DNA of 64,000 nucleotides from Deltaproteobacteria bacterium (GTDB lineage Bacteria; Desulfobacterota; GWC2-55-46): positions 2,079 to 66,078 of the forward strand of contig JACRCC010000046.1 in assembly GCA_016234405.1 (NCBI GenBank). The letters run 5' to 3'. Numbering within the stretch: the first letter of the stretch is position 1; each line of letters opens with the position of its first letter. The translations under genes were made by a program, and so were the position numbers. Below the pieces are notes generated by a model, which saw only the letters and a list, made by a program, of their open reading frames with translations, was not told the origin of the DNA and searched no databases. Positions 1 through 64,000 of this stretch are shown here, one piece after another.

Positions 1-50
1 TACTTCCTACCCCCTACCTCCTACTTCCTACCTCCTACCCCCTACCCCCC
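1..50. repeat. Repeat family R8 (TACCCCCTACCTCC-type C-rich repeat); truncated at window edge; encodes the GGRG-stop tail of pdxJ
   Basis: Motif tacccc(c)tacctcc tandemly iterated; second copy at 23763-23833; the pdxJ stop (35-37, reverse complement TAG) lies inside it. Confidence 0.6.
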
Positions 51-760
51 ATAATGAGTCTTTTCATTTCCCTTACGGCCTCTTCTATGCCCGTATACAC
101 GCTTCGCGCCATAATCGAGAACCCTACGGCAAATTCGTCAATCTCCGGCATGGCCGCGATAGGAACGATATTGCGGTAATCAAGCCCGTGTCCGGCGTGG
201 GTCTTCATGCCGATGCGTTTGGAGAGCGCCGCGGCGTCGTATATCTTTTTAAGCTCCGCCTCCGTTGCGGCCTCTCCCCTTGCCTCCGCGTAAAGGCCTG
301 TGTGAATCTCCACTCCGTTCGAGCCTATCTTGTGGCTCGCCTTCACGGCCTCCGGCGCAGGGTCAATGAAAAGGTTGACGTGTATCCCGCCGTCTCTCAA
401 CGTGGCGACGAATTTTTTAAGATGGTCGGCATGCGTCCTCACGTCAAGGCCGCCTTCGGTCGTCAGCTCCTGCCTTTTTTCAGGGACAAGCGTAACCATG
501 TCGGGTTTGACCTCGAGGGCGATGGAGAGCATTTCTTTTGTCGCGGCCAACTCAAGGTTGAATTTCGTCTTCATGGTATTTTTGAGAAGGAAGACATCCT
601 TGTCCTGAATGTGCCGCCTGTCCTCGCGCAGATGCACGGTTATGCCGTCTGCGCCGGACAACTCGGCCCGCAAGGCAACTGCAACCGGGTCCGGTTCCTT
701 TGCGCCGCGCGCCTTTCTCAGTGTGGCAATGTGGTCTACGTTGACTGAAAGTGTGGGCAT
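35..760 (-). CDS. pdxJ: Pyridoxine 5'-phosphate synthase PdxJ
   Basis: MPTLSVNVDHIATLRKARG... TIM-barrel PdxJ signature; internal Met chosen as start by homology to the E. coli N-terminus. Confidence 0.85.
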   Translation of the reverse strand: MPTLSVNVDHIATLRKARGAKEPDPVAVALRAELSGADGITVHLREDRRHIQDKDVFLLKNTMKTKFNLELAATKEMLSIALEVKPDMVTLVPEKRQELTTEGGLDVRTHADHLKKFVATLRDGGIHVNLFIDPAPEAVKASHKIGSNGVEIHTGLYAEARGEAATEAELKKIYDAAALSKRIGMKTHAGHGLDYRNIVPIAAMPEIDEFAVGFSIMARSVYTGIEEAVREMKRLIMGGRG

Positions 761-835
761 ATTAAAGATGCTCCTCGTATATTTTTTTGTCGGCAAACTG
801 CTGAATTAAAGGCGGGCGGCGACCACCCTGCAACG

Positions 836-1708
836 CTATCTCAGATATTCCTCACAGAAGGGTGTAATATCCCTGTTAAGCTCGCAGGCCTTTTTATAGT
901 CAGCCAAGCTTCTACTATTTTGCCCTTTATTATAATTATAATACGAACTTCCGCGCATCCAGTAGGCACCAGCGTTACCCGGCTCCAGCGATATTACCTT
1001 GTTGTAATCCTCAATGGCCCTGTCGTATTGGTGTTTCATACCATACGCAAACCCGCGTCTACTGTAGGCTCTGGCGTAATAAGGATCAAGCTCGATTGCC
1101 TCTGAATATGCCTCTATAGCGTTATCCCAATCCCCGGAATTTCCAAAGGCCCAACCCTTTTTAAACCACTCCGTTGCGCTCATGGTATTGATCTGTTTTG
1201 CGTATGCAAGCTGTTTTGACCTGTCGTTTTTTACGGTATCAAGTTCTGCCTTGAGTTTTACAATATCTTTCAACGCCTCGTCTGCGCGCCTCTTCGATTC
1301 CTCTAGTTCCTTTGTCTTGACATCATCCTTACGGAGCCTGTCAATAGCCTTTGCCACTTCGACAGGGTCCGCCTTTATCCGCGCCTTCAGGTAATATTTT
1401 TCGCCGTTCCATTTTTCGTCGAATATCTCGATCTGGACTACGCCGGCCGTAAACACGGTAATCTTGTCGCTCGTTATCGCAAAATCTTTCACCTCGGTCT
1501 TGCTCATAAGATACGTGCCGAGTTCTTCAAGGACGAGCCTCTTTGCCTGCTCAAGCGCCTGTGCGCGGGACGTGACCTTGCTGTCTATCTCGCTCGCCTG
1601 ATATGTGTACTCCCTGATGAAAACCTTTTCAGCGGCGAAGGAATTGACTGAGAGGGCAACCGCTGCAAGGGCTGTCAGCGCGTAAAAAATCCGCTTGGCG
1701 GTTCTCAC
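836..1708 (-). CDS. Secreted TPR-repeat protein with coiled-coil middle region
   Basis: N-terminal signal peptide (ALTALAAVALSVNSFA); C-terminal TPR-like W/Y-rich repeats (AYSRRGFAYGMKHQYDRAIEDYNKVISLEPGNAGAYWMRG). Confidence 0.6.
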   Translation of the reverse strand: MRTAKRIFYALTALAAVALSVNSFAAEKVFIREYTYQASEIDSKVTSRAQALEQAKRLVLEELGTYLMSKTEVKDFAITSDKITVFTAGVVQIEIFDEKWNGEKYYLKARIKADPVEVAKAIDRLRKDDVKTKELEESKRRADEALKDIVKLKAELDTVKNDRSKQLAYAKQINTMSATEWFKKGWAFGNSGDWDNAIEAYSEAIELDPYYARAYSRRGFAYGMKHQYDRAIEDYNKVISLEPGNAGAYWMRGSSYYNYNKGQNSRSLADYKKACELNRDITPFCEEYLR

Positions 1709-1769
1709 TGGTATCTCCTCTGATGCGTCGTCTTGCCGTCAGGAGGAAACTCCTGGCGGCACAAAATAC

Positions 1770-2171
1770 CTATATCTTACCCTTAAGATGCTTAAGCACG
1801 GCCTCTTTGACGCCCTTGGCCAACTCAACGGCTTCTTCGGCGTCCTCTCTGGGAATATCATAATAATCCTCACCCGGATACCTGACCTCCACCCCATAAC
1901 TTGACAATACCTCAACCTCCCCCATCTCCGATTCAATCAAAGGGTCGTGTTGCTTGCACAACAAAACAAGGTCTTCTATCGAATGTGTTTTAGGGAAGTC
2001 AATTCCGTAAAACGTAAGAAGCCCCTTGAGATACTTCTCCGCGCACTGCGAGGCATGAAAACAGACCGTATCGCATGGCGGCTTTTCCATCTTCAGCGTA
2101 TGCTCGGCATTTATCAAATCGTTCTCGGCCTTCTTAAACCATGCGCTCACAACCGCCAGCTTATCGCTCAT
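1770..2171 (-). CDS. hepT: HEPN-domain toxin (HepT-like) of a HEPN/MNT toxin-antitoxin pair
   Basis: HEPN fold motifs; follows and overlaps the MNT gene by about 11 nt; start uncertain (2171 or 2207). Confidence 0.7.
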   Translation of the reverse strand: MSDKLAVVSAWFKKAENDLINAEHTLKMEKPPCDTVCFHASQCAEKYLKGLLTFYGIDFPKTHSIEDLVLLCKQHDPLIESEMGEVEVLSSYGVEVRYPGEDYYDIPREDAEEAVELAKGVKEAVLKHLKGKI

Positions 2172-2475
2172 ATACCACCCTTCCCCTATGAGCGGCGGTA
2201 TAGACAATAGTGCCGGCGATATCCTTGAACCGTTTGAACTCCTCAGGCGTCTTTACAATTATATCCTTGGGGATGCCCAAACCCTTTAGCGTCTTCCTCA
2301 AGGCTACAGACCTTTTATGCGGTCTTTCATTCGTATCCATAACGACCATAAGGTCTATATCGCTGTCCGTTGTCGGCTTACCGTAAGCATAAGACCCAAA
2401 AAGAATTATCTTCTCGGCGTCGCCGATGCTTAAAATCTTTCTTACGGCCTCTTTCAAATAACCTTCAATATCCAT
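2161..2475 (-). CDS. mntA: Minimal nucleotidyltransferase (MntA-like antitoxin)
   Basis: GS-x9-DxD nucleotidyltransferase motif (LFGSYAYGKPTTDSDIDLMVV). Confidence 0.75.
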   Translation of the reverse strand: MDIEGYLKEAVRKILSIGDAEKIILFGSYAYGKPTTDSDIDLMVVMDTNERPHKRSVALRKTLKGLGIPKDIIVKTPEEFKRFKDIAGTIVYTAAHRGRVVYER

Positions 2476-2604
2476 ATAACCCTCCGGCCAATGAACAACC
2501 CCGTGCGCGCAGCGGGGTAGCCAAAGACAACTTTCTTTTAGAAGCCGAGCACAAGCCGCGGGGAATTAAACCCCGAAAGGGGATTAACGGTGTATTTATA
2601 CTTT

Positions 2605-3978
2605 CTACCCCTCCCCGACCTCTCTTCTCAAGACCTCGGCAAGCTCCGTTGCCATGTCGCGTATGACCTTTTCGCCCTCGCCCTCAATGGTAATCCTCGC
2701 AAGAGGCTCGGTGCCGGAATACCTTATAAAGACCCTGCCGCGCCCCTTAAGCCTCTTCTCTACGGACTTGAGCGCCTTTTGAAGCTCGGCAAGCGTGGAC
2801 AGGTCTTTCTTGGCCTTGACCTTTACGTTCACGAGCACCTGCGGGTAGCTCTTCATAACGGCCGCAAGCTCGGAGAGTTTTTTATTCTCTAAAACCATCC
2901 GCTTCAAGACCTGCAGGGCGGATATCACGCCGTCGCCGGTGGTGGTGTGATCGAGGTATATCACATGCCCTGACTGTTCGCCTCCGAGATTGTAGCCGTT
3001 CTTGAGCATCTCTTCCACCACGTATCTGTCGCCGACGTTAGTCCTTATCATCTTGCCGCCGTGTTTGATAACGGCCTCCTCAAGCCCCGAGTTGCTCATG
3101 ATGGTCGAGACGAGCGTCTGTTTTTTAAGCGCGCCTTCTTTGAGCATGGCAACGGTTGAGATGGCGAGCATGTAATCGCCGTCAAGGACCCTGCCTTTTT
3201 CATCCACCATGATGCACCTGTCGCCGTCGCCGTCAAGGGCAAAGCCAGCGTCCGCGCCGGTTTCTACCACCTTTTTTGCGAGATGCTCAGGGTGAAGCGC
3301 GCCGCTGTCATGGTTTATGTTCTCTCCGTCGGGCTTCACGCCGATTGACACGACCTCGGCGCCGAGTTCATAAAAAACCTCCGGCGCAACCTTGTAGGCC
3401 GCGCCGTTGGCGCAGTCAACGGCGATTTTAAGCCCCTCTAAGGTAAGTTCCTTGGGGAATGAATTTTTGGCGAAGACCACGTATCTGCCAATCGCGTCGT
3501 CAACCCTGTAGGCCTTGCCGACCTCTTTAGCGGTCGGCCTGTGGGACGGATTTTTATCTTCCCCCGCCCCTATGACAAATTTTTCTATTTCAAGCTCGAT
3601 GGAATCCGGCAGCTTCAATCCGTCTCTCGAAAAGAATTTTATGCCGTTGTCCTGATACGGGTTATGCGAGGCGGATATGACGACCCCGGCGTCCGCCCTC
3701 ATGCTCGAGGTGATAAACGCGATGCCCGGCGTTGGCAGAGGCCCGACCATCACGGCGTCAACGCCCATCGAACAGATGCCGGCCATCATCGCGCTCTCGA
3801 GCATATAACCCGACAACCGCGTGTCTTTGCCGATGACTATCCTGTGGCGGTGCGGTTTTTTCTTGAAAACGTAGGCAATCGCCCTGCCGAGTTGCAGCGC
3901 CGTCTCGGCGGTCATGGGTTCCATGTTTGCGACGCCGCGTATCCCGTCCGTGCCAAAGAGCCTTTTCTTGGAAACCAT
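2605..3978 (-). CDS. glmM: Phosphoglucosamine mutase GlmM
   Basis: FGTDGIRG N-terminus, SASHNP phosphoserine loop; start set at [15 protein letters not shown]. Confidence 0.9.
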
Positions 3979-4029
3979 CTTATCCCCCTCACACTGTAAC
4001 GACATGCCTTAGCATGTCGTTACATCTGT

Positions 4030-4232
4030 TGTCCATTCGCATGTCATGAGCGAAAACAAGAAGCAGATCCTTCGCGGAGTTTACACTGAAGCACATTCGC
4101 TTCGCTCAGTGTAAACTCCGCGAATGTGCCTGCCTTGAACGGAAAAAGCAGATCCTTCCCCGTTCGCTGCGCTCAGGGCTGACGGCTCACTCGCTCAGGA
4201 TGACCTTCTCTCCCTGCGGGGAGAGAAGGTCA
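4030..4232. repeat. Composite palindromic repeat R5 (GTCATTCTGAGCGCATTCGC / GGAGTTTACACTGAAGC modules), about 200 nt, between glmM and cdaR
   Basis: Related copies at 18771-18843 and 49505-49596; internal direct repeat aagcagatccttc twice; terminal perfect hairpin gaccttctctcccc/ggggagagaaggtc abuts the cdaR stop. Confidence 0.7.
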
Positions 4233-4892
4233 TTTCTCCTTCTCGAAAATAACCTTCACCTTGACGCTCTCAACGCTCAATGCCCTGATGTCATTATCCG
4301 GTATTTCAAGCTGCGCCGTAACGTCCATCCGTGCCCGCGCCCCGCTTATGTCAACCGGTTTCGTATAGACGGCGGTGAACACGTCGAGGTTCTTCTTGAC
4401 CACGCCTGCGGTTACGGACCTTGGCGTCACGCTCACCCTTGCGACGCGCCAGCCCTTGCCCGGTTTTCCGCTGAGCCTGACCTTTACCGGAAGCTCGACT
4501 TCAACGAGCCTATCCATGCGTATCTCAACCGAGGCAGGGATCACCCTCGTAACCTTTATGCCTGCGGGCACGGTTACGTCCCTCGGCGGTATCCGGTAGC
4601 CGTTGACGCCTTCTTTCGCGGAGGCAAGGTCCACCTCGGCGATTATCTGCGAGGGCAGGAGATTATTCACGAGAAATTTCGGTCCAGCGACCCTCACGTC
4701 AACCTCGCCCTCCGGCGCGCCTGTCATGACCATGCCCTTGGGAATGCCCTTAAAGGAAAGCGGGACCATGAACCCCACGTCCGTGCTCGTCTGACTGGCT
4801 ACGAAAAACCAGAGCGCAAGGGAAAAACCGAGCGCGAGGAGTTTTAGCCTGAGATTTTTAAGGATAAGTTCTTTCACTCGGCGGCCTTCCAC
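4230..4892 (-). CDS. cdaR: YbbR-like protein CdaR (regulator of diadenylate cyclase)
   Basis: N-terminal TM then YbbR-like beta-rich repeats; positioned between cdaA and glmM; GTG start (4892) or GTG at 4877 overlapping the cdaA stop. Confidence 0.7.
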   Translation of the reverse strand: MEGRRVKELILKNLRLKLLALGFSLALWFFVASQTSTDVGFMVPLSFKGIPKGMVMTGAPEGEVDVRVAGPKFLVNNLLPSQIIAEVDLASAKEGVNGYRIPPRDVTVPAGIKVTRVIPASVEIRMDRLVEVELPVKVRLSGKPGKGWRVARVSVTPRSVTAGVVKKNLDVFTAVYTKPVDISGARARMDVTAQLEIPDNDIRALSVESVKVKVIFEKEK

Positions 4893-5674
4893 GGAAAAAA
4901 CCGGCGACTTGAATTTTCATGTTTTGAAAAACGCCTCCTCAACTCGCCAAGCAGCCCCTCGTTGCTTATGCCCGTGAAAATTTCCTCCTCGACGATGAGC
5001 GCAGCCTCCCCCGTCTCCTCGGAGACCACTATCACGAGCGCGTCCGTCTCCTCGGCCAAACCCATAGCCGCCCTGTGGCGTGTGCCTCTGCCCGACAGGT
5101 TCTCACTCACGTCCTTGTCGGTAAGCGGCAATATGCATCCGGCCTTATAGACCCTCCCGCGCCTCACCACGACGGCCCCGTCGTGCAGGGGAGAGGCCGT
5201 GTTGAAGATGGAAAGGAGCAATTCCTTCGAGACCTTGGAGTCCATCTCAACGCCTGTATCGAGGTGCTCGGACAAATCCTCCCCGCGCTCCATCACGATG
5301 ATGCCTCCGGTGCGCGCCTCTTTCATTCGGGTCACGGACAACACTATCTCGACGATGGATTCGCTCTCCGCCCTTATCTCTCCGGAGCTGAATGGGCGGC
5401 CCATCTTCACGAGCGCGCGCCTGATGTCCTGTTGGAAAACGACTATGATGAATATTACGATTGAGCCGAGAAAATTAGAAAGTATCCAGTGGAGGGTGAG
5501 GAACTCGAACCTGTCCGTGATAAAATATACTATTACGATTACGGCAATGCCCCAGAGCATCCTCTCGGCCTTGGTGCCCTTGAACATGAGCATAATCCAA
5601 TAGAGCACCACCGCGACCGCGATGACGTCAACTATCTCGATTATGTTACGGAGCCTGAGCAGTATGTCGAGCAT
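4874..5674 (-). CDS. cdaA: Diadenylate cyclase CdaA (DisA_N domain, membrane anchored)
   Basis: Three N-terminal TM helices; DAC domain motifs (DGAVVV, RGTRHRAA). Confidence 0.85.
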   Translation of the reverse strand: MLDILLRLRNIIEIVDVIAVAVVLYWIMLMFKGTKAERMLWGIAVIVIVYFITDRFEFLTLHWILSNFLGSIVIFIIVVFQQDIRRALVKMGRPFSSGEIRAESESIVEIVLSVTRMKEARTGGIIVMERGEDLSEHLDTGVEMDSKVSKELLLSIFNTASPLHDGAVVVRRGRVYKAGCILPLTDKDVSENLSGRGTRHRAAMGLAEETDALVIVVSEETGEAALIVEEEIFTGISNEGLLGELRRRFSKHENSSRRFFPWKAAE

Positions 5675-5733
5675 TCCGAATATCCGCCGCTAAAAATCGC
5701 TCTTTTTCCCCGACCATTACGTTATGGGCGTTA

Positions 5734-5791
5734 GGGCGAAAATAAAAATGCTCACATATTGTCATATATGCTCCGCTTTTTATTTTCGCCC
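5734..5791. promoter_or_regulatory. Perfect 15-bp inverted repeat (GGGCGAAAATAAAAA ... TTTTTATTTTCGCCC) with a 28-nt loop, upstream of cdaA
   Basis: Seen directly in sequence; lies in the 180-nt folP-cdaA spacer, followed by a TTGACC box. Confidence 0.4.
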
Positions 5792-5853
5792 TGCCTTGAC
5801 CTCGGAAAAAATAGCTGATTTTTAGAAGCGCTCTTTAGTTTTTTTACGGTCTG

Positions 5854-7056
5854 TCAGTATGCCGCCTTGAGCGCGTCGGCAATGGCGCAGGCCACAACCG
5901 CCTCTTTGACGTCATGCACGCGCAATATCTGCGCCCCGTTCAAGACCGCGGCCACGCCCGCGGCTATGGAACCGGAAAGCCTCTCCTCCGGCGTTCCTCC
6001 GCGCCCGGCGGCCGCCTTGCCTATGAAGGATTTTCTCGAAACCCCGACGAGCACGGGGGCGCCGAGCGCGCGGAATTCCGAGAGGTTTTTTATCAATGAT
6101 AGATTTCCGTCAACGGATTTCCCAAAACCTATCCCAGGGTCTATTACTATCCTGTCCCTTGATATTCCTGCGGTTTCAGCATACTCCATCCGCTCGGAAA
6201 GGTAAAGGAATACCGTGTCGAGAAGGTCTTTGTAGGACGTATCGAGCTGCATCGCGGCCGCGCTCCCGCGCCTGTGCATGAGGACAACTGCCGCGCCGGA
6301 GCATACCCGCGCCATGTCCGCGTCCCCGAGCGCGCTTACGTCGTGTATCATCTCGGCCCCTGCGTCAAGCGCGGCCTTTGCGACGACGGCCTTGCTTGTA
6401 TCCACCGACACGGCAACGCCTTTTTTGACAAGCCCTACGACCACGGGGATTACCCTTTTCAACTCCTCCTCCGCGTCCACCGGAAGGGCGTTGGGACGGG
6501 TTGACTCTCCCCCCACGTCAACGATGTCCGCGCCGCACTCCCTCATCCGGAGGCCGTGCTCCACGGCCTTGTCCGCTTCGAGATACGCCCCGCCGTCGGA
6601 AAAAGAATCCGGCGTAACGTTAAGTATCCCCATGACGAGAGAGCGCGCGCCCAGCTTCCACTTCCGTGCCCGCGCCTTTATGACATACTCGGGCCGGGTT
6701 ATGTTAACAATGGCCTCTTTTACGGATTCGGCCACGGCCGGAAGCCCGAAGGACTGAACGGAAAGTTTAGCTATGAGCGTCTCAAAATGTCTTGCGGTGC
6801 CGGAAATAATCGCGTCGGAAACAACGACGGAGCACGACGCAGCGCCCTTTGCAACGGCTGCCTCTCCTCCGATGGACAGCATATCTTGTTTGAGGACGTT
6901 GGCCTGCGCCGGCGTGAGACCGGCGATTTTTAGATTATAATGGAACTGTTTGGACGTCATTATCGCCGCGCCTGCCGGGTCAACGCCGATGCGCTCCATC
7001 TCCGAGTATGACCGCGCCGGCAGGGTTATGTTCAAACTCCTTACGGGAAACTTCAA
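5854..7056 (-). CDS. folP: Dihydropteroate synthase FolP with an N-terminal extension of about 120 aa
   Basis: Pterin-binding domain motifs (DPGIGFGK, ILNVTPDSFSDGG) in the C-terminal 280 aa. Confidence 0.85.
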   Translation of the reverse strand: MKFPVRSLNITLPARSYSEMERIGVDPAGAAIMTSKQFHYNLKIAGLTPAQANVLKQDMLSIGGEAAVAKGAASCSVVVSDAIISGTARHFETLIAKLSVQSFGLPAVAESVKEAIVNITRPEYVIKARARKWKLGARSLVMGILNVTPDSFSDGGAYLEADKAVEHGLRMRECGADIVDVGGESTRPNALPVDAEEELKRVIPVVVGLVKKGVAVSVDTSKAVVAKAALDAGAEMIHDVSALGDADMARVCSGAAVVLMHRRGSAAAMQLDTSYKDLLDTVFLYLSERMEYAETAGISRDRIVIDPGIGFGKSVDGNLSLIKNLSEFRALGAPVLVGVSRKSFIGKAAAGRGGTPEERLSGSIAAGVAAVLNGAQILRVHDVKEAVVACAIADALKAAY

Positions 7057-7169
7057 ACGGAGCCTCCATTTTATGCAACTAAAAAATCAAAACTATATAT
7101 TATGGCGGGTGTGGCCGCCCTACAAAACAAACATACAAGGGGGATTGACTTGGAGATGAAAGAATGGAA

Positions 7170-9089
7170 CTACTTTGCGGCTGCGCCGAGCGGCGGTGCG
7201 CCGAACGGCGCTAATGGCTCGTCTTTTTCAGGCGCGGCAGTCTTAACCGCTTCATGCGCCTTAGGCTCCGCGGCGGCCTGTTGTTTAACGGCAGGCGCAT
7301 CCGCGCCGAATATGAGCTTGTCAATCTCAACGGCGTCGAGCATCTCTTTATCGAGGAGGCTCTTCGCGAGCCTCTCAAGCGCGTCTCTGCGCGTTTCCAA
7401 AAGCAGCTTCGCGCGGACGTAGTTCTCCGTGACTATCCGCCTGACCTCGGTGTCTATGTCAATGGCCGTGCTCTCGCTGAAATCCCGCTTCTGGGAGATT
7501 TCCCTTCCGAGGAAGATATGTTCTTCTTTTTTGCCGAAGGTAAGGGGCCCGAGTTTTTCGCTCATGCCCCATTCGCAGACCATCTTTCTGGCTATCTCGG
7601 TAGCCCTCTCGATGTCGTTTGCGGCGCCGGTCGTCATGTGGTTTAACACTATCTCTTCGGCGGCCCTGCCGCCCATGAGCACCGCAATATTGTTGAAGAG
7701 ATAATCCTTGTTATAGGTATGTCTCTCGTCAATGGGGAGCTGCTGCGTGAGTCCGAGCGCCATGCCTCTTGGGATTATTGAGACCTTGTGTATCGGGTCA
7801 GTGCCGGGTATGAGGCGCGCCACGAGCGTATGCCCGGCCTCGTGATAGGCGGTATTCAACTTTTCCGAGTCGCTTATTATCATGCTCCTTCTCTCGCTGC
7901 CCATCAAGAGCTTGTCTTTGGCGTGGTCGAACTCAACCATGTCAACCTTGTCCTTGCCCCTCCTTGCCGCAAGGAGCGCCGCCTCGTTCACGAGGTTGGA
8001 GAGGTCCGCGCCGGAAAACCCCGGGGTCCCGCGCGCTATGACCTCGGCCTTGACGTCGGACGAGAGCGGGGTCTTTGACATGTGCACGCGGAGTATCTCT
8101 TCCCTGCCCCTGATGTCCGGCTTGGGCACGACGACGTTTCTGTCAAACCTGCCGGGACGGAGAAGCGCCGGGTCGAGGACGTCTGGCCTGTTGGTGGCGG
8201 CGACGATGATGACGCCCTCGTTGCTCTCGAACCCGTCCATCTCCACGAGGAGTTGATTCAACGTCTGCTCGCGCTCGTCATGCCCCCCTCCGAGTCCCGC
8301 GCCCCTGTGACGGCCGACGGCGTCTATCTCGTCAATGAATATTATGCACGGGGCGTTTTTCTTGCCCTGAACGAAAAGGTCCCTTACGCGGGACGCGCCG
8401 ACCCCGACGAACATCTCAACAAAGTCGCTGCCGGATATAGAAAAAAACGGCACGCCCGCCTCGCCCGCTATGGCCTTTGCAAGAAGCGTCTTGCCCGTGC
8501 CCGGAGAGCCGACAAGGAGAACCCCTTTGGGTATGCGGCCTCCGAGCTTCGTGAACTTCTTGGGGTCTTTGAGAAAATCTATTATCTCGCTGACCTCTTC
8601 CTTGGCCTCGTCAATGCCGGCCACGTCCTTAAACGTAACCCTCTGCTGATTCTCGGTGAGGAGCTTTGCCTTTGATTTCCCGAAGCTCATGGCCTTGCCG
8701 CCGCCGCTTTGCATCTGACGCATAAAAAATATCCAAATTCCGATGATGAGCACCATCGGAAACCACGAGATGAATATCGAACCCCATGAGGGAGAATCGT
8801 TGACCGGCTCGGCGGCGATTTTCACGCCGCTTGCGCGCAGCTTTTCGATAAGGTCGGGATAGAAGGGAGAATAGGTCTTGAAGACCTTGCCGTCGCGGTA
8901 TTTGCCGCTGATGTCGTTGCCCTGAATGTTGACCTCGGAGACGCTGCCCTTTTCGACCTCCTGTATGAAGTCGCTGAAAACGGTCTTCTCCGAGGAGGGC
9001 TGCTTGTAGCTGATAAGGTTAAACATCAGCACGACCGAGGCGATTATGAAAAGCCACAAGGCTATGCTTTTGTAGGATTGTCCCATCAT
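7170..9089 (-). CDS. ftsH: ATP-dependent zinc metalloprotease FtsH
   Basis: Two TM segments, Walker A GPPGTGKT, SRH, HEAGH zinc motif. Confidence 0.95.
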
Positions 9090-9225
9090 GTATCCTCTGT
9101 AAGCTCCTTTATAAAATCAAACCTTAAGACCGGAATATCACTTTTTGATTTTGTCATATTGCGCGGAGGATTACAACAAAATTATGGCGGATTGTCCCTA
9201 ACTCCAAAGACGGCGCAAAACGTCT

Positions 9226-10056
9226 TCAACCCGTCTTAGTCCTCTCGTGCGACACCCTCGCAAACGCCGCGCAAAAAAGGAATATGGAAATCGTATAGTA
9301 TATCCACGCCATCAGCAGCATCACCGTGCCTATCGAGGCATAGAACTTGTTAAAGGCCGGAAAATACGAGATGTAGAGCGCGAAGAGCTGTTTTGCCGCC
9401 TCCCAAAGCACGGTAAAGAGGAGGCCGCCGTAGAACGCATGTCTGAGATTCAGGTTCGGCCCGGAAAACATCCTGTAGACGAGCGCCGCCGCCACAAACA
9501 AAAACCCCATCGGGAGGACGTATTTAAAGGTGAGGCTCTCTATGAGATAGTGATACAGGTCAATCTCGAAGACCTTGAATTTATAGTGCCTCAGTATCCC
9601 CGCAAGCGTCGTGGTCATGAGCGAAAAAAAGGCCGCGGCCACGCTTAAGCAGAGCACTAACATATTGACTATCTTTCGCCTGACGAACCCGAACCTGCTC
9701 GTCGTGTCGAACGTAGCGGCAAGCGCCGACGACATGGAATCAAAAACGAGGTCCGCGCTCCATAAAAGGGTAACAAACCCCACCCAGCCGTAGGTCTTCC
9801 ACTTGAGAGACAGCCCGTTGAGGTCGTTTATTATCCTGTCGCTCAAATAAGGCAGACCCTGTTTGACGAAGGTCACGACGTTTTCCATCACCTGCGCGTT
9901 CTTTCCGAGAAACGAGCCGAGTATCGCCGCGATGAGGAGGATGAGCGGGACAAGCGAAAAGAGCGCGAAAAACGATATCGCGGCAGCCCTGTTCATGCCG
10001 TCAATTTTTAAAAAGAGCCTAAAACCTCTCCATATACTGACAATGAATTTCAGCAA
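9226..10056 (-). CDS. yihY: YihY/BrkB family inner-membrane protein
   Basis: Six hydrophobic segments; N-terminal AAAISFFALFSLVPLILL signature of the YihY family. Confidence 0.7.
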   Translation of the reverse strand: MLKFIVSIWRGFRLFLKIDGMNRAAAISFFALFSLVPLILLIAAILGSFLGKNAQVMENVVTFVKQGLPYLSDRIINDLNGLSLKWKTYGWVGFVTLLWSADLVFDSMSSALAATFDTTSRFGFVRRKIVNMLVLCLSVAAAFFSLMTTTLAGILRHYKFKVFEIDLYHYLIESLTFKYVLPMGFLFVAAALVYRMFSGPNLNLRHAFYGGLLFTVLWEAAKQLFALYISYFPAFNKFYASIGTVMLLMAWIYYTISIFLFCAAFARVSHERTKTG

Positions 10057-10059
10057 AGC

Positions 10060-18082: not shown

Positions 18083-18727
18083 TCACCGTTTGTCCTTTAA
18101 AACCGACTTATTTATGATATCACATATCGCGTTGTGTATTAAAGGGATTCCCCCGTCGCCGGATATTACGCGGACCCTTTTCGGGGTATCCGCCGCTATC
18201 TTCAAAAAACCCTTTCTGACTCTTTTGTGGAAATCAAGGGACTCTTTCTCGAACCTGTCTTCCTTTAGGGCGGTCTTGGATATCCGTTTCCGCGCCCTTT
18301 TAAGCCCTATCTCAGGGTCAAGGTCGAGGAGAAACGTGACATCCGGGGTCAGGCCGTTGGAGGCAAGTTTATTCAAGAGGGGGATGTCAGTTTTAAGCCC
18401 CCTGCCGAAACCCTGATACGCGACCGTTGAATCCACGAACCTGTCGCATATCACGAATACGCCTCTTTTGAGAGCCGGGGCAATGACCTTTTCAACAAGC
18501 TCTGCCCTGCAGGCTTCGTAAAGGAATAGCTCCGTCAACGGAGCCATTCCGTCGCCTTCGGAGTTGAGCAATATCGCCCTTACCTTCTCACCAAGGCGCG
18601 TGCCCCCGGGTTCCCGCACGAGCAAGACCTTAAATCCCTTTTTTTCGAGATACCCCTTGAGAAGTTCCACCTGAGTGGACTTGCCGCAGCCCTCGACGCC
18701 TTCGAATGTAATGAACCTGTTGCCCAT
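18083..18727 (-). CDS. tmk: Thymidylate kinase Tmk
   Basis: FITFEGVEGCGKST P-loop, LVREPGGT; start at MGNRF because upstream ORF extension runs through an R5 repeat. Confidence 0.9.
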   Translation of the reverse strand: MGNRFITFEGVEGCGKSTQVELLKGYLEKKGFKVLLVREPGGTRLGEKVRAILLNSEGDGMAPLTELFLYEACRAELVEKVIAPALKRGVFVICDRFVDSTVAYQGFGRGLKTDIPLLNKLASNGLTPDVTFLLDLDPEIGLKRARKRISKTALKEDRFEKESLDFHKRVRKGFLKIAADTPKRVRVISGDGGIPLIHNAICDIINKSVLKDKR

Positions 18728-18770
18728 GCGGTAATCTCCCCAGCCCCTCTTTAGGGAAACTCTGATTAAT

Positions 18771-18843
18771 TGCACTCTGTCGTCATTCTGAGCGCATTCG
18801 CTCAAAATGACGATAGCGAATGTGCTCAGTAATGACACCATCG
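18771..18843. repeat. Repeat family R5 copy (GTCATTCTGAGCGCATTCGC ... GCGAATGTGCTCAGTAATGAC)
   Basis: Imperfect palindrome; related to 4030-4232 and 49505-49596. Confidence 0.7.
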
Positions 18844-18918
18844 TAGAATAAATCAGAGACCCCTTATATCAAAAAGCAAGGCCTATCCCCCGTTTTTTCC
18901 GCAGGTTGGAATGCGGAA

Positions 18919-19218
18919 TCACCCATGATGCGCTTGGGCATGCAGTTTCAACCCTAATGCAGTCATTACCTTGAGGATGGTGTCAAAACCCGGACTGCGC
19001 TCGCCGGAGAGCGCCTTGTAAAGGCTTTCGCGGGACAGGCCCGCGTCACGCGCGACCCGCGCCATGCCTTTTGCGCGGGCGATATCGCCCAGCGCCTTTG
19101 CAATGAATGCCGCATCGCCGTCAGCCTCCTCAAAACATGCCTCCAGATAAGCCGCCATTTCCTCCGGGGTTCGGAGGTGTTCCGCAACGTCGTAGCGCGT
19201 GGTAGTTGTCTTGCTCAT
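18919..19218 (-). CDS. higA: HigA-like addiction-module antidote protein (HTH)
   Basis: About 100 aa, HTH region (GMARVARDAGLSRESLYKALS); immediately downstream of a RelE/ParE-fold toxin. Confidence 0.7.
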   Translation of the reverse strand: MSKTTTTRYDVAEHLRTPEEMAAYLEACFEEADGDAAFIAKALGDIARAKGMARVARDAGLSRESLYKALSGERSPGFDTILKVMTALGLKLHAQAHHG

Positions 19219-19227
19219 TATTCGCTC

Positions 19228-19518
19228 CTATAAGTTCCGCGCGAGACGCAGCGCATCCTTGATGTCGGCGGCCTGTGTGCGTTTGTCGCCTCCGGCAAGC
19301 AAAATTATCGCCGTGCGTCCGCGCATCGTAAAATACACCCGGTAACCGGGGACATAATCAATTCGCAGTTCTGAAACGCCCTCCCCAACCGATCTGACAT
19401 CCCCCGGGTTCCCTGCCGCAAGACGCTCGACCCTGACCTGGACGCGCGCCCGCGCATGAATGTCGCGCAGCCCATCAAGCCATTTGGCATAAGTCTCCGT
19501 CTTGCGAATCTCATGCAT
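19228..19518 (-). CDS. higB: HigB-like addiction-module killer protein (RelE/ParE superfamily)
   Basis: 96 aa; toxin-first gene order typical of HigBA. Confidence 0.65.
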   Translation of the reverse strand: MHEIRKTETYAKWLDGLRDIHARARVQVRVERLAAGNPGDVRSVGEGVSELRIDYVPGYRVYFTMRGRTAIILLAGGDKRTQAADIKDALRLARNL

Positions 19519-19597
19519 TATCTATTGTAGCCATACGGCTACAATATGTCAATATCTTTCCATCGGCGACAATTGGAAAAAGGAATATTATTATCAC

Positions 19598-19626
19598 TTG
19601 ACATTCTACGGCATGTAGTATAGGAT
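19598..19626 (+). promoter_or_regulatory. Sigma70-like promoter TTGACA-17-TAGGAT of the blaI-like operon, with CTAC-N5-GTAG dyad in the spacer
   Basis: Hexamers and spacing seen directly; AGGAG ribosome-binding site 10 nt before the ATG at 19648. Confidence 0.5.
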
Positions 19627-19647
19627 TAGTCATCAGGAGCCGCGCCT

Positions 19648-20073
19648 ATGGAAAAAAATCATAAACACAGGGAATCCACCTCATCAACGACAGGCCCCCT
19701 CGAGCAGGACGTGCTCGGAGTCCTCTGGGAAAAAGAGGAAGCGACCGGCAGGGAGGTCTATTCTGATCTCAAGCGTTCGCGGTCAATCGCTCTTACGACC
19801 GTCCTGACGGTATTGGAGAGGCTCGCCAACAAGGGGTTCGTAACAAAGGCCAAGGGTGAAAGCGTATTCATCTACCGCCCCGCTTTCACGAAAGACGGCT
19901 TTGCGCGGGAGGTTTCGCACGGCGTCCTTAAAAACATATTCGGCATATCCGCATCCGGCGCATGCGCGTCGTTCGTGGACGCGCTCGCGGACGTGGACCC
20001 GCAAGAGCTTGAAAGGCTGTCATCCCTCATCGAAAAAAAGAAAAAAGAAATCCTGCGGGACAAGAGGCGATAA
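19648..20073 (+). CDS. blaI: BlaI/MecI/CopY-family winged-helix transcriptional repressor
   Basis: Penicillinase-repressor fold signature (QDVLGVLWEKEEATGREVYSDL, TTVLTVLERLANKGFV); no C-terminal CxCx4CxC metal site. Confidence 0.8.
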   Translation: MEKNHKHRESTSSTTGPLEQDVLGVLWEKEEATGREVYSDLKRSRSIALTTVLTVLERLANKGFVTKAKGESVFIYRPAFTKDGFAREVSHGVLKNIFGISASGACASFVDALADVDPQELERLSSLIEKKKKEILRDKRR

Positions 20074-20077
20074 ACCC

Positions 20078-21007
20078 ATGCCCATCATTACCCTGACGCT
20101 CATCGCCGTTACATCCATTGCGGGCGCAATCTTGTGGGGGTTTTGGGGACTTACCGGTCTCGTGGCGTTTACCGCGTTGGCGCTTCAATTCTGCCACGAC
20201 CTCGTCTCGGCCTGCTTTGAGTATCTTGCGCTTGGAAAACTCACGTTCATCTGGACGGGCGCCGCCCTGGCCTCGTGGGGCGTGATCTACGCTTCCGTCA
20301 GGGGCGTTGCCTCTTATATAAATACGCGCTCCGCATTGACGCGGCTGCCGATAACCGCATCAGGCTCACTTAATATTATCGAGGATGAAACTGCGGCCTG
20401 CGCCTTCACCAGCGGAATTCTAAAACCCAAGATATATCTGACAAGGGGACTCCTCAAAAAACTCAGCTTCAGCGAAAACAAGGCCGTGCTCCTGCACGAG
20501 CTGCACCACAAAAAAAACCGCGACCCCTTGAGCTTCTTTGCCCTCGCCTTCCTCAAGGACGCGCTCTTTTACCTGCCGCTTGCAAAAGACTTTGTAGCCC
20601 TACAACGCGCAAAAAAAGAAAGACAGGCCGACGACTCGGCAATATCCGCGATGAGGGACGATATGAGCCTCGCAAGCGCGCTCGTCAAGGTTGCGGCATC
20701 CGGAAAAAACCTTTGCTTCGCCAATGCCTCTTTTTCAGACGCAGACCCTGCGGCGCGGATAAGGCGCATCTTGAACGGGAAAGAAACCGCCCACAAAAAC
20801 CCGTCCCTTAAAAACGCGGTAACAAGCCTTGTCATGGCCGCGTTCGTTACCTCGGCGCTTATCATACCAACGGCGTCAGGCGCGCAGCTTGGCGCAAAGT
20901 GCATGAAAGACCACTGCGCGCTGCATAAGAGCAGTCCTAACGCGACGGGCACGTCAACGGGGTGCAAAACGCACTGCGACGCCCCTAAATCCGAGCACAA
21001 ACACTAA
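20078..21007 (+). CDS. BlaR1-like M56/M48 membrane zinc metallopeptidase, with a short Cys/His-rich tail in place of a penicillin-binding sensor domain
   Basis: Four TM segments; HELHH zinc motif; C-terminal CMKDHCALHKSSPNATGTSTGCKTHCDAPKSEHKH; start 4 nt after the blaI stop. Confidence 0.7.
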   Translation: MPIITLTLIAVTSIAGAILWGFWGLTGLVAFTALALQFCHDLVSACFEYLALGKLTFIWTGAALASWGVIYASVRGVASYINTRSALTRLPITASGSLNIIEDETAACAFTSGILKPKIYLTRGLLKKLSFSENKAVLLHELHHKKNRDPLSFFALAFLKDALFYLPLAKDFVALQRAKKERQADDSAISAMRDDMSLASALVKVAASGKNLCFANASFSDADPAARIRRILNGKETAHKNPSLKNAVTSLVMAAFVTSALIIPTASGAQLGAKCMKDHCALHKSSPNATGTSTGCKTHCDAPKSEHKH

Positions 21008-21052
21008 GACAAAATTTTTTCATAACTAATTCTACGCCTCGTAGAATTAGTT

Positions 21053-22360
21053 ATGGACAACAATTTGAAATCGGGATATATTCGGGATATGCTGAACCGC
21101 AAAAAAAAAATAACGATTTTGCTCTTGATTACGGTCTTGACCGCGTCAATCTTATCCGCTCGATATGTGGAGGCGGCAGAGACAATTGTTTTAAAAGAAC
21201 TGATTGCCGAGGCGAGAGAGAATAACGCGCAGCTCAAATCCCTGCGCGAGCTTGTAAAGGCAAAGGATGCCGGGGCGCGCGTCGAGGGCTTTTATGACGA
21301 CCCCACCCTCAAGGTCGAGATGGAAGACCTTGCCAAAAAATCCCCTCAAAACACGGCGCCGGGCAACGCCATGATGACTCGATACACGCTCAGCCAGATG
21401 CTGCCGTTTCCCGGTAAACTCTCCCTGAAAGAACGCATCGCGGGCAAGGAGACAATAGCTGCAAGGGCGCTCTACGCGGAAAAAGAACTTGAGGTGCTCG
21501 CAAATTTGAAAGAGGCCTTCTACGGCTACGCCTATCTTACCGAGGCCGTAAAGCTGACCGAAGAGATAAAGGGCATCCTCGCCTACATGTCGAAGATAGC
21601 GGAGAGCAGATACGCAACGGGTCTGGCCCCGCAGCAGGACGTAATAAAGGTCCAGCTCGAAAACACCATGCTCGCAAACGAACTCATAATGCTGTCCTCC
21701 GAAAAAGAGATGGCCGCGGCGCGGATAAAGCCGCTTATCGGGAAGGGTCAAGATTACCCTCTTCCCGCGGCTTCAGACCTGCCGAAAAACAAGATTGAGT
21801 TCGAGACGGAAGTCCTCATCGAGGCGGCCATACGGAAAAACCCCGGCATATTGATGCTCGAGTCTGAAGCCGCCGCAGGCGACCTCGGAGTTGAGCTTGC
21901 CAAAAAGGATTATTACCCGGACTTCATGCTCGGCTTGGCCCCCATCCAGAAAGACGGCAGGTTCGAGACCTACGACGTGATGTTCCAGATGACCATCCCA
22001 ATATGGTGGGGCAAAAACAGCGGCAAGGTAACGGCGGCATCCGCGGGCGCGTCTTCGGCAAGGGCGCGGCTTTTGGCGGAAAGGCTTGCCAAGTCGTTTG
22101 AGGTTAAAGAGGCCGCCCTGCAGGCCAAGGCCGCCTCGAACATAATGTCTCTTTTCAAGACCGGGATAATACCGCAGGCCGAGATGGCCTTCGAATCCGC
22201 CATGAAAAACTACCAATCCGGCAAGGTGGACTTTCTGACGCTCCTCGAGTCCGGAAGGGAGATAAAAAAAACGCGCCTCAATTACTTGAAGACCGTGCTC
22301 GAATACCGTAAAAAACTCGCATCCCTTGAGAGGGTCTCGGCGACGGAATTAGGAGAATGA
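21053..22360 (+). CDS. cusC: Outer-membrane efflux protein CusC/CzcC (TolC family)
   Basis: Signal peptide; two OEP repeats; first gene of a three-gene RND efflux operon. Confidence 0.8.
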   Translation: MDNNLKSGYIRDMLNRKKKITILLLITVLTASILSARYVEAAETIVLKELIAEARENNAQLKSLRELVKAKDAGARVEGFYDDPTLKVEMEDLAKKSPQNTAPGNAMMTRYTLSQMLPFPGKLSLKERIAGKETIAARALYAEKELEVLANLKEAFYGYAYLTEAVKLTEEIKGILAYMSKIAESRYATGLAPQQDVIKVQLENTMLANELIMLSSEKEMAAARIKPLIGKGQDYPLPAASDLPKNKIEFETEVLIEAAIRKNPGILMLESEAAAGDLGVELAKKDYYPDFMLGLAPIQKDGRFETYDVMFQMTIPIWWGKNSGKVTAASAGASSARARLLAERLAKSFEVKEAALQAKAASNIMSLFKTGIIPQAEMAFESAMKNYQSGKVDFLTLLESGREIKKTRLNYLKTVLEYRKKLASLERVSATELGE

Positions 22361-23754
22361 ATGGAATGAAAAAGACATCGTCGGCGATAATCGCGCTTGC
22401 CGTAGGTTTTGCGGTAGGCGGGGCATCCATCTGGCTGTTTTCAAAACCGAATGTCCCGTCCGCCCCCGGCCAAACGAAAGAGGCCGTTGTCAAAGAACGC
22501 AAGATTCAATTCTACCGCAATCCGATGAACCCTGAGGCCACGTCCCCCACCCCCATGAAAGACAGCATGGGCATGCCGTACGTCCCGGTCTATGAGGACG
22601 AGGGGCAGACAAAAGACTCGCCCGGTGTAGTGAGGATAAGCCCTGAAAAGGCGCAGCGCATCGGCGTCAAATCCGAACAGGCCGCAAGACGCGAGTTGAA
22701 GCGCGTAATAAGAACGGTCGGAAGGGTCGAGCCGGTGGAGAACTACGTCCACATAATAAACTCCAAGATATCCGGATGGGTTGAAAAACTCTTTGTCAAC
22801 CGCACTGACCAGATGGTCGCGTCCGGAGAAAAACTCCTCGACCTCTACAGCCCGGACCTCGTATCCGCGCAGGAGGAATATCTCCTCGCGTGGAGGTCTT
22901 TTGAGCAGAGCAAAACGAGCACGCACCCGGAGGTAAAAGAGGGCGCAAAAAGCCTCCTTAACGCGGCAAGCCAAAGACTCAAATACTGGGACATATCCGA
23001 AGACCAGATTGAAAGGCTCAAAACAAGCGGCAAGATAACCCGAACCCTGACGATAAAGACCCCGGCACACGGCAGCGTTACCGAAAAGATGGTCGTGGAA
23101 GGGCAAAAGATAGAGGCCGGAGAGACGCTCTTTAAAATAATTGACCACTCCACGGTCTGGGTATACGGCGAGATATACGAGCACGAACTGCCCTACGTAA
23201 AGGTCGGAGAGGCCGCTTCACTTTATCCCTCATACGCCGCACAGGACATATACAGGGGTCATATCGAACACGTCTACGGCCACCTCGGCTCGATTAGATA
23301 CACCCCCGAAGGCTCGACTGAAATCAGGACTGCCAAGATTAGGTTCGAGCTTCCCAACAAAACGCACAAACTCAAACTCGGCATGTACATGAACATAGAG
23401 ATACCCGTAACCGTGGCGGTCAACGCGGTCTCGGTTCCGGATTCGGCGCTGATAGACACGGGCGCGAGAAGGCTCGTCATAATAGACAGGCGCGACGGGT
23501 CGTTCGAGCCGAGGGACGTTGAGGCCGGGGCAAGGGCGGACGGCTACTACGAGATAAAAAGCGGCGTCCATGCCGGCGAGTGGGTGGTCTCGGCCGCGAA
23601 CTTTCTTATAGATTCCGAAAGTAACCTCAAGGCCGCGATAGGCGGCCTCGGAGGACACGAAGGGCACGGCAAGGCCAAAAAACAAGAACCCATTGCGGCA
23701 GAAAAAGCTGACAAAAAAGAAGACGCGGCGCCGTCCGAACACAAAGGACACTGA
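22357..23754 (+). CDS. cusB: Cu(I)/Ag(I) efflux membrane-fusion protein CusB
   Basis: N-terminal FYRNPMNPEATSPTPMKDSMGMPYVP parallels the E. coli CusB Met21/36/38 metal site (YDPMYP...SPFMDMDLVP); HlyD-like domains; His-rich C-tail. Confidence 0.85.
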   Translation: MNGMKKTSSAIIALAVGFAVGGASIWLFSKPNVPSAPGQTKEAVVKERKIQFYRNPMNPEATSPTPMKDSMGMPYVPVYEDEGQTKDSPGVVRISPEKAQRIGVKSEQAARRELKRVIRTVGRVEPVENYVHIINSKISGWVEKLFVNRTDQMVASGEKLLDLYSPDLVSAQEEYLLAWRSFEQSKTSTHPEVKEGAKSLLNAASQRLKYWDISEDQIERLKTSGKITRTLTIKTPAHGSVTEKMVVEGQKIEAGETLFKIIDHSTVWVYGEIYEHELPYVKVGEAASLYPSYAAQDIYRGHIEHVYGHLGSIRYTPEGSTEIRTAKIRFELPNKTHKLKLGMYMNIEIPVTVAVNAVSVPDSALIDTGARRLVIIDRRDGSFEPRDVEAGARADGYYEIKSGVHAGEWVVSAANFLIDSESNLKAAIGGLGGHEGHGKAKKQEPIAAEKADKKEDAAPSEHKGH

Positions 23755-23762
23755 ACGAATTA

Positions 23763-23833
23763 GGATGTAGGGGGTGGGAGGTGGTAAAGACTTTACTACC
23801 CCCTACCTCCCACTCCCCGCATCCCATCTTAAA
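23763..23833. repeat. Repeat family R8 copy forming an imperfect hairpin in the cusB-cusA spacer
   Basis: GTAGGGGGTGGGAGGTGGTAAAG / CTTTACTACCCCCTACCTCCCAC; same motif as at 1-50. Confidence 0.65.
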
Positions 23834-23836
23834 CCC

Positions 23837-26800
23837 ATGCTCAATAAAATAATCGAACTTTCCGTAAAAAACAGATTCGTCATCATCCTTGCCGCCGTCT
23901 TCCTTGCGGGCTGGGGCGTCTGGACGCTCTACAGGACGCCCGTTGACGCCATCCCGGATCTATCCGACGCGCAGGTGATAATCTACACCGACTACCCCGG
24001 CCAAGCCCCTCAGGTGGTCGAAGACCAAATCACCTATCCCCTCACCACAGCCATGCTCGCGGTTCCAAAGGCCAAGGTGGTGCGCGGGTACTCGTTCTTC
24101 GGCGTATCCTTCATCTATATAATCTTCGAGGACGGCACCGACATTTACTGGGCCAGAAGCCGCGTGCTCGAATACCTGAATTTCGCCTCCGGCAAACTCC
24201 CGCGCGGCGTTACGCCGTCTTTGGGGCCTGACGCCACGGGCGTGGGCTGGGTCTACGAGTATACGGTCGAGGGCGCTGGATACAGCCTCGCGGAATTAAG
24301 GGGCATTCAGGACTGGTACGTGAGGTATCAGCTTACGAAGGTGCCCGGGGTTTCGGAGGTCGCATCCATAGGCGGGTTCGTGAAACAATATCAGGTGAAC
24401 CTCGACCCCAATAAGCTCATCACTTACGGCATATCCATAAGAGACGTAGTCAAATCCATCGAGATGAGCAACAACGACGTGGGCGGCAGGGTCGTGGAGA
24501 TGGCCGAGAGGGAATACATGGTGCGCGGGCTTGGCTACATAAAGGGCATGCCTGACATCGAGGACATCGTCTTAAAGGTTGACATGACCGGCACGCCCGT
24601 GAAGGTGAAAGACGTCGGGAGGGTGGAGATCGGGCCTGACGAAAGGCGCGGCGTAACGGAATTGAACGGCGAAGGCGAGGCCGTTGCCGGGATAGTCGTG
24701 ATGAGGTTCGGCGAAAACGCGCTAAACGTGATTGACGGCGTAAAGGAAAAGATAAAAGACTTGAGCGCCGGTCTGCCGCCGGGCGTCAAGATTCGCGCGG
24801 TCTATGACAGGAGCCATCTCATAGAAAGGGCCATTGACACGCTCAAGGCGAAACTCGTCGAGGAATTCATCGTAGTTTCCATCGTCTGCATAATCTTTCT
24901 CCTGCATTTCAGGAGCGCCCTCGTTGCCATCCTCATGCTTCCGCTTGCGATACTCATCTCCTTTATCGTGATGTTTGAAATGAAAATAAACGCCAACATC
25001 ATGAGCCTCGGAGGCATCGCCATAGCCATAGGCGCGATGATAGACGGCGCAATCGTGATGGTCGAAAACGGCCACAAAAAGATAGAAAAAGAGGCCCCGG
25101 GGGCCAACCGCTGGGCCACGATTACGGAGGCGGCAAAAGAGGTCGGCCCGGCGCTCTTTTTTTCGCTCCTCATAATAACCGTGTCGTTCCTGCCCATCTT
25201 CACGCTCGAGGCTCAGGAGGGCCGGCTCTTCAAACCCCTTGCCTACACCAAGACGTTTGCCATGGCCTCGGCGGCCATACTCTCCATAACGCTCGTGCCG
25301 GTGCTCATGGGTTTTTTCCTCCGCGGACGAATACCTAAGGAAGAGAGAAACCCTTTGACGCGGGGTCTCATCCGCGTCTACAGACCCGCGATACACGCGG
25401 TCTTGAAGTTCAAAAAGACCACCCTCATCATAGCGGCCTCAGCGCTCATCTCCATCGTTTTTCCGCTCTCCAGACTCGGAAGCGAATTCATGCCTTCGCT
25501 TGACGAAGGGACATTAATGTTCATGCCCGTAACCCTGCCCGGCGTATCGGTGACAAAGGCCGCGGAAATACTCCAGACCCAAGACCGGATAATAAAGGGC
25601 TTCCCGGAGGTCGCCACCGTATTCGGCAAGGCAGGCAGGGCGCTCACAGCCACGGACCCCGCGCCTTTTGAGATGTTCGAGACTATCATAAACCTGAAAC
25701 ACCAAGATACGTGGCGCCCGGGCATGACGCAGGAGAGGCTCGTCGCGGAGATGGATAAAGCGTTGAAGATGCCCGGGGTCACCAACGCATGGACCATGCC
25801 GATTAAGGCCCGCATTGACATGCTCTCCACCGGCATAAGGACTCCGGTGGGGATAAAGGTCTTCGGCAAAGACCTTGAAACGTTGGAGAAGACCGCGCTC
25901 GAGGTCGAGGCCGCGGTAAAAAAGGTGGACGGCGCCGCGAGCGCATACGCGGAGAGGATAGTGGGCGGATATTACCTCGACATAAAGATAAAACGCAATG
26001 ACGCGGCAAGATACGGGCTTAAGGTCGAGGACATCCAGCAGGTCATAATGACCGCCGTCGGAGGCGAAAACGTAACGACGACGGTCGAGGGGCTCGAGCG
26101 CTACCCGGTAAACGTCAGATACATGCGGGAGCTAAGAGACGACGTGAATAAGATAGGCCGGGTCCTCGTGCCCACCATGATGGGGACGCACGTCGCGCTT
26201 TCGCAGGTCGCGGACATAGAAATAAAAAAAGGGCCGCCGGGGATTCGGACGGAAAACGCGCTTCTGACGACGTGGATATTCGTTGACGTGCGCGGCAGAG
26301 ACATCGGCAGTTTTGTGGCCGAGGCAAAAGAGGCCGTGGCGCGGGATGTGCGCTTCCCAACGGGTTATTACGCGGCGTGGAGCGGCCAGTATGAATACAT
26401 GCAGAGGGCTTATGCAAAGCTCCTGTATATCGTGCCGCTTACCCTCGCCATAATATTTCTTCTGCTTTATCTCAACTTCGGCTCCGTTGCCGAATGTCTC
26501 ATGATACTCCTTGCCATCCCTTTTTCCATGATAGGGGCAGCGTGGATACTGTATCTGCTCGGCTACAACATCAGCATCGGCGTTGCGGTGGGTTTTATCG
26601 CGTTGGCGGGGCTTGACGCAGAGACGGGCATCGTCATGCTCATATACCTCACGCACGCTTATGATGACAGAAAAAAGGCGGGCCGTCTCAACACAAAGGC
26701 AGACATCTACGAGGCCGTGTTGGACGGCACGGTGCTGCGCGTCAGACCCAAGCTCATGACCGTAGCCGCCATCATAGCCGGGTTGCTCCCCATCATGTGG

Positions 26801-26938
26801 AGCACGGGAGCCGGCGCGGACGTGATGAAGCGGATAGCCGCGCCCATGGTCGGGGGCATGTTCACGTCGGCGCTCTTGGAACTCCTCGTCCTGCCCGTCG
26901 TATTTACCCTGTGGAAGGGGCGCGGGATGAAGGAATAA
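23837..26938 (+). CDS. cusA: Heavy-metal efflux RND permease CusA
   Basis: 12-TM RND architecture, 1034 aa; start set at MLNKIIELSVKNRF typical of HME-RND. Confidence 0.9.
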   Translation: MLNKIIELSVKNRFVIILAAVFLAGWGVWTLYRTPVDAIPDLSDAQVIIYTDYPGQAPQVVEDQITYPLTTAMLAVPKAKVVRGYSFFGVSFIYIIFEDGTDIYWARSRVLEYLNFASGKLPRGVTPSLGPDATGVGWVYEYTVEGAGYSLAELRGIQDWYVRYQLTKVPGVSEVASIGGFVKQYQVNLDPNKLITYGISIRDVVKSIEMSNNDVGGRVVEMAEREYMVRGLGYIKGMPDIEDIVLKVDMTGTPVKVKDVGRVEIGPDERRGVTELNGEGEAVAGIVVMRFGENALNVIDGVKEKIKDLSAGLPPGVKIRAVYDRSHLIERAIDTLKAKLVEEFIVVSIVCIIFLLHFRSALVAILMLPLAILISFIVMFEMKINANIMSLGGIAIAIGAMIDGAIVMVENGHKKIEKEAPGANRWATITEAAKEVGPALFFSLLIITVSFLPIFTLEAQEGRLFKPLAYTKTFAMASAAILSITLVPVLMGFFLRGRIPKEERNPLTRGLIRVYRPAIHAVLKFKKTTLIIAASALISIVFPLSRLGSEFMPSLDEGTLMFMPVTLPGVSVTKAAEILQTQDRIIKGFPEVATVFGKAGRALTATDPAPFEMFETIINLKHQDTWRPGMTQERLVAEMDKALKMPGVTNAWTMPIKARIDMLSTGIRTPVGIKVFGKDLETLEKTALEVEAAVKKVDGAASAYAERIVGGYYLDIKIKRNDAARYGLKVEDIQQVIMTAVGGENVTTTVEGLERYPVNVRYMRELRDDVNKIGRVLVPTMMGTHVALSQVADIEIKKGPPGIRTENALLTTWIFVDVRGRDIGSFVAEAKEAVARDVRFPTGYYAAWSGQYEYMQRAYAKLLYIVPLTLAIIFLLLYLNFGSVAECLMILLAIPFSMIGAAWILYLLGYNISIGVAVGFIALAGLDAETGIVMLIYLTHAYDDRKKAGRLNTKADIYEAVLDGTVLRVRPKLMTVAAIIAGLLPIMWSTGAGADVMKRIAAPMVGGMFTSALLELLVLPVVFTLWKGRGMKE

Positions 26939-27017
26939 TAAACACGTTAGAGGAAACTCCGGTATACTTAGCTTTATGGCGCTTCAAAAATAAACCGCGA
27001 ATAAAGGAGGCTACAGG

Positions 27018-27548
27018 ATGAAAAAGACGCTCGTTGCAGTTGCGCTTGTCTCGGCCATGCTCATGGCAACGCCGGCAACATCGGAGGAAAAAGACCACGT
27101 CGCCCCCGGAGGCCCGGGCAAGATGGAAGACGGACAGATGAAAATGGAAAAGCACAAGATGATGCAGGCCATGATGCGCGACATGTTGGGCATGATAAAG
27201 GACACCATGACCATCGTGCGCGACGTTGAGCACAAGCCCAATGACGCGCAGAAGAAAAACCTCGACGCGATGCTAAAACGGCTCGACGAGGTGATAAAAC
27301 GCCATGACGAGGCCGCGTTGGCCAAGTCTGAGATGAGCGAAAAACACAAACAGATGCACGGCATGATGCAAGACGCCCTCGGAATGCTCAGAGACACGAT
27401 GGCCATAGTAAAAGATATGAATCACGCGCCCGGGGCCGAGCAGAAGAAAAAACTCGACGCTATGGTTATAAAGATGGGCGAGATAATGAAACAGCACGAG
27501 GGCATGATGGAGATGGGCCCAGGCATGATGAAGGGACACGACATGTAG
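27018..27548 (+). CDS. Secreted Met/His-rich protein with two ~48-aa tandem repeats (candidate periplasmic Cu/Ag-binding protein)
   Basis: Signal peptide; about 20% Met; repeat 1 MMRDMLGMIKDTMTIVRDVEHKP..., repeat 2 MMQDALGMLRDTMAIVKDMNHAP... Confidence 0.6.
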   Translation: MKKTLVAVALVSAMLMATPATSEEKDHVAPGGPGKMEDGQMKMEKHKMMQAMMRDMLGMIKDTMTIVRDVEHKPNDAQKKNLDAMLKRLDEVIKRHDEAALAKSEMSEKHKQMHGMMQDALGMLRDTMAIVKDMNHAPGAEQKKKLDAMVIKMGEIMKQHEGMMEMGPGMMKGHDM

Positions 27549-27584
27549 TGTGCGCCGTCGTAATGCAGCGTTGAGAAGCCCGTT

Positions 27585-27661
27585 GCGCCCAGCGCCGCTT
27601 TCCGTCTCAAAGGTTTGTCGCAAACGCGAACTTTCGCGCCGGAAAGTGGCGCTGGGCGCGC
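27585..27661. repeat. Repeat family R3 copy downstream of the Met-rich gene (may also act as a terminator)
   Basis: GCGCCCAGCGCCGCTTTCC ... GGAAAGTGGCGCTGGGCGCGC. Confidence 0.75.
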
Positions 27662-27670
27662 ACAAATGTC

Positions 27671-27698
27671 TTGACAGTCAGCAGCCCTATATGATAAT
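27671..27698 (+). promoter_or_regulatory. Sigma70-like promoter TTGACA-16-GATAAT for the atp operon
   Basis: Hexamers seen directly, about 100 nt upstream of the atpF' start. Confidence 0.45.
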
Positions 27699-27807
27699 GA
27701 TTCTCTGTTTATACCCAAGCAAAAAACCAAACAAAAACCAGCGGCGCAAAAGGCGCATACGATAACCCCGCGTCTTAAGGCCGAGTCCCCGCAAAGGCTG
27801 CCCCTAA

Positions 27808-28791
27808 ATGCTTGACCTTGACATCACGATACTCTGGCAGATAATCGCATTCATCATCCTCCTGCCCATCCTCAACAGACTCCTCTACAAACCATTTCAA
27901 AAGGTCTTGAAAGAACGCGAGGAGAAGACGGAAGGCGCGATGAAGTTGGCCGCGAACGCCGAAAAAGAGATAGCTGACGGCATTGCCGCCTATGAAAAGA
28001 GGCTCAAAGAAGCCGCGGTAAAAGGGCAAGAGGAGCGCAATCGCTTGAGGGCAGAGGCTGCCCTGCAGGAAAAAGAGATGCTTGACGCCGCGCGCGCAAG
28101 GGCCTCCTCCGAATTAGCCTCCATGAAGGCCGAAATCGAAAAGAGCAAGACCTCCGCCCTTGCCAAACTCAAAGAAGAGTCAAAGACGATTTCAACGGTC
28201 ATTGCCGAGAAGATGCTCGACAGGAGGCTCGTTGCGGCGCTCCTGTTTTTTATCCTGCCTCTCATTCCTGTGGTTGCGCTCGCCTCAAGCGGAGGCGGCG
28301 AAGGTGGTCATGAGGGCGGCGGCAACGACATGCTCTGGAAGGTCATAAACTTCGCCATCCTCGTTGCGGGCATCGTGATAGTATGGTTCAAAGTCATCCG
28401 AAAAATGCTCGACAACAGGACTCAAGATATAATAAAGGCGCTTGAAGCGGCAAAAAAGGCCAAAGAGTCCGCAGACAAGTTGGCCGCCGAGTACGGGGAA
28501 AAACTCGCGCTCCTTGAAGAAAGCGTCGCGGACGTGCAAAGGAAACTCGCCATCGAAGGCGAGGCGGAAAAAAAGCGGATGATCGCCGAGTCTGAGAAAG
28601 CGGCGGAAAAACTGATAGCTCAGGCGCGTGGCGCGGCTGAACAGGAAGTAAAAAAAGCCAAGTATGAAATAAAAAAAGAGGCCGCCGAACTCGCCGCCCG
28701 CATGGCCGAAGAGATATTGAAAAAAGAACTAACGGGCGCGGATCAAGAAAGACTCGTTAAGACCTACATAGAAAAACTGAGGCTGCACTAA
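27808..28791 (+). CDS. atpF: ATP synthase Fo subunit b' fused in-frame to subunit b, as a single 327-aa ORF
   Basis: Two N-terminal-type TM helices (aa 6-26 and 143-190), each followed by a charged coiled-coil; no stop between them; internal ATG at 28213. Confidence 0.7.
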   Translation: MLDLDITILWQIIAFIILLPILNRLLYKPFQKVLKEREEKTEGAMKLAANAEKEIADGIAAYEKRLKEAAVKGQEERNRLRAEAALQEKEMLDAARARASSELASMKAEIEKSKTSALAKLKEESKTISTVIAEKMLDRRLVAALLFFILPLIPVVALASSGGGEGGHEGGGNDMLWKVINFAILVAGIVIVWFKVIRKMLDNRTQDIIKALEAAKKAKESADKLAAEYGEKLALLEESVADVQRKLAIEGEAEKKRMIAESEKAAEKLIAQARGAAEQEVKKAKYEIKKEAAELAARMAEEILKKELTGADQERLVKTYIEKLRLH

Positions 28792-29336
28792 TGAGCAAAT
28801 CGTCCGCAAGAAGATACGCGAAGGCGCTTTTGGACGTTGGCAAAGAGACCTCCTCGCACGTCCAGTTCGGCCATGAGATCCGCGACGCAGCGGCGGTATT
28901 CAAAGTAACGCCTGAGCTTTACCATGCGCTCCTAAATCTCATGTATAAGACCGAGGAGAGGTTTGCGCTGATGGACAAGGTCTCCTCGGCAGTTAAACTC
29001 TCCCAGCCCGTTGCAAGATTTTTGGGCGGCCTTGTCTCTTCGAGGAACATCCGCCTCCTCGACGACATCGTTGCGGCATACGGAAAGCTCGAGGACGAGG
29101 CCGCCGGACGCCTGCGCGCCGTAGTCGAATCCCCGGTTGAACTCTCCGGCGGCATTCTTGACGTGATAAAAGAAAAGCTACGCGCATCCGCCGGCAAGGA
29201 TGTCGCCCTCGCCTTCCGTCTTAGGCCGGAACTCATCGGCGGTCTTGTCATAAACATAGAAAATACCGTGTTTGACGGAAGCATTAGGACGCAGCTTGAA
29301 CTCATGAAAGAAAAAATAATCCAAGGGGCAGCCTGA
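28791..29336 (+). CDS. atpH: ATP synthase delta (OSCP) subunit
   Basis: OSCP family, overlaps the atpF stop (TAATG). Confidence 0.85.
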
Positions 29337-29337
29337 C

Positions 29338-30846
29338 ATGATAAAGGTCGAGGAAATAAGCCAGATTATAAAGGCCCAGATAAAGGGCTTTGAAAAAGAG
29401 ATAGACGTAAAGGAGATAGGGACCGTCATATCCATAGGCGACGGCATAGCGCGCATATACGGCCTTGAAAAGGCCCTTGCAGGGGAGTTGCTTGAATTTC
29501 CGGGCGGCCTATACGGAATGGTCTTGAACCTCGAAGAAGACAACGTGGGCGCCGCGATACTCGGCGAGTGCCACACCATCAAGGAAGGCGACACGGTAAA
29601 AAGGACCGGCAAGATAGTCGAGGTCCCGGTCGGAGAGGCGCTCATGGGCAGGGTCGTAAACGCGCTGGCCCAACCCATTGACAACAAAGGGCAGATAGAG
29701 ACCAAACACATGCGCAGGGTCGAGTTAAAGGCCCCGGGCATCGTCGCAAGGAAATCCGTCAAGGAGCCGCTCCAGACCGGCATCAAGGCCATTGACGGCA
29801 TGATACCCATCGGGAGAGGGCAAAGAGAGCTTATCATCGGCGACCGGCAGACGGGCAAGACCGCCGTTGCCATAGACACCATCATAAACCAGAAGGGCCT
29901 CGACGTTTTCTGCATATACGTCGCCGTCGGGCAGAAACAGTCAACGGTATCCCAGATAGTCGAAAAGCTGCGCCAGTTCGGCGCAATGGACTACACCGTC
30001 GTCGTGGCCGCCACGGCAAGCAACCCAGCGCCCTTGCAGTTTCTGGCCCCTTACACGGGATGCGCCATAGGGGAACACTTCAGGGACAACGGCAAACACG
30101 CGCTGATAATATACGACGATCTGAGCAAACACGCCGTGGCCTACAGGCAGCTCTCTCTTCTTTTGAGGCGCCCCCCGGGACGCGAGGCATACCCCGGAGA
30201 CGTATTCTATCTTCACTCAAGGCTTCTTGAAAGGGCGGCAAAACTCTCCGACGAACTCGGAGGCGGTTCGCTCACGGCGCTGCCCGTAATAGAAACTCAG
30301 GCGGGCGACGTGTCGGCGTATATCCCGACCAACGTCATCTCCATCACGGACGGGCAAATATTCCTCGAAACGGACCTCTTCTACTCCGGCATCCGGCCGG
30401 CCATCAACGTGGGTCTTTCGGTCTCCCGCGTCGGCGGAAGCGCGCAGGTAAAGGCCATGAAGCAGACTGCCGGGACGCTGAGGCTCGAACTCGCCCAGTA
30501 CAGGGAGCTCGCGGCGTTCGCCCAATTCGGAAGCGATCTCGACCCGACTACGCAAAAACAACTCGCAAGGGGCGCAAGGCTCGTCGAGATACTCAAACAG
30601 GGCCAATACAAACCCCTGCCCGTCGAAAAGCAGGTGCTCATCATATACGCCGCGACCAACGGCTTCGTTGACGCCTACCCAGTTGCCGCGCTGAAGAGAT
30701 ACGAAGAAGAGCTATACACATTCTTCGAATCGAAACACCAGGACGTGCTGCATGAAATCCGCGACAAGAAGAACATAGACGCTGAGTTGAAGCCCAAGCT
30801 CGTCAAAGCCCTTGAAGAATTCAAGGCGCTCTTCGCGGCCTTGTAG
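29338..30846 (+). CDS. atpA: ATP synthase alpha subunit
   Basis: GDRQTGKT P-loop, alpha-subunit signature. Confidence 0.97.
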
Positions 30847-30866
30847 CTCAGGCCTTTAGGCCTGAA
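30843..30866. repeat. Short R1 repeat copy (GTAGCTCAGGCCTTTAGGCCTGA) containing the atpA stop codon
   Basis: The TAG of gtagctcagg is the atpA stop. Confidence 0.7.
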
Positions 30867-30909
30867 TTTATCATAACCGATAAACCTTTATGCATCATAA
30901 GGCAGGGAC

Positions 30910-31794
30910 ATGCCGAGTTTAAAAGATATAAAACGCAGGATAAAGAGCACCAAAAATACGCAGCAGATCACGAAGGCCATGAAGATGGTCTCCGCCGCCA
31001 AGCTCAAGAGGGCGCAGGACGAGATCACCGCGGCACGGCCTTACGCCGAGAAGATACAAGAGCTAACCCTCTCTTTAGCGGCCAAAACCTCCCCTGAGAG
31101 CCATCCGCTCCTGTCAGGCGCGGGCGGGACTAAGATCGGCCTCATCCTCATGACATCGGACAGGGGACTTTGCGGTGGGTTCAACACCGTGCTCCTTCGC
31201 ACGGCGGACAGGTTTATCGAGTCTCGCGGCGACGCCCAGACCACCCCCGCGATAAGCCTCTACCTCATCGGCAGACGCGCCATGGAGCACTTCAAGAGAC
31301 GCCAATATATCCTCTTGAAGTCAAAAAACGCCGGCACCGGAAGGCCGAATTATTCGGCGGCAACGGAGACCGCCAAGGAGCTCATCGGCCTCTATCTCAA
31401 CGGCGAACTTGACGAAGTCCATCTCGTCTACAGCGAGTTTAAATCCGCCCTCACCCAAAGGCCGGTTGTCCACAAGGTGCTCCCGATAAGCGCGGAAAAG
31501 ACCGCCGGAAAAAATGATACTGAGCCGGAAGACGTAGAGGCCATCTTCGAGCCGTCGCGTGACGCCGTGCTCAAAAGCCTGCTGCCGAAATACGTAGAGA
31601 CGCAGATCTTCAGGGCCATGCTCGAATCTTCGGCGAGCGAACACGGGGCGCGCATGACCGCAATGGACTCGGCGTCAAGAAACGCAAAGGAGATGATAGG
31701 CGGACTTACTTTAAAGTATAATAGGCTCCGTCAGGCCGCCATCACAAAAGAGCTGATGGAAATCGTCGGCGGCGCAGAGGCCCTCAAGGGTTAA
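30910..31794 (+). CDS. atpG: ATP synthase gamma subunit
   Basis: Gamma family N- and C-terminal helices (ITKAMKMVSAAKL ... LTLKYNRLRQAAITKEL). Confidence 0.95.
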   Translation: MPSLKDIKRRIKSTKNTQQITKAMKMVSAAKLKRAQDEITAARPYAEKIQELTLSLAAKTSPESHPLLSGAGGTKIGLILMTSDRGLCGGFNTVLLRTADRFIESRGDAQTTPAISLYLIGRRAMEHFKRRQYILLKSKNAGTGRPNYSAATETAKELIGLYLNGELDEVHLVYSEFKSALTQRPVVHKVLPISAEKTAGKNDTEPEDVEAIFEPSRDAVLKSLLPKYVETQIFRAMLESSASEHGARMTAMDSASRNAKEMIGGLTLKYNRLRQAAITKELMEIVGGAEALKG

Positions 31795-31804
31795 ACTACC
31801 CGCC

Positions 31805-31972
31805 GCAGCTCAGGGCTTAGATGAGCAATTCCTTTTCCCCCTCCCCCCTCGTGGGGGAGATGGATAACGGATGTAAAGACATGCCAAGGCATGTCTTTAC
31901 GGGTGGGGGCAGCCCTGATAAAGTCTCAGACCTAAAGGTCTGAGCTACTGAAGGCCTGAGCTACGGTCTGAT
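31805..31972. repeat. Composite repeat in the atpG-atpD spacer: R2 element (with internal perfect palindrome GTAAAGACATGCC/GGCATGTCTTTAC) followed by R1 units
   Basis: R2 also at 58579-58660; R1 units gtctcagacctaaaggtctgagctactgaaggcctgagctacggtctga. Confidence 0.75.
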
Positions 31973-32021
31973 AGAATCGTATTACAAGCGTAATAGAACC
32001 ATCCATCGGATAAGCGGATAA

Positions 32022-33458
<1,437 letters not shown>

Positions 33459-33475
33459 CAGGTTGGCGATTGCCG

Positions 33476-33554
33476 GGTATCAGTTATCGGTTATCGGTGA
33501 AGGTAAAAAATAATCATCCTTAAACGGATAACGGACAACCGACAACCGATAACT
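33476..33554. repeat. Repeat family R4 copy in the atpD-atpC spacer
   Basis: gttatcggttatcggtgaaggtaaaaaataat...acggataacggacaaccgacaaccgataac. Confidence 0.75.
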
Positions 33555-33564
33555 TTTTTTACTT

Positions 33565-33978
33565 ATGGCAAACACATTCTTACTCGAAATAGTAACACCC
33601 TATAAAAAATTCCTCTCTACCGAGGTGAACACGGCCGCTGCGCCCGCCTTCGAGGGTGAAATAGGCATCCTTGCCGGTCACACCCAGTATATAACCATAC
33701 TCAAACCCGGCGAGATATCCTACAAAAAGGGCGCTGAGACGAGGCTCATAGCCGCAGGGAAAGGCTACGCGGAGGTGGGACATACAAAGACCATAATCAT
33801 CGTTGAGGCCGCTGAAGAGGCCGTGGACATTGACCTGGCAGGCGCAAAAGAGACGCTCGCCAAATGCGAAGAAGCCCTAATAACCCTCTCCCCTGAAGAC
33901 CCGGCGTATCAACCGACCGTTGACGAATACGAACTCGCTCAGGCGCGGATTCGAGTGAAGGAGAAGTTTAAAGGCTGA
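33565..33978 (+). CDS. atpC: ATP synthase epsilon subunit
   Basis: Epsilon family, about 137 aa. Confidence 0.9.
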   Translation: MANTFLLEIVTPYKKFLSTEVNTAAAPAFEGEIGILAGHTQYITILKPGEISYKKGAETRLIAAGKGYAEVGHTKTIIIVEAAEEAVDIDLAGAKETLAKCEEALITLSPEDPAYQPTVDEYELAQARIRVKEKFKG

Positions 33979-34020
33979 CGGGTGAAACGATATCGCCTGA
34001 ATGACAAAAGAATGTCTAAC

Positions 34021-34053
34021 AAAAAAAACGGGGCCTTTAGCCCCGTTTTTTTT
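34021..34053. terminator. Bidirectional rho-independent terminator (A-run / GGGGCC stem / T-run)
   Basis: aaaaaaaacggggcctttagccccgtttttttt between convergent atpC and holA. Confidence 0.85.
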
Positions 34054-34100
34054 GTTAGGTGTGGACTAACTCAACAGGCATAGCGCGCGAATTCCAGGCC

Positions 34101-35141
34101 CTACGCCGCGCCTCTCCTGCATGACTCCAATATGAACCGGTGTATCACGACGGACAACGGGGCCTTTCCGGTCTTGAGACTTACGTCCGCTCTGTGAAGC
34201 CTCTCTATGGCCCCGCGCAGCTCCCTTTCCGTGAAGTTGGCGCTGCCCTTCCTGTATCCGTCTACGAATCTCGGATTTACGCCGAGCGCGGAAGGCAGGT
34301 CTCTTGGGTCAACCCCTTTTCTGATAAGCGCCTTTGTCTTAAGTAAAATCCTCAACTGCCGCGCTATGGCGCCGACAATCACGTACGGCTCTTCCGACGA
34401 TACCTTTGCATAGACCTTAAAGGCGGCCTTAGCGTCCTTTGCGCCGATCGCCTCGGAGATGCCGTATATGGTCTCCTCCCGGCAGTCAAGGCACGCGTCT
34501 TCCACGTCCGAAATGTCAATGGAAGGTTTATCTCCGGCGTAAAGGAACGCCTTTTCTATCTCTCCCTTAACGTCGCGCAGCCGGGACCCCGCAATCTCGA
34601 CGAGCCTTCTTGCCGCCCCCGTGCTTATCGTCTTGCCAAGCGCCTTGACCTCTTTTTGCGTCCTGTCAATCAGCTCATTCTCATCAAGACGGTAAAAAAC
34701 CTTTACGACGCCTTTTTCATCAAGGTATTTTACGAGCGGAGATTTCATGTCAGGTTTTTTCACGTCAGACGTGAATATGAGACAGGTGGACGGCGACGGG
34801 TTTTGAACGTATTTGAGAAGGGCTTCCTCTTCCTTTTCCTTTTTTAAAACGGTGGCCGCGTTTTTGAGGACATCCTCTTCCTTTTCCTTTTTGGCGCCCA
34901 TGTTCTTTACGAGGATGACCCTATAATCCGAAAAGGCGGGCATGGTTGAGGCCGCCGCGACTACCTCTTCGGCGGATAGACCCTTGCCCTCGAAGACCTG
35001 ATAATTCATGGATGCAAAGGCGCCGGTCAATGCCGCGGCCTTTATCGCGTTGACCTTCTCCTCGATGAGACAGTCTTCAACGCCGCATAGGTAGTAGACG
35101 GGCTTTAGCGGCTTCGCGTCTGAGGTTTTGCGTTCTGCCAT
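34101..35141 (-). CDS. holA: DNA polymerase III delta subunit HolA
   Basis: Delta N-terminal domain; conserved leuS-lptE-holA synteny. Confidence 0.8.
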   Translation of the reverse strand: MAERKTSDAKPLKPVYYLCGVEDCLIEEKVNAIKAAALTGAFASMNYQVFEGKGLSAEEVVAAASTMPAFSDYRVILVKNMGAKKEKEEDVLKNAATVLKKEKEEEALLKYVQNPSPSTCLIFTSDVKKPDMKSPLVKYLDEKGVVKVFYRLDENELIDRTQKEVKALGKTISTGAARRLVEIAGSRLRDVKGEIEKAFLYAGDKPSIDISDVEDACLDCREETIYGISEAIGAKDAKAAFKVYAKVSSEEPYVIVGAIARQLRILLKTKALIRKGVDPRDLPSALGVNPRFVDGYRKGSANFTERELRGAIERLHRADVSLKTGKAPLSVVIHRFILESCRRGAA

Positions 35142-35148
35142 ATTTCGC

Positions 35149-35667
35149 TCAGAACATCTCGAGCATCCGCTCTTTTATCCTGCGGGCGGTGTCTTTAGAA
35201 AGTTTTCTGAACGCCTCAAACTCCGCCTCTTTCGTGGCCGTTACATCTGAGGCATTGACCGCATAATCCTCGTAGTCGGTGACATCCAAGTCTTCCCAGA
35301 AGACCTTATCATCCTTTAGGCTTTTCATGCGGATAGAAAGTATCACCGTGAGCCTATACTCTTGATTTATGTCGCTCTTGGTGAAGGATACGGCCGTGAG
35401 CGAATATGATTTTATCACGCCCTCCATCACGGCATCGGCGGTATCAGAGACCGAGACCGTATTCATAAACTCGCTTACGAACGCGCCGGTGATAGTCCCC
35501 TCTATGCCGGGCTTGGCCGTGTTATTGAGGAAAACGGGGATGGAGACAGACGCTACGCCGCCCGGCATCTTTCCGCCCTTGCCAGCGACGTGGTAGCCGC
35601 AGCCTCCGGCAAAAAGGAGCATTGCGAGGAAGAGGAAAAATATTCTTAAATGCGCCAGCGCCCTCAT
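35149..35667 (-). CDS. lptE: LPS-assembly lipoprotein LptE
   Basis: Lipobox LFAGGC; about 170 aa; located between leuS and holA as in proteobacteria. Confidence 0.7.
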
Positions 35668-38270
35668 GAGACCACCATGCTTACGAGTTTATTGGGCACG
35701 TAGACGAATTTTTTAAGCGTCTTGTCCCTCGTCCATTCCTTGACCTTCTCGTCGCCGAGCGCCATCCCCCTCACCGCGTCCTCCGTGGAGCCTGGGGGCA
35801 CGTTTATCTTTCCCCTGACCTTTCCGTTTATCTGCACCACGACGAGGACGCTGTCGCGCTTGAGCGCGGCCTCATCGTAAACGGGCCAGCGCGCCTTATG
35901 AAGCGCGGTCGTATGCCCTAACTTCTCCCACAGTTCCTCTGCGATATGCGGCGCAAACGGCGTCAACAACGCCACGACCGCGTTAAGCGATTCCATAAAA
36001 ACCCGGAGACCCGCGTCTTCAGGCGATGCGCCGTCCCTGCACGGATTGAAAATATACAAGGCGTTGACAAGCTCCATTATCGCGCTGATGGCCGTGTTGA
36101 AGTGAAACCTCTCCTCGATGTCATGCGTAACCTTTTTGATGGTCTCATGCGTTATGCGGCGGATGTCCTGGGCGTCAGAACTCAAGACCCCTCCGGGGCG
36201 CGGGTCATAGGCCTTTACGCCCTTGACTGCGGACAGGTTTTCATTCACAAGCCTCCAGACCCTGCCCAAAAACCTGTAACTCCCCTCCACGCCGTCCGCG
36301 CTCCAATCGAGGTCTTTTTCGGGCGGCGCGGCAAAAAGCGAAAAAAGCCTCGTGGTGTCGGCGCCGTATTTCTCAATTATCTTATCAGGGTCAACGACGT
36401 TTTTCTTTGACTTTGACATCTTCTCGACTGCGCCGGCCTCCACCGGATGCCCGCAGCGTCCGCACTTGCCGCCGGCAGCCTCCTCAGGGAACAAAAAACC
36501 GTGCTCAGGGCATTTTTGCGTCTCCTTGCAGACCATGCCCTGCGTGAGGAGGTTTGTAAACGGCTCGTCAAACCCGTGGAGGCCGAGGTCTCGCAGCGCC
36601 TTCGTGAAAAAGCGCGCATAGAGAAGGTGCATGACCGCGTGCTCTATGCCGCCGACATATTGGTCCACCGGCATCCAGTATTCCGCGTCTTTCTTGTCAA
36701 AAGGCAGACCGGTCGCCATTGGTGAGCAGTATCTCAGAAAATACCATGACGAATCCACGAAGGTGTCCATGGTGTCGGTCTCGCGCCGCGCCTTTGACCC
36801 GCACTTGGGGCATTTGACGCCGATAAAACCCGGCGACTCGACAAGCGGAGAAAGCCCCTTGCCGGTGAACGACACGTCTTCGGGAAGGACAACCGGAAGG
36901 TCGTTATACGGCACGGGAACCGCGCCGCAGGCCTGGCAATAGACAATCGGTATCGGACAGCCCCAATATCTCTGGCGCGATATTCCCCAGTCCCTGAGCT
37001 TATAAGTAATTGAACCCTTGCCGACTCCTTTCTCCTCGAGGAGTTTCACTATCCCCTTCATGGCGTCCGTGTTTTTCATGCCGTTAAACCGTCCGGAATT
37101 CACCATGACACCTTCGTCCGCGTATGCGCATTCCATCGCATCGGTATCGAACGTTTGACTCGGCGGATTTATAACCACCCTTACCGGCAGCCCGTAGGTC
37201 TTTGCAAACTCAAAGTCCCTCTGGTCGTGCGCCGGGACAGCCATGACCGCGCCCGTGCCGTATTCCATCAAGACGAAGTTGGCTGCATAGACCGGCGCCC
37301 TATCCCCGTTGAGAGGATTGATGCAGTATGCGCCGGTGAATACCCCCTCTTTTATTTCCTCCCCCGCTCCCCTGTTAACGCGCCGGTCGGCCTTGACCTT
37401 TGCGGCAAAGGCCTCGACGTCGGCCTTGCGCTCGGCCGTTGTAATCTTTGCGAGGAGCGGATGCGAGGCGGCAAGGCTCATGAAGGTTACGCCATATAAA
37501 GTGTCCGGCCTTGTGGTGAATATCTTTATTGCTTCATCTGTCCCGTCCACCTTGAAGGAAACCTCCGCGCCCTCGCTCCTGCCTATCCAGTTGCGCTGCA
37601 TGACGAGAACCTTTTCAGGCCAGCCAGGCAGCTTATAAGTACAGTCGAGAAGTTCATCGGCATACGCGGTTATCTTCAAAAACCACTGTTCAAGTTCTTT
37701 GGCGTCTACGATGGTCGAGCACCTCCAGCACAACCCATCCTCCACCTGTTCGTTGGCAAGGACGGTTAAGCACGATGGGCACCAGTTGACCGAAGAGCGT
37801 TTCTTGTAGGCCATCCCCTTCTCGAAGAGTTTCAGGAATATCCACTGATTCCATTTATAATAATCGGGCAGGCACGTGGCGACTTCTCTATCCCAATCGT
37901 AGCCGAGGCCCATGCGTTTCAACTGGGTCTTCATGTTGGTTATATTCTCACGCGTCCAGTTTGCGGGATGGATGCCGTGCTGTATGGCGGCGTTCTCGGC
38001 GGGCAGTCCAAACGAATCCCACCCCATCGGATGCAGGACGTTACAGCCCCTCATCGTGAGAAAACGCGCAAGCACATCGCCGATGGAATAGTTCCTCACG
38101 TGCCCCATGTGAATCTTACCCGAAGGATAAGGAAACATCTCAAGCACGTAATACTTCGCGCCCTGAGCGTCTCTCGACGCCTTGAACGCGCCGTCTCTCT
38201 CCCAAATTGACTGCCAACGCGCCTCGATTGTCTTCGGGTCGTATCTGACTTCTATTTCGCCCACGTACAC
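35664..38270 (-). CDS. leuS: Leucyl-tRNA synthetase LeuS
   Basis: HMGH (HIGH) and KMSKS motifs, CP1 editing domain, 868 aa. Confidence 0.97.
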
Positions 38271-38395
38271 CTCGTAAAAAAATATTTTTTGATTATAAAA
38301 GTTCTGACGCTAAATTGCAATGGAAACGGGGCGCGGGAAAGACTCCCATGAATTATCTGTAGTGACCGGTTTTTATGCGGGAGGGGCGGCGTAAT

Positions 38396-38471
38396 TGGAG
38401 GCGGCGAGCGGATTTGAACCGCTGAATGGCAGTTTTGCAGACTGCTCCCTTAACCACTTGGGTACGCCGCC
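38396..38471 (-). tRNA. tRNA-Cys (anticodon GCA)
   Basis: GGCGGCG acceptor stem, anticodon loop CUGCAAA, T-arm GGTTCAAATCC, encoded 3' CCA. Confidence 0.85.
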
Positions 38472-38590
38472 CTTGAATGGATTAGATGTTTTTCAATACC
38501 CCTCTTTTCTAAAGAGGGGCTGGGGAGATTATTAATATAAATTTACAGCCTCGGATTGTCAAGACAAAACCATCGGAGGGGACAAAACAA

Positions 38591-38675
38591 GCGGGGCGTC
38601 CAGCGCCGCTTTGGATCGCCGATGTTTGTTGAATATGACAACTTCGGTAAACCAGAGCGGCGCTGGACGCCCCGC
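38591..38675. repeat. R3-variant palindrome (GCGGGGCGTCCAGCGCCGCTTTGG ... CCAGAGCGGCGCTGGACGCCCCGC)
   Basis: 24-bp near-perfect arms flanking a 37-nt loop. Confidence 0.7.
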
Positions 38676-38707
38676 CTTAAAGACGATGCAATGGACTGAC
38701 CGGCGTT

Positions 38708-39019
38708 TTAATCGTGCCCCGCCCCGCCCTCAACCTTCATTGCCTGACACGACTGGGAGCACCGCGTGCAGTAATGGGTGAAATCAAGCTCGTATTCCTT
38801 GTAGACAGGACACGTTGAGCAGACGCACTCCTTCTCCCATTGAATCTTCTTGCTCGTGCCAATGACCGGATAACAGTAACCGACCGGGGCGTCGCCCTTG
38901 ACATAAGTCGGGCATCCGGAACATTTGCATTTTTTTTCGACGTATTCCTGCTTTTTGGCGGTTTCCGCATCCGACATCTTCTCAAGATTGAATTTGTCTA
39001 TCCTGTCGTACTTGCTCAT
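38708..39019 (-). CDS. Small Cys-rich protein with duplicated CxCSxCP(T/V)Y motif
   Basis: KCKCSGCPTYV and CVCSTCPVYK plus CTRCSQSC; strong AGGAGG ribosome-binding site; lies downstream of narK. Confidence 0.55.
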   Translation of the reverse strand: MSKYDRIDKFNLEKMSDAETAKKQEYVEKKCKCSGCPTYVKGDAPVGYCYPVIGTSKKIQWEKECVCSTCPVYKEYELDFTHYCTRCSQSCQAMKVEGGAGHD

Positions 39020-39188
39020 CTTTGACCTCCTCCTGTTTGAGTTTTTAAAACGCCTCCGCAATATACGAACCGTCTAAAAGCAAGCCGACGGCCTTGCATG
39101 ACGGGGATATTTACATATAACAACTATAGCTTAGATTCTACGTCTGTCAAGGAAGTGAAGGGGGACGGGAGACACATTTTATATATTG

Positions 39189-39258
39189 GTTGCAGCTCAG
39201 GCCGTAACTCAGACCGTAGCTCAGGCCTTTAGGCCTGAGGTCGTCAGGGCTGCTCGCA
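39189..39258. repeat. Repeat family R1 copy
   Basis: gcagctcaggccgtaactcagaccgtagctcaggcctttaggcctga. Confidence 0.75.
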
Positions 39259-39263
39259 CCCCA

Positions 39264-39303
39264 CCCCAAAAAAACAGGGGGGGGCGTTTTAAACGCCCCC
39301 CCT
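39264..39303 (-). terminator. Rho-independent terminator downstream of narK (G/C-rich hairpin plus U-run on minus strand)
   Basis: gggggggcgttttaaacgccccccc preceded on the plus strand by caaaaaaac. Confidence 0.7.
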
Positions 39304-39353
39304 TTGAAACGCCCCTAACCGGGGCTTACTGCGTCAAGACCGCATCCGCACGA

Positions 39354-41093
39354 TTAGTGCAGGTGCAGATCTATCTTCTTCATGTTCTCCTTCTCGGCGT
39401 CCGAAAGCTTGTCCCACCATGTGCCGCCGTCGTTGCCCCAGTCGCCACGCTCCGCTCCCTTGCGGGTATAGTAGTACCAGTTCAGGATGTTGGCGTAAGT
39501 GTAGAAGACCGCGGCGCCCACGAAGAACGGGATGGCGTTGCCTAAATTCGTTATGGACAGGCCGATGAGTCCCGTGAAGATGAACGGGCCGAAGGCCGCC
39601 CAAGCGCCGGTCCACCCGAGCATCTGCGCGCCCTTGCCCGGCGAATACGCGTAGACTATCGGATACTGACGGAAGGTCGCGGCGTTGGCAATGCCCGTCA
39701 TAAGGAACATGAAGAGCATGGTCCAGAAGAACCCGTTGAACGGCGCCACGGACGTCGGGGTGAGGAACCCTCCGAATATGAGTATCAGGCAGGCAAGTAT
39801 CTCGCCGCCGATGCACAGCAGCATGCCGATGCTCCCGCCCCATTTGTCCCACAACGGGCCTGTGACGACGCGGGAAAGCCCTCCAACGAGCGGGCCGTAA
39901 AAGGCGTATGCCAGCGGGTCGGGCGCGCCGTCGAAACCGCCGTAGATGACCTTTATCATCATCGGGAACGCGGCCGCATAACCGGAGAACGAACCGAAGG
40001 TTGTGATGTAGGTTATCACGCAATTCCATTGATGGACGTGCGACCTGTTCCTCGAGCTCAAGATTTCAAACTGGCCGGCAAAGCCCCTGCCCTTGAGCGT
40101 GCCTATGCTCCTGAGGAATATCCAGCAGAGGATGAAGGATATTATGAGGTACGGGACATACCAGAACGCCGCGTTCTGCACCCAGATGCCCTTTTTAATC
40201 ACCTTCTTGACTACTACGTCCGTAACGGCGCCCGCGGCATTTTTCTTAACGGGTGTAAACGGGGCAGGCCCGCCCACCAATATGCCCTCGGTCTTCTTTA
40301 CTTCTATAATGGCCCCTGAGGCGTCCTTCACCACGTCCGCCTTTATGCCCTTGATTGTCTCGGTGTCTTGAACGACCACGTCCTTGACCACTCCGCCGTC
40401 TTTCGTAATGACTAAGGCGGCGGCCAGATCCGGCTTATTGACCACTACGTCCGTAACAACGCCGGAGGCGTCTTTCGTAAGCGTTAGCGCGCCCTTGATC
40501 ACGTCGCCCTTCGTGAACACCTGCGGCCCGCCGACGGCCGCGCCGAGGAATGCCGCGCCTATTATCCACGGTGTTACAAACTGGACCACGGACACTCCGA
40601 AGTTGCCGAGGCCCGCCTGAATGCCCATGGAGATGCCCTGGAGCCTCTTGGGGAAGAAGATGGAGGTCGAGGGCATGTACGAAGAGAAGTCCCCGCCGCC
40701 CATGCCGCTGAGGAACCCGATTATTATGAACGTCCAGAATCCCGTGTTCAGGTCCTGCACCGCGTAGCCCAGCCATACCATTGGTATGAGCTTTATTATC
40801 GTCGCTATGCTCACGACCGGCCTTGTCCCGAGGACCGGAATGAAGAACGAATGAATGAGCCTCAATATGCCGGAGGCGAGCCCGGGAATGGCCGCCAGCC
40901 AGAACAATTCCATCGGGGTGAACTTAAATCCGATGTTGGGCAGCCTAACGACCACCGCGCTCATGACGAACCATGTGGCGAACGATGAGATAAGAGAGAA
41001 TGTGGTTATGCCGCACGTGCGCCACGCCAGTCCGCTGCCCTTCTCCTTCCAGAACTGCGGGTCTTCGGGCCTCCAATCCATTATCTTTGACAT
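39354..41093 (-). CDS. narK: MFS nitrate/nitrite transporter NarK with an internally repeated insertion of about 115 aa in the central loop
   Basis: 12-TM MFS NarK signatures; insertion aa ~195-310 with four (T/V)KD(A/G)(S/G)G(V/A)xx(D/E)VVV repeats. Confidence 0.85.
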   Translation of the reverse strand: MSKIMDWRPEDPQFWKEKGSGLAWRTCGITTFSLISSFATWFVMSAVVVRLPNIGFKFTPMELFWLAAIPGLASGILRLIHSFFIPVLGTRPVVSIATIIKLIPMVWLGYAVQDLNTGFWTFIIIGFLSGMGGGDFSSYMPSTSIFFPKRLQGISMGIQAGLGNFGVSVVQFVTPWIIGAAFLGAAVGGPQVFTKGDVIKGALTLTKDASGVVTDVVVNKPDLAAALVITKDGGVVKDVVVQDTETIKGIKADVVKDASGAIIEVKKTEGILVGGPAPFTPVKKNAAGAVTDVVVKKVIKKGIWVQNAAFWYVPYLIISFILCWIFLRSIGTLKGRGFAGQFEILSSRNRSHVHQWNCVITYITTFGSFSGYAAAFPMMIKVIYGGFDGAPDPLAYAFYGPLVGGLSRVVTGPLWDKWGGSIGMLLCIGGEILACLILIFGGFLTPTSVAPFNGFFWTMLFMFLMTGIANAATFRQYPIVYAYSPGKGAQMLGWTGAWAAFGPFIFTGLIGLSITNLGNAIPFFVGAAVFYTYANILNWYYYTRKGAERGDWGNDGGTWWDKLSDAEKENMKKIDLHLH

Positions 41094-41290
41094 TACGGTT
41101 GCTCCTTTCGGTTCAGTTTTTCACGTTTTTTGCCGCCTAAAGCGCCGCAAAACTATAATTAACAAACGTAGGATTATTGCACGGTCCCGTCGGAACTGTA
41201 GAACTGACCGCTTATGTTTTGCGCCGTCTCAAGCCGGCAAAATTCCGTGTTTAAAGGCGGGGCGGGCCCCATGGCCCGCCCCGTATCCGG

Positions 41291-41995
41291 CTACTTATAC
41301 TGAACGAGATGCTCCGTCCTCGCGGTCCTCGGACGGTACCACCTTACGACCTGATAAGGCCTCCAGAGGTACTTGTACGGGTTGATGACCACGAAGTGCG
41401 CCAACCTTGAGAACGGGATAAGCGCAAAGAACAGCATCGCGTTGAAGATGTGAACCTTTGTGACGACCGGCAGGTTCGATACGAAATCAACGTTGGGCTG
41501 GAACGACAAGACCGACCACATCCACGGCACCGCGGCTCCGGCGTACCAGTTGGAACCCCACCTGTAGAGGATGGCGTTTCCGAGACCGGTTACGACCTGA
41601 ATGAGCAGTATCAGGAGAACAAGCACGTCCCACCCTGAGGTAAGCGCCTTGACCCTTACGTTAGTGAGCCTCCTATAGATGAGCGTAAGGAGACCGAAGA
41701 GCGCAAGGAAACCGAGCGATAGACCGGTAAGCTCAAGCAGATAGAGTCTTGCCGGCGCCGAGTTCCATCCGAGGATAACGGACGGAATTATCAACCCGAT
41801 TATGTGACCTGTGAGTATCAGCATTATCCCGTAGTGCCAAGGGAACGACCCGAAAAACAGAGTCCTGTTCTCAAGGAACTGAGACGACTGCGACGACCAC
41901 GTATATTTGCTCATCGTATATCTGTAGATGATGCCGGCTATCGCCAGCGTCAACAGGACATACGGAGCGGCTCCGAAAAGCATCGTGTTTATCAT
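41291..41995 (-). CDS. narI: Respiratory nitrate reductase gamma subunit NarI (dihaem b)
   Basis: Five TM helices, conserved His ligands, 234 aa. Confidence 0.9.
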   Translation of the reverse strand: MINTMLFGAAPYVLLTLAIAGIIYRYTMSKYTWSSQSSQFLENRTLFFGSFPWHYGIMLILTGHIIGLIIPSVILGWNSAPARLYLLELTGLSLGFLALFGLLTLIYRRLTNVRVKALTSGWDVLVLLILLIQVVTGLGNAILYRWGSNWYAGAAVPWMWSVLSFQPNVDFVSNLPVVTKVHIFNAMLFFALIPFSRLAHFVVINPYKYLWRPYQVVRWYRPRTARTEHLVQYK

Positions 41996-42552
41996 TACTT
42001 AACCTCCTCCTTGACGTCTTTATCTATGATTCTGTAGATGGCGCCTATCAAGTGCCTGTACGGATTGCGCGTAGTCTTGTCGAAGTTCTTATGCAGCTTT
42101 TCTAAGGCCTTGATAACGAAGTCCTCGCGGAAGCTCTTTATGAGGGCCGCGTCCTTCGAAAAACCCATGAAACGAAGAACGACCGGGAGATGGTCGGGTA
42201 ATTCCCCTTTGGCGATTTCGTCAAAGGGGAACCCGGTATCCTTATACATGGTCTTTATAAGCGAGAGGTTATTTGCCCGCTTGAACCCGTCGTAGAGGTG
42301 ATACCCCATGTCGAGCGAGTAGTCTGCGGAAAGCTCGAAGGTATATGAATAGATGCCCTGCAGGTCATCGAGCGGCATCTCTTCGATATCCTTCTGGAAA
42401 CGCCTCATCTCCGTGCCGACATCCTCGGTATACTGAGGAAATTGGGCAAGGGTCTTGACGCACTCCTCGGTCTTGAGCTTTATGTCTTCCCGAGGTTGGT
42501 CCAAGAGGCCTGCAAGGCGCTCGTACAGAGCTATGTCCATAACCGTCATCAC
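41995..42552 (-). CDS. narJ: Nitrate reductase molybdenum cofactor assembly chaperone NarJ
   Basis: TorD/NarJ family; positioned between narH and narI. Confidence 0.8.
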   Translation of the reverse strand: MMTVMDIALYERLAGLLDQPREDIKLKTEECVKTLAQFPQYTEDVGTEMRRFQKDIEEMPLDDLQGIYSYTFELSADYSLDMGYHLYDGFKRANNLSLIKTMYKDTGFPFDEIAKGELPDHLPVVLRFMGFSKDAALIKSFREDFVIKALEKLHKNFDKTTRNPYRHLIGAIYRIIDKDVKEEVK

Positions 42553-42557
42553 TTAAA

Positions 42558-44084
42558 TTACCACTGCCTCCCGATGAGTTCCTTCTTCTTGTTGCCGAAT
42601 CCGACCGTTCCCCTCTTCTCGTACATGAGGCGGGGGTCAACGGTGGACTGCGCCTCGCGGTGGGTCTCGGGGATGACGAACCTCTCCTGAAACGTCGCAA
42701 GGGAGACCAGCCTGTAAATCTCATCGCAGTCATTAGGGGTAAGCCCCACGGAGTTTAACATCTGCGATACGGCGCTGTTACCGCCGGCCACGTCCCCGAA
42801 CCTCTGCTGACGCCTGTAGAGCCGCGCGGCCATCTGCCTCTTCAAGGACTCGATGACCACCTGCTCGTTGCCCGCGCCGAACAGGTTCGCAAGAAACCTC
42901 ACCGGCACCCTCATCTTGTCTATCTGATGGAAAAAGTCCATGTTCTCGGGATCGAACGTCCCGCCGGCGTCGGCCTTCGCGTTATGAAGGATCGGCGACA
43001 TGGGCGGTATGTAGAAGTTCATCGGAAGCGTCCTGAACTCAGGATGGTTCGGAAGCGCTATCCTCCACTTCTTGAAGAGGTTGTAGGACGGGGAGTTCTG
43101 AGCGGCCTTTATCCAGTTCTCGTCAATCCCGACCCTTTTGGCCTCCTCGACGACCTTAGGGTCGCACGGATCGAGGAGTATCTCCCTCATGGCCTCTACA
43201 AGCCTCTCGTCAGGCGTCTTTGCAATCTCCTCTATCCTGTCGGCGTCGTAGAAAAGAACCCCGACGGAGCGGATCCTTCCGGTGCAGGCGTGCGCGCATG
43301 CGTTGGCCTGTCCGGTCTCGGTCCTCGGATAGCAGAATATGCACTTCTCGGACTTTCCGTTAGCCCAGTTGTAATAGGGCTTTTTGTAGGGGCATGCGCT
43401 TACGCAGAATCTCCATGCGCGGCAGGTGTCCTGATCTATCAAGACGATGCCGTCCTCGCCCCTCTTGTATATGGCCCCTGACGGGCATGACGCCACGCAC
43501 GCGGGGTTGAGGCAGTGGTTGCAAATCCTCGGGAGATAGAAGAAGAAGAGCTTGTGGAACTTGGTAAGCAGCTCCTTCTGGCTCTCGGACAGTCCCTTTA
43601 GGTTCGGGTCGTTCGACGCATAGAGGGGGGATCCACCCATGTCGTCGTCCCAGTTTGGGCCGAGGACTATCTTCTCCATGAACTCGCCCGTAATCAGGGA
43701 CTTGGGCCTTGCAACCGGCTGGTCGTCTCCAGCGGGCGCGTTGAAGAGGTTCTGGTAGTCGAAGGTAAACGGCTCGTAGTAGTCGTCTATGGTCGGCAGG
43801 TTCGGCTGAAAGAAGATGTTCGCAAGGGTCCGTATCTTGCCCGGCCCCTTTAGAAGCTTCAGCCTAAGCGAGCCGCCGGAGACCTCCCATCCGCCCCTAT
43901 ACCTCTCCTGGTCTTCCCATGTAAGAGGATAGCCGCAGCCGGGTTTGGTCTCGACGTTGTTCCACCACATGTACTCGGCGCCGCGCCTTGTGGTCCACAC
44001 GTTCTTGCAGGACACGCTGCAGGTGTGGCAGCCGATACATTTGTCCATGTGAAAATTCATTGAAAGTTGCGCTCTGATGTCCAT
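42558..44084 (-). CDS. narH: Respiratory nitrate reductase beta subunit NarH (4 Fe-S clusters)
   Basis: CIGCHTC and further Cys clusters; 508 aa; strong similarity to E. coli NarH. Confidence 0.95.
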   Translation of the reverse strand: MDIRAQLSMNFHMDKCIGCHTCSVSCKNVWTTRRGAEYMWWNNVETKPGCGYPLTWEDQERYRGGWEVSGGSLRLKLLKGPGKIRTLANIFFQPNLPTIDDYYEPFTFDYQNLFNAPAGDDQPVARPKSLITGEFMEKIVLGPNWDDDMGGSPLYASNDPNLKGLSESQKELLTKFHKLFFFYLPRICNHCLNPACVASCPSGAIYKRGEDGIVLIDQDTCRAWRFCVSACPYKKPYYNWANGKSEKCIFCYPRTETGQANACAHACTGRIRSVGVLFYDADRIEEIAKTPDERLVEAMREILLDPCDPKVVEEAKRVGIDENWIKAAQNSPSYNLFKKWRIALPNHPEFRTLPMNFYIPPMSPILHNAKADAGGTFDPENMDFFHQIDKMRVPVRFLANLFGAGNEQVVIESLKRQMAARLYRRQQRFGDVAGGNSAVSQMLNSVGLTPNDCDEIYRLVSLATFQERFVIPETHREAQSTVDPRLMYEKRGTVGFGNKKKELIGRQW

Positions 44085-44085
44085 A

Positions 44086-47000
44086 TTACCACTTCACCTC
44101 CTGGTTTCTCATTTTCCTGACCAGCACGGTCGTGTCCCTGATGATAGGGATCGGTCCCCAGGCGTTGAAGCCGTAAGAGAACTGCCCGTATCCGCCGGTC
44201 ATGAGCGTGGGTTTCAGACGCTGCCTGGTGAGGCTGTTGTGAAATCCGCCGCGGATCTTGTTTCTCTGCTCGGCCTTGGGTATGTTTACCGTCCTCTCCT
44301 GAGAGTGGTAGGCAATACACGTGCCCGAGGGGATTCTTGCGCTAACGACGGCGCGGCACACGAATATGCCGTTGTCGTTGTAGGCCTCAACCCAGTCGTT
44401 GTCCCTGATGCCAACCGACTCGGCGTCCCTGTCGTTGACCCAGCAGGAGTTGCCGCCCCTTGAAAGGGTGAGCATCCGGAGGTTGTCGTAGTGGGTCGAG
44501 TGTATCTGCCACTTTCCGTGAGGCGTGATGTAGTTGAGCTGCAAGGCGTCGGTCTTGTCGCTCTTGACAATCTCGTTCATCTTCGCCGGGTTGAGCTTGT
44601 ATTTGTGCGTGCAGCAACCCTCGCCGAACTGAAGATGAATCGGATGATCCAGATAGAAGTGCTGCTTGCCGGTGAGAGTCCTCCACGGCAGCCTGTGCTC
44701 TATCTGTATGGACCAACCGGTGTAAGATCTGCCGCGCCTGACGTCTCCTGACCAGAGCGGGGAGGTTATCCAGCGCCTCGGCTGGGCCATTATGTCGTCA
44801 TAAGTCATGGTTACGTTGCGCTCCGGACCCGCAAGCTCGTCCTCGATGCCGTGCGCGTGATCCACGAGGTACTTCACCTCGTCGCCGTAGATGGCCTTGA
44901 CGGCCTTTTTGGCCGCATCATAGTTCTCACCGTGCAGACCCGTGTGATGCCCCTCTTCCTGCCACTGCCTGTAGCAGACCTCACCGTTGGTGAGTCCGGA
45001 GAAGGCCATGACCACGTTGCAGGCCTCCTTGCCGGTGTTGAGGGATATGAGTTTTTGACCGTCTACCGCGTTGGACTCGGTATGCGGCTGATTGAGGTAG
45101 TTTTCGTAGATTTCCTTACCGTCAATCATGATGTTGTGGAAGCCGTATTTGCCCTTCATCAAAGGCCCAAGCGACGACCATCTGGCATGGTGGTTGGCGA
45201 AATCCCTCTCAACGACCGTCATGCTCGGCATGGTCTTGCCCGGGATAGCCTCGCACTCGCCCTTGAACCAGTGCTCGACCTTGTTGTTGTTGCAGGGCTG
45301 GGTCATCTCGCCCGGGGAGTCGTGCATCAGCGGGTTGAGGATGATGTCCTTCATCGGCTTGGTGAAGTGCTTCTTCGCAAGCTCAGTGAACTTGGCTGAG
45401 AGGAACTTGTATCCGTCCCAATCGCTCTTTGCCTCCCAGTTCGGCTGAACCGCGGCGCCCATCGGGACCACGTAGGAGTGCATGTCCGTTGTGTTTATGT
45501 CCTCCTTCTCGTACCAATGCGCGGTCGGGAGCACGATGTCGCAGTAGGTCGGCGTCGTGTTCATGCGCATATTGAAGTCAACGAGGAGGTCGAGTTTCCC
45601 GAGCGGGGATTCCCTGTACTTAAGGTCCTTGATGTGCGGCTTCGCGGCCTCTTCCGCTCCGACGTTGTGATGCGTGCCCAGGAGGAACTTGAAGAAGTAC
45701 TCCTGTCCCCTTGCGCTGGATCCCAGGGCGTTGCCCCTCCATATCATCCAGACTCTGGGCCAGTTCTCCGGCGCGTCCGGGTCCTGTACGCTGAACTCGA
45801 GCGCCCCGCTCTTCAACTGCTTTACGACGTAGTCTATTATCTCCGGGTTCGTCTTGGCGCCTGCCCTCTCCGCGTCCTCGCAGATGGTCAGCGTGCTCTT
45901 GTTGAACTGCGGAAACCACGGCAGCCAGCCCATCTTTACCGCGCGCACCTGATAGTCCGCGCAGTGCTGGAATTCAAGCTGACTCTTGTCGGGCACCACG
46001 TGGTAATCCGTCATCGCGGAGTCGTACTTGAACTGCTGGGTATGGATATACCAGAAAGACGGCGTGTTTTGGAGTCTCGGCGGCCTTGCCCAATCCAATC
46101 CGAGGGCTATCTGGCCCCATGAATCGAACGGCGCGAGCCTTTCCTGACCCACGTAGTGGTTCATGCCGCCGCCGTTTCTGCCTTCGCAGCCGCACAGCAT
46201 TAGGGAGTTGATGAATCCCCTGTATATGAGGTTTGAATGATACCAGTGGTTGGATGACGCGCCGCAGATGACCATCGAACGGCCCCTGGTCACTTCCGCG
46301 TTTGCCGCGAACTCCCTGGCCACCTGTATTACGGTGTCGCGTCCGATGCCGGTGTACTTCTCCTGCCATGCCGGAGAAAAGCCCCTGTCATCGTCGTAGT
46401 TCCTGCAATAATCGCCGCCAAGGCCCTTACGCGCAACGCCGTGCTGCGCCATGTTTAGGTCGAAGACGGTCGTTACCGCCACCCTGCCCGCGGTCTTGGT
46501 TTCCACGTATTTGACCGGGACCTGCCTCTTGTACTTCTCGGGCTTGTCCTGCTCATAGACGAATACGTCGAGCACGTCGTCCTTGACGTCGAGAAGGGAG
46601 AGGGCCGGGTCAATGTCCTCGCCGGTCTTGCCGTCCTTCAAAAGCGTGTTCCACTTGCCCTTGCTCTCCGGCTTCGCATAATATCTGTAGCCTATGCCGC
46701 CGTTGACCACGCGGGCCTTGCCGGTCTTCATGTCCCACATGCACTGCTTCCACTCCGGGTTGTCGGTGTCGGCGTAATCGGCCAAATCCCTCGCGGAGAG
46801 GAACCTGCCCATCTCGTAACCGTCCTTGCCCTTTGCGAGCTTGACGAGGTTTGGCATGTCGGTATAGCTCTTGGCGTAGTCTATGAAGTACTTGGTCTGC
46901 TTGTCTACGTAGAATTCCTTGAGGATGACGTGGTTGACGGCCATCCACCATGCGCCGTCGGAGCCCGCCCTGATGGGTATCCAGAGGTCGGCGTACTTTG

Positions 47001-47817
47001 CGACCTGCGAATAGTCCGGGGCCATGACCACGACCTTAGTGCCTCCGTGCCTCATCTCCGGGAGATAATGACAGTCCGCGGTTCTGGTCATGTTGAGACA
47101 CGCGCCGGTTACGACGACGTATCCGGCATGATACCAGTCCGCGCTCTCCGCGACGTCGGTCTGCTCGCCCCATACCTCCGGGGAGGCCGGCGGCAGGTCG
47201 GTGTAGTAGTCGTAGAAGCTCATCGAGATTCCGCCCATGAGCTGGTGATACCTTGCGCCTGCCGCGTAGCTGATTTGCGACATGGCCGGAATCGGAGAGA
47301 AGCTGATATTTCTGTCCGGGCCGTACTTCTTTATGGTGTATATCTGGGCCGAGGTTATTATCTCCGCCGCGGTGTCCCAATCGAACCTCCTGAATCCGCC
47401 CTTGCCGCGCGACCACTTGATCTTCTTGTGGAGTTCCGCGTTCTCAACGATGCTCCTCCAAGCGTCAACCGGGTCCGCGTGCTTGCTGCGGGCCTCTTTC
47501 CAAGCGTCCCAGAGTATGCCGCGAACATAAGGATACTTAATCCTGACGGGGCTGTAAACGTACCAAGAAGCGGAGATACCCCTCTGGCAACCCCTGGGTT
47601 CATACGGCGGGAGGGTCTGATCCATCTTGGGATAATCCACGGCCTGCAGCTCCCATGTGATGATGCCGTCTTTTACGTAAACCATCCATGAGCAGCCGCC
47701 CGTGCAGTTGTTGCCGTGCGTGCTCCTTACCGTCTTGTCGTACTGCCAACGGTTTCTGTAAAACTCTTCCCAGCTTCTTTTGCCGGGATTTATCTCGTCT
47801 TGAATCCACGTAGCCAT
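44086..47817 (-). CDS. narG: Respiratory nitrate reductase alpha subunit NarG (cytoplasmic type, no Tat signal); a NarG-like nitrite oxidoreductase is not excluded
   Basis: HGNNCTGGCSW (Hx3Cx3C FS0 motif); N-terminus near-identical in layout to E. coli NarG; start set at MATWIQ, after the cytochrome c stop. Confidence 0.93.
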   Translation of the reverse strand: MATWIQDEINPGKRSWEEFYRNRWQYDKTVRSTHGNNCTGGCSWMVYVKDGIITWELQAVDYPKMDQTLPPYEPRGCQRGISASWYVYSPVRIKYPYVRGILWDAWKEARSKHADPVDAWRSIVENAELHKKIKWSRGKGGFRRFDWDTAAEIITSAQIYTIKKYGPDRNISFSPIPAMSQISYAAGARYHQLMGGISMSFYDYYTDLPPASPEVWGEQTDVAESADWYHAGYVVVTGACLNMTRTADCHYLPEMRHGGTKVVVMAPDYSQVAKYADLWIPIRAGSDGAWWMAVNHVILKEFYVDKQTKYFIDYAKSYTDMPNLVKLAKGKDGYEMGRFLSARDLADYADTDNPEWKQCMWDMKTGKARVVNGGIGYRYYAKPESKGKWNTLLKDGKTGEDIDPALSLLDVKDDVLDVFVYEQDKPEKYKRQVPVKYVETKTAGRVAVTTVFDLNMAQHGVARKGLGGDYCRNYDDDRGFSPAWQEKYTGIGRDTVIQVAREFAANAEVTRGRSMVICGASSNHWYHSNLIYRGFINSLMLCGCEGRNGGGMNHYVGQERLAPFDSWGQIALGLDWARPPRLQNTPSFWYIHTQQFKYDSAMTDYHVVPDKSQLEFQHCADYQVRAVKMGWLPWFPQFNKSTLTICEDAERAGAKTNPEIIDYVVKQLKSGALEFSVQDPDAPENWPRVWMIWRGNALGSSARGQEYFFKFLLGTHHNVGAEEAAKPHIKDLKYRESPLGKLDLLVDFNMRMNTTPTYCDIVLPTAHWYEKEDINTTDMHSYVVPMGAAVQPNWEAKSDWDGYKFLSAKFTELAKKHFTKPMKDIILNPLMHDSPGEMTQPCNNNKVEHWFKGECEAIPGKTMPSMTVVERDFANHHARWSSLGPLMKGKYGFHNIMIDGKEIYENYLNQPHTESNAVDGQKLISLNTGKEACNVVMAFSGLTNGEVCYRQWQEEGHHTGLHGENYDAAKKAVKAIYGDEVKYLVDHAHGIEDELAGPERNVTMTYDDIMAQPRRWITSPLWSGDVRRGRSYTGWSIQIEHRLPWRTLTGKQHFYLDHPIHLQFGEGCCTHKYKLNPAKMNEIVKSDKTDALQLNYITPHGKWQIHSTHYDNLRMLTLSRGGNSCWVNDRDAESVGIRDNDWVEAYNDNGIFVCRAVVSARIPSGTCIAYHSQERTVNIPKAEQRNKIRGGFHNSLTRQRLKPTLMTGGYGQFSYGFNAWGPIPIIRDTTVLVRKMRNQEVKW

Positions 47818-47821
47818 ATTT

Positions 47822-48448
47822 TTACCGGCCTCCTTTCCCGCCGTAATTTCTCCAGAGCGCGTCATGAGCGGTGTTGCCCGCCCTCTTGCTGTATCTGCCG
47901 CTCCAGATGAGACTGAAGATGATAAGTATGCCAATCCCGCCGAGTATGCCTATGATGGTAAACGTTCCGCCTGCGGACGCCGCCACTGCGCCCTTGCTCT
48001 GGCGCTCGAAAAACGCCCTCAGGTTTCCCATCTCATCATCCGTTATGTTCTTTGCGGAGAATACCGGACCCATGACCGGGATGCTGGGCTGATTTACCCA
48101 CATCGTGCTCAAAAGCCCGTTCTTGGTCTCGTCCGCGTAGGTCTTCGTCAGATTCGGCCCGAGGACTCCGCCTTCGAGGCTTCCGGTGCTCGCGCTATGG
48201 CATGACATACACGGAGGCCCGCCGTTTGCAAACCTCCTCTCTCCTTTAAACAACATCTCGCCTATGCTCGCGTTGCCCGTCTCAACTGGCCCCGCGGGAG
48301 CGGCCGGCGCCACTACTGCCGGGGCGCTTGCCGGCGGCGCCGCATAAGCCGTTGCGGTCATTACGCCCGCCGCAAGAACCATTGCCGCACCGAGGCGCAG
48401 CCCCCCTATAACTATTTTCTTGCTGCTCTCAAACACCATACCGCACAC
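47822..48448 (-). CDS. Mono-haem c-type cytochrome with signal peptide and C-terminal TM anchor, first gene upstream of narG
   Basis: CMSCH haem-binding motif; C-terminal hydrophobic stretch IIGILGGIGILIIFSLIW. Confidence 0.7.
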   Translation of the reverse strand: MCGMVFESSKKIVIGGLRLGAAMVLAAGVMTATAYAAPPASAPAVVAPAAPAGPVETGNASIGEMLFKGERRFANGGPPCMSCHSASTGSLEGGVLGPNLTKTYADETKNGLLSTMWVNQPSIPVMGPVFSAKNITDDEMGNLRAFFERQSKGAVAASAGGTFTIIGILGGIGILIIFSLIWSGRYSKRAGNTAHDALWRNYGGKGGR

Positions 48449-48542
48449 CTCCTTTTACCGAGGGGATTACCCTCAACGCTGCCCTGCTTTTTTTTGATTA
48501 TATCTATGACACATCTCTCGTAGATATACGACCCAACTCGCC

Positions 48543-49046
48543 TCAAACCGCCGCTGCCATTACGGATTGATCCTCTATATTACCCCTCGCTAAATTCAGC
48601 GTTACCCTAAGAATGTCAAGGCTCGTCCTAAGCGGGCATAACCCTCTGTGCGGCGCCTCCGCGCCCTTATTGGAACGCGGGCCGCCGTGTTTTTCTTTTA
48701 CGCTTATCTTCTTGCCGGCCTCATAGTCGGCCGCGTTTTCGACGACGGCAAAAACCGGCAGACCTCCGTTTAAAGGAAACGAAGTAAACACCCTGCCGAT
48801 GAAACTTGTCCCCGCGTCTCCATTATGATGACAGTGTCTCTCCCTACAGCCGCCCGAATCAAGGCCGGCGTCGAGCGCCAAAGAGGGCATAACCCTCCCC
48901 TTTTTTCTCACGGCCGGGCAAAGATACACTGATGCGGTATATATGACGCTGAGGCACAGACGAAGAGGGGATTTCCCTCCCTTTATACGCCCTTGAAGAG
49001 GGGACAACCCTGCTAAGGGGGCAATCCCCACGAACAGATGACTCAT
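48543..49046 (-). CDS. Hypothetical Cys/His-containing protein (weak call)
   Basis: Only ORF in the region; CRERHCHH motif; high-GC DNA makes spurious ORFs likely. Confidence 0.25.
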   Translation of the reverse strand: MSHLFVGIAPLAGLSPLQGRIKGGKSPLRLCLSVIYTASVYLCPAVRKKGRVMPSLALDAGLDSGGCRERHCHHNGDAGTSFIGRVFTSFPLNGGLPVFAVVENAADYEAGKKISVKEKHGGPRSNKGAEAPHRGLCPLRTSLDILRVTLNLARGNIEDQSVMAAAV

Positions 49047-49345
49047 CGGCTTTGCTTCCTCCGTATCCCTGCCCCCGAATTTTTTTATCAGGGGATAGAT
49101 GTCAGCCGTATCTTGCCTTTATTATATAGAGTCTGCTCTTAAAAGGGTCTGCGTCTTTTGTATCCGGCGGACAACTTCATCCGGCACAACGTATCACGCG
49201 CAAAAGCGCGTAACGCTGCTAAACCGGACATACCAGTCCGGCATTTTTTTGCCTGCGGCAGAAAACAATTTGCGTTCTTTGAGACACCTGCTTTTTACGG
49301 ATTTTCGGATTATAGACGAATTCAAAAACCTTGTCTACAAAAAAA

Positions 49346-49359
49346 TTGACTTATGTCAT
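49346..49359. promoter_or_regulatory. FNR/CRP-family-like palindrome TTGAC-N4-GTCAT (site 1) in the nar divergent region
   Basis: aaaaaTTGACttatGTCATaatttttt; shares the extended consensus with site 2. Confidence 0.4.
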
Positions 49360-49394
49360 AATTTTTTTTGGGGGGGATTTTTCGCGCCGTTTAT

Positions 49395-49450
49395 CGTTCC
49401 CACGCTCCAGCGTGGGAACGCAGCCCCGGACGCTCCGGCGTCCCGTAATA
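49395..49450. repeat. Repeat family R6 hairpin (TTCCCACGCTCCAGCGTGGGAA) plus flanking GC-rich palindrome
   Basis: Second copy at 51781-51808. Confidence 0.7.
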
Positions 49451-49504
49451 ACTATTGCGCCGCGGGGAGTTTCCTCCCGACGGCACATTACGACACATTG
49501 AACT

Positions 49505-49596
49505 TGTCATTCTGAGTACATTCGCGGAGTTTACACTGAAGCGTTGCGAATGGGCTTCACCTATCCTACCGCACCCCTACGCGCTCTGAATGACAA
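49505..49596. repeat. Repeat family R5 copy
   Basis: gtcattctgagtacattcgcggagtttacactgaagcgttgcgaatg...ctctgaatgacaa. Confidence 0.7.
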
Positions 49597-49653
49597 ATGG
49601 GCTGTGCCAACCATTTATAGTTTTGACTTTTGAGTTTTGAGTTATCCCCTCAC

Positions 49654-49673
49654 TTTATGACTTTTGTCATAAA
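49654..49673. promoter_or_regulatory. Perfect 8-4-8 palindrome TTTATGAC-TTTT-GTCATAAA (FNR/Dnr/HcpR-type TGAC-N4-GTCA core), centred about 20 bp upstream of the narK2 -35 box
   Basis: Seen directly in sequence; adjacent promoter TTGACA-17-TAATTT at 49681-49709. Confidence 0.5.
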
Positions 49674-49680
49674 TTTTCCC

Positions 49681-49709
49681 TTGACAGTCCGGCCTTAAAT
49701 TGATAATTT
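49681..49709 (+). promoter_or_regulatory. Sigma70-like promoter TTGACA-17-TAATTT upstream of narK2
   Basis: Hexamers and spacing seen directly. Confidence 0.45.
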
Positions 49710-49954
49710 TATGCCTATCGGACAAATATCATACATACCAATATAAGAAGGAAGGACGGCAACGGGTCTTGGGCCGCGTCAACAGCCGCATTTAAGGCCA
49801 TATTAATCTTCTTTTAATCGGCAGACGGCCGGCAAGAGAAACCCGAATCCGTAAAAGAACCTTCGCGTCTATCCGCCTTCCCGATGTTGGCTGATGATAT
49901 TTATGCCAACGGCGTCAAAAACGCCGAACTAAACTACTGTAAAAGGAGATAGAG

Positions 49955-51187
49955 ATGGCAAGTTTTAAGGCGTTTCTTAAATCAGGACACCCGCCCACCC
50001 TATTTGCAGCGTTCCTGTACTTTGATTTCTGTTTTGCAATCTGGGTGCTCGACGGGGCGCTCGGGCCGTTTCTCAGCAAAGAATTCGGTCTGACGCCCAT
50101 GGAGCGCGGCTTCTTGGTTTCGGTTCCCATCCTTGCAGGGGCATTGATGCGCGTCCCACTTGGCATCGCGGCCCAGTATATAGGCAGGAAGTGGGCGGCC
50201 TGCATCGAGATGGGTACGATCATTGTCTCGCTGTGCTACGGCGCATTTTTCGTCAACTCCTACAATGAACTGCTTATCATGGGGGTCATGCTCGGCTTAG
50301 CAGGCGCAAGTTTCGGCGTGGCCCTGTCCTTAGGCGGCGGCTGGTTTCCGCCTGAAAACAAAGGGTTGGCCATCGGCATCGCGGGCGCGGGCAACAGCGG
50401 CGCGATAATAGCAATGCTCGCTGGGCCGCCGATAGCCATAGCCTACGGCTGGCGAATGGCCTATTTTGCCGGCGCAGGACTGATGATACCCGCCTTGCTC
50501 GTAATGCTATTCGCCGCAAAGGAGCCGCCTGACCGCACCAAGGAAAAGTTCACCCACCACCTGAAGATATTTACCGAGAAGGACTCATGGGTGTTTAGCA
50601 TCTCCTACATCCTGACCTTCGGGGGCTACATCGGGATGACCAACTTTCTGCCCACCTTCCTCCACTTTGAATACGATATCCCGCTTGCCACCATGGGAAA
50701 GTATGCGGCGCTCATCGCCATCATGGCCAGCATATCGCGGATAGCCGGAGGCTGGTTGGCTGATAGGTTCGGAGGCATCCGGAATATGTTGGTGGTATGC
50801 GTAGCAACCGCGGTATCTTCATTCTATATCGCTACACTGCCGCCCTTCTACCTGGTGATACCGGCGCTCATTGTCCTCTTTTTGGCGCTCGGGGCCGGCA
50901 ACGGTTCCACCTTCCAGCTTGTGCCTCTGCGCTGGGTCGGATCAACGGCCATCGTCATGAGCCTCGTGGGCGAGATAGGCGCCCTTGGCGGAGGATTCAT
51001 ACCGAACATAATGGGCTACTCAAAACAGCGCCTCGGCAGCTACCAGTACGGGTTCATAGTATGGGCGGTCTTAGCTATAGCGATATTCATCATGTACATG
51101 GTGGTCAAGCGCAAGTGGGAAACCTCATGGGTTGGTAAGGGAGGAATGGCCCGCCACCGTGAGGAGCATAGTTACGAGTCTAAGTAA
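49955..51187 (+). CDS. narK: Second MFS nitrate/nitrite transporter (NarK/NasA family, 410 aa)
   Basis: 12 TM segments; NarK signature G-rich motifs (GLAGASFGVALSLGGGWFPPENKGLAIGIAGAGNSG). Confidence 0.85.
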   Translation: MASFKAFLKSGHPPTLFAAFLYFDFCFAIWVLDGALGPFLSKEFGLTPMERGFLVSVPILAGALMRVPLGIAAQYIGRKWAACIEMGTIIVSLCYGAFFVNSYNELLIMGVMLGLAGASFGVALSLGGGWFPPENKGLAIGIAGAGNSGAIIAMLAGPPIAIAYGWRMAYFAGAGLMIPALLVMLFAAKEPPDRTKEKFTHHLKIFTEKDSWVFSISYILTFGGYIGMTNFLPTFLHFEYDIPLATMGKYAALIAIMASISRIAGGWLADRFGGIRNMLVVCVATAVSSFYIATLPPFYLVIPALIVLFLALGAGNGSTFQLVPLRWVGSTAIVMSLVGEIGALGGGFIPNIMGYSKQRLGSYQYGFIVWAVLAIAIFIMYMVVKRKWETSWVGKGGMARHREEHSYESK

Positions 51188-51229
51188 GACGGATGTTTTC
51201 ATACAAATCCAATATATAGCGAGGTCATA

Positions 51230-51673
51230 ATGGAAATAAAAACTATCTTGTGCCCCGTAGACGGGACGGAACTTGCAGACAAGGTCCTTGAAGCCGCCGC
51301 ATATCTCGGCAAGGCATTAGACGCGCGGGTGGTGCTTTTGAACATCGTCGAGAAGTGGTATAGATCCGCGCCCTTTACGACCGACTCGGCGGAGTGGGAG
51401 ACCATACACGAAGGGTGGCTCAAAGAGGGAAGGGCAATCCTTGAGACAAATGCGGGTAAATTGAAAGCCATGGGCGTGAAGCATATCGAGACCACCCTTG
51501 GAGACGGCGAAGCGGCTTATGAGATAGTGGCGATCGCCACCCAGAAAAATGCAGACCTCATAGTCATGGCCACCCACCGCTACTCCCCGATGGGCAAGCT
51601 CTTTATCGGCAGCGTTACAAGCAAGGTCTCCAAGCACACCCCGTGCCCTATCATGTGGGTCTTTGCGGGCTGA
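51230..51673 (+). CDS. uspA: Universal stress protein (UspA family)
   Basis: ATP-binding Usp motif GSVTSKV, 147 aa. Confidence 0.8.
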   Translation: MEIKTILCPVDGTELADKVLEAAAYLGKALDARVVLLNIVEKWYRSAPFTTDSAEWETIHEGWLKEGRAILETNAGKLKAMGVKHIETTLGDGEAAYEIVAIATQKNADLIVMATHRYSPMGKLFIGSVTSKVSKHTPCPIMWVFAG

Positions 51674-51706
51674 AAACGTTATCTTCAAAATATCTTCAAA
51701 ATAAAA

Positions 51707-51738
51707 ACAGGCGGGCATAAAATGCCCGCCTGTTTTTA
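51707..51738 (+). terminator. Rho-independent terminator after usp
   Basis: acaggcgggcataaaatgcccgcctgttttta. Confidence 0.85.
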
Positions 51739-51780
51739 TGTAGGATGGGTGAAGCGCAGCGCACCCATCAAATCATTATC

Positions 51781-51858
51781 ATTCCCACGCTCCGGCGTGG
51801 GAATGCAGCGTTGGATCTGCTGCCCGCGTCGCCGCGAGGCGCGCGCTTGACCCAACAT
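51781..51858. repeat. R6 hairpin followed by R7 palindrome (GTTGG(A/G)TCTGCTGCCCGCGTCGCCGCGAGGCGCGCGCTTGACCCAAC)
   Basis: R7 is repeated almost exactly at 55028-55073. Confidence 0.75.
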
Positions 51859-51877
51859 ACTTCCTCATGCTGCGCAC

Positions 51878-53749
51878 TCAGACCTGTTGGCCTGAGCTAC
51901 GGTCTGAGCTGAACTCAAACTCCTTTGTCTTACTCTCGAACTCGGCGCTCTGGGCCGACAACTCCTCGAACATCATATCTATCTTCTCTTTTATCTCGCG
52001 GTAGTTCATGGAAAGTTCGGCTATCGCGGCAACGTCTCCCTTTTCCGACGCCGCGGCCAGCGCCTCCTCGGTCTTTTTGCACTCGGCTTCGAGCCTCACT
52101 ATGCCGTCCTCGATGGAGTTTATTCGCGCCTTTATAGCGGCCGGCGCGCCGGTCTTATCAGCCCCGGCTTGCGCGCGCTCCCTGCGAAGTTCTTTAGGAT
52201 TCATGCCCTTGCCGTTTTTTTTGCCTCTCCCCAACTTGCCTCCCGCGTTGGTCTCGGCCTCATCCTGCCAGCCGGTCTTTTCAAGAAACTCCGCGTACGT
52301 CCCCTCAAAGACCTCAACCCTGCCCGCGTCGAATACTATCAGGCGGTTTGCGACGGCATTGAGTATCATCTCGCTGTGTGTGACCATTACGACGGCGCCG
52401 GAAAAATCCGTTACGGCGTCAACGAGGGAATCTATGGAGTGCATGTCGAGATGGTTCGTAGGCTCGTCAAGCAAGAGGAGATTTGCCGGGCTTACCAAGA
52501 GTTTGCCGAGGAGCACCCTGCTCTTTTCGCCGCCGGAGAGGACGTCAATCCTTTTCAGGGCATTGTCCTTTACAAACATCATAAGACCGGCAATGCGCCT
52601 TGCCATGGCGCGCGTGCAGTCGTGGTGGGTGTCAATAAGCTCCTCTTCCACGGTCTTTGAGGGGTTTAGCCTTGTGACGTTAGTCTGTCCGAAGTAGGCG
52701 CGTTTAAGGGCCTGATGCGCGGTGACTGAACCTTTAACGGGCTTTAACTCCGCCGCAAGGAGGTTCAAGAGAGTCGTCTTGCCCTTGCCGTTCTTGCCGA
52801 TGACCGCTATCCGGTCTTTTTTGCCGATCGAGAAGGACAGACCGTTTATAAGAAGTTCGTCCTCCGAATACCCGAAGGAGAGGTCTTTTACCTCTATCAG
52901 GTTTTTTCCTTCAAACGGCGCGGACTTAAAGGCGAAATCGAGGTCTTTTATCGTGTCGAGCTTTTCGAGCCGCTCGGTCTTTTCCAGCATCTTTATGCGC
53001 GATTGAACGGCCACGGCCTTACTTGCCGTGGCGCGGAAGCGGTTTATGAACTCCTCGGTCTCGGCCCTTCTTTTACCGAGGTTGACGCGGGTCTTTTCGT
53101 GTATCTCCTCCTCCAGCGCGGTCTGGCCGTAGAGCTTGGCGGTAGAGCCCTCGACCTTGCGGAATTTGTGCCTGTGGACCGAGAGCGTGTGCGTGGAAAC
53201 GCTGTCCATGAACTCCCGGTCGTGGGTTATGAGCATGATCTCTCCACGCCACTTCCTCAAAAACCTCTGAAGCCAGCGTATGGATACGATGTCCAAGTAG
53301 TTGGTAGGCTCGTCGAGCAAAAGGAGATTCGGCTCCGCGACCAACGCCTTGGCGAGATTCAGCCTCACCTGATAGCCGCCGGACAGTTCGGATGGACTCA
53401 TATAAAATTGGTCTTCGCTTATGCCAAGACCCGCAAGTATTATCTTGACCTTATACGTCCGGTCTATCCCGTCTTCGCAGTGCGGCAGCGCGAGACAGGC
53501 CTCATCAATGACGAAGTTCTCGGTAAAGCTGAGGTGCTGCGACAGGTGGCCAATCTTGTAATGCCGCGGCATGGTAATGAGTCCATCGTCATACTCCATC
53601 TCGTCGAGGATTATCCTGAAAAGAGTGGTCTTGCCGTGCCCGTTCCTGCCGACAAGCCCGACTCTCTCGCCCGCGCCGAGCGTAAAACTCGCGTCGTCGA
53701 ATATCGTCTGGGCGCTGAATGACTTCGTAAGTCCCGTTACCTTAATCAT
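51878..53749 (-). CDS. uup: ABC-F family ATPase (Uup-like, two ABC domains plus C-terminal coiled-coil)
   Basis: Two Walker A/signature/Walker B sets (GRNGHGKTT, LSGGYQ; GKNGKGKTT, LSGGEK), no TMD; the last 11 codons are encoded by an R1 repeat. Confidence 0.85.
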   Translation of the reverse strand: MIKVTGLTKSFSAQTIFDDASFTLGAGERVGLVGRNGHGKTTLFRIILDEMEYDDGLITMPRHYKIGHLSQHLSFTENFVIDEACLALPHCEDGIDRTYKVKIILAGLGISEDQFYMSPSELSGGYQVRLNLAKALVAEPNLLLLDEPTNYLDIVSIRWLQRFLRKWRGEIMLITHDREFMDSVSTHTLSVHRHKFRKVEGSTAKLYGQTALEEEIHEKTRVNLGKRRAETEEFINRFRATASKAVAVQSRIKMLEKTERLEKLDTIKDLDFAFKSAPFEGKNLIEVKDLSFGYSEDELLINGLSFSIGKKDRIAVIGKNGKGKTTLLNLLAAELKPVKGSVTAHQALKRAYFGQTNVTRLNPSKTVEEELIDTHHDCTRAMARRIAGLMMFVKDNALKRIDVLSGGEKSRVLLGKLLVSPANLLLLDEPTNHLDMHSIDSLVDAVTDFSGAVVMVTHSEMILNAVANRLIVFDAGRVEVFEGTYAEFLEKTGWQDEAETNAGGKLGRGKKNGKGMNPKELRRERAQAGADKTGAPAAIKARINSIEDGIVRLEAECKKTEEALAAASEKGDVAAIAELSMNYREIKEKIDMMFEELSAQSAEFESKTKEFEFSSDRSSGQQV

Positions 53750-53845
53750 GACCCGCAACCGTCCTTATTGAACAAGAGTTAATCTTTTAGATTACCACAA
53801 ATTACCTTAGTTTTAAAGGGTTTTTATTTCAGAGGGACAAATTGG

Positions 53846-53926
53846 TTGTAGCTCAGACCGTAGCTCAGACCTTTAGGTCTGAATATCTTCAGGCCTGATT
53901 GTATCAGGGCTAAAGCCCTGAGCTAC
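53846..53926. repeat. Repeat family R1 copy whose terminal GAGCTAC supplies the ispG stop codon
   Basis: gtagctcagaccgtagctcagacctttaggtctga...cagggctaaagccctgagctac. Confidence 0.8.
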
Positions 53927-54987
53927 CGCCTGCGCCCCGCGATGAACCTCTCTACCTCTTCAATTAGCGCGGTCACTATCTCGTCTTCCCTGACCTTCCT
54001 GACGACCTTGCCCTTGACGTAGAGAAGCCCGACCCCGTCTCCACCGGCTATGCCAACGTCAGCGGCAAGCGCCTCGCCGGGGCCGTTGACCACGCACCCC
54101 ATTATGGCGACGGTAATGGATTCCTTTACGTTGGCGAGCCTTTTTTCCACCTCGTTGGCAATCGCAATGCAATCCAACTTTATGCGCCCGCACGTGGGAC
54201 ACGATATTATGTTCACCCCGCGTCTTCTGAGTTCAAGCGATTTCAAGATTTCCCAGCCCACCCTCACCTCGTCAACCGGGTCTCCGGTAATCGAAACCCG
54301 CAAGGTGTCGCCTATGCCTTCATACAAAAGGACGCCGAGTCCAATTGAGGATTTTATCGAGCCGGAAAAAAGCGTGCCCGCCTCGGTAACGCCTATGTGA
54401 AAGGGGTAATCCGTCTTTTTTGCAAGGAGTCTGTAAGCCTCTATCGTCAAAGGCACGCTCGATGCCTTGAGCGAGACCTTGATTGCAAAAAAACCCGCGT
54501 CTTCGAGTATGGCGATGTGCCGCATGGCGCTCTCCACGAGCGCGGGGGCCGTAGGATGCCCGTATCTTTCGAGTATGTCCTTTTCGAGCGAACCCGCGTT
54601 GACCCCTATCCTTATGGGGACATTCCTTGCAGACGCCTCTTTGACGACCTCTTTTATCCGGGCAACCGAGCCGATGTTGCCGGGGTTGAGCCTCAAGCCG
54701 TCCACGCCCGCTTCGAGAGCCTTTAAGGCAAGCCTCCAATCGAAATGGATGTCCGCGATGAGCGCAACGGTTGTCGAGTTTTTTATTTCCTTTAAAGCGG
54801 CTGCCGCCCGCTCGTCAGGCACGGCGACGCGAACTATCTCGCAGCCCGCGGCAATAAGCGCGTTTATCTGCAGGGCGGTGGCGCGCGCGTCCTCAGTGGG
54901 GGTATTCGTCATGGACTGAACGCTCACGGGCGCGTCCCCGCCCACCCTCACGCCGCCGACCGATATCTCACGGGTCTTTCTGCGCAT
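53923..54987 (-). CDS. ispG: HMBPP synthase IspG (GcpE)
   Basis: TIM-barrel plus 4Fe-4S domain (CPTCGR...C...GCVVNGPGE). Confidence 0.95.
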   Translation of the reverse strand: MRRKTREISVGGVRVGGDAPVSVQSMTNTPTEDARATALQINALIAAGCEIVRVAVPDERAAAALKEIKNSTTVALIADIHFDWRLALKALEAGVDGLRLNPGNIGSVARIKEVVKEASARNVPIRIGVNAGSLEKDILERYGHPTAPALVESAMRHIAILEDAGFFAIKVSLKASSVPLTIEAYRLLAKKTDYPFHIGVTEAGTLFSGSIKSSIGLGVLLYEGIGDTLRVSITGDPVDEVRVGWEILKSLELRRRGVNIISCPTCGRIKLDCIAIANEVEKRLANVKESITVAIMGCVVNGPGEALAADVGIAGGDGVGLLYVKGKVVRKVREDEIVTALIEEVERFIAGRRR

Positions 54988-55027
54988 ATGCGGGATATAA
55001 TACTATAAACCGTGAAGGTTTGGAAGC

Positions 55028-55073
55028 GTTGGGTCTGCTGCCCGCGTCGCCGCGAGGCGCGCGCTTGACCCAA
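55028..55073. repeat. Repeat family R7 copy
   Basis: gttgggtctgctgcccgcgtcgccgcgaggcgcgcgcttgacccaac. Confidence 0.75.
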
Positions 55074-55133
55074 CCTGCAAAACTTTGGAAGCCCGACCTT
55101 GACCAACGGCGAAAAAAATTATATCTTAGCCGG

Positions 55134-56534
55134 ATGCTGATTGAAGACATGCGAAACTTAACCCCGGTTGACGCCTTCATGGCTCTACGCGGCCTTGGGA
55201 TGCCGTTTATTTTTTCCGGCCGCAAAGACGGTCCAAGACGCCATTCTTACGTGAGCGCGGAGCCTCTCTTGACAATAAAGACCGAGGGCAAAAAAACCGT
55301 CGCCGAATACGCATCCGGCAACAGAAAACTCCAATTCAAAGACCCTTTCGAGGCGTTGAACCGGTTACTGCCGGATTGGGTCTACGAAAAAAACACGACC
55401 TTTCCGTTCAACTCCGGGGCCGCCGGGTACTTCGCTTACAGCCTCAAAGACTTGATAGAGCCGCGGCGCCGAAAAGACGCGTCCGCCGAAAAAGGCGTGA
55501 AACTCATCCTCGATATTCCCGATTGCGTGTGCGGCATATACGACCCCATCTTCGTCTACGACCACCTAATGGATACCGGTTATCTCGTGGGCACGGGCAG
55601 GGAAAAGGAACGCTTCAAACGGTTTTTGGAGATATTGAACGGGGCACCCTGCGTCCGAACCTTTGCCAACGGGTTCATTGCAACCTCGCCAAACACGATA
55701 AGCGCCAACGTCACAAAAGAAGAATACGCGGCCTCGATAAAAAAGGCACAAGACTACATCGCCGCCGGAGACATATATCAGATAAACATCTCGCAGAGGC
55801 TCAAGATTCCATATACGCCGGGAAGCGACCTCTTCGCCCTGTATCTGAAACTCCTCGATGCTTACCCTACCCCGTATGGGGCGTTTTTAGATTTCGGCAA
55901 ATTCCAGATAATATGCAACTCCCCTGAGCGTCTCCTGAAGGTCAAAGACGGCGTTGCCGAAACAGGCCCAATCAAGGGCACGAGAAAAAGAGGGGCGACG
56001 CTCGAAGAAGACGCTGCGCTTATCGCGGAACTCAAGGCGAGCGTAAAGGAGCGGGCAGAGCATGTGATGATAGTGGACCTCGAGCGCAATGATTTAGGCA
56101 GGGTCTGCGAGACGGGCAGCGTGGAGGTCTCGTCGTTTGAGGCAATCGCCACGTATCCTCACCTCCACCACATGGTCTCCATTGTGCGCGGCAAACTCGG
56201 CAAGGGCGTAACCTCGATAGACGCCCTGAAATCCCTATTCCCCGGCGGCTCGGTTACGGGCGCGCCAAAGATTCGGGCAATGGAGATAATATCGGAGCTT
56301 GAACGGGCCGAGCGCGGGGTCTACACCGGGGGCGTCGGCTGGCTGGATTTCGACGGCAATATGGACGTCTCGATGGCCATAAGGACGGCCGTGTGCAAGG
56401 ACGGGTTTTTATACCTGAACGTCGGGGGCGGGATAGTGGCCGATTCAAACCCTGAGGACGAATACGCGGAAACCCTCCTCAAGGCGCGGGATTTTCTCGA
56501 TACGATGGGCATAGGCGTCTATGAAGGCAAGTAG
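55134..56534 (+). CDS. pabB: Chorismate-utilising enzyme, aminodeoxychorismate synthase component I (PabB) type
   Basis: Chorismate-binding domain (GAPKIRAMEIISELE, PGGSVTGAPK); PabB call supported by the adjacent class-IV aminotransferase; start set at MLIEDM. Confidence 0.65.
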   Translation: MLIEDMRNLTPVDAFMALRGLGMPFIFSGRKDGPRRHSYVSAEPLLTIKTEGKKTVAEYASGNRKLQFKDPFEALNRLLPDWVYEKNTTFPFNSGAAGYFAYSLKDLIEPRRRKDASAEKGVKLILDIPDCVCGIYDPIFVYDHLMDTGYLVGTGREKERFKRFLEILNGAPCVRTFANGFIATSPNTISANVTKEEYAASIKKAQDYIAAGDIYQINISQRLKIPYTPGSDLFALYLKLLDAYPTPYGAFLDFGKFQIICNSPERLLKVKDGVAETGPIKGTRKRGATLEEDAALIAELKASVKERAEHVMIVDLERNDLGRVCETGSVEVSSFEAIATYPHLHHMVSIVRGKLGKGVTSIDALKSLFPGGSVTGAPKIRAMEIISELERAERGVYTGGVGWLDFDGNMDVSMAIRTAVCKDGFLYLNVGGGIVADSNPEDEYAETLLKARDFLDTMGIGVYEGK

Positions 56535-57441
56535 ATATATCTATTTGAACGGCGCAGTAACGCCCGTCTCCCGCGCCCGCGTGTCCGTGGAAGACAGGGG
56601 CTTTCTTTACGGAGACGGCGTATTCGAAACGCTCAAATATTCAAACGGCCGAGCGGCGTTCAAGGATGAACATTTGGCGCGGCTCCTAAAAAACCTCTCA
56701 CTCATCGGAATACCCGCGAAAGGCGTAAAGGTTCTGATTAAAGACATCAAAGGCGGGGTAATCTTGAGGCTCTTAGAAAAAAGCGGCTTGAAGGCGGGAA
56801 ACGCTTATGTCCGCATAACGGTAACGCGGGGGTGCGATGGCGCAGGACTTCTCCCCTCTCCCGGCGGCGTCTCTCGGACCTGCGTTATCGTCGTCAAGGC
56901 GATTGACGAAAATTTAATTGATAGGATTCAAAAAAACGGGGTCAATGCCGTTACAATCTCCGGTTTTGCGCGGGCGCTGCCCTCCATAAAATCGCTTAAC
57001 TTCCTCCCTAACGTTCTCGCTAAGATGGAGGCGCAAAGACGCGGCGCGTATGAGGGCATATTCACCGGAAAAGACGGCAATATAACCGAGGGGACTTCCA
57101 CGAACCTTTTCATAGTGAAAAATAACAGCCTCCTCACGCCTCCAGCCTTCTGCGCCATCGGCAAAGACGGGGCATTGCCGGGCGTGATGCGCCAAGCCGT
57201 TATAAAAAAGGCAAAGACCCTCGGCATACCTTTCAAGGAAAAATGTATCGGGAAAAAAGACCTGCTGTCCTGCGATGAGGCGTTTCTTACGAATTCCATG
57301 ATCGAGGCCGCGCCGCTCGTTTGCGTTGACGGGCGCGCAATCAACGGCAAGAGAATCGGCAGTATAACGCGCATGATACTGAGGAGCCTACGACCCCCAA
57401 CGCGCCCAGCACCGCTTTCCACCGCCAAAGATGCAGATTAA
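56521..57441 (+). CDS. pabC: Class IV (fold-type IV PLP) aminotransferase-like, aminodeoxychorismate lyase PabC candidate; C-terminal 14 aa are encoded by an R3 repeat
   Basis: EGTSTNLFIV motif; overlaps the pabB end; the tail PPTRPAPLSTAKDAD lies within the repeat. Confidence 0.6.
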   Translation: MKASRYIYLNGAVTPVSRARVSVEDRGFLYGDGVFETLKYSNGRAAFKDEHLARLLKNLSLIGIPAKGVKVLIKDIKGGVILRLLEKSGLKAGNAYVRITVTRGCDGAGLLPSPGGVSRTCVIVVKAIDENLIDRIQKNGVNAVTISGFARALPSIKSLNFLPNVLAKMEAQRRGAYEGIFTGKDGNITEGTSTNLFIVKNNSLLTPPAFCAIGKDGALPGVMRQAVIKKAKTLGIPFKEKCIGKKDLLSCDEAFLTNSMIEAAPLVCVDGRAINGKRIGSITRMILRSLRPPTRPAPLSTAKDAD

Positions 57442-57480
57442 AAACAAACGGTTGTGCCGGAAAGTGGCGCTGGGTAGCGC
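57401..57480. repeat. Repeat family R3 copy overlapping the pabC 3' end
   Basis: cgcgcccagcaccgctttcc ... ggaaagtggcgctgggtagcgc. Confidence 0.75.
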
Positions 57481-57498
57481 ATTGCTTTTTCATGGTCT

Positions 57499-58581
57499 TT
57501 GAGTTATATTAAAAAAATCAAACCGTTATCAAGACCCAAACCAATGACCCCTATGGGTGACGAACACAGAGAAAGACGCCAACAGCTCGCCACGTTCAAC
57601 GAAATAGGCAAGGCCCTTGCCTCGTCTCTCGACCTTAAAGAAATCTTGAGCATCGTCATGGTCAAGATAAGCGAATTGCTGCGCCCCAAAAACTGGTCGC
57701 TTTTATTGGTGGACCCGGCTGAAACGGAGATGCGGTTCGAGATAGCGGTTGGTGTTGGGGCCGACAAGTTGAAAGACCTGCGGCTCAAGGTGGGCGAAGG
57801 CATAGCCGGTTGGGTGGCAAAGGAAAAAAAACCAGTGCTCGTGCCCGACGTATCGAAGGACTCGCGATTTTCCAAGAAGGCCGACGACGCCTCGAAGTTC
57901 GTCACAAAGTCCATCATCTGCGTGCCGTTGGTGAACCACGGCAAGTGCTACGGCGTAATAGAGCTGATAAACAAGGTGGAGGACGGCAACTTCGGTGACG
58001 AAGACCTCCTGATGCTCACCACCATAGCGGACTACACGGCCATAGCCATCGAAAACGCGGTCTTCTTCAATAAGGTTCAGGAACTCACGGTTACGGACGA
58101 CCTCACGAAGTTATACAACTCGCGCTTCATGCACACCAGACTCGAACACGAGGTCGAGAGGGCAAGACGTTTCAAATACGATCTTTCGATGGTCTTCATA
58201 GACCTCGATTATTTCAAGGACGTAAACGACAACTACGGACACCTTCGTGGATCTAAACTCTTGAGCGAGATCGCCCAGCTCTTCATCCGCATGTTAAGGA
58301 CCGTGGACATAGCCTGCCGCTACGGGGGGGACGAGTTTCTCATAATAATGCCCTCCACGAGCAAAGAGAGCGCGCACCTTGTGGCTGAAAAACTGAGAAA
58401 GACGCTCTACGAGGCCACATTCCTCAAGGACGATGGGCTAAACATCAAACTCACGGCGAGTTTCGGCGTGGCCGCTTTTCCCGAGGACGCAGCGGACAAG
58501 GACGACCTCATACGCAAGGCCGACAACGCCATGTATAAGGTTAAAAACAGCGCGAGAAACGGCGTCCAAGACGCTTCGTAG
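57499..58581 (+). CDS. GAF-domain diguanylate cyclase (GGDEF)
   Basis: GAF region then RYGGDEFLII with upstream RxxD-like I-site context; the stop TAG is the first triplet of an R2 repeat. Confidence 0.8.
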   Translation: MSYIKKIKPLSRPKPMTPMGDEHRERRQQLATFNEIGKALASSLDLKEILSIVMVKISELLRPKNWSLLLVDPAETEMRFEIAVGVGADKLKDLRLKVGEGIAGWVAKEKKPVLVPDVSKDSRFSKKADDASKFVTKSIICVPLVNHGKCYGVIELINKVEDGNFGDEDLLMLTTIADYTAIAIENAVFFNKVQELTVTDDLTKLYNSRFMHTRLEHEVERARRFKYDLSMVFIDLDYFKDVNDNYGHLRGSKLLSEIAQLFIRMLRTVDIACRYGGDEFLIIMPSTSKESAHLVAEKLRKTLYEATFLKDDGLNIKLTASFGVAAFPEDAADKDDLIRKADNAMYKVKNSARNGVQDAS

Positions 58582-58660
58582 CTCAGCGCTTAGATGAGCA
58601 ATTCCTTTCCCCCTCCCCAGCACCACCCAAGGCATGTCTTTACGGGCGGGGGCAGACCTG
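58579..58660. repeat. Repeat family R2 copy
   Basis: gtagctcagcgcttagatgagcaattcctttccccctcccc...catgtctttacgggcgggggcagacctga. Confidence 0.75.
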
Positions 58661-58685
58661 AAATAGCCATGTCGAAACTACAAAC

Positions 58686-59081
58686 ATGAAGGAGACACCC
58701 ATGACATACCCTAAGATATATTCCCACGCTTGCATCAAACGCCTCATCATCGCAAGCGCGGCTTTGGCGGCGTTGTCGGGATGCGCGACGGTCGTCGTCA
58801 AAGGCGACGGCTCCAAGATTGACAAGACGCAGGTCATGGAGCTAAAACCCGGGGTAACGGACAAAAAGACCGTCATCACCGCCTTCGGAGAACCGGCGGA
58901 GGTTAGCAGCGCCAACAACGAAGAGAAACTCGTCTATATTTATAAGGAAAAAATGACCCCGGTTTATTTAGGCGGCCTCATCGAAAATCAGGCCGGGATG
59001 GTCTTGGTCAACACCACGCTTGAAATAATCCTAAAGGACGGGGTGGTGAACTCATACAAGTACAAGACCGGGCAGGAGTGA
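58686..59081 (+). CDS. Small lipoprotein, BamE/SmpA-OmlA-like
   Basis: Lipobox ALSGC; about 100-aa mature domain (ELKPGVTDKKTVITAFGEP). Confidence 0.5.
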   Translation: MKETPMTYPKIYSHACIKRLIIASAALAALSGCATVVVKGDGSKIDKTQVMELKPGVTDKKTVITAFGEPAEVSSANNEEKLVYIYKEKMTPVYLGGLIENQAGMVLVNTTLEIILKDGVVNSYKYKTGQE

Positions 59082-59237
59082 GCGGGTTTGTCAGATGCAG
59101 GGGTTTAATTATCGCCTTTTTATGATACATTATCTGCAGCCGTCAACGTCGCGGACAAAACGCCATCACTATCTACAGGATACGACACCGCAAGGAAGTC
59201 TACAGGTAAGGAAGCGGTTTATCTCGACCCACATCGC

Positions 59238-62200
59238 CTACTGCCCCGCAAACCACTTCACCGCCTCTTGGGCCGTAGCCTGATCGAACTTCATCCTGAA
59301 CTTCACGAACGGCCCCTTTGCTAAAAAGTCCCCCTTCGAGAAATCCCTGTCGGAAAAACCCGTCAGATTATAGCCCACGCTCAGCCAGATGTTTTTGGCG
59401 ACGTTGTAACCGACGGAGGCGCCCGTCCCGTGCTTCAACTGCTGCGCGGTCCACGAGTGCAGGACGGACGTCCTCAAACCCAAATCCCATTCTTTGGTTA
59501 CGTCGTAGCGCGCCTCGAGGCCCGTGAGGTCGGTGTAGCCCCTGTATTCCGTGCCGTCTATGAAGTCGGCCACTAACTTTCCGCCGTACTGGAATGCTAT
59601 CTGGGTTTTTACGTCGAGCTTATAGTTGAGATTCAAGTTGTTCACCATGCGCCATGTGTCGTAGTTGAAGGCCGCTGACTGCCTTTGCTCTTTTATGTAA
59701 TCGTACTTGTCGAGGACGATAAGCGCGGACCTCTGCGGGCGGTAGGCAAGCCCCACCCTTACGTCGGTGTTCATATTCTTATTTCCCGCCGCATAATCGC
59801 TCTTGAACGTCCGCACGCCTAAGGACACGCCCAACCCGGCCGCAGGCTCGCCGCTCACGGCCGTCAGCAGGGCTGTCTTATCCTCGGTCTTTGAATCGCG
59901 TCTCTCAGCCCTGCCCGTCCACGACCAAGCCGCGGCCTTATAACCTAAGCCCGCGGACATGGCCGTAAAATCCGCGCCGCCGGAAGCCGGCGCAGCATTC
60001 GAGTTTACCCTGTCGTTGCCCGGGTGCTTCAATGTGTCGCTCCTGTCATACCCGGCGTCGAGCGTCCACCTCTCCGTCAGATGCACGGCCTGCTTGAGGC
60101 CGGCGGTGGAAAAGACCCGCGTGCCGTCCGGGCGCTCCGTCTGCCCGATGCCGGTGTTTATCTGCGCGCCGGACCACGGGGCCGCCTTTATCCCGAAACG
60201 CGACGCGGTTGAATCCTCTCTTTCGCCCTCAGTTATCTCGTGCAGAACGTAAAGAGAAGCGCTGCCTGAAATCTTATAGTCGGAACCTATGGCGGTGCGC
60301 GTCGGAAAATCAGCGTTCGCGTTTGAGCCGATGGATTGGTCGCGCCTCAAGCTGAACGCAAGGTCTCCGTCGAGGAGACGGTATCCGGCCGCGGCAAAGG
60401 CCTGCTCGGAGCTTCGTTCAACCCCGTTGGTGAACGAGTCCTTAGCGTGGCGCAGCCCGGCGCCGAGGTCGTATTTAGTTTGCGCATACCTTGCCTCAGC
60501 CTCGGCCATGTCGCGCAGGGCGCCCGTTGCGAGGTTCTCCTGCCTGTAGCCCTGGCCTTTGAGCGTTACCGGAACGTCGAGTTTGTAGGCCGCGTCAAAC
60601 CCGTATTTTCTTGTGCCGGTCTCGCTTCCGTTCTGCTGGCCGAGGCCGAAACCGGCCTCCTGCTCGCGCAGATAGGCCTTGCCTTCGAGTTTTTCGGATC
60701 TGTGCAAAAGCTCGGCCTTGTACGCGCTGCCGGACGTTTCAACGCCGTAACGTCCCGTTGAGGTCTGCGCGGCCTCGGCCTTTACCGTCGTCTTGTCCGT
60801 CAGCTTCAAGGATGCGTCCGCGCCGTAGAGGTCGCCCTCGCCGCCCTGCGCGCCTTCGTGGACGTGCGACGCGCCGAGCTCGAATTTATCTCCGAAAGGC
60901 CGCGCCGCGCCCCTGCCGCCGTAGTTGTAGGCGCTCTCGCCCGAATCGAAGGTCTCATAAGTGACCACGACGTAAATCGGGTTGGAGTTTTCATCCCGGC
61001 TCATAATCGGAGATTTAAAAAATATCGTCCCTGCGTCATAGTCAATGCTGTAATCCATGTGCCGCCCCATCTTCCGCGACGTGATAATCACCTCGCTCTT
61101 GAAACGGTCTCTCGTCTCGACGGTTACGGATTCTGAATTCAGGACGATGTTTTTCTTCGAGAGCCTGTAAAGGCCGGACGTCCCGTCGCCCTGCATCTCG
61201 TCTTTGACGAAGGCCTGCTTGGTGTCGCTCACGAAGACGTTAAAATCAAGCATCTCACCCTTGAACTCTGATTTAAACCCGTTAAAACTCCTTGAATACC
61301 TCGAAAGCTCCGTGACGGTCAACCCGGTGTCCATGTCGCCGAAGAGGGCGTAGAAGCGATCTTTCTCTATCTTTACGTAGAGAGAGCGCGCGCTTGCGGA
61401 GTCGTAACGAGTGGCCGACGCGTCGCCGTAAAGGGTGTAATAGGCATTGGGGTCTATGGTCTGATGGAGCGTTCCTTCCTTTTGTTTATTCTTGTCACTG
61501 TCGTAGGCTATTGTTGCGAGCCACTCGCCTTTTATCTTGCCTTTGGCGAAGAAGGCGATTCTGTTGTCTTCGTAGAAGTTCTCCGCCGTATCGCTCTCGC
61601 CGAGGGCCTCCATGTTGCCCGTGGCCGTGTTGTAACCAGCCGTGCCTTCCGCGAGGCCCACGAGTATCCACTCCCTGTATTCGGGCGCGAGCCACGACCG
61701 TATCTCGACCTCTCCCGCGCCGAGGCCGAGTTTGACGACGGCCTCTCCGGTCTGGGTCGTAGGCTCAAGTTCGATGAGCGCGATACCGCCGTCTCCGACG
61801 GTGTATCTGTTTTTTCCGCTCTTCGTTGCGTTGAGCGGGTCGTCTTGAAGGTCTTTTATCCTCTGAAGCGCGACGTAAGGCGGCTCAACCATAAACTCGC
61901 CGACTATCCCCTCCCTCACGGGATAGCCGAACCTGTCCGTGAGTTTTATCGCGAGGGCCGCGGGGTTCTTGCCGTCCGCGACGAGGCGTGAAAACTCCGG
62001 CATGAGCGCGGCCTTTACCGGAGACCCGGAATAATGTATCATCAAACCGATGCGGCCCGTTTCCTTGCCGTCGCCGTCGTATTCTATTGCCTCGAGTTTG
62101 TTGTCGCCTTCTTTTATATTAACGCCGCTCCAGAAACTCACGGCAACCCCGGCGTCGTCTCTTTTCATAATGCCTTCATAGGCCGCGGGGTTCACGTCCG

Positions 62201-63995
62201 CGCCGTCGAGGAAGACCTTTAGTTTTTTGACAGGGTCGTGCTTTATCGAGACCTTGAGGGACGGGTGGAGCGGGTTGAACCCTTCATGCGGCCAAACCCA
62301 CGCGAGGCCGGGCTTGGCAACGGCAAGCCACTCGGCGGTTATCTCCGGCATGAGCTTTTTTTCGACTACCGGTAAGGTATATGCGAGCACCGCGTTCGAT
62401 GGAGGCATCTCAAGCTGCGTAACCTCTATCCTCTCGACGCCGCTTACGTCTTTCACGTTTTTAAGGGCGTAGAATATCTCGTTTTTGTGCGCGATTACAT
62501 GGATGCCGACCCTCCTGTTGAGGGCGCGTCCCGCCTCAGAGCTATTTCCGGCCACCGGGGCGTCTTCTCCTTTGCCGATAACCACCACCTGCTCTGCGGC
62601 GAGCCCCAGCGCGGGCGACAGATAGCGGGCGATGCTCCGAGCCCGAGCCACCGACAATGCGTAGTTATCCTTGAATTTAGCCCTGTTCCGCGCATTTATT
62701 CTTGTGGAATCCGTGTGCCCCACTACGACTATTTTTTCCACCCCGAGGCCTTTGAGGGATCTCACGAGACCGTCGAGCATCTTTTTGTCCTCGTCGCCGA
62801 GTTCGTCGCTGACTTCGTCGAAGTGCGGCGGAAGCGTTATCTCCTCGTTCTTCGAGAGCTTGACCAGACTACCCCTTTCAAGCGCGTTGTCAACGACGGC
62901 TGTTTTCTTGTTCTTCTCATCCATGCCGTCGAAAAAGATTGTCGCCTTGGTGGTAATGCGCCCGTTCGCGCCCCAGTCGGGGATATCGGCCCCGAAGGTC
63001 ACGACCCCCTTCCATCCCGCGCCGATGTCGCCGAGCCTGTAGGTAATAACGGTATCCGCGACCTCGGGGTCGGCGACGGGAGAACCGTCGAACGCGAACG
63101 TGCCTTTTATGTATGATGCCTCGTCCGGGAGCATGACCACGAGCCGCGCGTTCTTCAAGGAGACGGTGTCCACGTTTACCGTTACGGTGTACCCGAGTTT
63201 GTTGACCCCCCCTGCGATCCCGGCGTTATTTCCGGGGAGAAGAGAGCTTCTAAGCTCCAGGTCAACCACGCCATTTATCTCAACCGGTTTCTTCGGGGCG
63301 ATGCGGAAATCCGCGCTCCACAGGGTCCCACCCTGAACGTCCACGAACTGCGAAAAAGGCGTGCCTGCGATTCGGGAATTTTCCGCGCATAAAACCGGCT
63401 CAAAACCCTCGGGCACGGACACGGTGTCGAGCTGAACTATATGCGTCCCGGGTTTCAACCCCTCGAAGTGATATTTGCCTTCCTTGTCGGTTACGGAGTA
63501 GCTCCCGTCTTCAAGATAGATGCGCGCCCCGGCAACCGCCGTGTCCTCTTGGTCCGCGCATTTGCCGGATGAAACGCGCCCGGCGATGATGGCCTTGCTT
63601 CCAAAGAGGTCTTCTTTCACCTTGACCTCTGCCTGCGCGGTATTTGAGCTTATGCCCGTGAGCGCGGCCGCAACCGCGTAGTTTACGGCCGCGCCGAGCC
63701 TTGCGCCGGCCGCAACCTCGACTACGTACTTTATCTCGAATTTTTTCCCTGCCGCAAGGTCACCGAGTGAATATGTAAGGGTGCGCCCGTCAGGGGAAAC
63801 GGACGGGTCAGGCGCGGCAGAGCCGTTCAGACGAGACGAATCTTTTCTGTATTTGAACCCAACGGGCAGACGGTCGGATAAAAAGACGCTGCCCGCGTAA
63901 GACGCTGATGAGGTATTTTCGAGGGCGAGCGAATACTGCAAAAAGTCGCCGTGCGCCACGACGAGTCTGGACGCGCTCTTCGTGAGATACAACAT
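59238..63995 (-). CDS. Giant (>1585 aa, 5' end probably beyond the window) surface/outer-membrane protein: DUF11-type repeats, Cna-B-like domain, OmpA-like peptidoglycan-binding domain, about 950-aa beta-rich C-terminal region
   Basis: OmpA-C motif (VVGHTDSTRINARNRAKFKDNYALSVARARSIARYL ... NRRVGIHV); Cna-B-like TDKEGKYHFEGLKPGTHIV; alternating hydrophobic pattern in the C-terminal third; no signal peptide at the apparent start. Confidence 0.7.
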   Translation of the reverse strand: MLYLTKSASRLVVAHGDFLQYSLALENTSSASYAGSVFLSDRLPVGFKYRKDSSRLNGSAAPDPSVSPDGRTLTYSLGDLAAGKKFEIKYVVEVAAGARLGAAVNYAVAAALTGISSNTAQAEVKVKEDLFGSKAIIAGRVSSGKCADQEDTAVAGARIYLEDGSYSVTDKEGKYHFEGLKPGTHIVQLDTVSVPEGFEPVLCAENSRIAGTPFSQFVDVQGGTLWSADFRIAPKKPVEINGVVDLELRSSLLPGNNAGIAGGVNKLGYTVTVNVDTVSLKNARLVVMLPDEASYIKGTFAFDGSPVADPEVADTVITYRLGDIGAGWKGVVTFGADIPDWGANGRITTKATIFFDGMDEKNKKTAVVDNALERGSLVKLSKNEEITLPPHFDEVSDELGDEDKKMLDGLVRSLKGLGVEKIVVVGHTDSTRINARNRAKFKDNYALSVARARSIARYLSPALGLAAEQVVVIGKGEDAPVAGNSSEAGRALNRRVGIHVIAHKNEIFYALKNVKDVSGVERIEVTQLEMPPSNAVLAYTLPVVEKKLMPEITAEWLAVAKPGLAWVWPHEGFNPLHPSLKVSIKHDPVKKLKVFLDGADVNPAAYEGIMKRDDAGVAVSFWSGVNIKEGDNKLEAIEYDGDGKETGRIGLMIHYSGSPVKAALMPEFSRLVADGKNPAALAIKLTDRFGYPVREGIVGEFMVEPPYVALQRIKDLQDDPLNATKSGKNRYTVGDGGIALIELEPTTQTGEAVVKLGLGAGEVEIRSWLAPEYREWILVGLAEGTAGYNTATGNMEALGESDTAENFYEDNRIAFFAKGKIKGEWLATIAYDSDKNKQKEGTLHQTIDPNAYYTLYGDASATRYDSASARSLYVKIEKDRFYALFGDMDTGLTVTELSRYSRSFNGFKSEFKGEMLDFNVFVSDTKQAFVKDEMQGDGTSGLYRLSKKNIVLNSESVTVETRDRFKSEVIITSRKMGRHMDYSIDYDAGTIFFKSPIMSRDENSNPIYVVVTYETFDSGESAYNYGGRGAARPFGDKFELGASHVHEGAQGGEGDLYGADASLKLTDKTTVKAEAAQTSTGRYGVETSGSAYKAELLHRSEKLEGKAYLREQEAGFGLGQQNGSETGTRKYGFDAAYKLDVPVTLKGQGYRQENLATGALRDMAEAEARYAQTKYDLGAGLRHAKDSFTNGVERSSEQAFAAAGYRLLDGDLAFSLRRDQSIGSNANADFPTRTAIGSDYKISGSASLYVLHEITEGEREDSTASRFGIKAAPWSGAQINTGIGQTERPDGTRVFSTAGLKQAVHLTERWTLDAGYDRSDTLKHPGNDRVNSNAAPASGGADFTAMSAGLGYKAAAWSWTGRAERRDSKTEDKTALLTAVSGEPAAGLGVSLGVRTFKSDYAAGNKNMNTDVRVGLAYRPQRSALIVLDKYDYIKEQRQSAAFNYDTWRMVNNLNLNYKLDVKTQIAFQYGGKLVADFIDGTEYRGYTDLTGLEARYDVTKEWDLGLRTSVLHSWTAQQLKHGTGASVGYNVAKNIWLSVGYNLTGFSDRDFSKGDFLAKGPFVKFRMKFDQATAQEAVKWFAGQ

Positions 63996-64000
63996 ACTCA

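Follow-up and report, generated by a model that had tools for sequence, protein, structure and literature searches.

What controls a CusCBA-type efflux operon that lies beside genes for a BlaI-like repressor and a BlaR1-like membrane protease? Such a cluster occupies positions 19598–27548 of a 64-kb stretch of DNA (hereafter the window) from an uncultured groundwater bacterium. A sequence-only reading had proposed that the repressor and protease form a signalling circuit that controls the pump, with a Cys/His-rich tail in place of the penicillin sensor, and had called this an undescribed regulatory logic. In our analysis the observation was confirmed and strengthened by related loci; of its interpretation, the module, the tail, the pump and the regulatory link stood, while the novelty of the regulatory logic did not.

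Results

The cluster consists of six genes on the forward strand, not the seven first counted, encoding a BlaI-family repressor, a BlaR1-like protease, a CusC-like outer-membrane factor, CusB, CusA and a secreted Met-rich protein, and it is closed by a long inverted repeat with 31-nt arms (27585–27659) that precedes the atp-operon promoter (TTGACA at 27671). The outer-membrane factor (21053–22360; PF02321, E=2.4e-32) has a signal peptide that begins at M13, so ATG 21089 is its likely start, from a second promoter described below. The CusB-like periplasmic adaptor (22357–23754; PF16576, E=2.6e-61) keeps the N-terminal Met triad (M49/M64/M66) when aligned with E. coli CusB. The HME-RND pump (23837–26938), whose ORF opens at GTG 23774 and whose likely start is ATG 23837, aligned with the E. 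coli CusA start, is of the CusA type, scoring 1259.6 bits against TIGR00914 (cutoff 701) and matching E. coli CusA at 1254 bits and ZneA at 572 bits. Its M573/M623/M672 are conserved and its TM4 sequence AIGAMIDGA is similar to AVGAMVDAA of CusA; with methionine triads retained in both CusA and CusB, the original assignment to Cu/Ag export holds. The secreted Met/His-rich tandem-repeat protein, likewise recognized before, is a helical protein of 176 aa (27018–27548) with 27 Met in 154 mature residues and two 54-aa repeats; relatives have one copy of this ~54-aa domain, which is here duplicated in tandem. Its homologue lies 3' of cusA in most relatives and directly 3' of blaR in two loci (L012 and L030).

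BLAST searches of the 64-kb window with approximate queries, for which the database positive control passed, returned no CusR-, CueR-, CsoR- or kinase-like ORFs. At least 11 related loci from Deltaproteobacteria/Thermodesulfobacteriota share the layout, and in them the BlaI/BlaR pair co-occurs in synteny with an HME-RND operon. The order blaI-blaR-cusC-cusB-cusA is kept in 10 of 14 loci of GTDB species and in locus L028, with identities across the syntenic loci of 33–40% for BlaR and 53–80% for CusA.

The promoter read earlier upstream of blaI is present, both by direct reading and by promoter scan: P1, on the forward strand at 19598–19626, has TTGACA (19598–19603), a spacer of 17 bp and TAGGAT (19621–19626), a 10/12 match, and a TTGACA...TATAAT arrangement lies 5' of blaI in 13 related loci. 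The dyad CTAC-N5-GTAG reported within it is also real, although it is merely the core of a longer operator, TTCTAC-N5-GTAGAA, that is present in two copies. O1 (TTCTACggcatGTAGTA, 19604–19620), with one mismatch, fills the whole 17-bp spacer of P1. O2 (TTCTACgcctcGTAGAA, 21030–21046), an exact palindrome between blaR and cusC, overlaps the -10 of a candidate forward-strand promoter for the efflux genes, P2 (TTCATA-17-TAGAAT, 21019–21047; 9/12 match by scan), which is preceded by AAAATTTTTT. The second operator copy is absent from the sequence-only reading; it is nested in a longer palindrome (21016–21060) that is specific to the window.

When up to two mismatches were allowed, the only two matches to the operator in the 64-kb window were O1 and O2. 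In 17 related loci (317 kb) 27 of the 29 matches fell at positions homologous to O1 or O2, compared with a mean of 7.8 matches in shuffled sequence. O1 was found in 13 of 13 blaI promoters examined and is also present in L056, and in a deeper relative (L031) clear TTGACC...TAGAAT promoters enclose these half-sites at the O1 and O2 positions alike. The dyad arms are conserved across loci while the 5-nt spacer is free to vary, the pattern expected of a DNA site recognized by a protein. O2 lies 3' of blaR in every cus-bearing locus, is perfect in 12 of 13, and is lost in L012 and L030, which both lack cus genes. The regulatory link to cusCBA that had been proposed is thus backed by conserved synteny in at least 11 loci and by a perfect operator copy directly 5' of cusC.

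These observations bear on the possibility that the pair controls only itself or other targets, that its adjacency to cusCBA is incidental, and that the pump answers to a distant CusRS- or CueR-type regulator. Such regulators could be encoded elsewhere, as the genome is incomplete and the contig is 67 kb long. However, O2 sits within a blaR-cusC gap of 45–80 nt that leaves no space for another site, is conserved where the cus genes are present and lost where they are absent, and belongs to a synteny that persists at 33–40% protease identity, which makes an incidental adjacency highly improbable. We conclude that cusCBA probably has its own promoter bearing the same operator as blaI-blaR, so that separate transcription of the efflux genes is compatible with their control by the pair. 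The -35 box of P2 is weak in the window (TTCATA), and O2 could therefore work chiefly by blocking polymerase that reads through from P1; relatives have stronger -35 boxes in the P2 register (TTGACT or TTGACC).

The repressor is a winged-helix protein of 141 aa of the BlaI/MecI/CopY family (19648–20073, forward strand), and PF03965 (E=8.9e-25) bears out its placement there. Its best NCBIfam match is TIGR02698 (CopY_TcrY), which could suggest that the repressor itself senses the metal as CopY does, with the protease merely clearing it or playing an unrelated role. That match, at 47.9 bits, is far under the cutoff of 121.95. The repressor also has no CxCx4-5CxC or C-terminal CxC motif, and its 17 orthologues have no conserved Cys or His in common, its single Cys giving way to A, S, V or L, in agreement with the earlier claim that a CopY-type metal site is missing. 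Since the protease gene also stays beside blaI in every blaI-bearing locus examined, direct sensing by the repressor is very unlikely. The repressor instead carries a putative scissile sequence A-S|F-V-D starting at residue 107 (19966–19980), which is invariant in the 17 orthologues and whose S-F falls opposite N101-F102 of S. aureus BlaI (1sd4).

The protease gene (20078–21007, forward strand), which begins 4 nt past the blaI stop codon, encodes a 309-aa sensor-less BlaR1-like gluzincin membrane protease of the M48/M56 type. It scores 42 bits against PF01435 (M48), above cutoff, and 29.5 bits against PF05569 (M56), slightly below the 31-bit cutoff, and its best structural matches by Foldseek are S. 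aureus BlaR1 (8exq/8exp), so that the BlaR1-like identity first given to it is upheld by fold. The absence of a penicillin sensor is likewise upheld, with 34 bits against NF000326 for a cutoff of 400. The family profile aligns to BlaR1 residues 159–322, and the catalytic motifs H140-E-L-H-H144 and E181-R-Q-A-D185 (20495–20632), invariant in our set A1, correspond to H201EXXH and E242XXXD of BlaR1. A putative autocleavage loop, N-A-S218|F219-S-D, is followed by R227-I-R-R230 (20723–20767); in the HMM alignment S283|F284 of BlaR1 falls opposite a family A-S-[F/I/L], and R293-R294 opposite R229-R230, which makes R230 the counterpart of R294 (roles of the BlaR1 loop and Arg residues from PMC9834060). 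The A-S-F of this loop is common to the cleavage position in the repressor.

The last transmembrane segment is placed at residues 247–269 (20816–20884) by hydropathy (Kyte-Doolittle 19-residue windows starting at residues 244–251 score above 1.4) and by a helix at residues 244–272 in the AF2 model, whose N-terminal helices and tail are of low quality (pLDDT <50). Beyond it stands the 40-aa tail (residues 270–309, 20885–21004), a candidate periplasmic metal sensor that ends in CMKDHCALHKSSPNATGTSTGCKTHCDAPKSEHKH (residues 275–309), with C275, C280, H283, C296, H299, C300 and H307, that is, four Cys and three His. The first six vary little or not at all across 23 relatives, which substantiates the Cys/His-rich tail described before. 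A loop before TM3 (residues 39–54, 20192–20239), the counterpart of BlaR1 EL1, adds the pair C39-x6-C46, kept in 22 of 23 (C39) and 23 of 23 (C46) family members, and in total six Cys (two in the loop, four in the tail) and three tail His are conserved across the 23 members. Being C-terminal to the last membrane span, the tail should be separated from the protease domain by the membrane, and homology with BlaR1 and PetP together with hydropathy predicts this for loop and tail alike, the two segments on either side of the cytoplasmic domain in the sequence. The positive-inside rule leaves the orientation undecided, since the tail is as Lys-rich as the cytoplasmic side of TM4 (K+R of 6 versus 5).

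The role of these residues admits of two other readings. The loop and tail Cys could be purely structural, as six periplasmic Cys could equally form three structural disulfides, with copper sensing left to the active site of the protease, to transmembrane residues or to the repressor. PetP, a sensor-less BlaR-like protease of cyanobacteria, senses copper without any C-terminal tail, so the tail here may not be the sensor; its authors propose two Met of the TM2-TM3 loop for that role, and the AF2 model of our tail is of low confidence. Against this, four Cys and three His that stay invariant in proteins of only 33–40% identity argue for a ligand-like function, and their position equals that of the sensor/EL1 pair that drives BlaR1 signalling, and we regard purely structural Cys as unlikely. 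Alternatively, the same circuit could sense periplasmic thiol or redox stress (for example copper-catalysed disulfide formation, sulfide or oxidants), the oxidation state of the Cys rather than metal occupancy switching the protease. Six conserved extracytoplasmic Cys suffice for three disulfides, and more distant sensor-less relatives, which have Cys in the pre-TM3 loop too, carry short Cys tails of varying pattern (C-x4-C-x4-C among them) in which His is not conserved. This redox switch nevertheless seems to us improbable, because three tail His are conserved here as well, the pump is specifically CusA-type, and every informative neighbourhood is metal-related and none redox-related; second-tier relatives with a Cys-rich loop and tail adjoin HMBD, PCYCGC, OEP, YHS and RND genes in four of four informative loci.

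Discussion

The sequence evidence above favours, with some room for doubt, a two-promoter Cu/Ag efflux regulon run by regulated proteolysis of its repressor. Strong comparative support exists for the first step, in which a BlaI-like dimer would bind the O1 and O2 copies of TTCTAC-N5-GTAGAA; with one mismatch in O1 and none in O2, the pump should be repressed more tightly than the sensor/repressor pair. By homology, the membrane gluzincin would have a cytoplasmic active site occupied, as in BlaR1, by its own A-S|F loop, and once activated would cut the repressor at the matching A-S|F-V-D in its dimerisation domain, abolishing operator binding and derepressing both promoters, P1 for blaI-blaR and P2 for cusC-cusB-cusA and the Met-rich gene. 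We hypothesize that the protease is activated by periplasmic Cu(I)/Ag(I), which would be held by thiolate and imidazole ligands of the tail and by the pre-TM3 Cys pair. Tail and loop might then take the places of the sensor domain and EL1 of BlaR1, and metal-driven clamping or release of the two might shift TM3 and TM4 so that the protease opens. The induced CusCBA would export Cu(I)/Ag(I), and the Met-rich helical protein may take the part of CusF, buffering or chaperoning metal in the periplasm.

To call this logic undescribed was an overstatement. In Synechocystis sp. PCC 6803, PetR/PetP is a published copper-dependent BlaI/BlaR pair in which a sensor-less BlaR-like membrane protease degrades the regulator (Garcia-Canas et al., PNAS 2021; bioRxiv 10.1101/2020.07.31.226407; PMC7896320). 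As here, a BlaI/CopY-family regulator without CopY ligands is followed in the same operon by an M48/M56 membrane protease of ~300 aa that lacks a penicillin-binding domain and is predicted to have four TM helices, and five nucleotides separate the two arms of the operator dyad (GAC-N5-GTC there, TAC-N5-GTA in the window). PetRP, however, controls petE, petJ and two small genes rather than metal export, and according to a 2023 review drives no copper-homeostasis response. By its published description PetP also ends at TM4 and has two Met in the TM2-TM3 loop as its proposed ligands, whereas here that loop has C-x6-C and a 40-aa tail with four Cys and three His follows TM4.

Several features of this locus are shared with the BlaR1/BlaI and MecR1/MecI systems of S. 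aureus. The proteases have in common the HEXXH and EXXXD motifs, the Arg that lines up with R294 and an S|F at the corresponding point of the autocleavage loop; the repressors belong to one Pfam family and have Phe at P1' of their cleavage site, and each system has two promoter-overlapping dyad operators. Unlike our protease, BlaR1 has a ~250-aa acyl-serine (SxxK) sensor domain and an EL1 of ~40 residues, in place of which the window has a 16-residue pre-TM3 loop; the targets there are beta-lactamase or PBP2a, and here a metal pump. CusRS of E. coli cusCFBA resembles the proposed circuit at the system level, in that a periplasm-facing sensor induces a CusCBA-type Cu(I)/Ag(I) pump, but it works by phosphotransfer and not by the repressor proteolysis proposed here. 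In contrast to CusRS and CueR systems, the BLAST searches of the window turned up neither a histidine kinase nor a response regulator nor a MerR-type protein, and the Met-rich helical protein is present instead of CusF. CopY/CopR of Firmicutes has the winged-helix family in common and a related half-site (TACA-N2-TGTA; PMC7253601), but in CopY a C-terminal Cys motif, which our repressor lacks, binds Cu(I) directly, and CopY regulates P-type ATPases without a partner protease gene.

What is new here is therefore the target, an HME-RND efflux operon, together with a candidate sensor element. If true, the circuit would extend the one known copper-responsive pair of the BlaI/BlaR type from photosynthesis to metal resistance.

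Organization of the cluster and identity of its products

The cluster at 19598-27548 was confirmed as described in the sequence-only reading, except that it contains six genes rather than seven. All are on the forward strand: a BlaI-family repressor of 141 aa (blaI, 19648-20073; PF03965, E=8.9e-25), a membrane zinc protease of 309 aa (blaR, 20078-21007; PF01435 and PF05569), an outer-membrane factor (cusC, 21053-22360; PF02321), a CusB-like adaptor (22357-23754; PF16576), a CusA/CzcA-family RND pump (ORF from 23774, with ATG 23837 as its likely start; TIGR00914, 1259.6 bits, cutoff 701.45) and a secreted Met-rich protein of 176 aa without a family match (27018-27548). The source contig belongs to a metagenome-assembled genome (MAG); in the NCBI annotation the protease is an M56 family metallopeptidase. 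The promoter reported upstream of blaI, TTGACA-17-TAGGAT with a CTAC-N5-GTAG dyad, was present both on reading the sequence and in a promoter scan. Housekeeping and toxin-antitoxin genes (holB, vapBC, tmk and a Gp49/HI1420 pair) lie upstream of the cluster, and the ATP synthase operon lies downstream. Within the cluster, no convincing forward-strand terminator was found by a terminator scan, and an Rfam search of 19000-28000 returned no RNA family.

Several structural features of the intergenic DNA were observed. Divergent from blaI, genes for a Gp49-like toxin (19228-19518, reverse strand) and an HI1420-type HTH antitoxin (18919-19218, reverse strand) follow a reverse-strand promoter (TTGACA 19552...TACAAT 19524) that overlaps a perfect palindrome, TATTGTAGCC-N4-GGCTACAATA (19523-19546). 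This palindrome is presumably the operator of the HI1420-type antitoxin, distinct from the BlaI operator; we rejected it as an element of the BlaI system because it is part of the divergent toxin-antitoxin promoter and is missing in most relatives. The 82 nt that separate cusB from the probable start of cusA (23755-23836) hold an imperfect inverted repeat, G-rich/C-rich in composition (GGGAGGTGGTAAAG..CTTTACTACCCCCTACCTCCC), which may form an intra-operon mRNA stem-loop. Downstream of the Met-rich gene, an inverted repeat without a T-tract (27585-27659; 31-nt arms, 84% complementary) lies just upstream of the atp-operon promoter (TTGACA 27671-16-GATAAT), where the cluster probably ends.

The assignment of the pump to the Cu/Ag type held up. 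The RND protein scored 1254 bits against E. coli CusA, twice its score against the zinc pump ZneA (572 bits), and alignment to CusA showed that all three methionines of the Cu(I)/Ag(I) site (M573, M623 and M672) are kept, with a TM4 motif of AIGAMIDGA compared to AVGAMVDAA in CusA. M49, M64 and M66 of E. coli CusB are matched in the adaptor. Judged by these scores and residues, the RND protein is a copper/silver pump, and the adaptor, with 155.6 bits against the NF007303 CusB model (cutoff 390), is by its score a relative of the E. coli CusB subfamily that falls outside it. Whereas the E. coli cus operon includes the periplasmic chaperone CusF, no CusF ORF was found in 21053-27548, and a Met-rich helical protein of no known family follows cusA. 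This protein has a signal peptide, 27 Met and 9 His in 154 mature residues, two 54-residue repeats and four predicted helices. A word-indexed homology search returned zero matches, the query included, for which its composition is the probable reason; relatives were recovered by tblastn in the loci fetched for comparison. Its AF2 model had no meaningful fold match in the PDB.

Gene order across related loci

Relatives of the protease were found at 14 loci in a scan of one genome per species, all in MAGs of Deltaproteobacteria/Thermodesulfobacteriota and mostly from groundwater. By tblastn with the six window proteins, the order blaI-blaR-cusC-cusB-cusA is kept in 10 of these 14, one additional locus is interrupted by the end of its contig, and a Met-rich gene lies 3' of cusA in most loci. 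Two loci (L012 and L030) lack the pump and have a single-domain Met-rich gene directly after blaI-blaR. The linkage between blaI-blaR and cus is old, because protease identity across the loci is just 33-40%, against 53-80% for CusA. One locus, L028, carries a 69%-identical protease orthologue in exactly the layout and flanks of the window; between the two, the protease is the fastest-evolving gene, as the other five are 77-91% identical (repressor 91%, CusA 89%). The Cys/His positions of the protease are unchanged between this pair despite that divergence. A metagenome scan with the alignment of the tail-bearing protease family gave nearly no new loci, and one of its hits (L036) is the same contig as L003.

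Orphan genes for tail-bearing proteases also occur beside tmk/holB, as in the neighbourhood of the window (L005:10001-10990 and L010:2485-3390). They have no blaI, operator or pump, and a strong promoter and a response-regulator gene follow; they could be left over from the module, or be proteases put to another use.

Two candidate operators

Upstream of blaI, 13 loci share TTGACA, TTCTAC-N5-GT(C/A)GAA and TATAAT in that order, with the 17-bp spacer filled exactly by the dyad; in the window this site, O1, lies at 19604-19620. A second copy, O2, is an exact palindrome at 21030-21046, and an O2 site lies 20-50 nt past the blaR stop codon, before the next gene, in the window and in every pump-bearing relative. 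A conserved AAAATTTTTT and a TTGnnn box precede O2, its right arm makes a TAGAAT-like -10, and the promoter scan places TTCATA-17-TAGAAT here (21019-21047). O1 and O2 are the only dyad matches in the 64-kb window. The 317 kb of sequence covered by 17 loci gave 29 matches when up to two mismatches were allowed, 27 of them at the O1/O2 positions, compared to an average of 7.8 in shuffled sequence.

The dyad arms are conserved and the 5-nt spacer is freely variable across loci, which favours a protein-recognised DNA site over an RNA hairpin. We rejected O2 as an RNA hairpin or terminator on its invariant arms, the lack of covariation and of a downstream U-tract, and the identical sequence at O1. 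O2 has no mismatch in 12 of 13 loci, whereas O1 mostly has one, so that the pump would be repressed more tightly than the sensor genes; in both pump-less loci O2 is degenerate. A distant locus whose protease is 28% identical (L031) has TTCTAC-N4-GTAGAA at both positions within clear TTGACC...TAGAAT promoters, followed by genes for an outer-membrane factor (OMF), a CusB-like adaptor that contains a heavy-metal-binding domain (HMBD), and a pump of the CusA type. A further distant pair (L056) shows O1, here with an N5 spacer. The window operator resembles that of CopY, TACA-N2-TGTA (PMC7253601). It is also like the operator GAC-N5-GTC of PetR, from the copper-dependent BlaI/BlaR-type pair PetR/PetP of Synechocystis, in half-site and spacing (bioRxiv 10.1101/2020.07.31.226407). 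Given the position and conservation of the two dyads, the repressor very probably controls the pump genes via O1 and O2.

In the window only, O2 sits inside a longer palindrome (21016-21060; 21-nt arms, 90% complementary), which covers the first ATG of the cusC ORF (21053) and would fold as a long A/U-rich hairpin in read-through RNA. This position suggests that the true cusC start is ATG 21089. In L001, L003, L004, L006, L007, L011, L013 and L014, an extra gene for a secreted protein of 124-156 aa lies between O2 and cusC (for example, L003:10939-11313). It is common to most relatives and absent in the window and L028, and its product has weak, sub-threshold YtkA-like/DUF4426 matches.

Probable repressor cleavage by a BlaR-type protease

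The repressor, with a winged-helix N-terminal domain and a helical dimerisation domain, matched Penicillinase_R (PF03965) with 87.7 bits (cutoff 22.6) over profile positions 2-114 of 115, and it can be aligned with the structures of BlaI, MecI and M. tuberculosis BlaI. It had been proposed to lack the metal site of CopY, and this is borne out: it reached 47.9 bits against CopY_TcrY (TIGR02698, cutoff 121.95), its C-terminus has no CxCx4-5CxC Cu(I)/Zn(II) motif, and 17 repressor orthologues share no conserved Cys or His, which makes direct, CopY-like metal sensing unlikely. In alignment, the S|F bond of its ASFVD sequence, in the dimerisation domain, falls on the S. aureus BlaI cleavage bond N101|F102, with Phe at P1', and ASFVD is invariant among the 17 orthologues.

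The Peptidase_M56 score of the protease fell marginally short of its cutoff (PF05569, 29.5 bits, cutoff 31); PF01435 matched at 42.1 bits (cutoff 20.3). The NCBIfam blaR1_generic match is restricted to the protease core, NF000326 gave 34.3 bits (cutoff 400) over positions 157-330 of 585 only, and the family profile aligns to S. aureus BlaR1 residues 159-322. No penicillin-binding SxxK sensor domain is present, the protein stopping 40 residues past the last TM helix. The AF2 model has a pLDDT of 71 overall and ~85 in the protease core, with residues 2-89 as one unrealistic helix and a low-confidence tail; its best Foldseek matches are BlaR1 cryo-EM structures, then other M48 proteases. H140ExxH144 (H140ELHH) and E181xxxD185 (E181RQAD) are invariant and are the counterparts of BlaR1 H201EXXH and E242XXXD.

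In BlaR1, an autoinhibitory loop is displaced by the repressor (PMC9834060), and the autocleavage bond is S283|F284 (2023 BlaR1 paper, PMC9834060). Opposite this bond are A-S|F in the window protease (residues 217-219) and A-S-[F/I/L] in the family. An A-S-F common to the protease loop and the presumed substrate is what a conserved BlaR1 mechanism would predict. R229-R230 was also considered as the autocleavage site and rejected, because BlaR1 cleaves itself at S283|F284 and R230 aligns with R294, which has a catalytic-site role and pairs with D246 (PMC9834060). Based on these correspondences, derepression is likely to occur by BlaR-type cleavage of the repressor.

A candidate metal sensor in the protease loop and tail

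Since the repressor is cytoplasmic, the protease domain should be as well, and the loop before TM3 (residues 39-54) and the tail after TM4 (residues 270-309) would then both be extracytoplasmic, whatever the number of N-terminal helices. This topology, predicted here from homology and hydropathy, has been determined for BlaR1 and predicted for PetP (bioRxiv 10.1101/2020.07.31.226407). In BlaR1 the same positions are occupied by EL1 and the sensor domain, which interact to signal through helix alpha-3.

The tail comprises the 40 residues from the last hydrophobic segment to the C-terminus. Each of C275, C280, C296 and C300, as well as H283 and H299, occurs in 22-23 of 23 family members, and H307 in 20 of 23. 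In the short loop before the helix entering the protease domain, C39 and C46 are as conserved as the tail cysteines across these 23 members, and the loop has no Met. Heme attachment by the tail was rejected, as it has no CxxCH-type motif. The chance that the Cys/His tail and loop form the Cu/Ag sensor is even or slightly less.

At 20867-20899 (residues ~264-274), the last TM helix ends in IIPTASGA|QLG, with PLxA[SAG] at this point in relatives, and resembles a signal-peptidase I site. A signal-peptidase cut has been reported for BlaR1 just past the last TM helix, at Gly331. By this analogy, the tail might be shed by signal peptidase.

A wider family of sensor-less BlaR-like proteases

A profile search of 1.84 billion representatives recovered ~60-80 clusters with the Cys/His tail, and a larger set of sensor-less relatives of ~300-350 aa (among them L031, L053, L055, L056; proteins P0086-P0175), whose loops carry cysteines (C-x6-C or CCGxxxxxC) and whose tails are short, variable and rich in Cys. 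In one subgroup a CCGxxxxxC loop is combined with a C-x4-C-x4-C tail, again giving six Cys. Among these more distant relatives, the neighbourhood is metal-associated in all four loci with enough flanking sequence, several others being on contigs of 1-2.5 kb. The neighbours are an OMF with an HMBD adaptor and a CusA-type RND pump, an HMBD protein, a PCYCGC protein, and an OMF with a YHS protein nearby. We tentatively propose that the two loop cysteines together with the 4-Cys/3-His tail could constitute a minimal periplasmic Cu(I)/Ag(I) receptor of ~55 residues that replaces the penicillin-binding domain of BlaR1. The window would then be part of a wider, uncharacterised clade of sensor-less BlaR-like proteins with Cys-rich loops and tails, which in uncultured bacteria would act as proteolytic transmembrane metal sensors controlling HME-RND pumps along with other metal genes, with a shared TTCTAC-N4/5-GTAGAA operator.

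Precedent and implications

Copper/silver RND pumps are typically controlled by two-component systems (CusRS). The original interpretation finds support for its central idea, that cusCBA is under a proteolytic repressor circuit, while its description as undescribed logic was overstated given the precedent of PetR/PetP. PetR is a BlaI/CopY-family regulator. PetP, a sensor-less M48/M56 protease of the BlaR type, has four predicted TM helices, and two of its loop methionines were suggested to sense copper (bioRxiv 10.1101/2020.07.31.226407). In extracts as well as in vivo, PetR is degraded only when PetP and copper are present (bioRxiv 10.1101/2020.07.31.226407; commentary PMC7896320). The window protease is PetP-like in being a 309-aa M48/M56 protein with no sensor domain, encoded after a 4-nt gap from blaI, and in matching the published TM architecture of PetP (helices 4-21, 28-50, 65-87 and 256-278). 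By contrast, PetP, known here by its published description, has a Met pair in the TM2-TM3 loop and a petE/petJ regulon, whereas the window protease has C39/C46, no Met in the loop, and cusCBA. A 2023 review states that no copper-homeostasis response is driven by PetRP and that the role of heterotroph BlaR homologues remains to be elucidated. In the open-access literature no publication was found that connects a BlaI/BlaR pair with an HME-RND operon; BlaI/BlaR together with efflux, RND or heavy metal gave resistome surveys and PetRP only.

The small, invariant set of candidate ligands (two loop Cys; four Cys and three His in a 40-residue tail) bears on PetP-type copper sensing; their location at the BlaR1 sensor/EL1 positions makes mutagenesis and peptide metal-binding experiments easy to design. 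The operator motif enables regulon prediction in related MAGs, and the compact set of operator, repressor and protease is a possible metal-inducible switch. If the proposed circuit is true, it would add a third control route for cus-type efflux beside two-component systems and MerR-type activators, and the repressor-protease switch would represent a mechanistically different, irreversible mode of control in metal homeostasis. It would also extend the only known copper-responsive BlaI/BlaR pair from cyanobacterial photosynthesis to metal resistance in other phyla.
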